Assembly (NCBI GenBank): GCA_034667745.1
Contig: JAXDQP010000052.1
Coordinates: forward strand, 1-62,161
From: Thermoplasmata archaeon
Lineage (GTDB): Archaea > Thermoplasmatota > E2 > JACPAO01 > JAHFTW01
Length of the DNA stretch: 62,161 nucleotides
Reading direction: 5' to 3'
Shown here: positions 1 to 62,161 of the stretch, piece by piece
Layout: every line of letters starts with the position of its first letter
Numbering within the stretch: position 1 is the stretch's first letter
Program-made: the position numbers and the translations under genes
The notes under the pieces: generated by a model
What the model was told of the DNA's origin: nothing
The model's database searches: none
What the model saw: the letters and a program-made list of their open reading frames with translations, nothing else

Positions 1-69
1 GTCGGGCTCTGCGCCTCGCACGGCGCGCGTGGGTCCTGTCGAGGAGGCCGAACCTGCAAACGCAGGCGC

Positions 70-366
70 CTACCGCTGGTCCTGGCTCTCGCGCATGCGG
101 AGCGCGACCTGCTGGAGGATGGCTTGCTTGGCGCCCTTCTTCAGCACGAGCACGCGGCCGGAGGCCTCCATCGGCTGGCCGGGGTGCTTGGCGCGCTCCT
201 CGCGCTGCGGGTCGAGGCCCAGCTTGCGCGCGGCGGCCTCGACCCATGCGGAGTCGGGGCCCTTGACGGCGACCTTCTCGGGGACGCGGCGGCCCTGGCT
301 GCGGCTCAGGGAGCGGTCGAAGTAGCGGGGCCAGAGCGCGAAGCGGTCCGCGCCCTTGGAGACCAT
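70..366 (-). CDS. srp19: Signal recognition particle protein SRP19
   Basis: 98-aa ORF with ATG at 366. The N-terminal 'RFALWPRYFDRSLSRSQGRRVP' is the SRP19 signature region. It lies directly downstream of rps8e on the same strand. Confidence 0.85.
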   Translation of the reverse strand: MVSKGADRFALWPRYFDRSLSRSQGRRVPEKVAVKGPDSAWVEAAARKLGLDPQREERAKHPGQPMEASGRVLVLKKGAKQAILQQVALRMRESQDQR

Positions 367-379
367 GCGGCCCTCCGGG

Positions 380-760
380 TTAGGCGACCTTGATGCCCGA
401 CAGCGCGCCGGACTGGCCGGGGCGCGAGGTGATCTTGACCTTGCCCAGGTCGGTCTCGACGACGGCGCCCTTGGTGATGATGTTGCGGCGCACGTAGTGG
501 ATGTTCGCCGGGTTCTCGGTCACCGTCTTGATGGTGGCCTTCTGCACCTTGCCGGTCTTCTGGTCCATCGCCATGATGGTGTTGGTGGCCAGCAGCTTGA
601 CCTTCTGGTGGGCGCCGCGGGTGCGGATGAGCTTCTGGGTGTGCTCCGCCAGGCGGGTCTCGGCGTCCTCGGGGGCGACCTCGAAGCGGCGCTTCTTGCG
701 CGACAGGATCAGGCGGCCGCCGGACGGCTTGCGGATGGAGACACCTTGCCAGAGGGACAT
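380..760 (-). CDS. rps8e: 30S ribosomal protein S8e
   Basis: 126 aa. The N-terminus 'GVSIRKPSGGRLILSRKKRRFE' and overall layout are typical of S8e. ATG at 760. Confidence 0.9.
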   Translation of the reverse strand: MSLWQGVSIRKPSGGRLILSRKKRRFEVAPEDAETRLAEHTQKLIRTRGAHQKVKLLATNTIMAMDQKTGKVQKATIKTVTENPANIHYVRRNIITKGAVVETDLGKVKITSRPGQSGALSGIKVA

Positions 761-872
761 TTAGAGCACCGGGATGGCCGTGGCGACAGGGAAGGGGTAT
801 AAAGGGTTGGTGACGGGGCGGCGCGGCGGGCGCGTGTGGGGCCCCACCTGCACCCCGTTCGGGGTCGTTTTT

Positions 873-1712
873 ATGGCCGGTTTCGATGGGTTGCGCGTGG
901 CGAAGGACGCGGCGCCCGGGGGTTTCCTGGTGGCCATCGGCGGGAACGAGGACAAGCGCTCCGACAAGGAGGTCCTGCGGAAGATGGTGGACCTGCCGCG
1001 CGGCGGGGCCAAGCACATCGAGATCGTCCCCACGGCCTCCACCTACGCGCGCTCGCTGTCGGACGAGTACATCGACGTCTTCCGCGACCTCGGCGTCGAC
1101 AAGGTGGGCGTCATGGACATCCGCGACCGCCGCGACGCCGACCGCCAGGAGTACGTCGAGCGGGTGCGGGCGGCGGACGCCATCTACATGACGGGCGGCG
1201 ACCAGGTGCGCCTGACGAGCGTCATCGGCGGCAGCCCGCTGCTGGAGGCGATGCAGGAGCGCTACGACGGCGGCGGCATCGTGGCCGGCACGAGCGCGGG
1301 CGCGGCGGCGATGAGCAGCACCATGATTGCCGGCGGCGACGACGGCACGATGCGCAAGGGCAGCGTCCGCATGGCGCCCGGCCTGGGCTTCGTCAAGTCC
1401 TGCATCATCGACACGCACTTCCTGGACCGGGGCCGCGTCGGGCGCCTGCTGGAGGTCGTCGCCTCCAACCCCGGCCACGTCGGCTTGGGCGTGGGGGAGG
1501 ACACGGCGCTGCTGGTGCGCGACGGGCACCTCGTCGAGGTGGTGGGCTCCGGCATCGTGGTCGTCGTGGACGGCACCACCATGCGCTCCACCAACCTGCC
1601 CGCCATCGGCCCCGACGAGCCCATCGCCGTCGAGGGCATCCTGGTGCACACGCTGGCGCCGGGCTACCGCTTCGACCTCGCGGCCAAGAAGTACCTGGAG
1701 CCCAGCCGCTGA
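873..1712 (+). CDS. Cyanophycinase-like peptidase (S51 family)
   Basis: Motifs 'VAIGGNEDK', 'IYMTGGDQVRL', the Ser-nucleophile motif 'GTSAGAAAM' and 'IDTHFLDRGRVGRLL'. The ORF opens at 774, only 13 nt from the divergent rps8e start, so ATG 873 (or GTG 897) is the more likely start. Confidence 0.7.
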   Translation: MAGFDGLRVAKDAAPGGFLVAIGGNEDKRSDKEVLRKMVDLPRGGAKHIEIVPTASTYARSLSDEYIDVFRDLGVDKVGVMDIRDRRDADRQEYVERVRAADAIYMTGGDQVRLTSVIGGSPLLEAMQERYDGGGIVAGTSAGAAAMSSTMIAGGDDGTMRKGSVRMAPGLGFVKSCIIDTHFLDRGRVGRLLEVVASNPGHVGLGVGEDTALLVRDGHLVEVVGSGIVVVVDGTTMRSTNLPAIGPDEPIAVEGILVHTLAPGYRFDLAAKKYLEPSR

Positions 1713-1724
1713 CTGTTGGACGGC

Positions 1725-2129
1725 TCAGGCGGCGCGGGTGCGGGCGGCCGGCATGGCCACCTGCTTCCGGCTGGCCATCCCCGCGCCCAGCGTCACGAGG
1801 CCCAGGATGAGGTGCAGGATGTCGTCCGCGACGGCCACGTGCCAGGGGCCGACCGTGTTGACGAAGAAGCCGAGGACGCCGACCACGAGGTAGACGGCGC
1901 CGTACACGATGCTCAGGGTCGCCAGCAGCGCCTCGTCCTTCACCCCGTACGCGAGGCCCAGCGTCACGATGGCCAGCAGCCAGTGCAGCGCGTCCTCGCC
2001 CGCCTCGATGTGCATCGGGACCTTGTGCAGGAGGTCCACCGCTGCCTGCACGAGGCCCAGGAGGGCGACGGCGAGCAGGACGAAGCCGAGGATGGTGAGC
2101 CAGAGGCGGGCAGGCGACTTTGCAGCCAT
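1725..2129 (-). CDS. Small membrane protein, DUF4383-like
   Basis: 134 aa with about 4 hydrophobic helices. Two repeated His motifs ('DALHWLLAIVTLG', 'DILHLILGLVTLG') as I recall for DUF4383. High GC3. Confidence 0.6.
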   Translation of the reverse strand: MAAKSPARLWLTILGFVLLAVALLGLVQAAVDLLHKVPMHIEAGEDALHWLLAIVTLGLAYGVKDEALLATLSIVYGAVYLVVGVLGFFVNTVGPWHVAVADDILHLILGLVTLGAGMASRKQVAMPAARTRAA

Positions 2130-2244
2130 GGCGGCGGCAACCCTGGGCAGGCCATAAGCACTTAGGTGTGGCGTTTCGCATTGTGGGCACGGCGCGGGCG
2201 GCCCGTGCGGAACGGGTTTTTGCCGCCGCCGCCCATCCGGGGCC

Positions 2245-2457
2245 GTGCGCCGGAAGCGGGTCGCGTCCTCCTCGCTGGTCTCCGTCGGCTACGACGCCCG
2301 CCTGGAGCTGCTGGAGGTCGAGTTCGTGGGCGGCGCCGTCTACCAGTACGAGGGCGTCCCGCCGGAGCGCCACCGCAACCTGCTGCGCGCCGTGTCGCTT
2401 GGCCGCTACTTCAACCGGCACATCCGCGAGCGCTACACGACCGTCCACGTCGCCTAG
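2245..2457 (+). CDS. KTSC domain protein
   Basis: 70 aa. 'SVGYDARLELLEVEFVGGAVYQYEGVPPERHRNLLRAVSLGRYFNRHIR' fits the KTSC pattern. GTG start. The stop shares CTAG with the convergent gene. Confidence 0.6.
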   Translation: MRRKRVASSSLVSVGYDARLELLEVEFVGGAVYQYEGVPPERHRNLLRAVSLGRYFNRHIRERYTTVHVA

Positions 2458-3143
2458 TCGAGGTAGGCGGCGACGAGCTTCCCCTCGGCGCGCCGCAGCC
2501 GATAGCCCGTCGCGCTCGGTGATAGCCCAAGCCGTTGGGCGACCTCGCGGACGCCGGGCCCGCGCGGCACCTTGTAGTAGCCCAGGTCGTGCGCCGTCCG
2601 CAGCGTCTCCTCCTCGGCGGCGGTCAGCCGCGCGTAGCCCGCGTCGCGGGGCGGGCCCAGGTAGAGCAGCTCGAAGCGGGGGCCGCCGTCGCGCCGGGCC
2701 TCGCGCAGGAACTCCTGCAGGGGACGCCCTCCCCGCGCAAGGAGGCGGATGGTCAGGACGCCGTCGCGGGCGCGGTCGGTCAGCACCGTGTCGCGGCCCA
2801 GCAGGCGGAACGCGAGGCGGGTGTGGCTGACGCCGGGCACCAGCTCCGGGCGGTACTTGTACCAGAGAATCAGGCGGCGCGGCGTCTCTCCCAGGATGGC
2901 CTTCTCCACCAGGAACGGCGGCGCGTACGCCTCGAAGGCCTCCCGGATGGCGGCGACCTCCTCTGGGCGCCCCTGCACCGCGAGCGTCCGCCACACGTCG
3001 CCCTCGTCGTCCAGGTGCGTCACCGTGGTCTCGATGGTGGCGCGCGGCGCGGCCCGCGACAGGCGCAATGACAGCTGCGTCGGCACCGCATTGGGAGGCA
3101 GCGTCAGGCGGTAGATGGCTTCGCGCGACTCAACCCGAGCCAT
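2454..3143 (-). CDS. HTH_10 (bat-type) DNA-binding regulator
   Basis: The C-terminal 'LTAAEEETLRTAHDLGYYKVPRGPGVREVAQRLGLSPSATGYRLRRAEGKL' is the bat-type HTH signature. The ORF-track frame is open to 3782, but the coding-like part starts at ATG 3143. Confidence 0.7.
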   Translation of the reverse strand: MARVESREAIYRLTLPPNAVPTQLSLRLSRAAPRATIETTVTHLDDEGDVWRTLAVQGRPEEVAAIREAFEAYAPPFLVEKAILGETPRRLILWYKYRPELVPGVSHTRLAFRLLGRDTVLTDRARDGVLTIRLLARGGRPLQEFLREARRDGGPRFELLYLGPPRDAGYARLTAAEEETLRTAHDLGYYKVPRGPGVREVAQRLGLSPSATGYRLRRAEGKLVAAYLD

Positions 3144-3245
3144 GCGCCCCCGGAGGCAGACGCGGCACTTGGGGCTTCTGGGGCCTTGGCACCTGTGCGA
3201 AACAGCGTTATGTACGGCCGAAGGCTCGCCCGCGCGAGGCCCGTC

Positions 3246-3491
3246 ATGGTCACTGCGCAGGTCACCGTCCACTTGAAGCCCGGCATCTCCGACCCCGAGG
3301 GGCAGAACACCCTGAAGGCCCTGCATCTGCTCGGCTTCGACGGCGTGGCGGCGGCCCACACCACGCGCGTGTGGAACATCGAGCTGAAGACCAAGTCGAA
3401 GGAGAAGGCGCGGGAGGAAGTGGACCGCATGTGCCGCCGCCTGCTGACCAACCCGGTCATCCACGACTACACCGTCAAGGTCCTGGAGTAG
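3246..3491 (+). CDS. purS: Phosphoribosylformylglycinamidine synthase subunit PurS
   Basis: About 81 aa. 'VTVHLKPGISDPEGQNTLKALHLLGF...VIHDYTV' is typical of PurS. Its stop lies 1 nt before the purL ATG. Confidence 0.8.
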   Translation: MVTAQVTVHLKPGISDPEGQNTLKALHLLGFDGVAAAHTTRVWNIELKTKSKEKAREEVDRMCRRLLTNPVIHDYTVKVLE

Positions 3492-3492
3492 C

Positions 3493-6336
3493 ATGCACGC
3501 CGCCTCCATGCGCCGCACCAAGAACCCCAAGGTGACGGGCCGCGCCGCGAAGGACGCCAAGAAGGCGCTGCACGGCAAGGTCATCGCCGGCAAGGGCCGC
3601 ACCGCGACCCTCGCGGGTGGCCGACCCAAGGTCGCCGCCCAACTGCGCAGGAAGGTCGCCGCGAAGGCCGCCAAGGCAGCCCAGCCGACCGCGAAGCCCG
3701 CCGCGCAGGCCAAGCCGGCGCCCGCCAAGGAAGCCAAGGCCCCGGCGCCCGCGAAGGCTGCGCAGAAGGCGCCCAGCGCCAAGTCCGCGAAGGCCTACCC
3801 CAAGTGGGCGAAGGAGTCCACGCCGCAGCAGCTTGCGCAGCGCGCCGACGAGGTGCCGTTCCGCGCCCCCGACGTGAGCCCCGCCGCCCGCGCCCTCTAC
3901 AACCGCCTCGCCCCCAAGCAGGGCGAGCGGCACGGCAGCGGCCCCGCGTGGGAGCGCCACGTGCACAAGCGCGACACCTCGTTCCCGCTCAAGGAGTTCG
4001 ACCTCGGCGCGATGTCGGACGACGAGCTGGCCGCCTGCTCCAAGGCCCTCGGCATCCGCCTCTCGCTGCAGGAGATGAAGGACGCGCGCGCCTACTTCGC
4101 CGGCAAGGGCCGCAACCCCACCGACGTCGAGCTGGAGGCGCTCGGCCAGGCGTGGTCCGAGCACTGCTGCTACAAGTCCTCGAAGCCCGTCCTCAAGAAG
4201 AACGTCTACGGCATCGCGGAGGACAAAATCATCTGCCGCGAGGACGCCGGCGTGCTCCCCTTCGACGGCGACTGGTACTACAGCCCCAAGCTGGAGTCGC
4301 ACAACCACCCCAGCGCCATCGAGCCCTACGGCGGCGCCGCCACCGGCATCGGCGGCGTCATCCGCGACGTCGTCTGCATGGGCGCGCAGCCCGTCGCCCT
4401 CATCGACCCGCTCTTCTTCGGCCCCCTCGACACGCCCCTGGAGGCGCTCCCGGCGGGCGTGAAACACCCGCGCTTCCTGCTCTCGGGCGTCATCGAGGGC
4501 ATCCGCGACTACGGCAACCGCGTCGGCATCCCGACGGTGGCCGGCGGCATCACGTTCCACCCCGGCTACACCGGCAACTGCCTCGTCAACGTCGGCTGCG
4601 TCGGCGTGCTGCACAAGAGCCAGCTCACGCACTCGCGCGCCGGCGGCGTGGGCGACGTCTTCGTCTACCTCGGCAACCCGACGGGCCGCGACGGCATCCA
4701 CGGCGTTGCCTTCGCCAGCGAGGAACTGAGCGAGGCTTCCGAGGAGGCGAGCCGCAGTGCCGTCCAGGTGGGCGACGCCATCCTGAAGGAGCCGCTCATC
4801 CACGTGACGCTGGAGGTCATCCAGAAGAGGCTCGTCACAGGCTGCAAGGACTTCGGCGGCGGCGGCCTGAGCTGCGTCGCGGGCGAGCTGGCCTACGACG
4901 CCGGCTTCGGCTGCGAAATCCAACTTGACCAGGTGCCCCTCAAGGTTCCTGGCCTCGCGCCGTGGGAAATCTGGGTCAGCGAGTCGCAGGAGCGCATGAT
5001 GGTGACCGCGAGGCCGGAGCAGGTCGAGCGCATCCTTCAGGTCGCCCGCAAGTGGGACGTCCCCGCCGCCGTCGTGGGCAAGGTCATCGCCGAGCCCGTC
5101 AACCGCGTCCTCTACAAGGGCACCACCGTCCTCGAGTTCGACCTCGCGTTCAGCACCGGCGGCCCCGTCTACGACCGCCCGGTCGCCGCGCGCAAGGTGG
5201 ACCGCTCGGACTACCTCGGCTTCAAGGCGCCCGCCGACCTCGACAAGGTCCTGCTGTGGATGCTCGCGCACCCCAACGTCATGTCGAAGGAGTGGGTGGT
5301 GCGCCAGTACGACCACGAGGTGCGCGCCGGCACCGTCCTCAAGCCGTTCCAGGGCGTCATCGGCCACGAGGGCCCCGGCGACGCGGCGGTCATCAAGCCG
5401 GTGCCGCAGAGCGACAAGGCGCTCGCCATCAGCAGCGACGTCAACCCGAGCTACTGCATCCGCGACCCCTACTGGGGCGCCGCCTCCGCTGTTGACGAGA
5501 CGGTGCGCAACCTCGCCGCCGTCGGCGCGCGCATCAGCAGCATGTGCGACAACCTCAACTTCGGCAACCCCGAGAAGCCGGAGCGCATGTGGGAGCTGTA
5601 CGAGTCCACGCGCGGCCTCGGCGACATGGCGCGCGTCCTCGACGTGCCCTACAGCAGCGGCAACGTCAGCCTCTACAACGAAGGCCCGAGCGGCCCCATC
5701 CCGCCGACGCCCACGGTCATGGGCATCGGCATCCTCGACCACTACAGCCACGCCACGACGATGGACCTCAAGCAGGCCGGCAACAAGCTGTTCCTGCTTG
5801 GGCACACCTACCGCGACCTGGGCGGCAGCCTCTACCTGGAGAAGCTGGGCCTGGAGGGCGAGCGCGTCCCGCAGACCGACCCCGAGATCCTCAAGACGCT
5901 CGCCGACCTGCTGGTCACCGCCATCCAGAAGGGCCTGGTCCGCAGCGCGCACGATTGCTCCGAGGGTGGTATCGCCGTCGCCTTGGCCGAGATGGCCTTC
6001 GCCGGCAAGCTGGGCGCCCGCGCGGACCTCGCCGGCATCGGCGCGTTCGGCGACGAGGAGGACCTCAGCCAGAAGCCGATGCGCGCGGACCACAAGCTGT
6101 TCTCCGAGTCGAACTCGCGCTGGCTCCTCGAGGTCGAGCCCCGCAGCGTGCACGAGCTGCAGAAGCTGTTCGACAAGCCCGTCCTGCGCGACACGCTCTA
6201 CCCGCTCGGCGAGGTCACCGCGAAGGCGAACGTCACCATCGTGGACGGCAAGAAGGAACTCGTCTCCGTCAGCGCCGAGAAGTGCCGCGAGGCGTGGCGC
6301 ACCGCGCTGCCGAAGCTGATGGGGGTCGCCGCATGA
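3493..6336 (+). CDS. purL: Phosphoribosylformylglycinamidine synthase subunit PurL with an N-terminal Lys/Ala/Pro-rich extension
   Basis: 947 aa. The canonical PurL core starts around residue 172 ('LGAMSDDEL...WSEHCCYKSS...ESHNHPSAIEPYGGAATGIGGVIRD'). Residues 1-170 form an extra low-complexity basic region. Start confidence is lower than gene confidence. Confidence 0.9.
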   Translation: MHAASMRRTKNPKVTGRAAKDAKKALHGKVIAGKGRTATLAGGRPKVAAQLRRKVAAKAAKAAQPTAKPAAQAKPAPAKEAKAPAPAKAAQKAPSAKSAKAYPKWAKESTPQQLAQRADEVPFRAPDVSPAARALYNRLAPKQGERHGSGPAWERHVHKRDTSFPLKEFDLGAMSDDELAACSKALGIRLSLQEMKDARAYFAGKGRNPTDVELEALGQAWSEHCCYKSSKPVLKKNVYGIAEDKIICREDAGVLPFDGDWYYSPKLESHNHPSAIEPYGGAATGIGGVIRDVVCMGAQPVALIDPLFFGPLDTPLEALPAGVKHPRFLLSGVIEGIRDYGNRVGIPTVAGGITFHPGYTGNCLVNVGCVGVLHKSQLTHSRAGGVGDVFVYLGNPTGRDGIHGVAFASEELSEASEEASRSAVQVGDAILKEPLIHVTLEVIQKRLVTGCKDFGGGGLSCVAGELAYDAGFGCEIQLDQVPLKVPGLAPWEIWVSESQERMMVTARPEQVERILQVARKWDVPAAVVGKVIAEPVNRVLYKGTTVLEFDLAFSTGGPVYDRPVAARKVDRSDYLGFKAPADLDKVLLWMLAHPNVMSKEWVVRQYDHEVRAGTVLKPFQGVIGHEGPGDAAVIKPVPQSDKALAISSDVNPSYCIRDPYWGAASAVDETVRNLAAVGARISSMCDNLNFGNPEKPERMWELYESTRGLGDMARVLDVPYSSGNVSLYNEGPSGPIPPTPTVMGIGILDHYSHATTMDLKQAGNKLFLLGHTYRDLGGSLYLEKLGLEGERVPQTDPEILKTLADLLVTAIQKGLVRSAHDCSEGGIAVALAEMAFAGKLGARADLAGIGAFGDEEDLSQKPMRADHKLFSESNSRWLLEVEPRSVHELQKLFDKPVLRDTLYPLGEVTAKANVTIVDGKKELVSVSAEKCREAWRTALPKLMGVAA

Positions 6337-6344
6337 GCCAAGCC

Positions 6345-6414
6345 AAACAGGGATTTCGGGGATTCCGGGGAACCAACGTCCGGGGGCTCCCCGAACTCCC
6401 CGGACTCCCTGTTT
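6345..6414. repeat. Palindromic 9-nt-phased element (GGGGA flavour), purL-purQ spacer
   Basis: AAACAGGGA TTTCGGGGA TTCCGGGGA ACCAACG TCCGGGGGC TCCCCGAAC TCCCCGGAC TCCCTGTTT. Terminal inverted repeat AAACAGGGA/TCCCTGTTT. Confidence 0.8.
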
Positions 6415-6436
6415 CGTCGGCGGTGGAGGCGGGCGT

Positions 6437-7285
6437 ATGAACAAGCGCGACATCAAGTGGGCCGTCCTGCGCATCGAGGGCACCAACTCGGAGGACGAGT
6501 CCGCCCAGTGCATGCGCGACGTCGGCGTGCAGGCCGAGATCGTCCACCTCAAGCAGTTCACCGGCGACGACGTGGCGCGCGACGAGCGCCGCCGGCTCTC
6601 GGACTACGACGGCCTGTGGATTGCCGGCGGCTTCAGCGCTGGCGACTACATCCGCGCCGGCGCCATCCTCGCCGCCCGCATGAAGAGCCGCATGGCGCCG
6701 GAGCTCAAGGAGTTCATCAACGCCGGCAAGCCCATGCTCGGCGTCTGCAACGGCTTCCAGATCATGGTCGAGCTGGGCGTCCTGCCCGCCCTCGACAAGA
6801 AGACCGTGATGGCGCCCGACCCGACCGCGGCGCTGCACCTCAACGACTCGGGCCACTACGAGTGCCGCCCCAGCCTGCTGCGCCACGTGAGCGGCGGCAC
6901 CTGCCGGTTCACCACGCGCATCCCGAAGGGCGAGGTGCGCACCGTCACCACGAGCCACGCCGAGGGCAAGTTCCTGCTCCCCACCAAGGCGGACTACAAG
7001 CGCCTCAAGGACCAGGACCAAATCGTCTTCCAGTACACGGACCCCGAGGGCAGCAAGGAGCCCGCCTATCCGTGGCTCCCGAACGGGGCGCCGCACGCCA
7101 TCGCCGGCGTCTGCAACCCCGACGGCACGGTCTTCGGCATGATGCCGCACCCGGAGCGCGTCTTCTGGCGCCGCGGCCACCCCGACTGGACCCGCACCGG
7201 CCTCGACGTCGGCCTCGGGCACGACGTGGGCGACGGGCGCGCCATCTTCGAGAGCATCGTGGAGTACCAGGCCAAGAAGCTGTAG
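6437..7285 (+). CDS. purQ: Phosphoribosylformylglycinamidine synthase subunit PurQ (glutaminase)
   Basis: 282 aa. 'GVCNGFQIMVELGVLP' carries the catalytic Cys, and 'MMPHPER' is present. Follows purL. Confidence 0.9.
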   Translation: MNKRDIKWAVLRIEGTNSEDESAQCMRDVGVQAEIVHLKQFTGDDVARDERRRLSDYDGLWIAGGFSAGDYIRAGAILAARMKSRMAPELKEFINAGKPMLGVCNGFQIMVELGVLPALDKKTVMAPDPTAALHLNDSGHYECRPSLLRHVSGGTCRFTTRIPKGEVRTVTTSHAEGKFLLPTKADYKRLKDQDQIVFQYTDPEGSKEPAYPWLPNGAPHAIAGVCNPDGTVFGMMPHPERVFWRRGHPDWTRTGLDVGLGHDVGDGRAIFESIVEYQAKKL

Positions 7286-7388
7286 TCACGCAGCGGCGGG
7301 CGACGCCGCGGCGCTGGTGCAGGCGCTGGCCTGTGCGAATCCACCGTGCCGTGGCGCTGGATGAAGCGTTGCGGGGGAATGGGATGGC

Positions 7389-7715
7389 ATGGACCCTGCC
7401 CGGATCCGCTACGCCCGCCCCTCGGCCGCCACCAAGGTCATCGTCCCCGTCCGCTACACCGCCTGGCTCACCGGCGACCTCGGCCGCACCCTGGAGCGCA
7501 CCCTCCAGTCCGCCGTGGCAGCCTACACCGAGGCGCGCGTCAGCCGCCTGCCGCGCGGCTTCCTCGTGGAGTCGCCCGAGGCGCCGGGGCCGCTGCTGGA
7601 GGCGGTCCACCACGCGGCGCTGGAGATGGAGGCGGGCGTGGAGGCCGCGTACCCGGTGTTCCACCACGAGATGGGGCCGGTCTGGACCGGGACGCTCCAG
7701 TCCGTGTTCGCCTAA
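7389..7715 (+). CDS. Hypothetical protein
   Basis: 108 aa. Near-uniform G/C at third codon positions and a TAA stop. I recognise no family. Confidence 0.5.
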   Translation: MDPARIRYARPSAATKVIVPVRYTAWLTGDLGRTLERTLQSAVAAYTEARVSRLPRGFLVESPEAPGPLLEAVHHAALEMEAGVEAAYPVFHHEMGPVWTGTLQSVFA

Positions 7716-7746
7716 AGCCCAAAGACGGGGGCGCCCATTGCGCCGC

Positions 7747-8346
7747 GTGGACGCGCCGGCCTACTTCACCTACCCATCGCCCTTCGCGTACCTCGCGTGG
7801 CACCGCGTGGCGTCCCATCCGGAGCGCTACGCCAAGCTGAGGCTCACGTGGACGCCGGTGCTGTTTCGCCGCCTCATGGCGCTCCAGGACGGCCCCGCCA
7901 CGGGCTCGCCGCCCCTCCAACTGGCCTACAACTACGCGGACGCCGACCGGTGGGCCGCCGCCTACGGCATCCCGTTGGCGCACTTCGACCGCAAGGTCCC
8001 GACCGACCAGACGGCGCACAGGCTCCACCTGCTCGCGCAGGACGCGGGCCGCGACTGGGAGGCGCGCTGGATGAAGGCGGTCTTCACCCTCGGCCGCGTG
8101 CAGGGGACCGACCTCACCGACGGCGCGGCGGTGCGCAGGCTCGCCGAGCAGGTGGGGCTGCCGGGCCGGGAGCGGGCCGATGCGCCGGAGCTGGATGCGC
8201 GGCTGGAGGCCAACACGCAACAGGCGCTCCGCGACGGGGCCTGCGGCGTCCCGTTCATCCGCCACGCCGGGCAGGCCTACTGGGGCAACGACCGGCTCGC
8301 GTGGCTGGAGGCGCACCTCGCCGGCAAGCCCCACCCGGAGGTGTGA
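7747..8346 (+). CDS. DsbA-like thioredoxin-fold protein (2-hydroxychromene-2-carboxylate isomerase / GST-kappa-like), paralog 1
   Basis: 'YFTYPSPFAYLA...' at the N-terminus and 'GACGVPFIRHAGQAYWGNDRLAWLE' at the C-terminus fit the HCCA-isomerase/DsbA family (no CxxC). GTG 7747 chosen as start; TTG 7738 is also possible. Confidence 0.7.
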   Translation: MDAPAYFTYPSPFAYLAWHRVASHPERYAKLRLTWTPVLFRRLMALQDGPATGSPPLQLAYNYADADRWAAAYGIPLAHFDRKVPTDQTAHRLHLLAQDAGRDWEARWMKAVFTLGRVQGTDLTDGAAVRRLAEQVGLPGRERADAPELDARLEANTQQALRDGACGVPFIRHAGQAYWGNDRLAWLEAHLAGKPHPEV

Positions 8347-8347
8347 G

Positions 8348-8956
8348 GTGCGGCAGGTCCACCTCTACTTCGCCTACGGCTCCAGCTACTCCTACCTCGC
8401 CTGGGCCCGCGTCACGAAAGTCCACGCCGACCGCTACGCGGGCGCAGAGGTGCTGTGGAAGCCGGTGCAGTTCGGGAAGCTGATGGACCTGCAGGGCCAC
8501 AGCGGCGACGGCCCGGCCAACCAGTCCGCCTACGCGCGGCGGGACGTCGAGCGGTGGGCGCACGCCTACGGGGTGCCGCTGCGCTACGCCGACTGCTACC
8601 CCATCGACTCCACGAACGCGGCGAAGGGGCACCTGCTGGCCGACATGGAGGGGCCGGCGATGGAGCGCAAGTGGCTGGAGGCCTGCCTGGAGGCGCACTG
8701 GGTCCGCAACCAGGACGTCAGCGACCCCGCCGTGCTGGACGCGCTGGCGCACTCCATCGGGATGAGGCGCGTCTCCGACCGGCTCGCCTCCGAGGGCCTC
8801 AAGCGGCTGCTGGACGCCAACACGCACGAGGCGTTCCAGGCCGGCGCGCCCGGCGTCCCCTACGCCGTCGTGGACGGGGAGGGGTTCTGGGGCAACGACC
8901 GGCTGGCGTGGGTGGAGAGAAAACTGGGCGTCCACCCGTCCGCCGAAGGGCCTTGA
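8348..8956 (+). CDS. DsbA-like thioredoxin-fold protein (HCCA isomerase-like), paralog 2
   Basis: 'LYFAYGSSYSYLA...GAPGVPYAVVDGEGFWGNDRLAWVE', the same architecture as the upstream gene. The GTG start is 1 nt after the upstream TGA. Confidence 0.7.
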   Translation: MRQVHLYFAYGSSYSYLAWARVTKVHADRYAGAEVLWKPVQFGKLMDLQGHSGDGPANQSAYARRDVERWAHAYGVPLRYADCYPIDSTNAAKGHLLADMEGPAMERKWLEACLEAHWVRNQDVSDPAVLDALAHSIGMRRVSDRLASEGLKRLLDANTHEAFQAGAPGVPYAVVDGEGFWGNDRLAWVERKLGVHPSAEGP

Positions 8957-9002
8957 CTGCGCTCCACCCGGCCATTGCTCCCCAAAGCCGAATGAGGGCG
9001 TT

Positions 9003-9010
9003 GAAATATC
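9003..9010 (+). promoter_or_regulatory. TATA-like box GAAATATC
   Basis: Lies 20 nt upstream of ATG 9030. Confidence 0.55.
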
Positions 9011-9029
9011 CACGTCCGGTGCCCCCAGC

Positions 9030-9587
9030 ATGGCATACTCCCTCGCCATGGACTCGGTCCTGCGGTTCCTGCACATCCTCTCCGGCATCGTCTGGATTGG
9101 CCACCTCTATTTCTTCAACCTCACGAACCTCCCGGTGTTCAAGTTCGCCATCGCCAACGGCAACCCCGACCAGAAGGGCGGCCCGAGCCTCGTCCTGCGC
9201 GCCATGTGGTGGTTCCGCTGGGGCGCCATGGCGACCCTGGTCTTCGGCCTCTGGCTGTTCCACGTGCGCGCCCAGGCCAGCGGCCTCGGCGACATGGCGT
9301 TCCTCACCGACACCCTGGAGGGCAACTACATCGCCATCGGCATGCTGCTGGGCATCGTGATGTGGGTCAACGTCTGGTTCATCATCTGGCCCGCCCAGAA
9401 GGTCGTCCTCGGCAACAACCTGCAGATCGCCAAGGGCGTCCCCGACGACCAGAAGGCGAAGCTGGAGGCGCAGAACAAGCCGCTCGCGGCGCGCGCCAAG
9501 ATGGCCAGCCGCACCAACTTCTGGCTCAGCATCCCGATGCTGCTGTTCATGGTCGCCGCCAGCCACAACTGGTTCTTCTTCAGCTAG
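9030..9587 (+). CDS. Membrane protein resembling the N-terminal membrane domain of urate hydroxylase PuuD
   Basis: 185 aa with 4-5 TM helices. 'LRFLHILSGIVWIGHLYFFNL' resembles the PuuD N-terminal domain as I recall it. No cytochrome c part. A TATA-like box lies 20 nt upstream. Confidence 0.55.
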   Translation: MAYSLAMDSVLRFLHILSGIVWIGHLYFFNLTNLPVFKFAIANGNPDQKGGPSLVLRAMWWFRWGAMATLVFGLWLFHVRAQASGLGDMAFLTDTLEGNYIAIGMLLGIVMWVNVWFIIWPAQKVVLGNNLQIAKGVPDDQKAKLEAQNKPLAARAKMASRTNFWLSIPMLLFMVAASHNWFFFS

Positions 9588-9590
9588 GCG

Positions 9591-9650
9591 CCCCGCTTCC
9601 CCTCTCTCTTCCTCCTCCTTCCTCCTCTTCCTTCGTCTCTTTTCTTCCTG
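9591..9650 (+). terminator. C/T-rich tract after a stop codon (putative archaeal terminator)
   Basis: A 60-nt, almost pure pyrimidine run with a T4 run ('tcttttctt'), starting 4 nt after the TAG at 9585-9587. Confidence 0.55.
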
Positions 9651-9651
9651 C

Positions 9652-10389
9652 TCAGTCCGCGCGCAGCGGGTGCAGGACCGGCCAGCCCATCCGCTTCGCC
9701 ATGCGGCGCAGCTTGCCGCGCGGGTTGACGGCGACGGGGTGGCCCACGGTCTCCAGCATGTGCTTGTCCGACCAGTGGTCCGAGTAGGCCCAGCACTCCG
9801 CCAGCGGCACGCCGAGGGCGCGGGCGTAGGCGTCCAGGATGTTCGCCTTGTCCACCCCGAACAGCGGCCCGACGACGCGGCCCGTGAGGCGGCCGTTGCG
9901 CTCCGGCAGGCGGCAGCCGATGAGGTCGATGGCGGGGTCCACGTGGTCGAGGACGCGGCGCACCAGCGCCTCCATGCCAGTCGTGACGACGACGCAGCGG
10001 CGCCCCTTCGCCTGGTGGTCGCGCATGATGGCCACCATCTCGGGGTAGAGGCGGGGCGCGATGGCTTCGCGCGCGAAGTCCTCCATCAGGCCGTAGAACC
10101 GCAGCGCGTCCACGCCGCGCAGCCCCTTGTAGCTGGCGCGGATGATGCTGCTGCGCCGCCGCGCGCCCACCTTGTAGAGCCCCGCCTGCAGTCCCATCCA
10201 GGACAGGAACGGGATGTAGCGGCCCCACAGGCGCATGCGCGCCCAGAAGCGCCCCTCCAACTCGTGCCGGCGCCAGCGGAACAGGTACCAGCCGAAGAGC
10301 GGGCCGGCGTCGCCGTGGATGATGGTGTTGTCGAAGTCGAGGAAGACCAGCCCGGGCGGCGGCGCGGGGCGCGGCGGCGAACGGCTCAT
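9652..10389 (-). CDS. HAD-IB family hydrolase (SerB-like fold)
   Basis: Motif I 'FLDFDNT', then 'VVVTTG' and 'AYSDHWSDKHML'. Its ATG overlaps the stop of the upstream hydrolase (ATGA). Confidence 0.75.
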   Translation of the reverse strand: MSRSPPRPAPPPGLVFLDFDNTIIHGDAGPLFGWYLFRWRRHELEGRFWARMRLWGRYIPFLSWMGLQAGLYKVGARRRSSIIRASYKGLRGVDALRFYGLMEDFAREAIAPRLYPEMVAIMRDHQAKGRRCVVVTTGMEALVRRVLDHVDPAIDLIGCRLPERNGRLTGRVVGPLFGVDKANILDAYARALGVPLAECWAYSDHWSDKHMLETVGHPVAVNPRGKLRRMAKRMGWPVLHPLRAD

Positions 10390-11231
10390 GCGGGGGCCCC
10401 AAGGTGCTGCTGGAACCACTCCAGCGTCGCCTGCGCCAGCCGGGGGCCGTCCACGTCGCGGAAGCAGGAGTGGCCGCCCTTGTGCAGCAGCAGCTCCTTC
10501 GGCCCCGCGAGGGCGTCGTAGACCTTGCGGGTGTGCGCGGGCTTCACGGCCCTGTCGGTCGGGCTGGCGATGACGAGAAGCGGCTGCCGGACGCCCGTCG
10601 CCCACGTGCTGGCCGACATGGTGAGCGCGGCGCGGTAGTTGCCGAGGCTGACGCGGCCGAGCAGGAAGCCGTCGGCGCGGGCGGCCTTGGCGGCGTCGGC
10701 GTCCTCGAACAGGCTCTCGTAGCTGTTCTTGTAGGGAATCGTGCCGGGCGGGCGGCCGCGGCGCACGCGCCACTCGGAGAAGCGCCCGATGGCGTGGTAG
10801 CCCGCCTTCTCCAGCGGGTTCAGCTCGTCGAACAGGCGGTCCACGGGGTGCGCGACGACGCCGGCGCGGAACAGGCGGGTGCGGGCGAGGGCCGCGAGCG
10901 CGTAGGCGCCCCCGAGGCTGTGCCCGACGATGCCCAGCGGCGCGTCGGGGCCGACCTCCTCGCGCAGGACGCCGGCGGCCGCCTCGATGTCCTCGACGGC
11001 GCGCTCGACGCTGGTGCGGCCCGGCTCCCCCGCCGAGCGGCCGTAGCCGCGCTGGTCGAACGCGAAGACGTGGAAGCCGCCGTCCGCGAGCGCCTGGGGG
11101 AGCGGCCCGAACTCGCCCTGCGACGAGTTGAAGCCGTGCACCAGCAGGAGGCCCGCGCGCGGCCTGCCCGCCGGCGCCCACAGGGTCCCGACGAGGCGCT
11201 CCTGGCCCACCGCGAACGTCCGCTCCTGCAC
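10386..11231 (-). CDS. Alpha/beta hydrolase
   Basis: 'LLLVHGFNSS' and the nucleophile elbow 'GHSLGG'. GTG 11231 chosen as start because the upstream ATG (11333) would overlap the argS start. Confidence 0.75.
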   Translation of the reverse strand: MQERTFAVGQERLVGTLWAPAGRPRAGLLLVHGFNSSQGEFGPLPQALADGGFHVFAFDQRGYGRSAGEPGRTSVERAVEDIEAAAGVLREEVGPDAPLGIVGHSLGGAYALAALARTRLFRAGVVAHPVDRLFDELNPLEKAGYHAIGRFSEWRVRRGRPPGTIPYKNSYESLFEDADAAKAARADGFLLGRVSLGNYRAALTMSASTWATGVRQPLLVIASPTDRAVKPAHTRKVYDALAGPKELLLHKGGHSCFRDVDGPRLAQATLEWFQQHLGAPA

Positions 11232-11328
11232 GGGGGACCCAACCGGGGCGCGCTTGAAAGGCTCGCCTCTAGCGCACCAAGCTTTTTTGGAGAGGGCGGG
11301 TCGCCCGGGCGTGCAGCCCCGCGACCCC

Positions 11329-13053
11329 ATGGCCGGCTTCCGCGCCGAAGTCGACCGCCTCCTGGCCGCCGCGGCCGCCCACCTCAAGCTCGCCGGAGCG
11401 TGGCCCGCGCTGGAGAGCCCGCCCGACCCCGCGATGGGCGACCTGGGCCTGCCGTGCTTCGCGCTGGCCAAGGCGCTCCGCAAGGCGCCCAACGCCATCG
11501 CGCTCGACGTCGCCTCCGCCGTGCCGCAGGAGGGCCGCACCTGGGTCGCAAGGGTCGAGGCGCAGGGCCCCTACGTCAACTTCGCGGTGGACCGCGCCAA
11601 GCTCGCCGACCTCGTCTTCTCCGACCCCGTCGCCGCCATCACACCGCGCGCGTCCGGCCGCAAGGTCCTGCTGGAGCACACGAGCGCCAACCCCAACGGC
11701 CCGCTGCACGTCGGCCGCGCCCGCAACCCCATCGTCGGCGACACCCTCGCCCGCCTCCACCGCGCCGCCGGCCACGCCGTCGAGGCGCAGTACTACATGG
11801 ACAACCTCGGCCGCCAGGTCGCGACGCTCAGCTGGGGCAAGTGGAACCTCGACCCCGCCACGCTGCCGCCGCCCGGCCGCGCCAAGATTGACCACGACCT
11901 CGTGCGCTACTACCAGGCCGCGCACGACTTGGCCAAGAATGACCCCGCCGTCGCCGCCGAGGTCAAGAAGCTCGTCGAGGAGCTGGAGTCCGCCGACCCC
12001 GTCCTGCTGGAGAAGGTGCGCAAGGTGTACGGCGCCTGCTTCGAGGGGATGCTGGAGAGCCTCAACCGCCTCGGCGCGCGCTACGACTCCATCAAGGACG
12101 AGAGCGACGTCGTGCTCGACGGCTCGGTCGCGCGCACCATCGAGGCGCTCAAGCAGCTGCCCATCGCGGGCGTCGACGAGGCCAACGGCGCCAACTACCT
12201 CGACCTCAGCAGCCTCCTCAAGGGCCAGAAGGACAAGTTCTTCTTCACGCGCGGCGACGGCACGAGCGTCTACGCCACGCGCGACATCGCCTACCACGCC
12301 TGGAAGGCGCAGCACGTCGGCGACGGCCGCCTCATCGACGTGTTGGGCGAGGACCATCGCCTCCAGTCGCTCCAGGTCGGCGCCGCCCTCGACGCCCTCG
12401 GCATCGCGCGGCCGCAGGTCATCTTCTACGCCTTCGTGTCGCTGCCTGAAGGGAAGATGAGCACGCGCGCCAACCGCGTCGTGTTCCTCGACGACCTGCT
12501 CGACGAGGCTGCCGAGCGCGCCTACGCCGAGGTCAAGCAGCGGCGCGGCGACGAGCTGCCGGAAGCGGCGCTGCGCGAGATTGCGGAAGCCGTCGGCGTC
12601 GCCGCCATCCGCTTCAACATCGCGCGCATCCAGCCCGAGAAGCCCATCGAGTTCCGCTGGGAAGAGGCGCTCAACTTCGACGGCGACTCCGCGCCCTACC
12701 TCATGTATGCCCACGCCCGCGCCAGCAGCCTCGTCGCGCGCTGCCTCGACGCCGGCATCGAGCCCAGCCACGCCCACGCCCGCCCCGGCGACGGCGAGCA
12801 ACGGCTCGCCTGGACCATCGCGCGCCTCCAGCCCGCCGTGCAGGAAGCGGTCGAGAAATCGGCGCCGCAGCGCTTCGCCGCCTACGCGCTCGAGATGGCG
12901 GGCGCCTTCAACGAGTACTACCGCGACCACCGCGTCCTCGAATGCGAGGACAAGGCCGTCCAGTCGATGCGCCTCGCCGCCTGCATGGCGGGCCAGGCCG
13001 CGCTTCGCAAGGCCCTGGAGACCCTCGGGATTCCAGCCCTCGCGGAGATGTAG
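11329..13053 (+). CDS. argS: Arginine--tRNA ligase
   Basis: 574 aa. 'SANPNGPLHVGRARN' is the HIGH-type motif, and the C-terminal anticodon-binding domain is present. ATG 11329 follows an A/T box. Confidence 0.9.
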   Translation: MAGFRAEVDRLLAAAAAHLKLAGAWPALESPPDPAMGDLGLPCFALAKALRKAPNAIALDVASAVPQEGRTWVARVEAQGPYVNFAVDRAKLADLVFSDPVAAITPRASGRKVLLEHTSANPNGPLHVGRARNPIVGDTLARLHRAAGHAVEAQYYMDNLGRQVATLSWGKWNLDPATLPPPGRAKIDHDLVRYYQAAHDLAKNDPAVAAEVKKLVEELESADPVLLEKVRKVYGACFEGMLESLNRLGARYDSIKDESDVVLDGSVARTIEALKQLPIAGVDEANGANYLDLSSLLKGQKDKFFFTRGDGTSVYATRDIAYHAWKAQHVGDGRLIDVLGEDHRLQSLQVGAALDALGIARPQVIFYAFVSLPEGKMSTRANRVVFLDDLLDEAAERAYAEVKQRRGDELPEAALREIAEAVGVAAIRFNIARIQPEKPIEFRWEEALNFDGDSAPYLMYAHARASSLVARCLDAGIEPSHAHARPGDGEQRLAWTIARLQPAVQEAVEKSAPQRFAAYALEMAGAFNEYYRDHRVLECEDKAVQSMRLAACMAGQAALRKALETLGIPALAEM

Positions 13054-13105
13054 TCGGCAAGAGCAGGGTTACGTCGGGGCGCGGCTCGGCAGGAATGCGC
13101 ACCGG

Positions 13106-13139
13106 CATCGCGTGGCTGGCCTTGGCGCCGCACGCGATG
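13106..13139 (+). terminator. Perfect 9-bp stem hairpin downstream of argS
   Basis: CATCGCGTG-(16 nt loop)-CACGCGATG, about 53 nt after the argS stop. Its function as a terminator or processing site is not established. Confidence 0.3.
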
Positions 13140-13211
13140 GCGCACACGGAAGTTGGCCCTCCGGCAACAGGAGCCACAACCGTTATCCCCCTCCTGGGGT
13201 CCCTTGGGGCC

Positions 13212-14693
13212 ATGAAGACCCTGGGGGTTCTCAGCCTGCTCCTGTTGGCCACGTTGGCCGGCTGCCTCTCCGCCGAGAATGGCGCGACGACCACCTCTAG
13301 CGCGCCCGTCCTGGCCCCCTCGGCCATGCGCTTCCCGACGCCCGCGGACACCATGGTCGAGGGCCCCGGCCACGACCACGCCGCCCCGGCGCAGCACAAG
13401 ACGCTGTGGAACTACGCCTTCACGGCGCGCGACCCCCTGATGCAGAACGCGGCCAACGCGGCCGGCCTGCACGCGATGGACCTCCAGAACGGCTGGCTGT
13501 TCGGCGCGGTCTATGGCTCGCACGGCGTCGCGGTGGACGGCGGCGTCCAGATCTGGGACGTCCACACCGACCCGCTGCACCCCAAGCCCGTCGGCCGCTG
13601 GACCATCCCCGGCAGCGTCGGCGGCGACCGCTCCATCGGCGCCACCCCCGACGGCGACTTCGTCGTCATCGGCCTCGAGCCGGTCGACTGCCTCGGCCAC
13701 GCCAACCCCCTCGGCGCCCTGACGAGCGCCTACCTCATCGACGCCCGCAACAAGGCGCTCCCGGTCGTGGCCGACGTCCTGACCCCGGGCGGCACCACCG
13801 GCGGCCCCGGCCAGAACCCGCTCCACATCTCGACCCACTCGGTCTTCGTCCACCGCATCCAGGGCAAGGACTACGCCTTCATCGCGGGCGACATCTACCG
13901 CATCGACCGCGGCGAGCAGGGCGCCAAGCTGGTCTCCGTCGGCACCATCAACTCGGGCCACGACGCCTACGTGCGCGACACGCCGTGGAACACCACCTGG
14001 GCGCTGACCGCGAACGGCGGCGGCGGCATGGCCATCTACGACGTCACCGACCCCGCCAAGCCCTTCAGCGTCGGCCAGTGGGACCTGCCCAACCGCACCG
14101 AGCTGGCCAAGGCGCAGGGCGGCGACTACTACTTCCACACCGCGGACGTCGCGTTCCTGCCCGGCCAGACCCTCGTGGTGCTGACCTCGGAGGACTTCGC
14201 GCCGCACGTGAGCCCCCTCTGGGTCCTCGACGGCAACCCGCTGCGCGACGTCAAGGCCGGCGGCGACCCGGCGCAGCTGCGCGTCCTGGGCGAGTGGCAC
14301 AACCCCTACAACCACACGGCGGCCAACATCCGCTTCAGCCTGCACAACCCGCGCTTCCACGACGGCGGCCTGCTGACCATCTCGAGCTACCACGCCGGCT
14401 TCTTCCAGCTCGACCTGCGCCACCCCTCGTTCTGGGAGAATCCCTCCCTCATCGCCGACGGCGCCTACGCCGACGGCACCGCGCCGCTCTTCGTGGACCC
14501 CGCCGAGAGCGCCGTGGAGAACCAGGTGTGCAAGCTGGGCATCGCCATCGACGCGCCCGAGCAGATGGACGTCGCGATGGGCCAGAACGGCGTGATGTAC
14601 CTGGCGGACGTGTTCATGGGCCTCTACACGTTCACGCCCACGGAGACCCACCCGGTCTTCGGCACGAACCCCGTCGCGCCCGTCCAGGGCTGA
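13212..14693 (+). CDS. Secreted lipoprotein with LVIVD-like beta-propeller repeats
   Basis: Signal peptide plus lipobox 'LLLLATLAGC'. Repeats such as 'VQIWDVHTDPLHPKP' and 'GMAIYDVTDPAKP' resemble LVIVD repeats. Confidence 0.7.
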   Translation: MKTLGVLSLLLLATLAGCLSAENGATTTSSAPVLAPSAMRFPTPADTMVEGPGHDHAAPAQHKTLWNYAFTARDPLMQNAANAAGLHAMDLQNGWLFGAVYGSHGVAVDGGVQIWDVHTDPLHPKPVGRWTIPGSVGGDRSIGATPDGDFVVIGLEPVDCLGHANPLGALTSAYLIDARNKALPVVADVLTPGGTTGGPGQNPLHISTHSVFVHRIQGKDYAFIAGDIYRIDRGEQGAKLVSVGTINSGHDAYVRDTPWNTTWALTANGGGGMAIYDVTDPAKPFSVGQWDLPNRTELAKAQGGDYYFHTADVAFLPGQTLVVLTSEDFAPHVSPLWVLDGNPLRDVKAGGDPAQLRVLGEWHNPYNHTAANIRFSLHNPRFHDGGLLTISSYHAGFFQLDLRHPSFWENPSLIADGAYADGTAPLFVDPAESAVENQVCKLGIAIDAPEQMDVAMGQNGVMYLADVFMGLYTFTPTETHPVFGTNPVAPVQG

Positions 14694-14697
14694 CCGC

Positions 14698-15768
14698 TCA
14701 GAACAGCGTCCGCTGCGCCTGCTTGCTGCGCCCCGCGCCGAAGCGCGCGAGCGCCGCGTCCACGCGCTCGGCGCTGAAGCCGTGCCTCTCCACCATCAGC
14801 GCCCGCACGGCGCCGGCGTCGGGGGCCTTGAGGTCCAACTCCGCAGCCTGGACGTCGGCGTGGGCCGGATGCAGGAAGATGGCGCGCACCGCGTCGCGGT
14901 CGGCCAGCGCCTCGTGCTGCTCCAGGATGGCGCGCTCCACCGCGGAGGCCGCGGCGGCGGGGCCGGCGGAGAGGCGGGCGAGCAGCGCCTCCAGGCTGCC
15001 TTCCCTCTGGATGAGCGCGATGGCCTTCTTGGCGCCGATGCCCTTGATGCCGGGGTGGAAGTCGGTGCCCACCAGGAGCGCCGCGTCGATGAGCTGCTCG
15101 CGCGTCAGGCCCATCGCGGCGAGGCTGGCCTGGAGCGGAATCTCCTCCGGCTGCACCTCGACCCACACCTGCTTCCCCGGCAGCTTGCGGCGGCCGCCGG
15201 TGGCGAGGTGGCGCACCAGCAGCGGCGTGCCGAAGAGGAGCGTGTCGAAGTCCTGCGACACGGTGCCGTCGACGAGTCCCTGCCGGCACATCCACGACGC
15301 CTGCGCCTCGCCCTCGCCGGGCGCCTGCAGGACCGGGATGCCGAGGGCGCGCAGCAGCTCCTGCGCCTGCGTCACCATCGGCGCGGTGAGGCGGCTCGTC
15401 TGCTGCGCCTTGGTGCGCGCCGTCTCCAGGTCGCCCGCCTCGAGGGCCGTCGCGTAGTCGGCCTGCGCTTTCTCCTTGCGCTGGGCGCGCGCCGCCAGTG
15501 TCTCCCGCTTCAGCTCGGGCGCCACGCCGTCGAACACGAACACGGGCTTGATGCCGGCCTCGACGAGCGCGGCGGTGCGGTAGAGCGTCCCCGCGAGGTG
15601 GCTCGTGACGCGGCCCTCCCTGTCCATCAGCGGCGTGCCGTCCGGCTGGCGGATGGAGGAGAGGAACTGGTAGAGGATGTTCCAGGCGTCCACGGCGAGG
15701 CGCTTGCCCGCGAAGTGCGCCATCGTGACGGGGGTGCGCACGACGACGTCGCCCAGGTCGATTCCCAC
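14698..15768 (-). CDS. fen: Flap endonuclease 1
   Basis: 356 aa. 'LAVDAWNILYQFL...VFVFDG...' are the XPG N/I regions, and a helix-hairpin-helix region 'GTDFHPGIKGIGAKKA' is present. GTG start. Confidence 0.9.
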   Translation of the reverse strand: MGIDLGDVVVRTPVTMAHFAGKRLAVDAWNILYQFLSSIRQPDGTPLMDREGRVTSHLAGTLYRTAALVEAGIKPVFVFDGVAPELKRETLAARAQRKEKAQADYATALEAGDLETARTKAQQTSRLTAPMVTQAQELLRALGIPVLQAPGEGEAQASWMCRQGLVDGTVSQDFDTLLFGTPLLVRHLATGGRRKLPGKQVWVEVQPEEIPLQASLAAMGLTREQLIDAALLVGTDFHPGIKGIGAKKAIALIQREGSLEALLARLSAGPAAAASAVERAILEQHEALADRDAVRAIFLHPAHADVQAAELDLKAPDAGAVRALMVERHGFSAERVDAALARFGAGRSKQAQRTLF

Positions 15769-15830
15769 GCCCCGGCATGGCGGGCGCCGGGTTAAGAAAC
15801 TACTAATGGCGCGCGCCGGGTCGGAACGGC

Positions 15831-16871
15831 GTGAAGGCCCTCGCCGCCGTGGCGTTGCTCCTGGCGTGCGGCCTCGCCGGCTGCGGGGAAAAGGCCCAGC
15901 CCGCGCCCGCGGCGTTCGACGGCGGGGCCGCGCTCGCGTTCGTCAAGCAGGTCGCGCTCCAGGCCGACGGCTCCCCCCGCTTCCGCATCCCCGGCACGCA
16001 GGGCCAACTGGATGGCGCCGCCGCCCTCTGGAACGCCTCGGCCGTCGCCGGCTGGGAGCGCGCGTGGCAGAACTTCACGGGCCCGGACTACCTCGGCCTC
16101 GACCGCAGCGTCGTGCGCGGCTACACCCCGGGCCCCGGCGTGGACCGCCGCTACTGCACCGAGGAGGCCGAGGCCAAGGTCCCCAGCCTGCGCTTCGCCA
16201 ACCTGTTCGCGTCCCGCCCCGCCGCCGACCCGGCCGCGCCGATGCTGCTGCTGGGCGCGCACTGGGACTCGCAGATGCACAGCGACAACGACATCCAGGC
16301 CAACCGCTCCAAGCCCGACCCCGGCGCCAACGACGGCGCCTCCGGCGTCGGCGTCCTGCTGCAACTGATGCGCGCCGTGGACGCGGCCGAGCCGTTCCCG
16401 TTCGCGGTGGGCATCCTCTTCATCGACGGCGAGGACGGCTTCTTCGACTGCTACCCCGACGCCGGCAGCCTCTGGTTCGCGCAGCACCTCCCGCGCCCCG
16501 TCGCCGCCTTCGTCCTGCTCGACATGGTGGGCGACCCCGGCGCGCTCTACCCGAAGGAGCGCTACAGCGCCACCAGCGCGCCCGCCCTCCAGGCCCTCCT
16601 GTGGCGCCACGGTCAAGCCACGCCCTACGGCGCGGCGCACTTCGTGAACGGCACCGCCACCATCGAGGACGACCACCTCGCCTTCATCCACGCCGGCATC
16701 CCCGCCGTGGACATCATCGACGCGGGGCGCCCGACGACGTTCCCGCCGCAATGGGACACCGCCTTCGACACCGTGGACCGCCTCGACGCGCGGATGCTCG
16801 GCCTCGTTGGCGACACGCTGATGGCGACGCTGCGCGACCCCGCCCTCGTGCCTTTGCTGACTACCCACTGA
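15831..16871 (+). CDS. M28-family peptidase / glutaminyl-cyclase-like lipoprotein
   Basis: Lipobox 'LLACGLAGC'. Metal-ligand motifs 'GAHWDS', 'GANDGASGVGVLLQL', 'FIDGEDG', 'LLDMVG' and 'DDHLAF'. Confidence 0.75.
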   Translation: MKALAAVALLLACGLAGCGEKAQPAPAAFDGGAALAFVKQVALQADGSPRFRIPGTQGQLDGAAALWNASAVAGWERAWQNFTGPDYLGLDRSVVRGYTPGPGVDRRYCTEEAEAKVPSLRFANLFASRPAADPAAPMLLLGAHWDSQMHSDNDIQANRSKPDPGANDGASGVGVLLQLMRAVDAAEPFPFAVGILFIDGEDGFFDCYPDAGSLWFAQHLPRPVAAFVLLDMVGDPGALYPKERYSATSAPALQALLWRHGQATPYGAAHFVNGTATIEDDHLAFIHAGIPAVDIIDAGRPTTFPPQWDTAFDTVDRLDARMLGLVGDTLMATLRDPALVPLLTTH

Positions 16872-16900
16872 ACCGCGGATTGCGCGGATGACGCGGATTT
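16870..16900. repeat. 9-nt-phased element, single arm (CGCGGA flavour)
   Basis: AACCGCGGA TTGCGCGGA TGACGCGGA TTT, starting inside the stop codon of the M28 gene. 29/30 identical to the reverse complement of 45426..45455. Confidence 0.8.
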
Positions 16901-16917
16901 CCTCAGGTGGGAGCCGC

Positions 16918-18303
16918 TCAGACCGTCGCCTGCGCCTGCATGGTCCGCGTGAGGATGCCCTTGAACCGGTCCACCAAGGCTTGCGCCTGGCTCGCCTCGC
17001 GCGCCTCGGCCTGGATGCGGTAGATGGGCTCGGTGCCACTGGGGCGCACGAGGACCCAGCCCTCGGCGAGGTAGGCCTTGACGCCGTCGCGGTCGTCCAC
17101 CGACTGGATGCCGGTCTCGGCGCCGAGGGCCTGCTTGTAGCCGGCCAGGATGGCCTGCTTGCGCTCGTCGGGGACGTGGATCTTGTCCTTCACGAGCGCG
17201 TAGGAGGGGATTTCGGACAGGAGGCTCGACAAGGGGCGGCCCGTCTTCGCGAGGAGTTCCAGGACGAACGCCATCGCCATGAGGCCGTCGCGGCAGATCT
17301 GGTGCCGCGTGAACATGAGGCCGCCGTTGTCCTCGCCGCCGAAGACCGCCTTGTGGCGAATCATCTCGCGCGCCACGACGGGGGAGCCGACCACCGTCCA
17401 CTCCAGGCGGCCGCCACCCATCTTGACCGCGTCCGCGACGCAGGAGGAGCTGGAGACGGCGGTGCAGACGACGCTGTTGGCGGGGTGGCGCTTGAGCTCC
17501 CACAGGCAGCCGAGCGCGAGGCTGCGGTCGCCCCACACGTAGTCTCCCTTCTCGTCGATGAAGACCGCGCGGTCGGCGTCGCCGTCCTGCAGGATGCCGA
17601 GGTGCGCCTTGGTGCGCTTGACCTCCGCCATGCAGCGCTTGGCGTTGGCGGGGCTCGGCTCGCTCGGGCGGTCGCTGAACGCGCCGTCCAGCTCGCACGA
17701 GAGCGGCACGACCTGGACGCCAAGGGCCGACATGAGGCGGGGGGCGGTGACGCAGCCGGCGCCGCCGCCGGGGTCCAGCACGACCTTGAGCCGCGCGCCC
17801 CGGATGGCCTGCTTGTCCACCTGCGCCAGGACCGCCTCGATGTAGTGGTCGGCGGCGCCCTTGTCCGCGGTGTGGGTGCCGACCTCCTGCCAGGGCACCA
17901 TGCGGAAGCGCTCGCCGAAGTAGAGCGCCTCCACGGCGGCCTCCTCGTCCTGCGAGGTCTCGGTGCCGTCGGGCGCCACGAGCTTGATGCCGTTGTATTC
18001 CGGGGGGTTGTGGCTGGCCGTGATGATGCCGCCCGCGGCGAACTTCTTGTCGCGCACGTAGAGCTGGATGCCGGGGCTGGGCAGGATGCCGATGTCGACG
18101 GTGTGCACGCCGACCGCGTTGAGGCCGGCGCAGAACGCCGCCATCAGGTGCGGGCCGGAGGAGCGCGCGTCGCGGCCGACGGCGACCTTGGAGCCCTGCG
18201 GCAGCCACGAGCCGACCGCCTTGCCGAGGCGCACCGCCAGGTCGGGGGTCATGGTCGAGCCGACGACGCCGCGCACGCCGTTGGTGCCGAACAGCCTGTT
18301 CAT
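16918..18303 (-). CDS. Phosphohexomutase (GlmM/ManB type)
   Basis: 461 aa. 'LFGTNGVRG', the active-site 'ITASHNPPEYNG', 'DGDADR' and 'RPSGTEP'. Confidence 0.85.
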   Translation of the reverse strand: MNRLFGTNGVRGVVGSTMTPDLAVRLGKAVGSWLPQGSKVAVGRDARSSGPHLMAAFCAGLNAVGVHTVDIGILPSPGIQLYVRDKKFAAGGIITASHNPPEYNGIKLVAPDGTETSQDEEAAVEALYFGERFRMVPWQEVGTHTADKGAADHYIEAVLAQVDKQAIRGARLKVVLDPGGGAGCVTAPRLMSALGVQVVPLSCELDGAFSDRPSEPSPANAKRCMAEVKRTKAHLGILQDGDADRAVFIDEKGDYVWGDRSLALGCLWELKRHPANSVVCTAVSSSSCVADAVKMGGGRLEWTVVGSPVVAREMIRHKAVFGGEDNGGLMFTRHQICRDGLMAMAFVLELLAKTGRPLSSLLSEIPSYALVKDKIHVPDERKQAILAGYKQALGAETGIQSVDDRDGVKAYLAEGWVLVRPSGTEPIYRIQAEAREASQAQALVDRFKGILTRTMQAQATV

Positions 18304-18347
18304 CGGGGCCCCGAAGGTCCGGCAGGGGAAAAGCCCCGCGTTGGTGG

Positions 18348-19985
18348 CTAGGCCAGCCGGGACAGGTCCATCTCCAGCACGGTGGCCGGCGCCGCGAGCC
18401 CGAAGGCGACCAAGGTGTCGGGGTGCAACTCCCCGAAGTGGCCCACGCTTGTCCCCTTGGCCTTGAGGCTGCCCTGGCGCCCCGCGATGAGGCCGCGCGT
18501 CGCCCCTGGAGCAAGCTCGACGGGGAGGGCCGCGTCGCGGACGAGCGCCTCGGCGAGCCCCTTGGCGTCGCTGAAGCCCGCCTTCGCGGAGCACTCGACC
18601 AGGGCGAGGTGGAGCCGGTTCCGCCAGGCGTCGCCGTCGCGGACGACGACGTGGCCAATCTCGAAGAGGCGCTGCGGCAGCGGCCGGTGGCGGTTCGCGG
18701 CCAGCACCGCAAGCAGGCTGGGCAGGAGGCGGATGCGCAGGAGCGTCTGCTCCTCCAGCACCGGGTTCAGGAGCTGCACGTGCGGCTCCGCCGGGGCGCC
18801 CCAGTTCGCCCACTGGCTCTTGGCGTCGGAGAGGGTGAGCGTGCGCGCCTCCAGGTAGCCGTGCCCCGTGAGCAGGCGGCGCAGGGTGTCCTCCAGCCCC
18901 TGCTGCGGCAGCCTGCCGGCGAAGGTGGCGCGCTGCGGCAGCGTGCCCGGGAAGCTCTCGAAGCCGAAGCCGATGGCGACGTCCTCCAGCAAATCGACCT
19001 CGTGCAGCAGGTCCTGGCGCCACGCGGCGGACTTGACGTGGACCTTGTTGTCGTAGGCGTCGGCGTCGTGGCCCATGCGGCGCAGGCAGCGCGCCACCTC
19101 GTCGCCGCTCCACTGCATCCCCAGCAGCGCGGCGGCCTGGTCCGTGTGCAGCACGTGCTCGCTCGGCTTGAGGTCGGGGCAGGCCCAGGCGCCGGAGGCG
19201 TCGTGGACCGTGACGGCCTCGATGCGGCCGCCGTGCTCCGCGAGGCTCGTGGCCAGGAGGGCGATGGTCTGGCGGACGCTGCGCGCGTCGGTGCCGGTGA
19301 CGTCGAGCAGGACGTCGGTGGTCCTCGTGGTGACGGCGGTGCGCTGGGCGTTGATGACCGGCGGCAGGCTCAGGACCTCCCCCGCGGCGTCGAGGAAGAC
19401 GGGGAACTTTCCGGCAGGAAGCAGGTGGCCGTACTCCCTGCCCTTCGGGTGCTCGGCCATGATTTGCGCGGGCGTCATCTTCCGCGTCTCGTTGAGCGGC
19501 ACGAACGGCTTGTCGCTCGGGCCGACGGCGGTGTAGGTGAAGGGCCCCTTGAGGCCGGCGGCGTCATGGATGCCGATGGCCACCTTCCGGCGGCGGCGCC
19601 CCGGGCTGAACGTCAGCTTCTCCTGCGCCTCGATGAGCACCTGGAGGTAGGCCTCGTCCACCTTGATGCCGCGCACGAAGCAGAGCGCGGCGTAGGGGCG
19701 GACGGCCTGCACGGAGGCGTCCACCTTCAGCTCGGTGCGCGGCTTCTCCACCGCGTAGGAGGGGAGGCCCGGCTTGACGCCGAGGAACGCCCGCAGCGCG
19801 CGGCCGGTGCCCTCCAGCGTCAGCAGGTCGGGCCGGTTGGGGAACCACTCCATGTGGAGGGTGTCGCCCTCGACGCGCTCGACGTCGCCGCCCAGCATCG
19901 GCATGCGCTCCTGCAGCTCCGCCATCGGGACGTCCCGCCCGATGACCCTGCACAGGTCGCTGCGCCGGAAGGTGACGACGGGCAT
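18348..19985 (-). CDS. pheT: Phenylalanine--tRNA ligase beta subunit (archaeal type)
   Basis: 545 aa from ATG 19985. The N-terminus 'MPVVTFRRSDLCRVIG...EWFPNRPDLL' is typical of archaeal PheT. Confidence 0.9.
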   Translation of the reverse strand: MPVVTFRRSDLCRVIGRDVPMAELQERMPMLGGDVERVEGDTLHMEWFPNRPDLLTLEGTGRALRAFLGVKPGLPSYAVEKPRTELKVDASVQAVRPYAALCFVRGIKVDEAYLQVLIEAQEKLTFSPGRRRRKVAIGIHDAAGLKGPFTYTAVGPSDKPFVPLNETRKMTPAQIMAEHPKGREYGHLLPAGKFPVFLDAAGEVLSLPPVINAQRTAVTTRTTDVLLDVTGTDARSVRQTIALLATSLAEHGGRIEAVTVHDASGAWACPDLKPSEHVLHTDQAAALLGMQWSGDEVARCLRRMGHDADAYDNKVHVKSAAWRQDLLHEVDLLEDVAIGFGFESFPGTLPQRATFAGRLPQQGLEDTLRRLLTGHGYLEARTLTLSDAKSQWANWGAPAEPHVQLLNPVLEEQTLLRIRLLPSLLAVLAANRHRPLPQRLFEIGHVVVRDGDAWRNRLHLALVECSAKAGFSDAKGLAEALVRDAALPVELAPGATRGLIAGRQGSLKAKGTSVGHFGELHPDTLVAFGLAAPATVLEMDLSRLA

Positions 19986-20155
19986 CCCGCGAGCGCGACG
20001 CGAGAGTCCGGCTATAAATCCGTGGCCTCGCCGCGCGCCGGCCAAGGCCTCCCGCGTGTCTCCCGCGGACAGACACCCCTCCTGGAGCGATATATTCCCA
20101 GACCATCGCCTCGCCTTATGTCCGCGTCCCGCCGGATGCGGAGTTGGTGTCTGCC

Positions 20156-20626
20156 ATGACCCCCAACCTCCCCCCGACCTCGACCCCCCGCGTCTTCCTG
20201 CACCTCGGCCGCCGCGTCGCCTTCCTGTGCAGCCTCGCCCTGCTGCTGCTCGCCGGCCAGGCCACCGCCCAGCTGCCGGCCCTGCCCGCCATCGCCCAGG
20301 GCATCGACACGCCCCTCGGCAGCACCACCGCCGCCCTGCGCGACGGCGCCATCGACGCCTGCACCCAGAACGCCGTCTCGACCGCCGCCGTCCCCGCCCT
20401 GCCCGCCCTCCCGGTCGGCCTGCCGGTCGCCCTCCCCGACGCCGGCATCGCCGCCCACGCCTGCGCGCACGCTGACCTCTCGCAGGTGGCCGGCGCCGCG
20501 AACGCCCTCCCCGTCGGCCAGGTCGCCGGCGAGGCGATGGGCCAGGCCGGCGCGGTCGTGGAGCAGGCCAAGGCCGCCACGGGCCCCCTGCAGGCCATCA
20601 TCGGCTGGTTCATGAGCTTCTTCTGA
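20156..20626 (+). CDS. Hypothetical secreted Ala/Pro/Leu-rich protein
   Basis: Signal-like 'VAFLCSLALLLLAGQATA'. High GC3. Followed by the longest C/T tract in the window. ATG 20156 preferred over the track's TTG 20144. Confidence 0.5.
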   Translation: MTPNLPPTSTPRVFLHLGRRVAFLCSLALLLLAGQATAQLPALPAIAQGIDTPLGSTTAALRDGAIDACTQNAVSTAAVPALPALPVGLPVALPDAGIAAHACAHADLSQVAGAANALPVGQVAGEAMGQAGAVVEQAKAATGPLQAIIGWFMSFF

Positions 20627-20630
20627 AGCC

Positions 20631-20712
20631 CACGCTCCCCCCTTCTCCCCCTCTTCCCCTGGCTCACCTCTTCCCCCTCCTCCTTTTCGTTTCTTCGCCC
20701 CTCGTTCCCCCT
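20631..20712 (+). terminator. C/T-rich tract after a stop codon
   Basis: An ~80-nt pyrimidine-rich run including 'cctccttttcgtttcttc', just after the TGA at 20624-20626. Confidence 0.55.
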
Positions 20713-20798
20713 GGCTCCGCCGGGCGGCACATGGGCGTTCCCGCAAACGGCCGGAACCGCCTCGAAGCGCGGGGCTATATGAGACGGGCCCGCGGTCC

Positions 20799-21968
20799 AT
20801 GCGCGTGAAGGACCCGAAGGCCGCGCCGTGGAGCGGCTTCCACCGCCTGCACCGCAAGGAGCGGTTGCGCCGGGTCGCCGTCGCCGCGGGGCTGTCGGTC
20901 GCCGACGAGGCGGCCCTCTCCTCCCCGCTCGCCCCGGAGCTTGCGGAGTCCTTCATCGAGAACGCGCTCGGCTCCTTCCCGCTGCCGCTCGGCGTCGCCG
21001 TCAACTTCGTCGTCGACGGCAAGCCCGCCCTGGTCCCGATGGCCGTCGAGGAGTCCAGCGTCGTCGCGGCCGCAAGTCATGGCGCGAAACTCGCGGCGCT
21101 CGGCGGCGGCTTCCGCACCGAGGTCATGGACCCCGTGGCCATCGGCCAAGTGGAGCTGCGCGGCGTCCGCGACCTTGCCGCCGCCAAGAAAGTCGTCACC
21201 AGAAGCCGCAAGGCCTGGATGCGCCTGCTCGATGAACGGATTCCCACGATGGTCAAGCGTGGCGGCGGCCTGCGCGGCATCGAGGCCCGCGAGGTGGGCA
21301 AGGGCCGCCTCCTCCTGCACCTTCTCGTGGACACCCGCGACGCGATGGGCGCCAACGTCGTCAACACCCTCTGCGAAGCTCTCGCCCCCATCGCCGCCGA
21401 AGCCGTGGGCGCCAAGCCGGGCCTGCGCATCCTGAGCAACCTCGCGGACCACCGGCTCGCGACGGCCACCTGCGCCATCCCGCACGCGGCCCTCGGCGGC
21501 AAGGAGGCCGCCAAGGCCATCGTGGCCGCCAACAAGCTCGCGCTCGACGACCCCTACCGCGCCGCGACGCACAACAAGGGCATCCTCAACGGCATCGACC
21601 CCATCCTGGTCGCCACCGGCAACGACTGGCGCGCCGTCGAGGCGGGCGCCCACGCCTACGCCGCGCGCACTGGCGCCTACCGCGCGCTCACCACCTACCG
21701 CCAGGACGCGAGGGGCGACCTGCACGCCAGCCTGACCCTCCCGATGGCCGTCGGCACGGTCGGCGGCGTGACGCGGCTGCACCCCACCGCGAAGGCCTGC
21801 CTCAAGATGCTCGGCGAACCTGACAGTCGCCGCCTCGCCGCCGTGTGCGTCAGCGTCGGCCTCGCGCAGAACCTCGCCGCGCTGAAGGCGCTCTCCAGCG
21901 AGGGCATCCAGAAGGGCCACATGGCGCTGCACGCCAGCAACCTCGCCCTGGCGCGCAAGCGGACCTAG
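20799..21968 (+). CDS. hmgA: Hydroxymethylglutaryl-CoA reductase, class-II-like
   Basis: 389 aa. 'ENALGSFPLPLGVAVNFVVDG', 'MAVEESSVVAA', 'DAMGANVVN' and 'GIQKGHMALH'. The short soluble form is typical of class II. Confidence 0.85.
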   Translation: MRVKDPKAAPWSGFHRLHRKERLRRVAVAAGLSVADEAALSSPLAPELAESFIENALGSFPLPLGVAVNFVVDGKPALVPMAVEESSVVAAASHGAKLAALGGGFRTEVMDPVAIGQVELRGVRDLAAAKKVVTRSRKAWMRLLDERIPTMVKRGGGLRGIEAREVGKGRLLLHLLVDTRDAMGANVVNTLCEALAPIAAEAVGAKPGLRILSNLADHRLATATCAIPHAALGGKEAAKAIVAANKLALDDPYRAATHNKGILNGIDPILVATGNDWRAVEAGAHAYAARTGAYRALTTYRQDARGDLHASLTLPMAVGTVGGVTRLHPTAKACLKMLGEPDSRRLAAVCVSVGLAQNLAALKALSSEGIQKGHMALHASNLALARKRT

Positions 21969-23818
21969 GTTTCGTCCGAGAGGACCGCGCGGACCCGTTC
22001 GGCGATGGCCGGCGTGACGCCCGGGACGCGCTGCAGGTCCTCGGCGCTCGCGGCCTTCAAGCCCTCCAGCCCGCCGAACGCCTTCACGAGCTCCGCGCGG
22101 CGCTTGGGGCCGATGCCGGGCACGCCGTCCAGCGGGCTCGCGGTGACGCCCTGCGCCGCCTTGGCGTGGGTGTGCTTGATGCCGAAGCGGTGCGCCTCGT
22201 CCCGCACGCGCTGGAGCAGTTGGAGCGCGGGGTCGTCGCGGCGCAGCTTGAGCGGCTGCATCTTCCCCGGCACGAAGACCAGCTCCTCCTCCTTCGCGAG
22301 CGAGCAGAGGGCAACCTGCGGCAGGTTGAGGCCGCGCAGCGCCTGCCGCGCCGCAGAGAGCTGGCCCGGCCCGCCGTCGACGAGGACGAGGTCGGGCAAC
22401 TGCTCGCCGCGCTCCACGACGCCCCGGTAGCGGCGCGTGACCGCCTCGGTCATGCTGGCGAAGTCGTCCACCTCGCGGCCTGCGCCCTTCGGGGCCTCGC
22501 CGTCCGCGCCCACCGCCTTGCCCTGCCCGTCGCGGCGGGTGCCCACGCTCTGCATGTTGAACGTGCGGTAGCCCGCCTTCTCCGGCTCGCCATCGACGAA
22601 GCGGACGAGGGCGGCGCGCGTGAACTCGCCCGCCATGTGCGTGATGTCGAAGCCCTCGACGACGCGCGGCGGGGCCGCCAGGGCAAGCGCGCGCTGAAGT
22701 GATTCGAGGGCCCCCGCGCCACGGCGCCGGCGGCGGTGCAATTCCTCCTCCAGCCGCAGGCGGGCGTTGGTCAGCGCGACCTCGACCCAGCGGCGCTTGT
22801 CCCCCTTCTGCGGCGTCTCCACCGTCACCGCGCCCTCGCGCAGCAGGCGCAGCTCCTTCTCCAGCGGCGGCCCGAGCGCCTCCGGCAGGTCGGCGGCGAC
22901 GTGACGCGGCACGAGGCGGTCCTGGTAGTAGCCACGCAGGAACTCGACAAGGCCCTGCGCCTCCTCGCCCGGCGCGACCCCCGCGACGTGGAAGACGGAC
23001 TGGCCCGCGATCTGGCCGTCGCGCTGGTGCAGCAGGACGACGACGCCGAGGTCGCCGCTGCCCGCGATGCAGGCGACGTCGCGCTCCTCCAGCCGCTCCT
23101 GCACCATGTGCTGCCGGTCGAGGATGTTCTGCAGGCTGTGCAGTTGGTCGCGCAGCATCGCGGCCTGCTCGAAGCGGTGCTCCAGCGCCGCCGCCTCCAG
23201 CCGCGCCTGCACCTCCGCCACCAGCCGACCGCTGCGGCCCTTCAGCAGCGCCTGCACCTCGTCCACGAGCGTCTGGTACTCGGCGTCCGTGCAGGCCTGG
23301 ATGCAGGGCGCGATGCACTTGCCGATGTCGTAGTAGAGGCACTTCTCCCTCGGCAGGACGCGGCAGCGGCGCAACGGCACGAGGTCGTTGAGCGCCTGCA
23401 GGATGTGGAACGCGCCGGAGCCGTCGGGGAAGGGGCCGAAGTAGGTCGCGCCGTCGTCCTCGCGGCGGTGCACCTTCAGCAGGCGCGGGTAGGGCTCGCT
23501 CGTGAGCTTGAGGTACGGGTACTGCTTGTCGTCGGTGAGCCGCACGTTGAAGCGCGGCCGGTGGCGCTTGATGAGCGTCTGCTCCAGCAGCAGCGCCTCC
23601 TTCTCCGTCCGCACCGCGATGTAGTCGAGGTCCGCCACCTCCTGCATCAGGCGGCTGGTCTTCGCCGTCGCGGGGTCGAGGTAGGAGCCGGCGCGGCTGC
23701 GGAGGTCCACGGCCTTGCCGACGTAGAGGACGGTGCCGCCCGCGTCCTTCCACTGGTAGATGCCGGGCGCGCGCGGCAGCCGGGCCACCTGCTCGCGCAA
23801 CGCGTCGCTGATGGCCAC
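21965..23818 (-). CDS. uvrC: Excinuclease ABC subunit C
   Basis: 617 aa. GIY-YIG N-terminus 'GIYQWKDAGGTVLYVGKA', a UVR domain and a C-terminal (HhH)2. GTG start. Confidence 0.9.
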   Translation of the reverse strand: MAISDALREQVARLPRAPGIYQWKDAGGTVLYVGKAVDLRSRAGSYLDPATAKTSRLMQEVADLDYIAVRTEKEALLLEQTLIKRHRPRFNVRLTDDKQYPYLKLTSEPYPRLLKVHRREDDGATYFGPFPDGSGAFHILQALNDLVPLRRCRVLPREKCLYYDIGKCIAPCIQACTDAEYQTLVDEVQALLKGRSGRLVAEVQARLEAAALEHRFEQAAMLRDQLHSLQNILDRQHMVQERLEERDVACIAGSGDLGVVVLLHQRDGQIAGQSVFHVAGVAPGEEAQGLVEFLRGYYQDRLVPRHVAADLPEALGPPLEKELRLLREGAVTVETPQKGDKRRWVEVALTNARLRLEEELHRRRRRGAGALESLQRALALAAPPRVVEGFDITHMAGEFTRAALVRFVDGEPEKAGYRTFNMQSVGTRRDGQGKAVGADGEAPKGAGREVDDFASMTEAVTRRYRGVVERGEQLPDLVLVDGGPGQLSAARQALRGLNLPQVALCSLAKEEELVFVPGKMQPLKLRRDDPALQLLQRVRDEAHRFGIKHTHAKAAQGVTASPLDGVPGIGPKRRAELVKAFGGLEGLKAASAEDLQRVPGVTPAIAERVRAVLSDET

Positions 23819-23949
23819 GGCCCACCCACTCCCGGCGCCGCGATAGAACTGGCGGATGGAGGCGGGGCGTCCTCCGCGAAACCCGCGGTTGGTCTGTCGG
23901 GCGGTGGAGCGACGCGAAGCGTTATGCGCGGCTTGCCGATGGCCTGCGC

Positions 23950-24276
23950 ATGGCCACCCCGTTCGGCACGGCGCAGCTCCAGCTTGGCGGCCTGCTCTCC
24001 ATCGTCATCGCGACGCTGTTCATCTGGCTGGCCGCGCGCCTCGTTCTGGACCGCTCCTCGCTGCTGGCGGCGCTCGCCTCGGCCGTCATCTCGACGCTGC
24101 TGGCGGGCCTCATCGCCGCCGCCATCGGGGGCACGGTCGGCATCGTGCTGGCCATCCTCGTGTGGGCGCTCTGCACGGCCGCGTTCTTCCGCACCGACTG
24201 GGCCAAGGGCGCCATCATCGGCCTCGTGGCGTGGGTGCTCTCCTACCTCGTCGGGCTGCTGCTCCAGAACATGTAG
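23950..24276 (+). CDS. Hypothetical small membrane protein
   Basis: 108 aa with 3-4 hydrophobic helices and high GC3. Confidence 0.5.
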   Translation: MATPFGTAQLQLGGLLSIVIATLFIWLAARLVLDRSSLLAALASAVISTLLAGLIAAAIGGTVGIVLAILVWALCTAAFFRTDWAKGAIIGLVAWVLSYLVGLLLQNM

Positions 24277-24363
24277 GCCGCGCGAGCGTAGCAAGCCGCC
24301 AGCGCGGAGCGACGCGGAGCCCCCCGCAGCTTGGCTTGCTGAGAAACCGCCGCAGGCCGTTTC

Positions 24364-24741
24364 TTAGGGCTTGAGCAGTTCGTCAACCTGCTTCTGGCTG
24401 GCGCGCGCCTTGCTCAGGTCGAACTGGAGTTCGATGCAGAGGTGGTCGATGCCGTAGGTGGTCTCGACGTGGTGCAGGATGCCCGCCAGGGCCTCCAGGT
24501 CCTCCTCGGAGCCCTCGCCCTGGGTGAAGATGTGCTCGTGGAAGTCGAGGCCCAGCACGTCCTCGCCCTCCATCGTGACCTGGGCGTGGTCGCAGAAGGC
24601 CTTCTTGAGGCGGTCCTCCAGCTTGCGGACGCCGCCCGGGGGGACGGGCTTGCTGGTGGTGACCTCGACGAAGTAGCCGACCCCGTCGATGAAGGGGTTG
24701 TTGCGCACGATTTCCAGGATGTCCTCAACGGTCGCGACCAT
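24364..24741 (-). CDS. Hypothetical acidic cytoplasmic protein
   Basis: 125 aa from ATG 24741. A TATA-like 'ATTTATG' lies about 35 nt upstream. I recognise no family. Confidence 0.5.
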   Translation of the reverse strand: MVATVEDILEIVRNNPFIDGVGYFVEVTTSKPVPPGGVRKLEDRLKKAFCDHAQVTMEGEDVLGLDFHEHIFTQGEGSEEDLEALAGILHHVETTYGIDHLCIELQFDLSKARASQKQVDELLKP

Positions 24742-24892
24742 GGCAGTCCCCCAGTAAGGTCCTTCGAGGCATAAATCTTGAGGACATGGCTGGCGCAAAG
24801 GATAAAGAGCGGCTCGCCTCCGCGCTTCTTTCCTCTTAGGCGTGGTGGGACGAACCCCGGTGGTTTCGGCCTTCGGAACCGGGCGATTTGAG

Positions 24893-24964
24893 AGCCGCTG
24901 GTGTGATTCGAACACACGACCACCTCCTTACCAAGGAGGTACTCTACCCCTGAGCCACAGCGGC
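24893..24964 (-). tRNA. tRNA-Thr (anticodon GGU)
   Basis: Folded by hand. Acceptor GCCGCUG/CAGCGGC. Anticodon stem CCUCC/GGAGG with loop UUGGUAA. T-arm GUGUG-UUCGAAU-CACAC. No encoded CCA. A TAAATAC box lies about 24 nt upstream. Confidence 0.85.
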
Positions 24965-24987
24965 GGCGAGGCGGCCACAATGGACCC

Positions 24988-24995
24988 GTATTTAG
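24988..24995 (-). promoter_or_regulatory. TATA-like box CTAAATAC upstream of tRNA-Thr
   Basis: Lies about 24 nt upstream of the tRNA 5' end. Confidence 0.55.
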
Positions 24996-25046
24996 CGGCT
25001 CCGGGATGGTGGCCAATCCAGGGCAGGGAGGCCCCCCCCTGGGCGC

Positions 25047-25880
25047 CTACTTGAACGGGTTGCGGGGCGGGCCGCGCAGGTGGTTCACCTGGCGCGCGAT
25101 GGCGGCCAGGCCGACGACGTTGAGGATGCCGAGGCCGACCAGGAACCAGTCGAGGGTGCGCCACGCGCTGGGGCTGATGCCGACGGCGGCGGTGGGCGGC
25201 TGGGTGGTGGCGGCCTTCTGCGCCTGCTCGAACTCGGCGCGGCTGGGGGCGTTGTCGGGGGCGAGGCCGAGCGGGGAGACGCGCAGGTCACCAGGACTGG
25301 TGCGGCCGCCGCCGGTGCTGAAGCCGTCGAGGTCGATGTAGAAGGTCTTCGCCACGTCGCGGGCTCCCTGCGAGGTCCAGCCGTAGGAGTTGGTGGGGGT
25401 GCCGGAGGGGCGCGTGAGGCCCTGCCCGACGCGGGAGTCGCCGGGCATGACCTTCGCCGGGGCGACCGCGAACGCGACGTCCCCGGCGGTGACCGAGCCG
25501 GAGTTGTCCACGTCGAGGACCCAGGCGCCGCCGCCTTGCGCGAACCAGGCATTTGGCAGCGGCGTGAGGCCGCGGCCCGCGTCGCGGTTGGTGATGTCCA
25601 CGACGGTGCCGGGAGCGTAGGTGTCGAACGCGGAGAGCCGCAGGTCGCCGTAGGTGACGCTGCCGGAGGCGTCGAGGTCGAGGTAGAGCATCTCGTCCGG
25701 CGCGGTGTCGGGGCGGGAGTTGCCGTTGCCGTCGATGTAGCCGACCGTGACGCGCGAGGTGTGCAGCTCCAGGTTCATGTCGGCGTCGCCGGGCGCCACC
25801 GTGGTGAGGAAGCCGGTGGCGTCGGCGTGGGCGGGAAGGGCCAGCAGCAGCAGGGCGGCCAGGGCCAGGGAACGGCGCAT
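25047..25880 (-). CDS. Secreted protein with EF-hand-like Ca-binding loops and a C-terminal TM anchor
   Basis: Signal 'LALAALLLLALPAHA'. Two 12-residue loops, 'DLDASGSVTYGD' and 'DVDNSGSVTAGD'. C-terminal helix 'WFLVGLGILNVVGLAAIA'. Confidence 0.6.
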   Translation of the reverse strand: MRRSLALAALLLLALPAHADATGFLTTVAPGDADMNLELHTSRVTVGYIDGNGNSRPDTAPDEMLYLDLDASGSVTYGDLRLSAFDTYAPGTVVDITNRDAGRGLTPLPNAWFAQGGGAWVLDVDNSGSVTAGDVAFAVAPAKVMPGDSRVGQGLTRPSGTPTNSYGWTSQGARDVAKTFYIDLDGFSTGGGRTSPGDLRVSPLGLAPDNAPSRAEFEQAQKAATTQPPTAAVGISPSAWRTLDWFLVGLGILNVVGLAAIARQVNHLRGPPRNPFK

Positions 25881-25927
25881 GGACGCGACGAGCCGGCGCC
25901 CCCGCTTAAGGAGCGCGACTTCGCCCG

Positions 25928-26365
25928 CTAGGCTGGAAGCGTTTGCGCGTCGGGGGAGGCCCGGTAGCGCCGGAAGACGTCCGTGTCCCAGCGGTAGAGC
26001 CTGCGCAGCAGGGTCTCCTCCAAGGTCCACCAATCGCTGTTCTCCAGGTTGATGTGGCTGTACCCTTCGCGCCGGTAGGCGGCGACCTTGCGCTGCCGGT
26101 GAGGGGAGCCGGGCGGGTCCATGCCCCAATATTCCACAATCAGACCGAGGTCCGGGAGGTAGAAGTCGGGCCGGAAGCCGGCGATGCGCGGCTCGTAGAG
26201 GTATGCCACGCCTGCGGCGTGCAGGCAGTCCCCGATGCGGCGCTCCGCCTGCGACGCCACGGCCTCGCCGCGGAGCGTGACTTCGGTGCGGCCCGACTGC
26301 CAAGAGGCCCATTGCCCGCGGCGCACGTGGCGGCGGCCAAGCAGCAGGTTCGCCCAGAAGCCCAT
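25928..26365 (-). CDS. Small PD-(D/E)XK-like nuclease-fold protein
   Basis: 145 aa. 'SQAERRIGDCLHAAGVAYLYEP...FRPDFYLPDLGLIVEYWGM' matches the E...PDF...E-x-W-G pattern of nuclease domains attached to some UvrD-type helicases (from memory). Confidence 0.55.
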   Translation of the reverse strand: MGFWANLLLGRRHVRRGQWASWQSGRTEVTLRGEAVASQAERRIGDCLHAAGVAYLYEPRIAGFRPDFYLPDLGLIVEYWGMDPPGSPHRQRKVAAYRREGYSHINLENSDWWTLEETLLRRLYRWDTDVFRRYRASPDAQTLPA

Positions 26366-26399
26366 GGCGGAGGCGCCAGACCGAGGCGCCTTGCTGGTC

Positions 26400-26948
26400 T
26401 TAGAACAGCAGGCCGAGCGACGACAGCTCGGCGGTGATCTTGTCGACGGCCTCTTCGGCGTCTTCCTTCTTGCGGGCGCCGGTGCACACCAGCTTGCCGC
26501 TGCCGAAGATGAGGACGACGACCTTGGGGTCGGTGAGGCGGTAGACGAGGCCGGGGAACTGCTCAGGCTCGTACTCGACGTTCTCCAGGCCGAGGCCGAT
26601 GGCGATGGCGTTGAGGTTCAGCTCGGCGCCGAGGTCGCTCGTGGCGACGATGTTCTGGATGGTGATCTCGGGGTCGTCGATGGTCTCGAACCCGTTGGCG
26701 CGCAACTGGTCGCACACGATGCCGACGGCGGTGTGGACCTCCTCGATGCTCTTGGCGCCGGTGCAGACGACCTTGCCGCTGCGGAAGATGAGCGCCGCGG
26801 TCTTCGGCTCGGGGACGCGAAAGACGAGGCCGGGGAACTGCTCCGGCTCGTACTCGGCGTTCGAGAAGGTGGCGCTGATGGCGTTGAGGTCGAGCTCCTC
26901 GCCAATCGAGGTGCTGGCGACGACGTTCTGGATGTGGATGACTGCCAT
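26400..26948 (-). CDS. tbp: TATA-box-binding protein
   Basis: Two direct repeats, 'IQNVVAS...[13 protein letters not shown]...[10 protein letters not shown]' and 'IQNIVAT...[13 protein letters not shown]...[10 protein letters not shown]'. ATG 26948; GTG 26957 is also possible. Confidence 0.9.
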
Positions 26949-26986
26949 GGGAGCCACTTCCGGGCAGCATCGCCAAGAAAAAGACG

Positions 26987-26994
26987 TATATAAA
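26987..26994 (-). promoter_or_regulatory. TATA box of tbp (TTTATATA)
   Basis: The minus strand reads TTTATATA, 30-39 nt upstream of the two candidate tbp starts. This matches the archaeal TATA consensus. Confidence 0.7.
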
Positions 26995-27075
26995 GGTCGG
27001 GTGGGGGGTCAAAAGTCCGCTATAAGCGCCTTATCAATCCACAATCTCCTTTATCTACAGGGGAATCGGCCCGGC

Positions 27076-27981
27076 GTGGCCCTCTCGCTCGGCGTCGTCA
27101 CCCTGTGGACGGTGCTGGCCGCCACGCCGGTCGCGCTGCTGCTGTTCGAGCGGCGCCGCTGGACCGGCGGGCTGTGGGCCAACATGGTCCGCCTCGCCAC
27201 CGACTACACGTGGAACTTCCTGCTCTTCGCCGTCATCGTCATCGAGAAGGGCTGGGTGGACAGCCTCAACGACCGCGTGCGCGGCGTCTTCGGCGACAAG
27301 ACCTGGCTCATCTGGAAAATCGAGGGCCCCGCCGTCTACCACATCCAGCACGCGCTGCAGAACCCCGCGTTCACCGCGTTCCTGAACGTCCACTACCTCT
27401 GGGCCTACGTCTTCATCACCTACTTCGCGGTCATGCTGTGGGCCTACCGCGACGACCGCGAGCTGGCCGACCTCGCCTCGCTCACGTACTCCATCATCTA
27501 CCTCCTCGCGGTGCCGTTCTACATCTTCTTCAACGTGCAGGTGACGAGCCGCTACATCCCCGGCGTGCGCAGCCTGCTCTACAACGCCGGCCCCGGCTGG
27601 CACAGCTTCTTCCTCGCGCACGACCCGCTGGACAACGCGTTCCCCAGCCTCCACATCGCCATCCCGTTCGGCCTGATTTGCGTGGCGTGGTGGACAATGA
27701 GGCGGCGCGGCTACACCCTGCGCGACTGGGAGCACCGCGGCTTCCTCTGGTTCCTCATCGGCAACACGGCGCTCTTCGCCTTCAGCATCCTCTACCTCGG
27801 CATCCACTGGATCACCGACATCCCTGGCGGCATCCTCGTCGGCCTGCTGGGCGCCACCATCGCCGACGAGTTCCACAACGAGTTCGCGCGCGCCTTCGCC
27901 CGCATGCAGCAGGTCCTCGGCGCCCCCTTCCGCTGGCTGTTCCGCGAGGGCGGCAAGCTGCGCCTGCCACAGCCCAAGTGA
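27076..27981 (+). CDS. PAP2-superfamily membrane protein (Aur1/Ipt1-like)
   Basis: Polytopic. 'FPSLHIAIPF' and 'LGIHWITDIPGG' correspond to PAP2 motifs C2/C3. GTG 27076 lies about 25 nt after a 'TTTATCTA' box. Confidence 0.65.
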   Translation: MALSLGVVTLWTVLAATPVALLLFERRRWTGGLWANMVRLATDYTWNFLLFAVIVIEKGWVDSLNDRVRGVFGDKTWLIWKIEGPAVYHIQHALQNPAFTAFLNVHYLWAYVFITYFAVMLWAYRDDRELADLASLTYSIIYLLAVPFYIFFNVQVTSRYIPGVRSLLYNAGPGWHSFFLAHDPLDNAFPSLHIAIPFGLICVAWWTMRRRGYTLRDWEHRGFLWFLIGNTALFAFSILYLGIHWITDIPGGILVGLLGATIADEFHNEFARAFARMQQVLGAPFRWLFREGGKLRLPQPK

Positions 27982-28066
27982 GAAACCACGGACTCGACAT
28001 TTTTCACGAATCGCCGACTTGGGGCAGGCAAAAAGAGGTTCGTGCAATCCGTGCAATTCGCGGGTT
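27982..28066. repeat. Palindromic 9-nt-phased element (CACGGA/CGCGAA flavour)
   Basis: Left arm GAAACCACGGA...TTTTTCACGAATCGCC. Loop containing GGCAAAAAGA. Right arm GGTTCGTGCAATCCGTGCAATTCGCGGGTT. Begins at the first base after the PAP2 gene stop. Confidence 0.7.
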
Positions 28067-28139
28067 AGGTTGTGGGCCGTGCGCAAGTCCGCCTCCCTCC
28101 CCCGGCACGCTTATTGTCACCAGCTTTGTAAGCAGGCCC

Positions 28140-28850
28140 GTGGGCGAGGAGGATGGCGACGGCGCGGCGGCGGAAACCCCGCGCCAGGAGGCCGCCGTCG
28201 CGCGCAGGCTCTCCCGCGAGGCGACGCTGCGCGACCGCATCGTCGAGCACCTGCGGACGCACGACCACGACTCCATCAGCGGCATCGCGCGCGCCCTGAG
28301 CGACGGCCGCGCGGCGCCCATCCACCGCCTAACCGTGGCGGGTTATCTGCAGGCGATGGCGGAGGCCGGCATCCTGCGCGAACTGGAGCGCCCGCCCAGC
28401 AAGGAGTACAAGCTCGCCAACCCGGAGGCGCACTGGAGCCTGCACCAGCGCGTCCACCGCGCCCTCTCGGACACGCCGCGCAGCGAGCCGGAGAAGGCCC
28501 GCCTCGCCCTCGCCGCGCTCCAGGTCCTGCTCGGCCGCCCGGTCTTCCAGGCCGAACTGCACCACGCGGGCTTCGCGCAGCTTCCCCCCGGCCTCGACAA
28601 GGTCGTCGTCGGCGACGCCGTCCGCCGCGCCTACCGCGACCTCTTCAGCCGCCGCGCCAGCCCCCGCATCGACGTCCCGCCCCGCGACCCGCTGTTCGCG
28701 CTCCCCACCGGCGACCCGCTGCTGGAGAGCGCGGCCGTCGACGAGCTGGTGCGCAAGGTCCTGGTGAAGGCGACCGGCGCCGAGCACCTGCTGGCCGAGC
28801 GCCCCGCCGGCCCCGCGCAGGCCCAGCTTGCCCTCGGAGGCGCGCAGTGA
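28140..28850 (+). CDS. Winged-helix DNA-binding protein, function unknown
   Basis: wHTH-like 'LRDRIVEHLRTHDHDSISGIARALS...LTVAGYLQAMAEAGILRELERPPSKEYKL'. GTG start. Its stop overlaps the cca start (GTGA). Confidence 0.55.
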   Translation: MGEEDGDGAAAETPRQEAAVARRLSREATLRDRIVEHLRTHDHDSISGIARALSDGRAAPIHRLTVAGYLQAMAEAGILRELERPPSKEYKLANPEAHWSLHQRVHRALSDTPRSEPEKARLALAALQVLLGRPVFQAELHHAGFAQLPPGLDKVVVGDAVRRAYRDLFSRRASPRIDVPPRDPLFALPTGDPLLESAAVDELVRKVLVKATGAEHLLAERPAGPAQAQLALGGAQ

Positions 28851-30208
28851 GCCTCACGCCGCTGGAGCGCGAGGTCCTGACCCGCGTCACGCCCACGCCC
28901 GAGGAGGAGCGCGCCATCCAGGCCACCGCCGCCGACCTCGTCGCCCGCCTCGACCGCGAGGTGGCGCGCGAGAAGGTGCCCGGCCACGCCACGCTGCAAG
29001 GCTCCGTCGCCAAGGGCACCTGGCTGCGCGGCGGCGCCGACCTCGACGCGTTCCTGCTGCTCGACCCCGCCGTGCCGCAGGACCAGCTGGAGCGCGTGGC
29101 GCTCGCCATCGGCCCGCGCGTGCTGGAGGGCTGCCACAAGCGCTACGCGCAGCACCCCTACGCCATCGGCACGTTCCGCGGCCTCCAGGTGGACCTCGTG
29201 CCCGCCTACAAGGTCGCGGCCGCGGGCGCCAAGATGAGCGCCGTGGACCGCACGCCGTTCCACACCGCCTGGGTCCGCGGGAACCTTGCGGGGAAGGAGG
29301 GCGAGGTGCGGCTGGCGAAGAAGTGGATGAAGGGCACCGGCACCTACGGCGCGCAGACCGCGCTCGGCGGCTTCAGCGGCTACCTCGTCGAGGTCCTCGT
29401 GGCGCGCCTCGGCTCCTTCGCGGGGCTCGTCGACTGGCTCGCCGCCGACGCCAAGCCGCGCCGCATCGCGCTGGGCGCGGACCAGGTCAAGGACGACGTC
29501 GCGCCGCTCGTGGTCGTGGACCCGGTGGACCCGGCGCGCAACTGCGCCGCCGCCGTCAGCGCGGGCACGCTCCACCTCGCCGTCGAGGCCGCGCGCGCCT
29601 ACCGCAAGGCGCCGCACGCGAAGTTCTTCGAGCCCAACCCGCCCCGCGCCGAGCCGCCCGCCGCGCTGCACGCCGCCCTCGCCGCGCGTCGCGAGTCCTG
29701 GATGGGGCTCCTGCTGCGGCCGCGCACGCCCCGCCTCGACATCGTGTTCCCGCAGTTTCAGAAGGCCGCGCGCTCCGTCGAAGCCGCGCTGGAGGCCGCC
29801 GGCTTCCCGGTGCGCGCCGCGACGGCCACCGCCAACCCCGCCGAGGACGCCGTCCTCCTCCAGTGGCTCGCGAGCGCCGCCGAGCTGCCGGCGACGCGCG
29901 TCCACCCCGGCCCCGCCGACGGCCCCGCCCCCAACGTGCAGCGCTTCAGGGAGAAATGGGCCGCCAGCCCCGACGCCGTGGGCCCGGTGCGCGTGGGGCC
30001 CGGCGGCCGCCTCGAGGTCACGCTGCGCGTCCACCACCGCACCGCGCCGGACTGGCTGCGCGCGGGCCTGCCGACGCTGCCGCTGGGCCGCCACATCCAG
30101 GACGCGATGCCCGACGCGGCGCTGCTGGACGACCCCGCCAAGGTCCCGCCCGAGTGGGGGCCCGGCGTGGCGGACCTCGTCCTGGCGCGCCGGCCGTGGG
30201 AGCGCTAG
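28847..30208 (+). CDS. cca: CCA-adding enzyme (archaeal class I tRNA nucleotidyltransferase)
   Basis: 'LQGSVAKGTWLRGGADLDAFLLL', 'DLVPAY' and 'AVDRTPFHTAWV' are the class I CCA enzyme signatures. Confidence 0.85.
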   Translation: MSLTPLEREVLTRVTPTPEEERAIQATAADLVARLDREVAREKVPGHATLQGSVAKGTWLRGGADLDAFLLLDPAVPQDQLERVALAIGPRVLEGCHKRYAQHPYAIGTFRGLQVDLVPAYKVAAAGAKMSAVDRTPFHTAWVRGNLAGKEGEVRLAKKWMKGTGTYGAQTALGGFSGYLVEVLVARLGSFAGLVDWLAADAKPRRIALGADQVKDDVAPLVVVDPVDPARNCAAAVSAGTLHLAVEAARAYRKAPHAKFFEPNPPRAEPPAALHAALAARRESWMGLLLRPRTPRLDIVFPQFQKAARSVEAALEAAGFPVRAATATANPAEDAVLLQWLASAAELPATRVHPGPADGPAPNVQRFREKWAASPDAVGPVRVGPGGRLEVTLRVHHRTAPDWLRAGLPTLPLGRHIQDAMPDAALLDDPAKVPPEWGPGVADLVLARRPWER

Positions 30209-30209
30209 C

Positions 30210-31025
30210 GTGCGCCTGCACGTCGTGGGGCAGCGCGAGCTGACGCTGGTCGCGGCCACGGAGGACGGCCTGCGGGAGGTCCCTCTTGCCGGCGGCTTCC
30301 GCTGGAAGGTCGACGGCATGCGCACCTGCGTCGGCAAGGCCGGCGGCGCGCACACGCCTTGCCCTGAGTCGCGCATCGTCACGCAGGACGCGCAGTGCCT
30401 CGCCTGCTCGGGCTTCGAGTCGCCGGAGTGCGTCTTCGAGCCGCGCTGCCAGGCCAACCCAAGCTCCTGCACCTGCGTCGCCTCGTTCAAGGGCGTCGAG
30501 CACGTGGTCTACGCGGCCTTCTACGGCACGCTGCCCAAGGTCGGCATGACGCAGGCGTGGCGCGTGCAGAGGCGCCTCCGGGAGCAGGGCGCCGACGCGT
30601 GGTTCACCATCCAGGGCGGCCTCGACCGCCCCACCGCCCGCATGACGGAGCGCGCCATCTCCCTCCTGTACCGCCTGCCGGAGCACCGCAGCCACCGCGA
30701 GGTGCTGCCGCTGCTGGCGCGGCCCGTCCCGTGGGACCTGGTGGAGCGCCGCGCCGACGAGCTGCGCGAACGCCTCGCCGCCCGCTACGCCGTCGAGCGC
30801 GCCACGCACCGCATCGCGGACCACCCCGTGCAGCAGCCGCTCCCCGGCCTGCCCCGCCGCGCCCCCACGCACGGCGAGCACGCGGGCACCTGGCTCGGCG
30901 CGAAGGGCAACCACCTGTTCTACGAGGAGGCGCCCCGGCCCGGGCGGCTCGTGGTGGGCTCGGCGCCGATTGTCGGCCTCAAGCGCAGCGACCTCCTGGG
31001 CCGCCACCTGACCATGCTGGACTGA
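30210..31025 (+). CDS. Cys-rich protein, possibly DUF2797-like (zinc ribbon plus 'KVGMT' core)
   Basis: 271 aa. Eight Cys lie between residues about 40 and 90 ('CLACSGFESPECVFEPRCQANPSSCTC'), followed by 'VVYAAFYGTLPKVGMTQAWRVQRRLREQGA'. The GTG start is 1 nt after the cca stop. Confidence 0.55.
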   Translation: MRLHVVGQRELTLVAATEDGLREVPLAGGFRWKVDGMRTCVGKAGGAHTPCPESRIVTQDAQCLACSGFESPECVFEPRCQANPSSCTCVASFKGVEHVVYAAFYGTLPKVGMTQAWRVQRRLREQGADAWFTIQGGLDRPTARMTERAISLLYRLPEHRSHREVLPLLARPVPWDLVERRADELRERLAARYAVERATHRIADHPVQQPLPGLPRRAPTHGEHAGTWLGAKGNHLFYEEAPRPGRLVVGSAPIVGLKRSDLLGRHLTMLD

Positions 31026-31041
31026 CTCCCTGCCGGGAGGG

Positions 31042-31788
31042 TCAGCGGCGGCGGGCGAAGGCCGCAACCGCGATGCCCAGCAGCGGGGCGAGGAAGCCGC
31101 CGGGCGCGCCGTGCGAGGCCGTCGCCGGAGGCATCACGGAGGCGGTGCTGAAGCGGAACGATTCGACGCCGAAGCCCTCCTTGAAGTAGGCGCCGCTGGC
31201 GCTGCTCTTGGCCTTCACGAAGACGTCGGTGACGCCCCCCTTGGCCGCCATCTTGTCGAGCGCCGCCTGGTCGGGGTCGCCGCTGTGCGTGAAGGTCACC
31301 TTGATGGGCAGCTGGTAGTCGTAGTAGATGATGGGCGAGCCCGGGGTGGACTGGTCGATGCGCATGTTCGCGGGCGACACCAGGGCGACCGCGTCGATGG
31401 TGATGCTCGGGGGGTCCATCTTGAAGGTGAGCCACTTCGGGTTGGTGGAGACGCCGGAGAAGCTGACCTGCACCGGCTCCTGGCCGGGCGGGTAGGTGAG
31501 GTCCTCGCTGAGCTTCCAGTAGTAGCGGAAGGTGCCCTCGAAGGTCACCGACTGGCCCTTGGCGGGCAGCTGCACGCACTTGGCCAGGTCGATGTTCCCG
31601 GGGGCGCCGCTGCACTTGGGCTTGCTGGGGAACTCCAGGTCCACGATGGGCGTGATGTAGCCGCACGGCGGCCCGAAGCAGTTGGCGCCCGCGCCGCCGT
31701 CCGCCCGTGCAGCTTCCTGCGCGGCGGCCGCCTGCGCGGCGGGGGCGAGGAGGACGGCCAGGGACAGGAGGAGGGCGGCGCGCTGCAC
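31042..31788 (-). CDS. Secreted protein with a PGF-CTERM-like sorting tail
   Basis: Signal 'LLLSLAVLLAPAAQA'. C-terminus 'APGGFLAPLLGIAVAAFARRR' (P-G-(G)-F, a hydrophobic helix, then Arg). GTG start. Confidence 0.6.
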   Translation of the reverse strand: MQRAALLLSLAVLLAPAAQAAAAQEAARADGGAGANCFGPPCGYITPIVDLEFPSKPKCSGAPGNIDLAKCVQLPAKGQSVTFEGTFRYYWKLSEDLTYPPGQEPVQVSFSGVSTNPKWLTFKMDPPSITIDAVALVSPANMRIDQSTPGSPIIYYDYQLPIKVTFTHSGDPDQAALDKMAAKGGVTDVFVKAKSSASGAYFKEGFGVESFRFSTASVMPPATASHGAPGGFLAPLLGIAVAAFARRR

Positions 31789-31875
31789 GGCCCGCCAATC
31801 CAGGCGGACCTCCGATAAGCTTTGTCGTCAGGCCATACCTGTTCGCTCCATCCGGGGCGCCGCCGAAGCCTCCCA

Positions 31876-31920
31876 CATTTTCGCATTGCGTCGATTTCGT
31901 GAACGGGTTTCGGGCCGAAC
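31876..31920. repeat. Degenerate 9-nt-phased element
   Basis: TTTTCGCAT TGCGTCGAT TTCGTGAAC GGGTTTCGG, with the same phasing and TCG/CGA core as the other copies. Weaker match. Confidence 0.4.
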
Positions 31921-31997
31921 TGGCAACAGTTGGATGCCAACCTACATGAGGCCCGGGCCGCTGCTGCCGGATTGCGATTCCGGCTTGCCGGGACGGG

Positions 31998-32273
31998 ATG
32001 AGTACGATGGGCGACGACCATGTGCTGCGCTGCGACTGCTGCGGGGAGGTCCGCCTCTGGCCGCCCCTGGCGGGCGTCGACATGAGCTTCCTGGCCGGCA
32101 AGCGCTGCCTCAGCCACGCCTGCTACTCCCACCGCGAGCGCTGCGAGGGCCGCTACCGCCCGCTGGAGGGCTCCGCCCTGGCCGCCGTGCGGGGCGAGGT
32201 GGCGGCGCTGCCGGGGCACGGCATCGGCCCCGAGGGGTGGCAGGTGCGCCCGCCCCTCCCGCCGGAACCATGA
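31998..32273 (+). CDS. Small Cys-rich (zinc-finger-like) protein
   Basis: 91 aa. 'LRCDCCGEV...GKRCLSHACYSHRERCEG'. Nearly all codons end in G/C. Lies 33 nt upstream of the MBL gene. Confidence 0.4.
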   Translation: MSTMGDDHVLRCDCCGEVRLWPPLAGVDMSFLAGKRCLSHACYSHRERCEGRYRPLEGSALAAVRGEVAALPGHGIGPEGWQVRPPLPPEP

Positions 32274-32306
32274 AATCACACGGAGCGACTGGGCCGCCCG
32301 TGAAGT

Positions 32307-33170
32307 GTGTTGACCGAGCTGACATTCCTGGGGACCGGCGGAGGCCGGTTCACCACCATCAGCCAGCTCCGCCAGACCGGCGGCATGTACCTGCGCGACC
32401 GGGGCCTGCGCGCTAACCTGGACCCCGGGCCGGGCGCCCTGGTGCACATGCACCGCTACGGGCTCGACCCCACCAAGACCGACGCCATCCTGGTGACGCA
32501 CGCCCACCCCGACCACTGGACGGACGCCGCCATCCTGCTGGAGGGCATCACGCGCGGCGGCCTCGACCGCAAGGGCACCCTCGTCGCCCCCCGCTCCGTC
32601 CTGCGCGGCACCACCGGGCCGCAGGGCGACCCGATTGGCCCAGTTGTCACGAAGTACCACCAGCAGATGGTGAAGGAGCTGCACGAGGTCAAGGCCGGCA
32701 GCACCCTCACGCTGGAGGGCATGTACGAGTGCGCGGCCACGCGGCAGGACCACAGCGACCCCGACACCGTCGGCTACCGGCTCAAGCTGACGCACGGCCA
32801 GTTCAGCTACATCCCCGACGGCACCTACTTCGACGGCCTCGCGGACCTGCACCAGGGCAGCCGCCTCGTGGTGTGCCAGATGACCCGGGGCGGCAGCGAC
32901 CGCATCCCGTGGCACATGTGCACCGACGACGTCGAGCGCCTCGCGGACCAGATTCGCCCGCGCCTGCTGCTGCTGACGCACTTCGGCTACAAGACGCTCA
33001 AGGAGGGCGACCCCGGCGTGTGGGCGCAGCGCATCACCGAGCGCACCGGCGTCCCCACCGTGGCCGCCCGCGACGGCCTGCGCGTCACCATGGGCTCCAC
33101 GTTCGAGATGGAGATGGTGGGCGGCACCGTGCCGGTCACTTCCGCCGCCGAGCCGATGCTGCCCGGATAG
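32307..33170 (+). CDS. MBL-fold metallo-hydrolase
   Basis: 'LGTGGG' and 'ILVTHAHPDHWTD' (the HxHxDH motif). GTG start. Confidence 0.8.
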   Translation: MLTELTFLGTGGGRFTTISQLRQTGGMYLRDRGLRANLDPGPGALVHMHRYGLDPTKTDAILVTHAHPDHWTDAAILLEGITRGGLDRKGTLVAPRSVLRGTTGPQGDPIGPVVTKYHQQMVKELHEVKAGSTLTLEGMYECAATRQDHSDPDTVGYRLKLTHGQFSYIPDGTYFDGLADLHQGSRLVVCQMTRGGSDRIPWHMCTDDVERLADQIRPRLLLLTHFGYKTLKEGDPGVWAQRITERTGVPTVAARDGLRVTMGSTFEMEMVGGTVPVTSAAEPMLPG

Positions 33171-33178
33171 CACCGCCT

Positions 33179-33236
33179 GAACCACGGTTCCACGGTTGCA
33201 CGGAAGTTCCGTTCCGTGGCCCCGCGCAACCCGTGG
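33179..33236. repeat. Palindromic phased element (CACGG flavour, 8-9 nt phase)
   Basis: GAACCACGGTTCCACGGTTGCACGGAAGTTCCGTTCCGTGGCCCCGCGCAACCCGTGG, located 9 nt after the MBL gene stop. Confidence 0.7.
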
Positions 33237-33264
33237 CCTGGGAAGGCGACGACGCGACCTGAAC

Positions 33265-33272
33265 CGTTAAGT
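33265..33272 (+). promoter_or_regulatory. TTAAG-type promoter box (CGTTAAGT)
   Basis: Lies 23 nt upstream of ATG 33295. Confidence 0.5.
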
Positions 33273-33294
33273 CGCCGCCCCCCGATTTGCCCGC

Positions 33295-34989
33295 ATGGCC
33301 GTGCCGCGCCGCCTCCTGACGGTCGTGGCCGGCGCCGCCCTGGCCCTGCTCGGCCTCGCCGTTGGCGCCGAGCTGCAGCACGAGGGGTTCCTGCCGCCGG
33401 ACGCCACGGTGCAGGCGCAGATCAACCAGCAGGGCGCCACCGGCGACCCCATCCCGCTCAGCGGCGTCCTCGTCGCGGCCGGGCTCGCCCTCGCCGCCGC
33501 CCCCCTCGCCCTCGCGGTGCAGGACCGCCGCCTGCCCCGGCTCCAGGCGTGGGGCGAGCGCGCCGGCCTGCTCGCGGCCCTCGCCGTCGCGGCCTACCTC
33601 CTCGTCAACCTCGTGCAGACGGCGTTCCCGTCCGCGGTCATCGTCACCTCCGGCGGGCAGCGCGGCGGCTCCTTCACCAACAACCTCCTCGCCGCCGACA
33701 GCCCCGCCGTCCCCTCCGCGCTGCTGCCGGTCTTCGGCTTGCTCCTGGCGGGCCTGCTCGCCCTGCTGTGGGTGCTGCAGCGGCTCGTCGCGCCCCCCGA
33801 CGAGGCGCCGTGGGCCGACCCGCCAGCGCCGGACCCGGCGCGCATCCTGCACCGCCAGCTCGGCCTCCTGCTGTTGGCGACGCCGTTCGCCGGGCTGGCC
33901 GCGTGGGGCGCGCTCCGCCTCGTCGCCGGCACCCCCGCAGGGCAGGCGGGCGACGCCTTCCGCATCGTCCTCCCGCTCGCCGCGCTGGTGCTGCTCGGCC
34001 TGCTCGCGACGGGCGCCCTCAAGGCGTGGCAGGTGGTGCGCTACCTCCGCGAGCCGCGCGCCGCCCCGCTGTGCGAGGAGGCGTGGACCGGCGCCGGCCG
34101 CGCGGAGGCGTGGCTTGCGGGCTCCCTCGCGGCCTTGGCGGCAGTCACCGCGTTCCTCAAGCCCCTGGCGCAGCCGCTGCTGGAGACCGGCCAGACCTTC
34201 GGCAGCGACCTTCCCCGCCACGTCCAGGCGCTCCTGCTGGTCCTCGTGCCGCTCGTCCCCGCGTGGCGCCTGCACCGCGACGGCCAGCGCCTCTTCTCCG
34301 GGCCGCCCGTCCGCTCCCCCGCCCCCACCGCGTGGGCCACCGCGCGCCCCTTCGCCGCCGCCGGCCTCTCGTTCGCGCTCGCGAGCGCGGCGACGCTGCT
34401 GGACCTCGGCCCCCTCGCGGGCTGGATGCTCGCCACCGCCCCCGCCGCGGCGGCCGCCCTCGCCCTGCGCCCCGTCCGCCCCGGCGTCGCGCTCCTGCTC
34501 GTTACCGCGTGGGCCACCTGGTGCCTCGGCAACTCCTTCTCCGCCACCTACGACCCCTCCGACGCAGCCCTCATCCAGTTCCACGGCAGCCCCGGCGTGC
34601 TGGCCCTCTGGCGCCAGCTCGGCGCGGCCCTGGCGGGCGTGGCGGTCGCGCGCCTCGCCCACGCCGCCGGCCACGCGCAGGGCGCCCGCGTCGTCTGGCC
34701 GCTGGCCGCCGGGACGGGCCTCTGCGTCGTCGCCCTCGCGCTGCTGGAGCTGCCGCTCTCCATCTGGACCGAGTCCAGCACGCACGGCCAGGTGGTCGCG
34801 GTCGGCTCCGCCATCGCCTCGCAGGAGCCCGCCGTGCAGGCCGTCATGCACGTCATCGCCCTCGCCGCCGCCCTCGCCGCCGCCGTCATGGTGGCCCGCC
34901 TCTGCCGGCCCGGCTGGTTCCGCTCCGGCCGCCGGCCCTTCGCCATGCAGGCGGCGCGTCCCATTGCCGGCGCGCAGCGGCCCAATTGA
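33295..34989 (+). CDS. Polytopic membrane protein, function unknown
   Basis: 564 aa, Ala/Leu-rich, with more than 10 hydrophobic segments. The two alternative same-strand frames are Arg/Pro/Ser junk. A 'CGTTAAGT' box lies 23 nt upstream of the ATG. Confidence 0.6.
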   Translation: MAVPRRLLTVVAGAALALLGLAVGAELQHEGFLPPDATVQAQINQQGATGDPIPLSGVLVAAGLALAAAPLALAVQDRRLPRLQAWGERAGLLAALAVAAYLLVNLVQTAFPSAVIVTSGGQRGGSFTNNLLAADSPAVPSALLPVFGLLLAGLLALLWVLQRLVAPPDEAPWADPPAPDPARILHRQLGLLLLATPFAGLAAWGALRLVAGTPAGQAGDAFRIVLPLAALVLLGLLATGALKAWQVVRYLREPRAAPLCEEAWTGAGRAEAWLAGSLAALAAVTAFLKPLAQPLLETGQTFGSDLPRHVQALLLVLVPLVPAWRLHRDGQRLFSGPPVRSPAPTAWATARPFAAAGLSFALASAATLLDLGPLAGWMLATAPAAAAALALRPVRPGVALLLVTAWATWCLGNSFSATYDPSDAALIQFHGSPGVLALWRQLGAALAGVAVARLAHAAGHAQGARVVWPLAAGTGLCVVALALLELPLSIWTESSTHGQVVAVGSAIASQEPAVQAVMHVIALAAALAAAVMVARLCRPGWFRSGRRPFAMQAARPIAGAQRPN

Positions 34990-36201
34990 TTGAAGACCCG
35001 CGCTCCCTTGGGCCCGGCGTTGCCCGTCACGGTGCGCGACCCCATCCACGGCTCCATCCGCATCGACGACTGGGCGCTGCCGCTCGTCGACGCGCCCGCG
35101 GTGCAGCGCCTGCGCCGCATCCACCAACTGGGGACCGCGCACCTCGTCTACCCGGGCGCGCACCACCGCCGCTTCGAGCACAGCCTGGGCGCGCACCACC
35201 TCGCCGGCCGCTTCGCTGCCGCGCTGGGGCTGTCGGAGCACGAGTCCAAGACCGTGCGCGCCGCCTGCCTCCTGCACGACGTCGGGCACGGCCCCTTCAG
35301 CCACGCGTTCGAGGAGCTGGTGAAGGAGGAGGGCCGCCGGCACGAGCAGGCGAGCATGGACCTCGTGGCATGGGGGCCGCTGGCGGACCCGCTGCGGCAG
35401 GCCGGGCTCGACCCCAGCGCCGTCGCGCAGGCCATCGGCGGCCAGGGCCACCTCTCGCCCATCGTGAGCGGCAGCCTCGACGCCGACCGCACCGACTACC
35501 TGCTGCGCGACGCGCACTACACCGGCTTCCGCTCCGCCGTGGACCCCGACCGCCTCATCGAGGTGCTGCAGCCCGGCGAGGGGCACACCATCGTCCTCGA
35601 CGAGTCCGGCCTCATCGCGGCCGAGGCCATCCTGACGACGCGGTTCCTGATGTATCCGGCCGTCTACCTCCACCACACGGTGCGCGCCAGCGAGGCGATG
35701 CTCCAGGCCGCCGTCCGCGCGCACCTCGCCAGCAGCGGGCAGCGCCTGCAGGACCTGGAGCGCGAGACCGACGACGGCCTCCTGCACACGCTGCGCTCCA
35801 GCGGTGGCGAGTCCGCCGCGCTCGTGGCCCGCCTCGACGACCGCCGCCTCTACAAGCGCGCCTACGAGGGCCGCCCCGGCCAGCCCAACACGGACGCCCT
35901 GCTGGCGCTCGGGGGCGAGCCCAAGGAGCGCCGCCGCCTCGCGGCCGAGATTGCCGACGCGGCGGGCGTGGCGCACGAGGCGGTCCTGCTCGACGTGCCG
36001 CACCCGCCCAAGTTCCGCGAGCTGCGCCTCCAGGTGCGCTCCCGTGACGGCACCCTGCGGCTGCTGCCCGAGGCGAGCCGGCTGGTCAAGGTGATGGAGG
36101 AGGCCCGCATGGACCACTGGCGCGCCTGGGTCTTCGCCCCCAAGCAGGAGCGCGAGCGCGTCGGCGCGGCCGCCCAGGGCATCCTGGACAATCTCTCCTA
36201 G
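34990..36201 (+). CDS. HD-domain phosphohydrolase (dNTPase-like)
   Basis: 'DPIHGSIRI', 'RFEHSLGAHHL' and 'LLHDVGHGPFSH'. TTG 34990 directly abuts the upstream TGA; GTG 35032 is an alternative start. Confidence 0.8.
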   Translation: MKTRAPLGPALPVTVRDPIHGSIRIDDWALPLVDAPAVQRLRRIHQLGTAHLVYPGAHHRRFEHSLGAHHLAGRFAAALGLSEHESKTVRAACLLHDVGHGPFSHAFEELVKEEGRRHEQASMDLVAWGPLADPLRQAGLDPSAVAQAIGGQGHLSPIVSGSLDADRTDYLLRDAHYTGFRSAVDPDRLIEVLQPGEGHTIVLDESGLIAAEAILTTRFLMYPAVYLHHTVRASEAMLQAAVRAHLASSGQRLQDLERETDDGLLHTLRSSGGESAALVARLDDRRLYKRAYEGRPGQPNTDALLALGGEPKERRRLAAEIADAAGVAHEAVLLDVPHPPKFRELRLQVRSRDGTLRLLPEASRLVKVMEEARMDHWRAWVFAPKQERERVGAAAQGILDNLS

Positions 36202-36253
36202 AGGGAAGCCCTGCATTGGGAAGGTTCATGCCCTCCCGCGCGGCTCGGCCCGC

Positions 36254-36928
36254 GTGCGCGCAGCCCTCGCCCTCGCCGCCCTGGCCCTCCTGCTGGTCCC
36301 CTCCGCGTCCCCCGCGCCGCCGGCCTGGGCCTACGTCCTGGCGACGCCGCCGCCCGGCCCGGCCGCCGCCCCCGTCGTCACCGGCACCGGCACCTGGGTG
36401 CACTGGGTCAACGCCGACGGCGTCCAGTACGTCGCCCACGACACGGTCCCCGCCACCGACGTCGAGGTCCGCTTCCTGCGCGTCAGCGCCCAGCCCGCCT
36501 GCAACTCGCCCGCCTACGCCGCGCACCTCACGGTCCAGTTCGCCGCCACCGCGAAGGCAGGCCAGCCCAACCTCGAGGGGACGGCCGACATCGTGTGGGG
36601 CGGCCAGCGCCTCGGCGACCCGACCGCCGAGGGCGACGACGGCTTCACGCCCATCGCGCCCACCACGGCGGCCGTCGTCCACTTCCAGGACGCCGCCCGC
36701 ACCCAGAGCGCCGTGGCGCACACGGCCCGCGTCCAGGTCGCCCTCTACGGTCCCACCAGCACCGCGGCCACCGGCGGCGTCACGAGCGTTGGCCTCCGCC
36801 TCACCATCGACTGGGCCGGCACCACGCAGGACCCCACCGAGGCCTTCCACTGGAGCGGCACCGGCCCCGCCGACGTCTTCGGCCAGCTCCTGCAGCCGCC
36901 CGGCCCCTGCCTCTCCGGCCTCCCGTAG
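36254..36928 (+). CDS. Hypothetical secreted protein
   Basis: Signal 'ALALAALALLLVPSASPA'. High GC3. GTG start. Confidence 0.5.
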   Translation: MRAALALAALALLLVPSASPAPPAWAYVLATPPPGPAAAPVVTGTGTWVHWVNADGVQYVAHDTVPATDVEVRFLRVSAQPACNSPAYAAHLTVQFAATAKAGQPNLEGTADIVWGGQRLGDPTAEGDDGFTPIAPTTAAVVHFQDAARTQSAVAHTARVQVALYGPTSTAATGGVTSVGLRLTIDWAGTTQDPTEAFHWSGTGPADVFGQLLQPPGPCLSGLP

Positions 36929-36950
36929 GCCAGGCGCCCCGGTCCCCTTG

Positions 36951-36958
36951 CCTTAAGT
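36951..36958 (+). promoter_or_regulatory. TTAAG-type promoter box (CCTTAAGT)
   Basis: Lies 25 nt upstream of the S2P ATG at 36983. Confidence 0.5.
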
Positions 36959-36982
36959 CGGCGCCGCCGGTGGCCGCCTGGC

Positions 36983-38392
36983 ATGGTGCGGGACGACGCA
37001 GGCGACGGGGCCACGCTGCGCCGCATCGTCGAGCGCCACTTCCGCGTCTACGACGCCCGCGACGAGGTGGTGCGGGGCGAGGTCGCGGCGCGGCTCTACT
37101 ACCTCATGTTCCCGGCCGAGGAGTTCGACGCCCGCTTCGCCGCCGCCCGCGCCGAGCTACAGAAGGTGGACCCCGAGCTGCTGGTGTTCGTGCGCCGCGA
37201 GGCCGGCGAGGACATCCTGTTCGTCGCGCACCGCCCGCCCGCCGTGCAGGCGCGCAAGGGCCTCCACCTCGGCCTCCTGCTGGCCACGCTCGCCACCACC
37301 ATCCTGTCCGGAGCCATCACCTGGCACGGCTACATGGCGCGCGGCGGCGACCTCTCGTGGTCGGTGCTGTGGAACCCCACCGACCTGCTGTGGGGCGCCC
37401 TCACCTTCGCGCTGCCGCTCATGCTCATCCTGGGCCTGCACGAGCTGGCCCACTTCCTCGTGGCGCGGCGGCACGGCCTGCGCGCCAGCCTCCCGTTCTT
37501 CATCCCGGCCCCGCCGGTCCTGATGCCCTTCGGCACGCTGGGCGCCTTCATCTCGATGCGCGACCCGATGCCGGACCGCAAGGCGCTCTTCGACGTGGGC
37601 GCCGCCGGCCCCCTCGTCGGCTTCCTGGTCACGCTGCCGGTCATCGTGCTGGGCGCGTTCCTCACCGGCGCCGTCGCGCAGCCCCTCCCCGACAGCGGCC
37701 ACCCGTTCGTCACGGCCGACGCGCCCTTCACGCTCACGCAGGAATCCGGCCACCTCGTCCTCCAGGCCAACGTCACCGGCCCCGGCTTCCTCACCTTCAA
37801 CGTCACGCCACCGCCACAGGCCAAGGGGGAATGGCCCTACACGGTGCGGGCGACCATCCACGACGCGGGCGGCGGCACCACCGAGGAGACCTCGCAGCGC
37901 ACCCTCGCGGCCGGCCAGGGCGAGCGCCGCAGCCTGGGCCTGCCCGCCAACGCCCGCTCCGTCACGCTCGACATCACCTGGGACGACGGCCTCCTGCGCC
38001 TCGGCGACCCCCTGCTCGTCCAGATCCTGGGCAAGGCGTTCCACAACGACGGCTACCTCACCCACCCCACCTTCATCGCCGGCTGGGTCGGCCTCCTCGT
38101 CACCGGCATCAACCTCCTGCCCGCGGGCCAGCTCGACGGCGGCCACGTGGCGCGCGCCGTCCTAGGGGAGAGGATGCGCTTCGTGGCGATGGGCGCCGTC
38201 GGCCTGCTGATGGTGCTGGCCTTTCTGTTCAACTCCTGGCTGCTGATGGCCTTCTTCCTGCTCGTGACGGGCGTGCAGCACGCCCCGCCGCTCAACGACC
38301 GCACCCGCCTGGACCGCAAGCGCCTCATCCTGGCGGCCGTGGTCCTGCTGGTGTTCATCCTCACATTCGTGCCGGTCCCCATCCAGGTCTGA
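36983..38392 (+). CDS. Site-2 protease (M50 family) with a large extracytoplasmic insertion
   Basis: 'HELAHFLVARRHG' (HExxH) and 'NLLPAGQLDGGHV' (the LDG motif). About 110 aa are inserted between them. Confidence 0.8.
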   Translation: MVRDDAGDGATLRRIVERHFRVYDARDEVVRGEVAARLYYLMFPAEEFDARFAAARAELQKVDPELLVFVRREAGEDILFVAHRPPAVQARKGLHLGLLLATLATTILSGAITWHGYMARGGDLSWSVLWNPTDLLWGALTFALPLMLILGLHELAHFLVARRHGLRASLPFFIPAPPVLMPFGTLGAFISMRDPMPDRKALFDVGAAGPLVGFLVTLPVIVLGAFLTGAVAQPLPDSGHPFVTADAPFTLTQESGHLVLQANVTGPGFLTFNVTPPPQAKGEWPYTVRATIHDAGGGTTEETSQRTLAAGQGERRSLGLPANARSVTLDITWDDGLLRLGDPLLVQILGKAFHNDGYLTHPTFIAGWVGLLVTGINLLPAGQLDGGHVARAVLGERMRFVAMGAVGLLMVLAFLFNSWLLMAFFLLVTGVQHAPPLNDRTRLDRKRLILAAVVLLVFILTFVPVPIQV

Positions 38393-38450
38393 GGATTCGA
38401 AAAATCCCGGCGCAGGCGTTTCCGGTTGTCGCGGGAATCGTGCGCTTCGC
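38393..38450. repeat. Degenerate phased element with a 5-bp hairpin
   Basis: GGATTCGAAAAATCC hairpin, then TTTCCGGTT GTCGCGGGA ATCGTGCGC TTCGCC. Starts at the first base after the S2P stop. Confidence 0.4.
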
Positions 38451-38592
38451 CACCGACTCCCCCGAGAGCTCGTGCAAACCCCCTGGACATCCAGGAAATT
38501 GGCCGAATTTTGTGGCCGAACCGGAAACAAAAATTAGTGAAAACCGGGAGCGTTCCCCGCTAGCTTTCCAACGTCCCCGGAATGCGGCGGAA

Positions 38593-38608
38593 GGTCCCGC
38601 AAGGGACC
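38593..38608 (+). promoter_or_regulatory. GNRA-tetraloop hairpin in the 5' leader of the Cys-rich secreted protein gene
   Basis: GGTCCC-GCAA-GGGACC, ending 10 nt before ATG 38618. Any regulatory role is speculative. Confidence 0.3.
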
Positions 38609-38617
38609 GGTGAACCC

Positions 38618-40042
38618 ATGAAAACCGTACTCATTGCCGGCTTGCTGGCACTGGCCCTCCTCCCCCCCGCGCTCGCGCACAACGGCGGCCCCGCGACCTC
38701 CGGCTCGTGTGGCGTCATGGCCTGTGAAGACCAGGTCATCCTGAACGGCTGTGGCCTCGAGGTCGAGGTCGCGGCCAACGTCGGCGACCCCCTCGACCTG
38801 AGCGAGTTGCCGTGCCCCCACGCCGGCACTCCCCCGGTCGACCACGACCGCTGGTCGAGCTACCCGGCCCCCGGCGCCGCGGAGCGCCGCAGTGGCATCT
38901 CGGGCCGCTACGTCGGCAGCACCGGTCCCCTCCTCGAGGCCACGGGCAGCCAGAGCAGCATCTTCCCGCAGGCAGGCATTGGCCCCATCGAGCTGTTCGG
39001 CATCATCACCATCCTGTGTGACGTCGAGGTCGGCGGCAACGGCCAGGCGCCGGACCCGGACCTGGATGAGACCACCGTTGACGGCACGGCGGGCGGCGGC
39101 GGTGCCGGCACCACCACCGGCGGCGTCCCCAACGCCCTGTGGGACGACGGCGGCATCGGCGGCGCTTGCCACACCTCGACCTATGGCTACGACAACGCGG
39201 CCCACACCCTGTACAACAGCCCGGGCTGCCCGACGGGCGACTACGCGATGGCCGAGGACATCCTCCTGGGCGACAGCGTCGAGATTGGCGTCGGCTGCGA
39301 CAACACCATTGCCGCCCCCGGCAACAACGATGGCCCCGACGTGCAGGGCGCCTTGGGCTGCGTCATCAACGAGGTCATCCTGCAGCAGGACCTCGGCGCC
39401 CTCAACGGGTGCCTGGCGCCGCTGGTGAGCAGCATCCAGAACGGTGCCGGCATTTGCGAAGCGCGCGCCATTCTAGCGTGGGGCCCCGGACTGCCTGGGA
39501 CCTTGCCCCAACTCGAGGCTGCCCTAAACGCTTGCGTGGGACCACGCGTCCTCTGCATCACTAACCCGGCCACCTGCGTCGACCCCGCGGACCTGGTGTG
39601 CGGCTCCGATGGCGTCACCGACTCCATCAACTTCGGTGAGGGCGGCGGCCACGCCAACCCGGCCAGCAGCGGCCCCTACAACGAGGACGGCGTGCCCTAC
39701 CCGGCCCCGGTCAACGGCTGCCTGAACACTGGCGGCAACGGCCAGGTGTACGTCATCGCCGGCGTGCGCGCCGAGGTCCCCGCCGTGGCGGACCTGACTG
39801 GCAACGACGGCATCGGCATCAGCCTCTCGCTCGTGCCCACCCTCGGCTGGATCTCCCAGGTGCAGTCCACCGGCCCCGCCGTGTTCGTCCCGCAGTACAA
39901 CTGCGAGGGCACCGGCAGCAACTACGTCTGCGCCGGGAACGTGCTGCACCTCGGCAACCCCTGCTACGTGGTCTGGGTCGACGACGACAACAACGCCAAC
40001 CCGGACGACAGCGGCGCCAGCATCCTCTCGGTGACCTGCTGA
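38618..40042 (+). CDS. Secreted Cys-rich protein (20 Cys), function unknown
   Basis: Signal 'MKTVLIAGLLALALLPPALA'. I count 20 cysteines. Gly/Asp-rich, with no membrane anchor. ATG 38618 preferred over the track's start at 38582. Confidence 0.6.
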   Translation: MKTVLIAGLLALALLPPALAHNGGPATSGSCGVMACEDQVILNGCGLEVEVAANVGDPLDLSELPCPHAGTPPVDHDRWSSYPAPGAAERRSGISGRYVGSTGPLLEATGSQSSIFPQAGIGPIELFGIITILCDVEVGGNGQAPDPDLDETTVDGTAGGGGAGTTTGGVPNALWDDGGIGGACHTSTYGYDNAAHTLYNSPGCPTGDYAMAEDILLGDSVEIGVGCDNTIAAPGNNDGPDVQGALGCVINEVILQQDLGALNGCLAPLVSSIQNGAGICEARAILAWGPGLPGTLPQLEAALNACVGPRVLCITNPATCVDPADLVCGSDGVTDSINFGEGGGHANPASSGPYNEDGVPYPAPVNGCLNTGGNGQVYVIAGVRAEVPAVADLTGNDGIGISLSLVPTLGWISQVQSTGPAVFVPQYNCEGTGSNYVCAGNVLHLGNPCYVVWVDDDNNANPDDSGASILSVTC

Positions 40043-40050
40043 GCCGACCG

Positions 40051-40088
40051 GTCCCCTCCTCCCCTTTTCCTTCCTCCTCTGTTTTTGC
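40051..40088 (+). terminator. C/T-rich tract after a stop codon
   Basis: 'gtcccctcctccccttttccttcctcctctgttttt', 9 nt after the TGA at 40040-40042. Confidence 0.55.
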
Positions 40089-40310
40089 TCACGCCTGCTG
40101 GTCGGCGTCAGCCGCGACCGTAGCCTGTTTGGTGCGCGGGTCGCTTGCCGGCGCGTCGCTGCCGTCGCGCAGCATGAGGCGCAGCAGGCCGAAGGAGCTG
40201 AGCGCCAGCCCGACGGCCATGAGCGCGAGGCTCTGCAGGGGGATGGCGGCCTTGAGCGCGCCCACGCCGGACAGGAAGGCGAGGGCGGGCCAGACGAGGG
40301 TCCGGAGCAT
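40089..40310 (-). CDS. Small membrane protein (73 aa)
   Basis: Two hydrophobic helices. A 'TAAATATC' box lies 21 nt upstream of the ATG. Confidence 0.4.
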   Translation of the reverse strand: MLRTLVWPALAFLSGVGALKAAIPLQSLALMAVGLALSSFGLLRLMLRDGSDAPASDPRTKQATVAADADQQA

Positions 40311-40331
40311 AGCCTTCCGTGTTCCTTTCCT

Positions 40332-40339
40332 GATATTTA
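40332..40339 (-). promoter_or_regulatory. TATA-like box TAAATATC
   Basis: Lies 21 nt upstream of ATG 40310 on the minus strand. It could also serve the divergent HAD gene. Confidence 0.5.
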
Positions 40340-40422
40340 GCGAGCCTCGTGCATCCATTGGATTGTCCAGGGACGGACCCCGCACCGGCGCCTTCAAGTC
40401 CGCGCGGGCTCCACCCGTCGCC

Positions 40423-41145
40423 ATGGATGCCCTTGCCCGCGCCGCCCTCGCCGGGCCGGTGCTGCGCGGCGCCAAGGCGGTCGTGTTCGACCTCGATGAC
40501 ACGCTCATCAACTGGCGGCAGGCGGAGTTCGCCGCCATCGGCGACCTGGCGCGCGACCACTTCGGCCCCGCCGGCATCCCGGAGCCGCGCGTGCGCGCGA
40601 CCTACGCCGAGGTGATGGAGCTGAACTTCGCCTCCTTCCGCGCCACGGGCCGGTGGTGGTACGTCGGCGAGCGGCTGGGCCTGCTGAGCCAGCGCCTCGG
40701 CACCGAGGGCACCCTGCTGGGCGACACGCTGGCCTCGCACTTCCGCGAGCACGTGGTGCGCCACCTGGCCCTCCTGCCGGGCGCCCTCGACGCCCTGGCC
40801 GCCGCCCGCGCCGCCGGCGCCCGCACCGCGCTTCTGACCAACGGCCCCGGCCACGTGCAGCGCCCCAAGGTCGAGCAGTTCGGCCTCGCCGCCCACGTGG
40901 ACTTCGTCGGCATCACGGGCGAGATGGGGCACTGGAAGCCGTCGCCGCAGGCGTTCCTGCACGTGCTGGCCAAGCTCGGCGTCGCGCCCGGCGAGGCGGT
41001 CATGGTGGGCGACTCGCTCGACTTCGACATCGAGCCCGCGCGCCGCCTGGGGATGCGCACCGTCTGGGTGGACCCGGCCGCCGCCGCCCACCCCGCCGCC
41101 GACCTCGTGGTGGCCGCCCCGGCGGGGCTGCTGCGCCATCTCTAG
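40423..41145 (+). CDS. HAD-IA family hydrolase
   Basis: 'VVFDLDDTL', 'LLTNG' and 'MVGDSLDFDI'. Confidence 0.75.
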   Translation: MDALARAALAGPVLRGAKAVVFDLDDTLINWRQAEFAAIGDLARDHFGPAGIPEPRVRATYAEVMELNFASFRATGRWWYVGERLGLLSQRLGTEGTLLGDTLASHFREHVVRHLALLPGALDALAAARAAGARTALLTNGPGHVQRPKVEQFGLAAHVDFVGITGEMGHWKPSPQAFLHVLAKLGVAPGEAVMVGDSLDFDIEPARRLGMRTVWVDPAAAAHPAADLVVAAPAGLLRHL

Positions 41146-41186
41146 CGCAAGGCAAGCCTCAAGGGGCGGGCCCGAATCCGTGGGGC

Positions 41187-41552
41187 ATGCAGTCCTACCC
41201 CGTGAAGCCCGGCCACGCCGGCAAGGTGAACCTGCCGGACGTCTTCGACGCCTGCTTCGACGCGCACAAGAACGAGGGGGAGTGGCTGTGCGGCAGCTTC
41301 GGCTCGATGCCCCAGATCAAGGTGCGCTTCGAGGGGAAGAAGGAGTTCATCGTCGACACCGTCACGGACAAGACGTTCGCGCAGAAGGTCGCGGCCGGCG
41401 ACAAGGAGGCCCTGGCCGTCGCGATGGACACGCAGCGGCGCTGGAACGAGTTCCTGGAGGGCGCCACCGGCTACGACGCCAAGGCGCGCAGCAAGAAGAT
41501 CCAGGAGCTGGCCAAGAAGGGCGCCGCCAAGGACGTCCCGGCCGGCGTCTAG
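41187..41552 (+). CDS. Hypothetical protein
   Basis: 121 aa with coding-like codon usage. The N-terminus 'MQSYPVKPGH' reminds me of a small archaeal DUF family; this is a low-certainty recollection. Confidence 0.5.
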   Translation: MQSYPVKPGHAGKVNLPDVFDACFDAHKNEGEWLCGSFGSMPQIKVRFEGKKEFIVDTVTDKTFAQKVAAGDKEALAVAMDTQRRWNEFLEGATGYDAKARSKKIQELAKKGAAKDVPAGV

Positions 41553-41752
41553 GGGCACTGCGGAATCGGGCAGCCGACGTAGTCCTTCTCGCCGTTCACG
41601 CAGAGGAAGGCGCCGTTCTGGTCCGCGCTGATGGGCGGCACGATGTTGCACTTCTCGCGGCTGGCCTCGCCTGCCTGGGCGGAGGCGACGCCGGCCGCGG
41701 CGGGGACGAGGGCGAGCGCAAGCAGGAGGGGCAATGCCCAGGAAGGCTGCAT
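41549..41752 (-). CDS. Small secreted 4-Cys peptide precursor
   Basis: 67 aa from ATG 41752. Signal 'WALPLLLALALVPAAAGVASA'. The mature part of about 42 aa has 4 Cys. High GC3. A TATA-like 'GTTATCTA' lies upstream. Confidence 0.45.
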   Translation of the reverse strand: MQPSWALPLLLALALVPAAAGVASAQAGEASREKCNIVPPISADQNGAFLCVNGEKDYVGCPIPQCP

Positions 41753-41826
41753 GGACGCTTCCACTCCGTGCAGCCTAGATAACTCCTGGAGACGCGTGGC
41801 CGAAATGCCGACCCCCTTCGAAGCAG

Positions 41827-41834
41827 GCTTAACA
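41827..41834 (+). promoter_or_regulatory. TTAA-type promoter box (GCTTAACA)
   Basis: Lies 23 nt upstream of the kae1 GTG at 41857. Confidence 0.45.
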
Positions 41835-41856
41835 CGAGCGGCGGGGTGCGCGCGGC

Positions 41857-42879
41857 GTGGCCGTGCTCGGCATCGAAGGCACCGCGCACACGCTGGGGGT
41901 GGGCATCGTGGAGGAGAAGGGCGGGCGCTGCCGCGTCCTGGCCAACGAGCGCGCGATGGCGAAGCCGGCCACGCAGCCGCCGACGGAGCCGGGCGGGCCG
42001 GCCGCCGGCATCCACCCCCGCGAGGCCGCGCACCAGCACGCCGAGGCCGCGCCGGGCCTGCTGCACCGCGCGCTGGAGAAGGCCAACCTCTCGCCGGACG
42101 AGCTGGAGGGGGTCGCGTTCAGCCAGGGCCCCGGCCTCGGCCCCTGCCTGCGCGTCGCCGCCACGATGGCCCGCGCCCTGGCCCTCCGCCACGGCAAGCC
42201 GCTGCTCGGGGTGAACCACTGCGTCGCTCACCTGGAGATTGGGCGCGGCATGACGGGCGCCACGGACCCGATGCTGCTCTACGCCTCCGGCGGCAACACG
42301 CAGGTGCTGGCCTTCGCGCGGGGCCGCTACCGCGTCTTCGGCGAGACGCTCGACATCGGCCTCGGCAACGCGCTGGACAAGTTCGCGCGCGCCCTCGGCG
42401 TCCCGTTCCCCGGCGGCCCCCAGGTCGAGGCGTGGGCGGCGCAGGCGACGGGGCCGTGGCACGCGCTGCCCTACACGGTCAAGGGCATGGACATGAGCTT
42501 CGCCGGGCTCGCGACGGCTGCCCAGCGCCTCGCGCAGGAGGGCGTGCCGCTGCCGGAGGTGGCCTTCGCGTTCCAGGAGCACGCGTTCGGCGCCCTCGTC
42601 GAGACGGCGGAGCGCGCCCTTGCGCACACCGGCCGCAGCGAGCTGGTGCTGGGCGGCGGCGTCGCCTGCAACGCCCGCCTGCAAGCCATGGCGCGCGCCA
42701 TGTGCGAAGGCCGCGGCGCCACCATGCACTGCCCGCCGCGCGAGGTGCTGGTGGACAACGGCGCGATGATTGGCTGGCTTGGCCTGCTGAAGCTGCGCGC
42801 GGGCGACGTGATGCCGGTCGAGAGGAGCCAGGTGCTTCCCTACCAACGGACGGACGAGGTCGAGGTGACCTGGCGATGA
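41857..42879 (+). CDS. kae1: tRNA N6-adenosine threonylcarbamoyltransferase Kae1
   Basis: 'VLGIEGTAHTLGVGIV', 'VNHCVAHLE' and 'GGGVACNARL'. GTG start 23 nt after a 'GCTTAACA' box. Confidence 0.9.
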   Translation: MAVLGIEGTAHTLGVGIVEEKGGRCRVLANERAMAKPATQPPTEPGGPAAGIHPREAAHQHAEAAPGLLHRALEKANLSPDELEGVAFSQGPGLGPCLRVAATMARALALRHGKPLLGVNHCVAHLEIGRGMTGATDPMLLYASGGNTQVLAFARGRYRVFGETLDIGLGNALDKFARALGVPFPGGPQVEAWAAQATGPWHALPYTVKGMDMSFAGLATAAQRLAQEGVPLPEVAFAFQEHAFGALVETAERALAHTGRSELVLGGGVACNARLQAMARAMCEGRGATMHCPPREVLVDNGAMIGWLGLLKLRAGDVMPVERSQVLPYQRTDEVEVTWR

Positions 42880-43589
42880 GCCCCGCCTCCGAGCCAGGGA
42901 TTCCGGGGGGTTTGGGGATACCCCGCCCATCCGAATCCCCGGAATCCTTGCAGTCCCTGTTTGGCCGGGGCGGGAAGGTGGGCGCCGAGGCCGAGGTTGC
43001 GCCAACGGACTGGATGGGGCGCGCCACCGTCGCCAAGCGGCGCCTGCCCAAGCCCTACCGCCACCCGGAGCTGGACGCCCGGCTGCGGAGCGAGCGCACC
43101 CGCGACGAGGCCGCGCTCCTGCTCGCCGCCCGCCGCGCCGGCATTCCCGTCCCGGTCCTCTACGACGCCGACCGCGCCGCCAGCGTCCTCGTCCTGGAGC
43201 AGGTTCCCGGCCCGACGCTGCGGGTCGCGCTGGAGTCCGATGGTGACGCCGTGGCCGCGCAACGGCTTGGTGCGTTGGGGCGCGCGGTGGGTCGCCTGCA
43301 CGACGCGGGCCTCACGCACGGCGACCTCACCACGAGCAACGTCCTGCTGCCGGAGCCCGCCGACGCCGCGCGTTTGGTCCTCATCGACTTCGGCCTCGGC
43401 GCCTTCAGCGAGGAGCCGGAGCCGCGCGGCGTGGACCTGCACCTGGTCGAGGAGGCGCTCGCCGCCACCGACGCACGGCACAAGGCCCTGTTCGCCGCGT
43501 TCCTGGACGGCTACCGCGCCGCGGCCCGTTGCGCGCCCGCCTCGCTCCAGCGGCTTGATGACATCCGGCAGCGTGGCAGGTACCACTGA
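42876..43589 (+). CDS. bud32: KEOPS kinase/ATPase Bud32
   Basis: 'GAEAEV...KRRLPKPYRHPELDARLRSERTRDEA' and 'HGDLTTSNVLL...LIDFGL'. ATG 42876 overlaps the kae1 stop (ATGA). The first ~24 codons are a repeat element, so TTG 42948 is an alternative start. Confidence 0.8.
   Translation: MSPASEPGIPGGLGIPRPSESPESLQSLFGRGGKVGAEAEVAPTDWMGRATVAKRRLPKPYRHPELDARLRSERTRDEAALLLAARRAGIPVPVLYDADRAASVLVLEQVPGPTLRVALESDGDAVAAQRLGALGRAVGRLHDAGLTHGDLTTSNVLLPEPADAARLVLIDFGLGAFSEEPEPRGVDLHLVEEALAATDARHKALFAAFLDGYRAAARCAPASLQRLDDIRQRGRYH
42895..42962. repeat. Palindromic 9-nt-phased element (GGGGA flavour) at the kae1/bud32 junction
   Basis: CAGGGATTCCGGGGGGTTTGGGGATACCCCGCCCATCCGAATCCCCGGAATCCTTGCAGTCCCTGTTT. 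It has the same ends (CAGGGATT... / ...TCCCTGTTT) as the purL-purQ copy. Confidence 0.8.
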
Positions 43590-44275
43590 TGCCGCGCGTC
43601 GACCTCCCGGGCCACCACGTCGCGCCGAAGCGCAGGGAGCCCACGCTAACGCCGCCCTCTGCGCCCGCGGCCCAAGCCCCCCGGCCCGCCGGCACCCTCA
43701 CCTTCGTCACCGGCAACGCGGGCAAGGCCGCCGAGATGGCCGCGCTGCTCGCCCCGCTGGGGCTTCAGGTCGTGGCCGACGGGCGGGGCTACCCTGAAAT
43801 CCAGGCCGGCACGCTGGCCGAGGTCACGGAGGCGGGCGCCAAGCACCTGCTGGCCACCGGCCTCAAGCCGCCGTTCATCCTGGAGGATTCCGGCCTCTTC
43901 GTCGCGGCCCTGCGTGGCTTCCCCGGCGTCTACAGCCGCCACACGCTCGACACCATCGGCGTGGCGGGGCTGCTCAAGCTGCTGCGCGACGTCGAGCTGG
44001 AGACCCGCAGCGCCGCGTTCCAGGCCGACCTCGCCTACGTGGACGCGGGCGGGGCCATCCACCACTTCGCGGGGCTGTGCCCGGGCCGCATCGCCGAGCG
44101 CGCCGCCGGCGGCAACGGCTTCGGCTTCGACCCCATCTTCGTGCCGGGCGCCCACGCGCGCACCTTCGCCGAGATGGCGCCCGTCGAGAAAAGCGCCCTC
44201 AGCCACCGCGGCCAGGCCGCCGCCCTGCTGCTGCGCCACCTCCAGGCCGCCCCGGGCGAAACAGCAAGCCCATAA
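43589..44275 (+). CDS. Non-canonical purine NTP pyrophosphatase (RdgB/HAM1)
   Basis: 'TFVTGNAGKAAEM', 'EDSGLFV' and 'GFGFDPIF'. The start overlaps the bud32 stop (TGATG). It has a ~35-aa N-terminal extension. Confidence 0.8.
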   Translation: MPRVDLPGHHVAPKRREPTLTPPSAPAAQAPRPAGTLTFVTGNAGKAAEMAALLAPLGLQVVADGRGYPEIQAGTLAEVTEAGAKHLLATGLKPPFILEDSGLFVAALRGFPGVYSRHTLDTIGVAGLLKLLRDVELETRSAAFQADLAYVDAGGAIHHFAGLCPGRIAERAAGGNGFGFDPIFVPGAHARTFAEMAPVEKSALSHRGQAAALLLRHLQAAPGETASP

Positions 44276-44301
44276 ACGGGCGCCTCCTTGGAAGCCTCCA
44301 T

Positions 44302-45381
44302 ATGGCCCTGCAGGACCCCACCTTCATCGCTGTCCTCGTCGCGCTCGGCGTGGTCGTCCTGCTGCTCCTGCTCCTCGTCGTCGCGCAGGGCGGGCGCCGC
44401 CGCCGCGCCGCGCAGCTCGAGGGCCACGCGCAGCCGCTGCACCAGGGCCAGTCCCTGCCCAGCCCCGCGCCCGAGGGCCTGCTGGAGTTCAACGCCCAGC
44501 CCGTCGTCACGCAGGCCGTCGTGGCCCGCCCGCCGCAGCGCTTCGGCCCCGACGTGGTCGTCTACGACATCCCCTCCCTGCCCGCGAGCTACCGCGCCTG
44601 GGAGCCGACGCCCCACCGCGGCACCGTCGCCTACACCTACCCCCGCCCGGTCGAGAAGGCGGTCTACACCAACGACTACATCCGCGTCGACGCCGCCGGC
44701 ACGACCCTGAAGATGCGCACCCTCCTGGCCGGCCCCGACGGCGCCGGGCAGGCCCCGCTGCAGGGCCAGCAGGCGACCCCGGCGCGCCCCACCCTGACGC
44801 AGGACGACGTGCCGGAGCCCTACCGCTCCAAGCTCTTCCCGCCCGCCCGCAAGGCCAAGGCGGCGCCCTCCAGCGACGGCCGCGCCTTCGTGGAGCGCCT
44901 CCAGGAGCGCATCGCGCAACCCGCCGCGCCCGTGGCGGCCCCGGAGCGCGCCTACTACGACTACCCCGGCGACGTCCACCCCGTCGAGGACGTCGAGGGC
45001 ATCGGCGCCATCTACGGCGACCGCCTGCGCGCCGCCGGCGTCCACACCACCGCGCGCCTCTGCTTCGAGGACGCGCAGCAGCTCGCCGACAAGGTGGGCG
45101 TCCCGCTCAAGACCGTGCAGCAGTGGCAGGCGATGGGCGAGCTGGTCAAGGTCAAGGGCATCGGCCCGCAGTACGCCGAGGCGCTCGCCCGCGCCGGCAT
45201 CGACGGCATCGCCGCCCTCAAGCGCCGCGCCGCCTCCACCGTGGCCGACCAGGTGAACGCCTACCTCGACTCCCTGGAGACGACGGTGGTCGGCACCAAG
45301 ATCACCGAGGCCCGCGTCGAGGGCTGGAAGAAGGCCGCCGAGGGCATGAAGCGCGTCCGCCTCAAGGAACCCGCGCAGTAA
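44302..45381 (+). CDS. Membrane-anchored protein with tandem DUF4332-like helix-hairpin-helix modules
   Basis: N-terminal TM 'FIAVLVALGVVVLLLLLLVV'. C-terminal 'VEGIGAIYGDRLRAAGV...QQWQAMGELVKVKGIGPQYAEALARAGI'. Confidence 0.65.
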   Translation: MALQDPTFIAVLVALGVVVLLLLLLVVAQGGRRRRAAQLEGHAQPLHQGQSLPSPAPEGLLEFNAQPVVTQAVVARPPQRFGPDVVVYDIPSLPASYRAWEPTPHRGTVAYTYPRPVEKAVYTNDYIRVDAAGTTLKMRTLLAGPDGAGQAPLQGQQATPARPTLTQDDVPEPYRSKLFPPARKAKAAPSSDGRAFVERLQERIAQPAAPVAAPERAYYDYPGDVHPVEDVEGIGAIYGDRLRAAGVHTTARLCFEDAQQLADKVGVPLKTVQQWQAMGELVKVKGIGPQYAEALARAGIDGIAALKRRAASTVADQVNAYLDSLETTVVGTKITEARVEGWKKAAEGMKRVRLKEPAQ

Positions 45382-45390
45382 GCTACCACG

Positions 45391-45455
45391 AAACGCGGAT
45401 GGCGCTGATTTGCCGGATGAGCAAAAAATCCGCGGCATCCGCGCAATCCGCGGTT
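45391..45455. repeat. Palindromic 9-nt-phased element (CGCGGA flavour)
   Basis: Left arm AAACGCGGATGGCGCTGATTTGCCGGAT. Loop GAGCAAAAA. Right arm ATCCGCGGCATCCGCGCAATCCGCGGTT. I count 21/28 arm complementarity by hand. Confidence 0.8.
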
Positions 45456-45466
45456 GGTCCGGCAAT

Positions 45467-45488
45467 ACAACTCCCAGCAAGTTGTTTT
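45467..45488 (+). terminator. Hairpin plus T4 (intrinsic-like terminator)
   Basis: ACAACT-cccagca-AGTTGT followed by TTTT. Lies between the repeat element and the promoter box of the PAS-MenA gene. Confidence 0.5.
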
Positions 45489-45535
45489 CGTCGGACGCCC
45501 TTATCTCCGAGGACGCGTCCAGAAGGAGTGAGAGC

Positions 45536-46879
45536 ATGCCCCAGGCCACCTCCCTCCCGAAGGCAACCAAGGCCAAGGCCGCCGCCCCCGCGCCCAAGGC
45601 GCCCGTCAGCGTCATCACCTGCGACATGGAGGGCCGCATCGAGACCTTCAACGACGGCGCGCAGCAAATCTTCGGCTACGCCGCCGGCGAGGTCGTCGGC
45701 CACAAGCGCGTCAGCCTGTTCAGCCCCGGCGAGGTCGTGCTGGGCCACGTGCCGCGCTGGCTCAAGGAGGCGCGCACCAAGGGCGAGTTCGAGACCGACA
45801 CCGTCTTCGTGCGGAAGGACGGCACCCGCTTCGCCGCCCACGTCCGCATCACGCCGACCTTCCACGGCGGCAAGTCCTCCGGCGAGCAGATTGGCTACTG
45901 CGGCCAGACCCGCGTCCTCGAGGGCGTCGACCCGGCCACCATCATGCCGAAGACCACCGTCGGCACCCGCGTCTTCAAGGGCGTCGTCATCGGCCGCCTG
46001 CCGTTCCTGACGGCGACCATCGTCCCCATCCTCGTGGCCGCCGCGTTCGTGGCGCAGCAGAAGCTGGTGACGCCGTTCCCCTGGCTCCACTTCGCCCTCG
46101 TCCTCGCGGGCGGCATCGCGCTGCACCTCGCGGCGAACATCTTCAACGACTACTTCGACTGGAGGGCCGGCACCGACCAGGCGAACAACGACTACTTCCT
46201 GCCGTTCACCGGCGGCTCGCGCGCCATCGAGCTCGGCATCATCTCCGAGCGCGGCACCTTCATCGCCGGCACCGTCAGCCTCGCGGTGGCCCTCGCCATC
46301 GGCGTCGCCCTCACCTTCATGGGCCGCCCGCTGGTGCTCGCGTTCGGCGCCGCCGGCGCGTTCATGGGCTTCTTCTACACCGCGCCGCCCATCCGCCTCG
46401 CCGCCCGCCGCGGCCTGGGCGAGCTGTCGTCGTTCCTCAACTTCGGCCCCCTCATGACCGCGGGCGCGGTCTACGGCATCAGCAAGCACGCCGGCTGGGA
46501 CGGCTTCCTGCTTGGCATCCCCATCGGCCTGCTGACGCTCGCCATCCTGTGGATCAACGAGTTCCCCGACGCGCCCAGCGACAAGGCGACCGGCAAGACC
46601 CACCTCGTCGCCACGCTGGGCACGAAGAAGGCGCGCTGGGGCTACGTCGCCATCGTCGCCGCCGCCTTCGCCGCCGCCATCGTCGAGGCGACCACCACGA
46701 GCATCCTGCCCAAGGGCGCGCTCATCGTCCTGCTCGCGCTGCCGCTGGCCGCCTACGCCGCCACCATCGCGGTGCGGCACTACGCGGACCGCGCCCTCGT
46801 CAAGGGCTGCGCCACCACCATCGCCACGCATTTCGTCGCCGGCTGCCTGCTGGCGGCGGGCCTCGCCTGGCTCGGCTGA
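45536..46879 (+). CDS. PAS domain fused to a MenA/UbiA-family prenyltransferase
   Basis: PAS: 'ITCDMEGRIETFNDGAQQIFGYAAGEVVGHK...VFVRKDGTRFAAHVRITP'. UbiA motifs 'NIFNDYFDWRAGTD' and 'EFPDAPSDKATGKTHL', plus about 8 TM helices. 'AAGGAG' lies 8 nt before the ATG. Confidence 0.8.
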   Translation: MPQATSLPKATKAKAAAPAPKAPVSVITCDMEGRIETFNDGAQQIFGYAAGEVVGHKRVSLFSPGEVVLGHVPRWLKEARTKGEFETDTVFVRKDGTRFAAHVRITPTFHGGKSSGEQIGYCGQTRVLEGVDPATIMPKTTVGTRVFKGVVIGRLPFLTATIVPILVAAAFVAQQKLVTPFPWLHFALVLAGGIALHLAANIFNDYFDWRAGTDQANNDYFLPFTGGSRAIELGIISERGTFIAGTVSLAVALAIGVALTFMGRPLVLAFGAAGAFMGFFYTAPPIRLAARRGLGELSSFLNFGPLMTAGAVYGISKHAGWDGFLLGIPIGLLTLAILWINEFPDAPSDKATGKTHLVATLGTKKARWGYVAIVAAAFAAAIVEATTTSILPKGALIVLLALPLAAYAATIAVRHYADRALVKGCATTIATHFVAGCLLAAGLAWLG

Positions 46880-46902
46880 GCCGCGCCTGCGCCACGCGGC
46901 AG

Positions 46903-46938
46903 TCCTTTTCCCTCTCCCTCCAAGCCTCTTTTCTCGCC
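46903..46938 (+). terminator. C/T-rich tract after a stop codon
   Basis: 'tccttttccctctccctccaagcctcttttctcgcc', after the TGA at 46877-46879. Confidence 0.5.
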
Positions 46939-46954
46939 CGTGCGATGCCAGCCC

Positions 46955-47368
46955 ATGCAGCAGCGCCTGAGCGCCGTCACCCTCGCCGTCGCGGACCTCG
47001 CCCGCTCCCGCCGCTTCTACGAAACCCTCGGCTGGACGCCAGGCTTCGCGGGCGGCGACGTCGCGTTCTACCAGGCCAACGGCCTCGTCCTCGCGCTGTG
47101 GGACGCCAAGGCGTTCGCCGCCGAGACGGGCCTGCCCGCGCGCAGCGGCGGCGTCTGCCTCGCCCACAACCTCGCCGACCGCGCCAGCGTGGACGCCCTG
47201 CTGGCGCAGGCCAAGGCCGCCGGGGCGCACCTCGTCCCCGCCGCCGCCCGCGAGTGGGGCGGCTACTCGGGCCACTTCCGCGACCCCGACGGCCACACCT
47301 GGGAAATCGCCTGGAACCCCGCCTGGCCCCTCGACGCCAACGGCAACGTCCACCTCGCTTTGGCATAA
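46955..47368 (+). CDS. VOC (glyoxalase/bleomycin-resistance) family protein
   Basis: 'LSAVTLAVADLARSRRFYETLGW' and 'GHFRDPDGHTWEIAWNP'. Confidence 0.75.
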   Translation: MQQRLSAVTLAVADLARSRRFYETLGWTPGFAGGDVAFYQANGLVLALWDAKAFAAETGLPARSGGVCLAHNLADRASVDALLAQAKAAGAHLVPAAAREWGGYSGHFRDPDGHTWEIAWNPAWPLDANGNVHLALA

Positions 47369-47422
47369 GGGACCCGCGCGGACCGGTTTAAGGAGGGCCC
47401 CGCGTTCTGGACAGGCCAACCC

Positions 47423-49150
47423 ATGCCCATTCCCACGGCAAACCCGACCCGCATGCTGGTGTCGGGCCAGGAGGAGAAGGCCGCGAGCGCGGAGTCGAGC
47501 ATCGCCGGCCTGCGCGTCGTGGTCATCGCCTTCGGCATCGTGGTCTACTACGCCTACTTCCCGCACCTCGGCAACCCGGAGCTGGCGGCGGCCGTGGCGG
47601 TCGTGGCGCAGGCCTACTCGCTCTACGTCCTGCTGTTCCGGCCCTACCTGCGCTTCCCCATCCTCGCCACCAGCGTGTGGACGACGACGACGGAGGGCCT
47701 GCTCATCACGGCGTGGCTGCACGCCACCGGCGACGGCGCCTCCCCGTTCTTCGTGCTCTGGTTCGTCTCCCTCGTCGGCGTGAGCTTCCGCTTCGACTGG
47801 CGCACCACGCTCATCGCGACGGGGCTCTACCTCGCCTCCTCCATCGGCCTGATTCTCTTCACGGCCGGGCCCGCCGGCTTCGGCGGCCTCGTGGTGGCCC
47901 GGCTCGGCTACCTCCTGCTGGCCGGCGTGGCCGCCGCGCTGCTGGCCCGCGAGTCCTCGCGCGTCTTCGCCGAGCGCTTCCGCCTCGGCCAGCAGGTCGA
48001 GGAGGCCGAGCGCCACCGCGCCCTCGCCGAGGCGCGCGCCCAGGCCGACGCCGCGCTGCGCGAGAGCGAGGCGCGCTTCCGTTCCCTGGCCGAGGGCTCG
48101 CCGCTGGGCATCTTCCACACCGACGCGCAAGGCCGCCTCGACTACGCCAACGCCAAGTGGACGGAGATCTCGGGCGCCGACTTCCGCGACCCCGCCGCCA
48201 CCCGCGCCGCCATCCACCCCGACGACGTCGAGCGCCTCACCCGCCTGTGGCGCGCCGCCGTCCGCGACGGCACCGAGCTGACCGCCGAGTTCCGCTACCG
48301 CCGCCCCGACGGCACCGTCGTGGAGTGCTGGACCCGCGCCACGCCCATCTTCAGCGGCGGCACCCTCACCGGCTTCGTTGGCAGCCTGGAGGACACGACG
48401 CTGCGCCGCGCTGCCGAGGGCCGCGCCCGCGAGGTGCAGCGCCTCCAGGAGCAGGCGCGCTTCAAGACAGCCTTCATCAACACCGCCGCGCACGAGCTGG
48501 GCACCCCGCTCACGCCCATCATGCTGCAGATCCACCTGCTGGGGAAGGAGTCCGGCAAGCTGGAGCCGCACGTGCAGCGCCGCGTCGGCATCCTCGCGCG
48601 CAACCTGGAGCGCCTGCGCGACCTGGTGCGCGACATCCTCGACGGCGCCCGCATGCAGGCCAGCCGCCTCGCCCTCACCCTCGCCCCCACCCCGCTGCCG
48701 GAGCTCCTGGCGCCGTGCCTGCAAGAGATTGCCGACGTGGCGGAGGCGCGCGGCGTGGAGGCGCGCGGCGGGCCGTGGCCGGAGGTGCTGGTGACCGCGG
48801 ACGCCAGCCGCGTCCACCAGGTCGTGATGAACCTGCTCTGGAACGCCGTCAAGTTCACCGCCGACGGCGGCCGGGTCGAGCTGGACGCCCGCGTGGCGGA
48901 GGACCACGTCGAGGTGGAGGTGCGCGACACCGGCATCGGCATCCGCGCCACGGACCTGCCGCGCCTGTTCCAGCCCTTCGTGCAGGTGCACGACCCCGGC
49001 CAGGTGGCGGAGGCGGGCACGGGCCTGGGGCTCTACATCTGCCGCGGCCTCGTCGAGCAGCACGGCGGCAAGCTGTGGGCGGCGAGCGACGGCCCCGGCA
49101 AGGGCAGCGCGTTCACGTTCACATTGCCGCTTGCGGGGAAGGCACCGTAG
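47423..49150 (+). CDS. Membrane sensor histidine kinase with a PAS domain
   Basis: N-terminal TM block, a PAS domain, the H-box 'AAHELGTPLTPI', N-box 'NLLWNAVKF' and G-boxes 'DTGIGI' and 'GTGLGL'. Confidence 0.8.
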   Translation: MPIPTANPTRMLVSGQEEKAASAESSIAGLRVVVIAFGIVVYYAYFPHLGNPELAAAVAVVAQAYSLYVLLFRPYLRFPILATSVWTTTTEGLLITAWLHATGDGASPFFVLWFVSLVGVSFRFDWRTTLIATGLYLASSIGLILFTAGPAGFGGLVVARLGYLLLAGVAAALLARESSRVFAERFRLGQQVEEAERHRALAEARAQADAALRESEARFRSLAEGSPLGIFHTDAQGRLDYANAKWTEISGADFRDPAATRAAIHPDDVERLTRLWRAAVRDGTELTAEFRYRRPDGTVVECWTRATPIFSGGTLTGFVGSLEDTTLRRAAEGRAREVQRLQEQARFKTAFINTAAHELGTPLTPIMLQIHLLGKESGKLEPHVQRRVGILARNLERLRDLVRDILDGARMQASRLALTLAPTPLPELLAPCLQEIADVAEARGVEARGGPWPEVLVTADASRVHQVVMNLLWNAVKFTADGGRVELDARVAEDHVEVEVRDTGIGIRATDLPRLFQPFVQVHDPGQVAEAGTGLGLYICRGLVEQHGGKLWAASDGPGKGSAFTFTLPLAGKAP

Positions 49151-49267
49151 GCTGCTGCCTCTGAGACGGCAGCCATGTCCGGGCCCTGAAGATTGCTGCC
49201 CATACGCCAGGAGATTTGCGAGGGGCCTGGTTCCCGTCGCGACCGCCTGCGCGGCCAAGTGCACCCC

Positions 49268-51532
<2,265 letters not shown>

Positions 51533-51556
51533 GGCCCCCGGCCACGGCCGACAGGG

Positions 51557-51564
51557 GCTTAAGC
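51557..51564 (+). promoter_or_regulatory. TTAAG-type promoter box (GCTTAAGC)
   Basis: Lies 22 nt upstream of GTG 51586 (response regulator). Confidence 0.5.
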
Positions 51565-51585
51565 TGGCAAACGCCTGCTCCCCGT

Positions 51586-52065
51586 GTGAAACCGGTCCGC
51601 GTCCTCCTCGTGGAGGACAGCCCCGTGCACCAGCGCCTGCTCCTGGCGGCGTTCAAGGAGGCGCCGCAGGTGCGCGTGGAGGCGCACGCCGACGCCGAGA
51701 GCGCCTGGGCCGCCCTCAACGGCCTCATCGCGAGCCCGCTGGCCCAGTGGCCCGACTTCGCCCTCATCGACATCGGCCTCCCCGGCGCCTCCGGCATCGA
51801 GCTCGTGGACCGCATCCGGCAGTCCCGCCACTTCGAGGGGCTGCCCCTCCTCGTCCTCACCGCCTCCGAGGACCCCGAGGACCAGACCGAGTCGCTCCTG
51901 GCGCGCGCGGACGGCTTCTTCCGCAAGCCCGCCACCGCCTCCGGCTACGCCAGCCTCGTGAAGGGCATCCTGGGGTTCCTCGGGGACGGCACGGCCCCCA
52001 AGAAGGCGGCCAGGCGCGCCCGCACGGCCGTGTTCAAGGCTGGGCGGACGGACCAATCCTCCTGA
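51586..52065 (+). CDS. Single-domain response regulator (REC)
   Basis: 'VLLVEDSPV', 'FALIDIGLPGASG' and 'LLVLTAS'. GTG start 22 nt after 'GCTTAAGC'. Confidence 0.8.
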   Translation: MKPVRVLLVEDSPVHQRLLLAAFKEAPQVRVEAHADAESAWAALNGLIASPLAQWPDFALIDIGLPGASGIELVDRIRQSRHFEGLPLLVLTASEDPEDQTESLLARADGFFRKPATASGYASLVKGILGFLGDGTAPKKAARRARTAVFKAGRTDQSS

Positions 52066-52091
52066 CCCGCCCGGCCCGCCGCCGCTCACTC

Positions 52092-52099
52092 TAAATATC
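52092..52099 (+). promoter_or_regulatory. TATA-like box TAAATATC upstream of rps15
   Basis: Same octamer as at 40332. It lies 83 nt before the rps15 ATG, so this gene would have a 5' leader of roughly 55 nt. Confidence 0.45.
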
Positions 52100-52181
52100 C
52101 CCTTTGAGTCGCGAAGCTTGGACAGGCATCCTGGCGCTCGTCACAGACGCCACCGTTCCGGTCCAAGGTTCAAGGATTCCC

Positions 52182-52613
52182 ATGTCCCGCCACGCCAGCT
52201 CCAAGCCCGTCCGCGACGCCGCGCCCGCCTGGGTGCCCATGCTCCCCCGCGAGGCGGAGGCCAAGGTCGTCGAGCTCGCCAAGGAGGGCAAGCAGCCCGC
52301 CGTCATCGGCCTCATCCTGCGCGACTCCTACGGCATCCCCAGCGTCCACGAGCTGACGGGCAAGAAGATCGCCCAGATCATGAAGGACGCCGGCGTCAGC
52401 GGCAAGCTGCCGCAGGACCTGCAGAACCTCATCCAGCGCTCCATCCACCTGCAGGAGCACCTCGCCGCCAACAGCCGCGACCTGCACAACATGCGCGGCC
52501 TCGAACTGATGGAGGCCCGCATCCGCGGCCTCGCCAAGTACTACCAGGGCCGCGACGAGCTGCCCGGCGAGTGGAACTACACTCGCGGCGGCGCCCGCCT
52601 GCTGGTCGACTAA
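52182..52613 (+). CDS. rps15: 30S ribosomal protein S15 (uS15)
   Basis: 143 aa. 'GLILRDSYGIPSV' and 'LQNLIQRSIHLQEHL'. The region from 52104 to 52181 has non-coding codon usage. Confidence 0.9.
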   Translation: MSRHASSKPVRDAAPAWVPMLPREAEAKVVELAKEGKQPAVIGLILRDSYGIPSVHELTGKKIAQIMKDAGVSGKLPQDLQNLIQRSIHLQEHLAANSRDLHNMRGLELMEARIRGLAKYYQGRDELPGEWNYTRGGARLLVD

Positions 52614-52620
52614 CCTCGGC

Positions 52621-52663
52621 GCAGGCCCGGCCTGCATCCCTCTTCCTTCCCTCTTTCTTTTCG
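52621..52663 (+). terminator. GC hairpin plus C/T tract after rps15
   Basis: GCAGGC-ccg-GCCTGC hairpin followed by 'atccctcttccttccctctttcttttcgc'. Confidence 0.6.
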
Positions 52664-52825
52664 CTGGCTCCGTGTGGCCTAGGATTTCGGCGGTTTTCAC
52701 GACCCCGCGCCTTTGCCTGTGCGCTGCGTGGCAATCTCCTGAAGGTCGCCGCAATCCAGGCCTCCCTTGCGGACAAGGCCCCTCGCAAGCCTCATCCCGC
52801 CGCACCCCTCGGGAACCGCGTGGCG

Positions 52826-54175
52826 ATGCCCGAGTTCCAGCAGGCCGCCGCTCGTGCCGCGGCCGTGGTGCGCTCCCTCCCCAGGGGCGCCCACTGGCTG
52901 CTGGCGTGCGACAACGACGCGGACGGCCTGTGCGCCGCCGCCGTCATGGCGCAGGCCTTGCTGCGCTCGGGCCACCGCTTCACCATCCGGGCCAGCCGCG
53001 ACAAGACGGAGGCGAGCTACCGCGCCCTCTTCGAGGAGCCGTGGGATGGCCTGGTGCTGCTGGACAAGGGCAGCAGCCACCTGGGGGTGCTGGCCAGCCT
53101 CGCGCAGCCAGGGCGGCCGGTGCTGGTCGTCGACCACCACAACCTGCCCGCCGAGATGCCCGTCGGAGTCACGCTGTTGAACCCGCGCGCCGAGGGCTTG
53201 GACGGCTCGCGCGACGCCTCCGCCGCCACCACGGCCGCCGCGCTCGCGCTGGCATTGTGCGGCGAGCCGGCCCTCGCGTGGGGACCCATTGGCCTCGCGG
53301 GCGCGGTGGGCGACTGGCAGCACATGGGCGGCTGGCAAGGCTGGAACCTTGAGTTGCTGGAGCGTTGCCGCGCCGCCGGCCACCTTCGCGCGGTGCCGAT
53401 GCCGCCCCTCATGGGCCTCGGGCTGGCGGAGGCGCTCGCCAACGTGCAGCCTCCCGTCCCCGGCGCCGAGACGCCCACTGCGGCGCGCGCCCTGCTGGGC
53501 AGCGTCGGCGTCGACCCCGACCGCGAGGTGGACGAGCTGGACGAGGAGGGCCGCACCCGCCTGGTCTCCGCCATTGTCGCCGCCCACCTCGCCGCCGGCA
53601 GCGCGCCGCCACCGCCGGACCGCCTCGTCGTCCCCGTCGACGTCAGCGCCAAGCTGGGCAAGAGCCTGCGGCAGGTGTTCCGCGTCGTGGATGCCTGCGG
53701 GCGCGGCGGCGCGGCGGCGACGGCCCTCGCGTTCCTCATGGGCGACCCGGCGGCCGCGGCCGAGGCGCAGGCGATGTTCACCGCCTACCGTGCGGCGCTG
53801 CTGGAGGGCATCCACGCCCTGCGCGCCGGCGGCGCAACGGCGCGGGGCGGGATGCAGGTTGCGTGGACCCGGAACCCGGACCACACCGGCATGGTGGCCG
53901 GCATCGGCATCGCGCACGTCGTCGACGACCGCCTGCCGCTCGTGGTGCTGGCCCGCCGCCCCGACGGCCTCGTGCAGGTCTCGACGCGCGGCACGCACGC
54001 GCAGGTCGCTGCGGGATTGGACCTCGGTGCCGCGTGCCACGCCGCCGCGCGCGCCGTCGGCTCCGAGGGCGGCGGCCACCCGGTCGCGGCGGGCGCCGTC
54101 GTGCCGGAGGGGAAGGTGGAGGCGTTCCTGGCCGCGCTGGAGGCGGCGCTCGCGCGGCAGAAGGTGGCCGCATGA
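52826..54175 (+). CDS. DHH/DHHA1 phosphoesterase, archaeal RecJ-like
   Basis: 'CDNDADGLCAAAV', 'LVVDHHN' and 'GGGHPVAAG'. Sits downstream of rps15, a common archaeal neighbourhood as I recall. Confidence 0.75.
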   Translation: MPEFQQAAARAAAVVRSLPRGAHWLLACDNDADGLCAAAVMAQALLRSGHRFTIRASRDKTEASYRALFEEPWDGLVLLDKGSSHLGVLASLAQPGRPVLVVDHHNLPAEMPVGVTLLNPRAEGLDGSRDASAATTAAALALALCGEPALAWGPIGLAGAVGDWQHMGGWQGWNLELLERCRAAGHLRAVPMPPLMGLGLAEALANVQPPVPGAETPTAARALLGSVGVDPDREVDELDEEGRTRLVSAIVAAHLAAGSAPPPPDRLVVPVDVSAKLGKSLRQVFRVVDACGRGGAAATALAFLMGDPAAAAEAQAMFTAYRAALLEGIHALRAGGATARGGMQVAWTRNPDHTGMVAGIGIAHVVDDRLPLVVLARRPDGLVQVSTRGTHAQVAAGLDLGAACHAAARAVGSEGGGHPVAAGAVVPEGKVEAFLAALEAALARQKVAA

Positions 54176-54417
54176 GCGTGACTGGCGAGATGCGCATCGA
54201 CGCCGGCTCCGCCGCCGAGGCCAAGATTCTGGCGGCCGCGCTCCAGGCGGACGATGCCGGCATCGCGCCCTGCCGCGCCGAGGGGACGTTCGTCGTCGTG
54301 TCCCTGCGCTCCGCCACCGCGATGGGCGCGCTGCGGACGCTGGACGACGCCCTGGAGTGCCTGCGGGCCGCCCGCGCCCCGCCGCCCGGCACGTCGGCTC
54401 CAAAGGGCAGCCGTTAA
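54172..54417 (+). CDS. Pcc1-like KEOPS subunit (tentative)
   Basis: 81 aa. 'GEMRIDAGSAAEAKILAAALQADD...FVVVSLRSATAMGALRTLDDALECLRAA' fits the Pcc1/CTAG pattern. Its ATG overlaps the stop of the RecJ-like gene (ATGA). Confidence 0.45.
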   Translation: MSVTGEMRIDAGSAAEAKILAAALQADDAGIAPCRAEGTFVVVSLRSATAMGALRTLDDALECLRAARAPPPGTSAPKGSR

Positions 54418-54419
54418 GG
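54412..54419 (+). promoter_or_regulatory. TTAAG-type promoter box (CGTTAAGG)
   Basis: Lies 26 nt upstream of ATG 54445. It overlaps the stop codon of the Pcc1-like gene. Confidence 0.45.
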
Positions 54420-54444
54420 CCCCGCACCGGCGTCAAGGGGCGTC

Positions 54445-55101
54445 ATGGCCGCGCCGCCGCCCCAACCGCCCCAACCGCCCCGCCGCCTCGCCCGCCGCAT
54501 CGTGGCCATCGTGGTGGGCTTCGTGTGGTTCACGGTCGCCCTCTTCGGCTACTTTGCGAAGGACTTCTTCCTCTACCAGGTCTTCCGCTCCCTCGGCTTC
54601 GCGTTCTGGGTCATCTACACCCTGCTCGGCGTCGGCCTCGTCGCGACCATCGCCTGGTCCGCCCTCGCGCCTACCGCCACGGCCGCCCCGCAGCAGCGGC
54701 CGCAGGACCGCGACGCCGAGCCCGCGCGCGCCCTCATCGGCACCAACCCCGCCCTGCCGCCCTCGCACCCGGACACCTGCTTCCGCTGCGGCCGCATCCT
54801 GCCGCCGTGGCGCCAGGCCGAGGGCACCTGCACCGTGTGCAGCCCCTACTCCACGTTCCTCCGCAAGCCCAAGGTCGCGAACCAGGCCGTGGAGCGCCGC
54901 CGCACCACGCTGTTCATGCTGGAGGGCCTCGGCATCGCCCTGCTCGCTCTCGCCTTCGTGAGCGCCGCCTACATGTTCCCGCTGGTCCTCGGCCCGGCGC
55001 GCCCGCTCCTGACGACGCTCGCGTTCCTGGTCTTCGTGCCGCTGCTGGCCGGACTCATCCTCTGGATGTACGCCCGCCACGAGCGCCACGCCGCCGAGTA
55101 G
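54445..55101 (+). CDS. Membrane protein with a CxxC-x12-CxxC zinc-ribbon loop
   Basis: 4 TM helices. 'CFRCGRILPPWRQAEGTCTVC' lies between TM2 and TM3. A 'CGTTAAGG' box sits 26 nt upstream. Confidence 0.55.
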   Translation: MAAPPPQPPQPPRRLARRIVAIVVGFVWFTVALFGYFAKDFFLYQVFRSLGFAFWVIYTLLGVGLVATIAWSALAPTATAAPQQRPQDRDAEPARALIGTNPALPPSHPDTCFRCGRILPPWRQAEGTCTVCSPYSTFLRKPKVANQAVERRRTTLFMLEGLGIALLALAFVSAAYMFPLVLGPARPLLTTLAFLVFVPLLAGLILWMYARHERHAAE

Positions 55102-55109
55102 GGTTAAGG
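55102..55109 (+). promoter_or_regulatory. TTAAG-type promoter box (GGTTAAGG)
   Basis: Lies 26 nt upstream of the serS ATG at 55135. Confidence 0.5.
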
Positions 55110-55134
55110 CCCGCCCCAGGGTCGCGGACGCGCA

Positions 55135-56430
55135 ATGCTCGACATCCGCCTCCTTCGCGAAACCCCTGAGGTCGTGCGGGCCGACCTCCGCAAGCGCGGC
55201 CGCGAAGACAGCGTCGTGGACCAGGTGCGCGCGCTCGACCAGGCGTGGCGCGACGGCCTCAAGCGCATGGAGGAGCTGCGCGCCGAGCGCAACAAGTCAG
55301 GCAAGCTCATCGCGGAGGCGAAGAAGGCGGGCCAGGACGCCAAGCCCGTCCTCGACCGCATGGCCGCCGTCGCCGAGGAGCTCAAGCGCCTGGAGGCCGA
55401 GGTGCCCGCGGCCGAGAAGCAGCGCGACGCCCTCCTGCGCAGCATCCCCAACCTCATGCACCCGTCGGTGCCCGTCGGCAAGGACGACTCGGAGAACGTC
55501 GAGGTGCGCGCCTGGGGCGGCAAGCCCACCCACCCGTTCCCGGCCAAGAGCCACGTTGATTTGCTGGAGAGCCTCGACGTCGCGGACCTGGAGCGCGCCG
55601 CCCGCGCCGCCGGCGCCCGCTTCGCCTACCTCAAGGGCGACCTGGTGCTGATGGGCCGCGCGCTGGAGATGTTCGCGCTGCACCGCCTCGCCGCCAAGGG
55701 CTTCACCGCCATCGAGCCGCCCTACATGCTCCGCCGCGAGGCCGTCGAGGGCGCCGTGGACCTCGCCGACTTCGAGTCCGTCATCTACAAGGTCGAGGCC
55801 GAGGCGAAGGAGCCCCCGCTCTACCTCATCGCCACCTCCGAGCACCCCATCGCGGCCTACCACATGGGCGAAATCCTGGAGGACGCCAAGCTGCCGCTCC
55901 TGTACGCGGGCGTATCGCCCTGCTTCCGCAAGGAGGCCGGCGCGCACGGCAAGGACACCAAGGGCATCTTCCGCGTCCACCAGTTCTCCAAGGTCGAGAT
56001 GTTCGCCTACTGCCGCCCCGAGCAGTCGTGGCACCTGCACGAGGACCTCGTCCGCAACGCCGAGGCGCTCTTCCGCGAGCTCGGCATCCCGCACCGCGTC
56101 GTCAACATCTGCACCGGCGACCTCGGCTCCATCGCCGCCAAGAAGTACGACATCGAGGCGTGGATGCCGGTGCAGGGCGCCTACCGCGAGGTCGTCTCGT
56201 GCAGCAACTGCACCGACTTCCAGGCGCGGCGCTACAACACGCGCAGCCGCAAGAGCCCCGGCGACCCGACGGAGTTCGTGCACACGCTCAACTCCACCGC
56301 CATCGCCGTGCAGCGCACCCTCGTCGCCATCCTGGAGAACTTCCAGCAGGCCGACGGCTCGGTCGTCATCCCCGAGGCGTTGCGGCCCCTCATGGGCGGC
56401 CGTGAACGGATTGCGCCGAAACCTCTCTAG
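55135..56430 (+). CDS. serS: Serine--tRNA ligase
   Basis: 431 aa. N-terminal coiled coil and class II motifs 'FRKEAG', 'RVHQFSKVE' and 'NSTAIA'. Confidence 0.9.
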   Translation: MLDIRLLRETPEVVRADLRKRGREDSVVDQVRALDQAWRDGLKRMEELRAERNKSGKLIAEAKKAGQDAKPVLDRMAAVAEELKRLEAEVPAAEKQRDALLRSIPNLMHPSVPVGKDDSENVEVRAWGGKPTHPFPAKSHVDLLESLDVADLERAARAAGARFAYLKGDLVLMGRALEMFALHRLAAKGFTAIEPPYMLRREAVEGAVDLADFESVIYKVEAEAKEPPLYLIATSEHPIAAYHMGEILEDAKLPLLYAGVSPCFRKEAGAHGKDTKGIFRVHQFSKVEMFAYCRPEQSWHLHEDLVRNAEALFRELGIPHRVVNICTGDLGSIAAKKYDIEAWMPVQGAYREVVSCSNCTDFQARRYNTRSRKSPGDPTEFVHTLNSTAIAVQRTLVAILENFQQADGSVVIPEALRPLMGGRERIAPKPL

Positions 56431-56440
56431 GCTAAGAAAA

Positions 56441-56482
56441 ACAAGTGACGAATCCCTAAAGGAAGAAAAGGGAAAGGAGAGG
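56441..56482 (-). terminator. C/T-rich tract (on the minus strand) after a stop codon
   Basis: The minus strand reads 'cctctcctttcccttttcttcctttagggattcgtc...' immediately after the stop at 56491-56493. Confidence 0.5.
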
Positions 56483-56490
56483 CTGGCCGT

Positions 56491-57210
56491 TCAGCGGCCG
56501 CGCGGGCCGCCGGGGCCCCGACCCTCAGGGCCGCGACCCTCGAAGCCGTCGCCGTGCGGGCCGCCGAAGCCGCCGCGCTCGCCGTGCCCCATCGGGCCGT
56601 GCGCGCCGCCGAGGTGGAACTCCACGACGCCGGGGCCGGCCTGGATGGTCAGCGTGTTGCCGGACTGGCTCAGGGTGGAGCCCTTGGGCAGCACGAGGCT
56701 GGCCTTGGCGGCGCCGTAGGTGACGGTCGCGCCGGCGGGGCTCCAGTCGGCCACCGCGTCATGCACGGCGACGGTGGCATCGGCCGGGAAGGCGATGGTG
56801 AGCGCGGTGCCGTTGCGGCTGGCGACCGCGAAGCCGGGTCCCTGCGCGACGAAGCCGACGTCGCCCTGGCGCAGCGAGTAGCCGCGGCGCAGCTGCTCGG
56901 AGCCGCCGGCGAGGGCGGGCACACCCAGGGACTCGACGAGGCTGACGTCGGTGCCGTTCACCTTCGCGGTGTAGGCGGAGATGGCGCCGCTGGCGGCGTC
57001 GGCGTGGAAGCTCACGCAGCCGTCGCTCACGTCGCCGTTCGATTCGGTCAGGTTGCCGGGGCGGCACAGGGCCGCGTGCTGGGCGGCGGTGGCTTGGCGG
57101 TCGTGGCCGCCGAACGCGCCCACGGCCTGGGTGGCCAGGAGGCCGGCCGTCACCAGGATGACCAGGGCCCCGGCGCCCAGGGCGATTCTCTTGCGGGATT
57201 GGGGTTCCAT
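56491..57210 (-). CDS. Membrane-anchored exported protein with a Gly/His/Pro-rich C-terminal tail
   Basis: N-terminal anchor 'IALGAGALVILVTAGLLA'. Tail 'HLGGAHGPMGHGERGGFGGPHGDGFEGRGPEGRGPGGPRGR'. A C/T tract follows the stop. Confidence 0.5.
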   Translation of the reverse strand: MEPQSRKRIALGAGALVILVTAGLLATQAVGAFGGHDRQATAAQHAALCRPGNLTESNGDVSDGCVSFHADAASGAISAYTAKVNGTDVSLVESLGVPALAGGSEQLRRGYSLRQGDVGFVAQGPGFAVASRNGTALTIAFPADATVAVHDAVADWSPAGATVTYGAAKASLVLPKGSTLSQSGNTLTIQAGPGVVEFHLGGAHGPMGHGERGGFGGPHGDGFEGRGPEGRGPGGPRGR

Positions 57211-57296
57211 GAAGGACCTCAACCTCCCATGCCTTCCCGCCGGGATGGCCGTTCCGGACGATTTGTCCCGGACAAGGCTCGAACAGTCACGGGACA

Positions 57297-57315
57297 CGGG
57301 AAAGAGAGGGAAAGG
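57297..57315 (-). terminator. C/T-rich tract (minus strand) after the small peptide gene
   Basis: The minus strand reads 'cctttccctctctttcccg', 14 nt after the stop at 57329-57331. Confidence 0.45.
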
Positions 57316-57328
57316 CTTCTGCGCGACG

Positions 57329-57547
57329 TCAGCAGAGCAGGCGGGGGCCGAAGCCGACGCCGAAAACGTTGCCGTCGACCTCGATGCCGCACTGCGGCGG
57401 CCGGGGGGACTCGTGGTAGCAGTAGTGCACCGTCACGAAGTCGGTGGCGTAGAGGTTGCTGCACTCGGCGATGGGGCCGTCGGCGAGGGCGCTGGGCAGG
57501 AAGAGGGTCGCGAGGGCAAGCAGGGCGATGCAGGGGAGGGCCTTCAT
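57329..57547 (-). CDS. Small secreted 4-Cys peptide precursor
   Basis: 72 aa. Signal 'MKALPCIALLALATLFLPSALA'. The mature part of about 50 aa has 4 Cys. High GC3. A C/T tract follows the stop. Confidence 0.45.
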   Translation of the reverse strand: MKALPCIALLALATLFLPSALADGPIAECSNLYATDFVTVHYCYHESPRPPQCGIEVDGNVFGVGFGPRLLC

Positions 57548-57593
57548 CGCCAGGCAAGCCGGCCCCGCCGGGGAAGGAGTTTGTGGTGCCTGT

Positions 57594-57624
57594 GAGAAAA
57601 GCGAGGGGAAAGGGGAGAAGGAAG
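57594..57624 (-). terminator. C/T-rich tract (minus strand) after a stop codon
   Basis: The minus strand reads 'cttccttctcccctttcccctcgcttttctc', 9 nt after the stop at 57633-57635. Confidence 0.5.
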
Positions 57625-57632
57625 ACGCCCGC

Positions 57633-58868
57633 CTAGTTGGCGTCGTACTCGCCCTTGCGGGCGGCGTCGATCCACTTCTGCGCCACGGCAGGGGTGACCT
57701 CTTGGCCCTGGATGCGGGTCTTGCGGCCGCGCTCGGCGTCCTTGACCTTGCGGCTGACCCCCTCGGCGGTCTCGGCGGCGAGCTGCTTGGTGCTCAGGAT
57801 GCCGGCGGCGACCAGGACCTCGGCGCTCTGCGGGCCGACGCCCTTCAGGCGCAGCAGCTCCGCCATCGCCTGCCACTGCCGCACGAGCTCGGGGGTGGCG
57901 CCGATGAGGTTGCCGACGTGGTTGGCGTCGACCGCCACCAGCTGCGGGATGGTGATGATGCCGTTGGCGTTGAGGCGGCTCGCGTACGCGGGGCCGATGC
58001 CCTCGATGGCGATGACGTGGTGCCTCTCCTCGCCGGGCGCGAACTCGACCTTCTTGGGCTTGGCGGACGCCACGAGGTTGACGTTGGTGTCCTCCAGCTC
58101 GCGCTGCTTGACCAGCAGCAGGGTCTCGCGCTTCTTGAGGGCGGCCAACTCCTGGTCCAGGGTCTGGCGGTGGGCGACGGCCTCCATGTCGCGGCGCTCG
58201 ACGGCCTCGAGGGTCTCGTCGACGCGGTGGTTGATCTTGACCTGGCTCTTCTCCAGCAGGACGACCTTCTCCTGCAGTTCCTTCAGCAGCGGCGAGTTCA
58301 CCTTGTCGGCGGTGCGGAGGGCCTGCAGGTCCTTCGCCATCGCGCCGACGTCGGCCACCAGCTTCTCGATGGTGGTGCGGTAGGCCGGCTCGCGGCTGAG
58401 GGCCTCGGCGCGGGCCAGCGCGTCGCTGGCGGCCTTGAGGGCCTGGTTCGAGGCGCGCATGGCGCCGTCGTACATCTGGTCGCGCTGGTTGAACTCGCGC
58501 TTCATCGCCTCGCGCAGGTCGGCCAGCTCCTGGCGCAGCGCCTCGCGGAACTCGCGGCTGGCCTGCTCCTCGCCGCGGCGCATCTCGGTCATGCGGTCCT
58601 GCTCGCTGGCGAACAGGTCGCGCACCTGGCGCTCGACGTCGAAGATGACGCCGATGCGCAGCAGGAACAGGATGAGGACGACCGTCAGCACCAGCACCGT
58701 CAGGGTGAGGGCGCGGCTCAGGGCGTACACGTCGAAGAGGCCGAGGCCCGGCACGTTGCCCAGGCCCAGGATGAGCGCGGCCACCACGCCGAACCCAAGA
58801 ATCGCAGCCAGCGCCCGGAAGAACCGGACGTTGCGCTGGGCAAAGCCCCCGGCATCGTTGTCGTCCAT
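57633..58868 (-). CDS. Membrane-anchored coiled-coil protein with C-terminal DUF4332-like HhH modules
   Basis: 2 TM helices and a long coiled coil, then 'IEGIGPAYASRLNANGI...RQWQAMAELLRLKGVGPQSAEVLVAAGI'. Paralogous to the C-terminus of 44302..45381. Confidence 0.65.
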   Translation of the reverse strand: MDDNDAGGFAQRNVRFFRALAAILGFGVVAALILGLGNVPGLGLFDVYALSRALTLTVLVLTVVLILFLLRIGVIFDVERQVRDLFASEQDRMTEMRRGEEQASREFREALRQELADLREAMKREFNQRDQMYDGAMRASNQALKAASDALARAEALSREPAYRTTIEKLVADVGAMAKDLQALRTADKVNSPLLKELQEKVVLLEKSQVKINHRVDETLEAVERRDMEAVAHRQTLDQELAALKKRETLLLVKQRELEDTNVNLVASAKPKKVEFAPGEERHHVIAIEGIGPAYASRLNANGIITIPQLVAVDANHVGNLIGATPELVRQWQAMAELLRLKGVGPQSAEVLVAAGILSTKQLAAETAEGVSRKVKDAERGRKTRIQGQEVTPAVAQKWIDAARKGEYDAN

Positions 58869-58943
58869 GCCCTTCCCGAGGCAGGCCCAGGATAAGCGTT
58901 TTCCTTCTGGAAACGGCCGCCCCGGGCCGGAGGCTTTTTGTGC

Positions 58944-60248
58944 CTAGGAATCGGCCCCGTCGCCCTTCATGAACTCGCGCATGACGACGGTGGCGTAGCT
59001 GCCCTTCCCGAGGGCGAACGAGAAGACGGGGTCGGCGCCGCCGTCGCCGGCCTCCACCCACTCCACGGCGAGGCCGCGCACGGGCTGGAGGATGCCGCGC
59101 CGGCGGCCGTCGGAGGCCAGTTCGGGAAGCTCGCGGATGCGGAAGTCGGCGAGGTCGACGTTGTGGTCGTCCAGCACGTCCTGCTCGATCTGCCCGGGCT
59201 CCCCTTCCGCCAGGGGCGCGGCCATGCCGGGCAGGAGCGCCGTCAGGGTGGCGCGGCCGAGGTCGAGCTCCTTCTGGACGCGGGCGCGGTTGGCGGCGGT
59301 CACGAGGTGGGTGCGGATGCCCTCCTCGTCCATGCCCATGACGCGGTCGCCCACCTGCGCCGTGTTGAGGCCCAGCCCGGCGGCGACCCGCGCGGACAGG
59401 ATTTCGTTGAACAGGAGGGACTGGTGCGCGTGGACGAAGAGAAGAAGCAGGTTCATCGGGTGCGCCAGCAGCGAGTAGCGCCAGTCGCCGGGGCGCTTCT
59501 GCAGTCTCCGAAGCATGTCGCGCTCGGGGTCCAGCTGCGGCGGGTAGGCGGCGAGGGCGGCGGAGGGGTCGCGGGTCTCCTCGTAGACCCGGCGGGCGTT
59601 GCGGGCCTCCTCGCGCTCCCCCGGCATCGGGTGGCCCAGGTAGAGCCGGCACGCCTCCTCCAGGTCGCCCTCCACGAGCGCCTTGCCCACGAGGTGCGTC
59701 ACGGGGCGGAAGTGCCCCCCAAAACGCTGCGGGCCGAAGAAGTTGGGCACCCCGCCGTTGGCGCGGATGGCCGCGAAGGTCCCCTCTACGGCAGCGCGGT
59801 CGCGGCTGGAGCCCCGCACGCGCAGCACGAAGCGGTTGCCCTCGTGCGCGCCCGTGAAGCTCGCCTTGCGGGTCGCGTGCCGCTCCAGGACCGTCACGTC
59901 GCCGAGGCTGGCGAGCCGGTCCAGCGCCGCCGGCGCGGCCTTGAACGTGAACCACTGCTCCGTGACGGCGCGCTTGTCCTTCATGCCCGCGAACGCCACG
60001 TGCTCGCGCGGGATGCCCAACTCGCGCGCCGCCTGCATCGCGAAGCGGTTGGTCTCCCAGTTGCGCAACTCGACGCGCGCGGCAGTGTAGGCCCCCTCCG
60101 CCAGCGGCGCGGGGCCAGGGCCAAGCTCGATGACGCGGAAGTCCTCCGGCTCGCTGCGCAGCCTGCCGCCGATGCCCGGCGTCCCGGAAAGGTAGGAGCG
60201 CAGGCCCAGCGCCTGCTCGGAGTCAGGAGGGAGAGGGCGGTCGCCCAT
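58944..60248 (-). CDS. truD: tRNA pseudouridine synthase D
   Basis: 434 aa. The catalytic motif 'GMKDKRAVTEQWF' and 'HQSLLFNEILS'. Confidence 0.85.
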   Translation of the reverse strand: MGDRPLPPDSEQALGLRSYLSGTPGIGGRLRSEPEDFRVIELGPGPAPLAEGAYTAARVELRNWETNRFAMQAARELGIPREHVAFAGMKDKRAVTEQWFTFKAAPAALDRLASLGDVTVLERHATRKASFTGAHEGNRFVLRVRGSSRDRAAVEGTFAAIRANGGVPNFFGPQRFGGHFRPVTHLVGKALVEGDLEEACRLYLGHPMPGEREEARNARRVYEETRDPSAALAAYPPQLDPERDMLRRLQKRPGDWRYSLLAHPMNLLLLFVHAHQSLLFNEILSARVAAGLGLNTAQVGDRVMGMDEEGIRTHLVTAANRARVQKELDLGRATLTALLPGMAAPLAEGEPGQIEQDVLDDHNVDLADFRIRELPELASDGRRRGILQPVRGLAVEWVEAGDGGADPVFSFALGKGSYATVVMREFMKGDGADS

Positions 60249-60260
60249 GCTACGCCCCCC

Positions 60261-60343
60261 GGCGAACGGAGCCCACGGAACGCACGGAAGCCAACGACAT
60301 CAGGGACCGGCAGGTTCCGTGGAATCCGGGGGTTCCGTCGTCC
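60261..60343. repeat. Palindromic 9-nt-phased element (ACGGA flavour) filling the rpoL-truD spacer
   Basis: Five phased units (..ACGGA ..ACGGA ..ACGGA ..AACGA ..AGGGA), then three inverted units (TTCCGTGGA ATCCGGGGG TTCCGTCGT). Confidence 0.8.
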
Positions 60344-60347
60344 AGTC

Positions 60348-60635
60348 CTAGTTGCGCTTCTTGAGCTGGGCCGCGAACTCGGTCTCGAAGCCGTCGAACT
60401 CGGCCACCAGGTTCTTGATAGTGCGCTTCAGGACCGCCTCGGGCTTCGCCTTGCCCTTCGTGCGCAGGAAAATCTTCGGCGTCGAGAGGCTCGGGTGCTC
60501 GATGATGTACTCGGCGAAGTCGACATCCTTGTCCGCCAGCAGCGCCTGCTTGATGGGGTTCAGCAGGGTCTCGTTCTCGCCCAGGACCTCAATCTCCATC
60601 TCGGTGGCGGTCTGCGAGAGCACCTTCAGCTGCAT
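60348..60635 (-). CDS. rpoL: DNA-directed RNA polymerase subunit L (Rpo11)
   Basis: 95 aa. 'EIEVLGENETLLNPIKQALL...YIIEHP'. A TTTAAATA box lies 23 nt upstream of the ATG. Confidence 0.85.
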   Translation of the reverse strand: MQLKVLSQTATEMEIEVLGENETLLNPIKQALLADKDVDFAEYIIEHPSLSTPKIFLRTKGKAKPEAVLKRTIKNLVAEFDGFETEFAAQLKKRN

Positions 60636-60657
60636 GGCTCGCGCGACTTTGGGTTCT

Positions 60658-60665
60658 TATTTAAA
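60658..60665 (-). promoter_or_regulatory. TATA box of rpoL (TTTAAATA)
   Basis: The minus strand reads TTTAAATA, 23 nt upstream of the rpoL ATG. This implies a leaderless or near-leaderless mRNA. Confidence 0.65.
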
Positions 60666-60708
60666 CGTCCCGGCAGGCGCGGCAGTCGCAGCGTCCCAAG
60701 CCTCTCCG

Positions 60709-62161
60709 TCAGGCGGAGGCTTCCACAGCTGGCTTGGCCAGGTATCGGCTCGTCCGCCCTTCCCCCTGGTCCTCCAGCAGGCCGGCCCGCAGCAGGCCCG
60801 CGAGGCGGCGCTGCGTCGCCGTGCGGCTCCGCCCCCACTCCCGCGCCGCCGCGACGACCGCGGCCTGCCCGGCGCCGGGGTTCTCCAGCAGCCAGGCGTG
60901 CAGGCGGCGGGCCTCGGGGTCGAGCAGTTGCGCGACTTGGCGCCACGTGCCGTCGTAGCGGCCGTGGTTCTCGAAGTAGCGCACCGTGTTGCCGTGCGGC
61001 CGGGCCACGACGACCCGCGCGTCCACGAGCCGCTTCAGGTGGTGCTCTAGCGTGCCGGTGTGCAGCTCCAGGTGCCGCTGCAGCGCCCGGAACGACAGCC
61101 CGGGCTGGCTGCGGATGGCGTTGTGGATGGCCCGCCGGCGCGGGTGCCCGAGGGCTGGGGGGCGGGCGCTCCGGGCGAAAAGGGCCCACCACGCGAGCAG
61201 GCCGACGCCGACGGCCGCCGTCGCGCCAGCGGCCACGCCCGGGGTGGCCAGCCAGGGGGCCGGCGTCTCGTCGAGGGCGGCGGATTGGACGCTTCCTCCC
61301 AGGCCCGCCAGGAGGCCATCCGCGCGGCCGGGGTCCGGCGCGAGGCCGGCCAACGTCAGGTTGCCCTCGGCCAGGTAGGTCTCGCCGGCGGGGCAGAGGC
61401 TGCAGCCGCCCGCCATCCTGGCGTCCGGCAGGCGCAGGCGGCCGTGGAGCCGGAGGTCCACCGCCGGGCCGCCCGCCGCCATGGCCCATGGGGTCGCGCT
61501 CCCGTCCAGGGTCCCGCCGGTGGCCTCGAGGTCGATGTAGGAGAGCCGCTGCACGCTGCTCCGCCCGAGCGCGTCGATGGACATGCCCCACGGCGTCCCG
61601 GCGTCGGGGCAGGCTGCGGAGACGCAGCGCACCGTGGCGTTGTGCCAGGAAACGTGGCGGACGCCCGTCGCGTGCAGCGTGGCTGCGAACGCCCCAGGCC
61701 GGGCGGCTTGCGCGCTGACGGCCGCGTGGTCGGCCTGGAGCCGGAAGGCGGGCGGCGGGGTGGGCGAGGTCGTGTCCGCGGGGATGGAGAGCGCCGGCAG
61801 ATGGCGGGTCGCGGAGTCGCCGGCGGCGGCATGGACGAGGTTGGCCGCCGTGGGGGCGCGTGCCGAGAGCGCGATGGCGTCCGCCAGCACGAAGAGCGAG
61901 GCCCACGGACCGGTGGGGGCGACGATTCCTTGCACGGGCGAGGCGAACCGCTTCTCCTGCACGGGCAGGGGAATTGGGTTTGCCTCGCGGTCGCCCGGGC
62001 CTTCCCGGCCCTGCTGCAGGACCGTGGTGTTGGTCTGGGCGGCGCCCGCCGCGAGTGTGAGGTTGAACGCGCCGGAGGGGTGGTGGAAGATGAGGAGCGC
62101 CCACTGAAGCCCCTCCGCCTCCCAGGTCCCCTCCGCTTGGGCCGGCGAGGCGAATCCGCCC
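60709..62161 (-). CDS. Membrane-tethered regulator: extracytoplasmic domain, TM helix and two winged-helix domains (5' end beyond the window)
   Basis: TM 'AAVGVGLLAWWALFA', followed by 'RRRAIHNAIRSQPGLSFRALQRHL...' and a second wHTH. The track starts it at GTG 61962. By my hand translation the frame stays open, with coding-like codons, to the window edge, so it is probably partial. Confidence 0.6.
   Translation of the reverse strand, partial: GGFASPAQAEGTWEAEGLQWALLIFHHPSGAFNLTLAAGAAQTNTTVLQQGREGPGDREANPIPLPVQEKRFASPVQGIVAPTGPWASLFVLADAIALSARAPTAANLVHAAAGDSATRHLPALSIPADTTSPTPPPAFRLQADHAAVSAQAARPGAFAATLHATGVRHVSWHNATVRCVSAACPDAGTPWGMSIDALGRSSVQRLSYIDLEATGGTLDGSATPWAMAAGGPAVDLRLHGRLRLPDARMAGGCSLCPAGETYLAEGNLTLAGLAPDPGRADGLLAGLGGSVQSAALDETPAPWLATPGVAAGATAAVGVGLLAWWALFARSARPPALGHPRRRAIHNAIRSQPGLSFRALQRHLELHTGTLEHHLKRLVDARVVVARPHGNTVRYFENHGRYDGTWRQVAQLLDPEARRLHAWLLENPGAGQAAVVAAAREWGRSRTATQRRLAGLLRAGLLEDQGEGRTSRYLAKPAVEASA

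Follow-up and report, generated by a model that had tools for sequence, protein, structure and literature searches.

REP, BIME and REPIN sequences are high-copy extragenic palindromes that lie mostly downstream of genes and comprise hairpin-forming inverted doublets, remnant-like singlets and occasional genic copies (PMC3733652, PMC3116915). In the arrangement called a REPtron, one small nuclease-type (RAYT) gene is flanked by such repeats, and copies that lack a gene are far more numerous (PMC3733652, PMC3116915). For the CGTC-type REP families, including RPE-4 and RPE-6, no associated nuclease has been reported (PMC3733652). A survey of PD-(D/E)XK proteins lists the GxxExxY family as 'unknown', with clades that mix bacteria and archaea and also include viruses (PMC3424549).

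We analysed a 62,161-nt stretch of DNA from a Thermoplasmata archaeon (contig JAXDQP010000052.1), hereafter the window, which carries a family of short elements built from phased 9-nt units. Like REPs and REPINs, these elements occur as inverted doublets and as singlets, mostly 3' of genes, with an occasional genic copy. We consider it probable, at about 0.6, that they are gene-less MITE- or REPIN-like copies of a widespread selfish element that carries a GxxExxY nuclease gene. A MITE-like or REP/BIME-like nature was among the candidates offered by the original prediction, which was made from the letters of the window, and it is the one that the evidence now favours.

Phased arrays in the window

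Since the window has 72% GC, with a third-codon-position GC content (GC3) of about 97%, we called genes by GC3, which leaves 9% of the window non-coding. Pfam domains identify archaeal housekeeping genes, among them purS/L/Q, kae1, bud32, rpoL, truD and the S15 ribosomal protein gene. All 40 window proteins scanned are housekeeping proteins or lack a relevant domain, and no RAYT (Y1 HUH) gene is found among them. A soil metagenome contig from JGI, whose sequence is 100% identical to the window, encodes an identical PurQ.

Phased 9-nt C-N-N-G-G-A arrays are far commoner in the window than expected by chance. The pattern (CNNGGA N3)x3, with at most one mismatch, has 17 matches in the window, six of them exact, versus 1.1 expected, and 17 matches were reached in none of 100 shuffles. 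A unit position weight matrix (PWM), trained on relatives only and then applied to the window, gives 20–30 bits at 6345, 16870, 27982, 42895, 45391 and 60261; its maximum on coding sequence is 15.4 bits over 112,394 positions. All arrays of three or more exact units (5/5) lie inside the non-coding 9% of the window, in keeping with the earlier claim that the copies avoid coding sequence, with 42895 as the copy inside the bud32 open reading frame. On re-reading, the sequences and coordinates originally given for the listed loci proved to be as described. The proposal of a palindromic family in 9-nt phase holds for the excess of arrays and for seven loci, except that the locus at 16870 is a single arm and the period at 33179 is 8–9 nt.

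The two-arm element in the purL-purQ spacer (6345–6414) consists of a left arm, AAACAGGGA TTTCGGGGA TTCCGGGGA, and a right arm of four inverted units (PWM 30.0 and 25.7 bits). In both arms the outer unit has the core flavour CAGGGA and the inner units CGGGGA; the 30-nt arms are 83% complementary and fold at -45.9 kcal/mol (z -3.7). The plus-strand solo arm at 16870–16900 (GAAC CGCGGA TTG CGCGGA TGA CGCGGA TTT; 26.2 bits) overlaps the TGA stop of an M28 peptidase gene in a convergent spacer, and its three perfect units have no inverted partner, so it is not a palindrome. This arm is identical at 26 of 27 positions, including 8/9 linker bases, to the right arm of the two-arm CGCGGA element at 45391–45455, an unrelated locus 9 nt 3' of the stop of a DUF4332/HHH gene. 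There, the right arm is perfect and the left arm is decaying (26.1 and 11.9 bits; fold z -2.6). The element at 27982–28066, directly 3' of the stop of a PAP2 gene, likewise combines a good right arm (30.3 bits; reverse complement AACCCGCGAA TTGCACGGA TTGCACGAA) with a decayed left arm (9.0 bits), and it folds no better than shuffles (z +0.1). Both 27982 and 45391 had been called clear copies; they are real, each with one good arm and one decayed one.

Three further two-arm elements complete the set. A CACGG-flavour element, recognized by eye, lies 8 nt 3' of the stop of a beta-lactamase-fold gene (33179–33236; z -2.0), a CAGGGA/CGGGGA element lies in frame within the first ~30 codons of bud32, whose ATG overlaps the kae1 TGA (42895–42962; right arm 28.2 bits), and a CACGGA/CCCGGA element fills the spacer between the minus-strand genes rpoL and truD (60261–60343; 20.0 and 22.6 bits). 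Four degenerate loci had also been proposed, and they fared unequally. The one at 31876–31920, in a divergent spacer (TTTCGCA TTGCGTCGA TTTCGTGAA), is plausibly a decayed relic (12.0 bits on the minus strand, per-position p ~9e-6) and forms no hairpin (z +1.9); those at 38393 and 52678 score weakly (per-position p ~1e-3), and at 7333 the unit PWM shows nothing. Hairpin potential is significant at 6345, 45391 and 33179 and modest at most at the other loci. Rfam 15 covariance models matched only tRNA-Thr in the window and none of the elements.

The copies share their ends and their placement. Left termini read AAAC, GAAC or GAAAC, right termini read GTT(T) in four of the six two-arm copies, and loops measure 3–28 nt. 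As originally noted, starts are close to stop codons: window copies begin 0–9 nt 3' of a stop, and the bud32 copy begins 15 nt 3' of the kae1 stop. Imperfect palindromes of variable sequence, placed right after stop codons and bounded by AAC...GTT ends, recall the attC sites of integron-type tyrosine recombinases. Many left ends are indeed RYYYAAC-like (for example ATTTAAC, in phage arrays), and the right end of 27982 is GTTAGGT. Most archaeal ends, by contrast, misfit RYYYAAC / GTTRRRY (6345 has GCCAAAC...GTTTCGT), tandem 9-nt units and solo arms are foreign to attC, the neighbours are housekeeping operon genes instead of cassettes, and no integrase gene is present. We rejected attC identity on the core-site test, in which only the right end of 27982 fits, and on the housekeeping context; of all the readings weighed here it is the least credible.

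Turnover at orthologous sites

A Kae1 scan of GTDB genomes places the window in a metagenome-assembled genome of the Thermoplasmatota and yielded its relatives. The closest genomes (L009, L007, L002 and L003; 75–93% Kae1 identity) carry arrays, and none were found in relatives at 65–69% Kae1 identity or in ~70 other archaeal loci. Same-flavour arrays number 14 in 119 kb of clade sequence, compared with none in 1.1 Mb from other archaea and two among metagenome contigs that total 0.69 Mb.

The bud32 copy could be followed across the clade. The window, L007 and L002 share the element with an identical CAGGGA/CGGGGA order; it is absent from L009 and L003, which have a bare GTGA or ATGA overlap between kae1 and bud32 and lack an insertion of ~26 codons in bud32. 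In more distant relatives the two genes are fused. In the window, L002 and L007 alike, the bud32 frame starts at the ATGA overlap and stays open across the element. Between this overlap and the conserved GAEA motif of bud32, L002 has no start codon, and the sole start codon of L007 is an ATG in the element loop. It follows that the element is inserted in frame and adds ~26 codons, and the frames of the relatives indicate that 42895–42962 is truly translated as part of bud32.

Other sites differ between genomes in occupancy, flavour or architecture. The purL-purQ site is empty in L084 and L085, holds an element of CACGAA flavour in L082 and, in L083, a nested palindrome of three flavours that has the same outer right arm as the window copy. 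After the beta-lactamase-fold gene, L009 carries a longer element ~100 nt 3' of the stop, which shares the CACGGA flavour with the window copy and differs from it in unit number and stop distance; L005 has none there. The 45391 site holds a 2-unit CGCGGA element in the L007 ortholog and nothing in L009 or L002. Downstream of DUF4332, S15 and the w40459 ortholog, elements are present in only part of the genomes, in one case as a single arm, and some sites are occupied in relatives only. Solo arms with perfect units occur at 16870 in the window and at 2634 in L002. Conservation of position, which had been put forward as a mark of function, is thus found at some sites and replaced by gain and loss at others. 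The long-kept copies are the one at kae1/bud32, at the same site across ~76% protein identity, and the rpoL-truD element, which recurs with a conserved loop in L164 and L163.

The placement of the archaeal copies bears on the possibility that they are host-functional RNA hairpins, acting in 3' UTRs or between cistrons to stabilize, process or uncouple messages in the manner of domesticated REPs, with pairing under selection. All clear archaeal copies lie 3' of a stop codon, nearer than random spacer placement would put them, with a joint probability that we estimate from spacer and element lengths at ~5e-4. By our tally, 0 of ~20 clear copies in the archaeal clade lie in a divergent promoter spacer, as a 3'-end function would also predict, and the predicted folds at 6345, 45391 and 33179 are strong. 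Against such a role stand the variation in presence and position at orthologous sites, the solo arms with perfect units and the copy within the bud32 coding sequence.

Pairing between the arms

A hairpin function would also fit the in-register covariation of the arms. When the seven elements are aligned unit by unit, 84.7% of positions pair in register, a value that 0 of 500 shuffles reach; the observation that the two arms of a locus share their flavour is thereby borne out. In this alignment, 17/27 pairs have changed on both sides, and slid registers come nowhere near. Watson-Crick pairing reaches 92% at core positions versus 57% in linkers, and 38/42 (~90%) at the flavour positions. That flavour pairs better than linker needs either homogenisation or selection for core pairing; neutral decay of an inverted duplication predicts otherwise.

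Several observations speak against selection on an RNA stem, which shared flavour had earlier been taken to signal. Mismatches show no G.U excess (eight G.U versus seven A.C). L164 is nearly identical to the window (RpoL identical, DNA identity 97.5%), yet the arms of the rpoL-truD element carry 7 uncompensated substitutions in ~60 nt, versus 25 in 1047 nt overall (Poisson P = 7e-4), and the 25-nt loop carries none. No compensatory change was found in this element among the window, L164 and L163, so that the anticipated compensation between orthologs did not appear. A selected RNA hairpin is not supported by these data, and we regard a host-functional one as unlikely. The hypervariable arms and the linker-level likeness of 16870 and 45391 fit a dispersed DNA repeat in turnover better than a conserved RNA structure. 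The archaeal copies do turn over: they are gained and lost, are sometimes nested, occur as solo arms, have near-identical arms at unrelated loci and change fast without compensation.

In L164, two neighbouring right-arm units share a G-to-A change, a sign that units are homogenised by slippage. This change, and the variation in unit number and period (8–10 nt), could be accommodated if each array had arisen locally, through slipped replication and hairpin formation in DNA so rich in GC, and the loci had no common origin. Such an origin is highly improbable, given the linker-level identity between the unrelated loci 16870 and 45391 and the conservation of the AAC terminus and core in organisms of 34–74% GC. 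No such arrays were found in the close relatives L004–L006 and L008 (64–67% GC) or in L021, an unrelated Thermoplasmata genome with 74% GC.

The same arrays in phages and cultured bacteria

The array family is not archaeon-specific, judging from matches in phage and bacterial DNA. The 19-mer AACCNCGGATTGCNCGGAT, present in the 16870 arm and in the right arm of 45391, matches 10 IMG/VR phage contigs of 48–68% GC, nine of which (9/10) have a third phased unit. Arrays of the form CACGGA-N3 x3 were found at more than 120 phage loci, which is a lower bound. They are stereotyped: TT-N-A-C is followed by CACGGA-nnA x3 and a purine-rich tail, with a terminus consensus of TTNAC-C; some matches are coding microsatellites. 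The contigs that bear the arrays represent genuine tailed phages and carry genes for portal and terminase proteins. Phage arrays take either orientation relative to genes, often adjoin ATGA start/stop overlaps and sometimes lie in frame in long open reading frames; crude ORF calling gave 58 same-strand and 48 opposite-strand arrays, a count too noisy to use. In three gaps of ~1.0–1.2 kb between convergent phage arrays (spacings of 0.7–3.5 kb were sought), we found small ORFs and no transposase-sized ORF. BLAST of the array against a phage genome collection (cultured phages) returned essentially nothing. Rfam gave no match at the phage loci and, at the clade and Bacteroides loci, only sub-threshold miRNA-hairpin noise.

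BLAST against plasmid records located arrays in cultured bacteria, namely Gemmatirosa kalamazoonensis, Bacteroides finegoldii and B. ovatus. In Gemmatirosa kalamazoonensis (73–74% GC), they include nested GAAC...GTTC palindromes (L295), and some lie in divergent spacers; Bacteroides has a perfect two-arm copy in the gmd-fcl spacer. Archaeal, phage, Gemmatirosa and Bacteroides arrays have in common the AAC terminus, the C-R-C-R-G-A core and convergent arms. The orientation of phage arrays, the Gemmatirosa arrays in divergent spacers and the sharing of sequence, beyond structure, between different domains all count against the hairpin function considered above.

Free orientation relative to genes is what one would expect if the arrays were double-stranded DNA sites bound by some abundant protein of the host. 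A ribbon-helix-helix or winged-helix protein, for instance, could occupy them cooperatively in steps of 9 bp and serve in nucleoid structure, roadblocking or transcriptional regulation; the palindromy would then be incidental. The units themselves would suit this role, as C..GGA hardly varies (its C, first G and final A are constant) and the 9-bp phasing is strict with variable linkers. Solo arrays are also common: among the phage matches listed there are 178 solo arrays, 26 convergent pairs and 4 divergent pairs. Yet the flavour dinucleotide is mirrored position by position between arms, a mirroring that independent sites do not need, and there is no candidate protein among the 40 window proteins scanned. 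The arrays moreover flank a nuclease gene at most of the distinct loci described next, which marks them as element ends rather than host operators. We judge host binding sites to be unlikely, a somewhat weaker candidate than RNA hairpins.

GxxExxY nuclease genes between inverted arrays

In B. finegoldii (NZ_OY725952.1; the genome is presumably ~42% GC), the halves of an element lie ~410 nt apart and enclose a gene for a 124-aa 'GxxExxY protein' (TIGR04256 2e-45; PF13366 PDDEXK_3 2e-43). The layout is TTTTCAC CACAGAGGA CACAGAGGT CACAGAG, then the gene, then TCCTCCGTG TCCTCTGCG TCCTCTGTGG TGAAC, and the full element starts 1 nt 3' of the radA stop. Inverted phased arrays surround a GxxExxY gene at 13 of 15 distinct loci examined; three cases are hedged, namely Treponema (one unit per side), Sphingomonas (one side) and Gemmatirosa (frameshifted gene).

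Among the cellular and metagenomic loci, the metagenome contig L112 has inverted arrays of CACAAAG-type units in the spacer just upstream of purQ, beginning at the TAG stop of the upstream gene, and Bernardetia has inverted CACAGAG arrays between the adenine deaminase and mannose-1-P guanylyltransferase genes. The Treponema locus, upstream of a Fic-family gene, has no more than an inverted repeat of 11 nt, in which each side carries a single CACGGAT unit; in Sphingomonas, where the gene lies between fabD and fabG, just one side bears an array. Gemmatirosa has a two-arm element just downstream of the frameshifted GxxExxY gene, in an unannotated plasmid region, and this copy was left out of the protein alignment because of its frameshift. 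In Prevotella, between hypothetical genes, the ACAAAT arrays are direct, not inverted. Viral loci L303–L310, on phage contigs, have inverted arrays in 8/8 cases, with L305 and L306 looking the same; units measure 12–13 nt in L305–L307 and 9 nt in most of the others. Further inverted CACGGAT arrays flank GxxExxY genes in P0090, in the prfA-prmC spacer 4 nt 3' of the prfA stop with an 11-nt period, and in P0014, in an aminotransferase-ADH spacer.

Units of the C-N-N-R-G-A type, as in the window, flank GxxExxY genes in L297, L299, L303, L308, L309, L310, L311 and L317. The protein relatives L309, P0090 and P0014 (~70% identity) share the CACGGAT core, and this sharing among close relatives suggests that each GxxExxY protein is matched to its own array. 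The family is very large: one search returned 3,693 relatives at E <= 1e-10, under source names that include Planctomycetota, Verrucomicrobiota and Caldithrix, and the protein has no relative in the PDB by sequence. The nuclease genes examined are not flanked by CGGGGA-like archaeal flavours.

No ORF matching PF13366/TIGR04256 lies between the arms of the window copies, and tblastn with 14 GxxExxY queries found no homologue in the 62 kb window, in ~57 kb of clade loci or in the array-bearing phage loci. With loops of 3–28 nt and no such homologue, the window copies can only be miniature derivatives, and a partner in the archaeon is assumed. Exact-sequence and keyword searches of the searchable literature turned up neither the arrays nor GxxExxY elements nor a link between the two; the full element is apparently undescribed.

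A proposed nuclease-bearing element and its probable miniature copies

Putting these observations together, a full-length element would begin with about three phased short units (9 nt here) with a C-R-C-R-G-A or C-N-N-G-G-A core and an outer ...AAC, continue with a gene for a GxxExxY PD-(D/E)XK nuclease of ~122 aa (PF13366 / TIGR04256), and finish with the same array inverted, ending GTT.... Full and miniature forms share their location, 3' of stop codons, at operon junctions and sometimes in frame. The phased units are putative DNA binding sites of the nuclease, which may cleave the element at or close to its termini, or in a hairpin or cruciform form, and would thereby promote copying. Miniature copies could be mobilized in trans or be remnants of internal deletion. 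Likeness between arms might be kept by slippage between units together with correction within the palindrome. A hairpin in 3' or intercistronic mRNA would then be a side effect, one that may incidentally stabilize upstream transcripts. Under this model, the archaeon presumably encodes, or once encoded, the cognate nuclease.

A broader proposal, to which we give somewhat less than even odds, is that GxxExxY proteins recognize the phased 9-nt units. The proteins would make up a hitherto uncharacterised class of PD-(D/E)XK mobility nuclease, of the transposase or homing type, and units and nucleases together would form a REPtron-like system common to archaea, Bacteroidota, PVC bacteria, Gemmatimonadota, Spirochaetota and phages, with precise insertion at stop codons and start/stop overlaps, in-frame read-through and hundreds of gene-less hairpins per genome. 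If true, this would assign both a role and a partner DNA to a very large family annotated only as 'GxxExxY protein', extend the few known REP-like repeat systems by a nuclease class distinct from the HUH RAYTs, and document such a system in archaea. It would also account for odd hairpins, gene-junction insertions and short N- or C-terminal extensions in the annotation of metagenome-assembled and phage genomes. The proposal is directly testable in the cultured hosts Gemmatirosa kalamazoonensis KBS708 and Bacteroides finegoldii.

Comparison with known systems

The likeness of the window elements to REPs and REPINs ends at the level of the arm. Here an arm is a direct array of 9-nt units, in contrast to the self-complementary REP of 20–40 nt, and there is no consistent GTAG or CGTC tag; CGTC or GACGAC adjoins some copies only (6345, L002, L003 and 60261). 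CGTC-tagged REPs, which have stems of 8–9 bp and no phased units, were rejected as an identity for the family (PMC3733652). The flanked gene also differs, as it encodes a PD-(D/E)XK (GxxExxY) nuclease and not a Y1 HUH transposase, and the present family spans archaea, several bacterial phyla and phages.

Like MITEs, the elements are short (58–85 nt), gene-less, multi-copy and intergenic, have inverted ends and are accompanied by a longer, gene-carrying form with the same ends. Unlike MITEs, they have a partner outside the known transposase families, ends made of phased sub-repeats and copies that are diverged instead of near-identical. No target-site duplication was seen, in the sense that no direct repeat flanks the copies in the window, L230, L169, L294 or L297; nor was any transposition event seen. 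Inverted arms of short tandem sub-repeats with little or nothing between them are also found in foldback (FB) elements. These belong to Drosophila and other eukaryotes, have kilobase-scale arms and show no relationship to the present elements in sequence or enzyme. Rickettsia palindromic elements (RPEs) offer a parallel for palindromes tolerated in frame within genes, as in bud32 and the phage ORFs; they are unrelated in sequence, larger (~100–150 bp) and without phased units.

The repeated GGA recalls CsrA/RsmA targets, and the unit CACGGAUG resembles the CsrA consensus CANGGANG. CsrA targets have GGA in loops, whereas the GGA triplets here are base-paired in the predicted stems of hairpin copies; because of this placement, the speculative CsrA link is not supported. 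Some flavours, moreover, are without GGA (CACGAA, CGCAGA), and CsrA is not known to occur in archaea. The system works like a REPtron or a MITE family, yet it fails the defining tests of REPs, classical MITEs, attC and CsrA sites. By analogy, the present elements are best read as relating to GxxExxY elements as REPINs relate to RAYT genes, or MITEs to an insertion sequence.

Conserved features at and around the repeat elements

The rpoL-truD element encloses a loop (CTGCCGGTCCCTGATGTCGTTGGC; positions 60287-60312) that has not changed at all in L164 and carries a single change in L163, the two loci from relatives that share this element, while the arms on either side diverge. Some part of the loop seems to be under constraint. 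Upstream of the PAS-UbiA gene, at 45465-45500, is a different kind of conserved structure, a short hairpin of the form CAACTCC-N-GCAAGTTG with TTTT after it. Its counterparts in two relatives map approximately to 13590-13625 of L009 and 6725-6760 of L002, and across these three loci the hairpin is kept whether a repeat element is present or absent. It may represent a regulatory element or a terminator. Directly upstream of the nearby 45391 element sits one of two paralogous DUF4332/helix-hairpin-helix proteins encoded in the 62-kb window (44302-45381 and 57633-58868).

We further noted long C/T-rich tracts 3' of genes (9588-9651, 20627-20710, 40043-40088, 46880-46939, and 52640-52670), which are probably the oligo-T-type archaeal terminators of a very GC-rich genome. 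They occur independently of the repeat elements, and their order relative to the elements varies, with the tract coming first at 52614. Another repeat relic may lie at 57285-57311, in a spacer flanked by two minus-strand genes, where a stretch weakly resembling an array (GTCACGGGACACGGGAAAGAGAGGGA) scores 10.2 bits with the unit weight matrix.

Gene arrangement in related genomes

In two relatives, the S15 ribosomal protein gene ends in 12-16 nt (GCTGCTGGTCGACTAA) that recur some 60-90 nt downstream (L009 17348-17470; L004 10957-11060). The duplication resembles a scar left when something inserted into the 3' end of this gene, and it does not belong to the phased-array type. The kae1 and bud32 genes are separate, with an ATGA or GTGA overlap, in the window (42876-42882) and in L002, L003, L007, and L009, and they form one fused ORF in L004, L008, and L010.

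Arrays at GxxExxY genes and in phage contigs

Arrays with other unit lengths or mixed cores occur in viral loci (L305-L307), in further GxxExxY loci (L311 and L317), and at L167, L172, and L221. Those flanking GxxExxY genes include some with units of 11 nt (CACGGATGAAA) or 12-13 nt (TTACTTAAAATT). Frequently, arrays whose cores differ (CACGGA, CACAGAG, and CGCAGAG) lie head to tail, with TTAAC at the start of each. In the list of family relatives, many GxxExxY proteins are annotated with 137-138 residues rather than about 122. In the viral locus L309 (1477-1893), the extra residues arise from the ORF continuing into the downstream array, which suggests that the greater length is a recurrent annotation artefact.

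Phage contigs carry arrays, either solo or two-arm, that directly adjoin ATGA start/stop overlaps, and arrays are also found there in frame within long ORFs (positions of both kinds: L229 3393, 5744, and 8690; L169 3214-3283; L218 2063 and 3126). One such ORF is 1570 aa long, another in-frame array forms part of the N-terminus of a likely terminase, and the encoded runs include peptides such as FNHGGHGEHGG.
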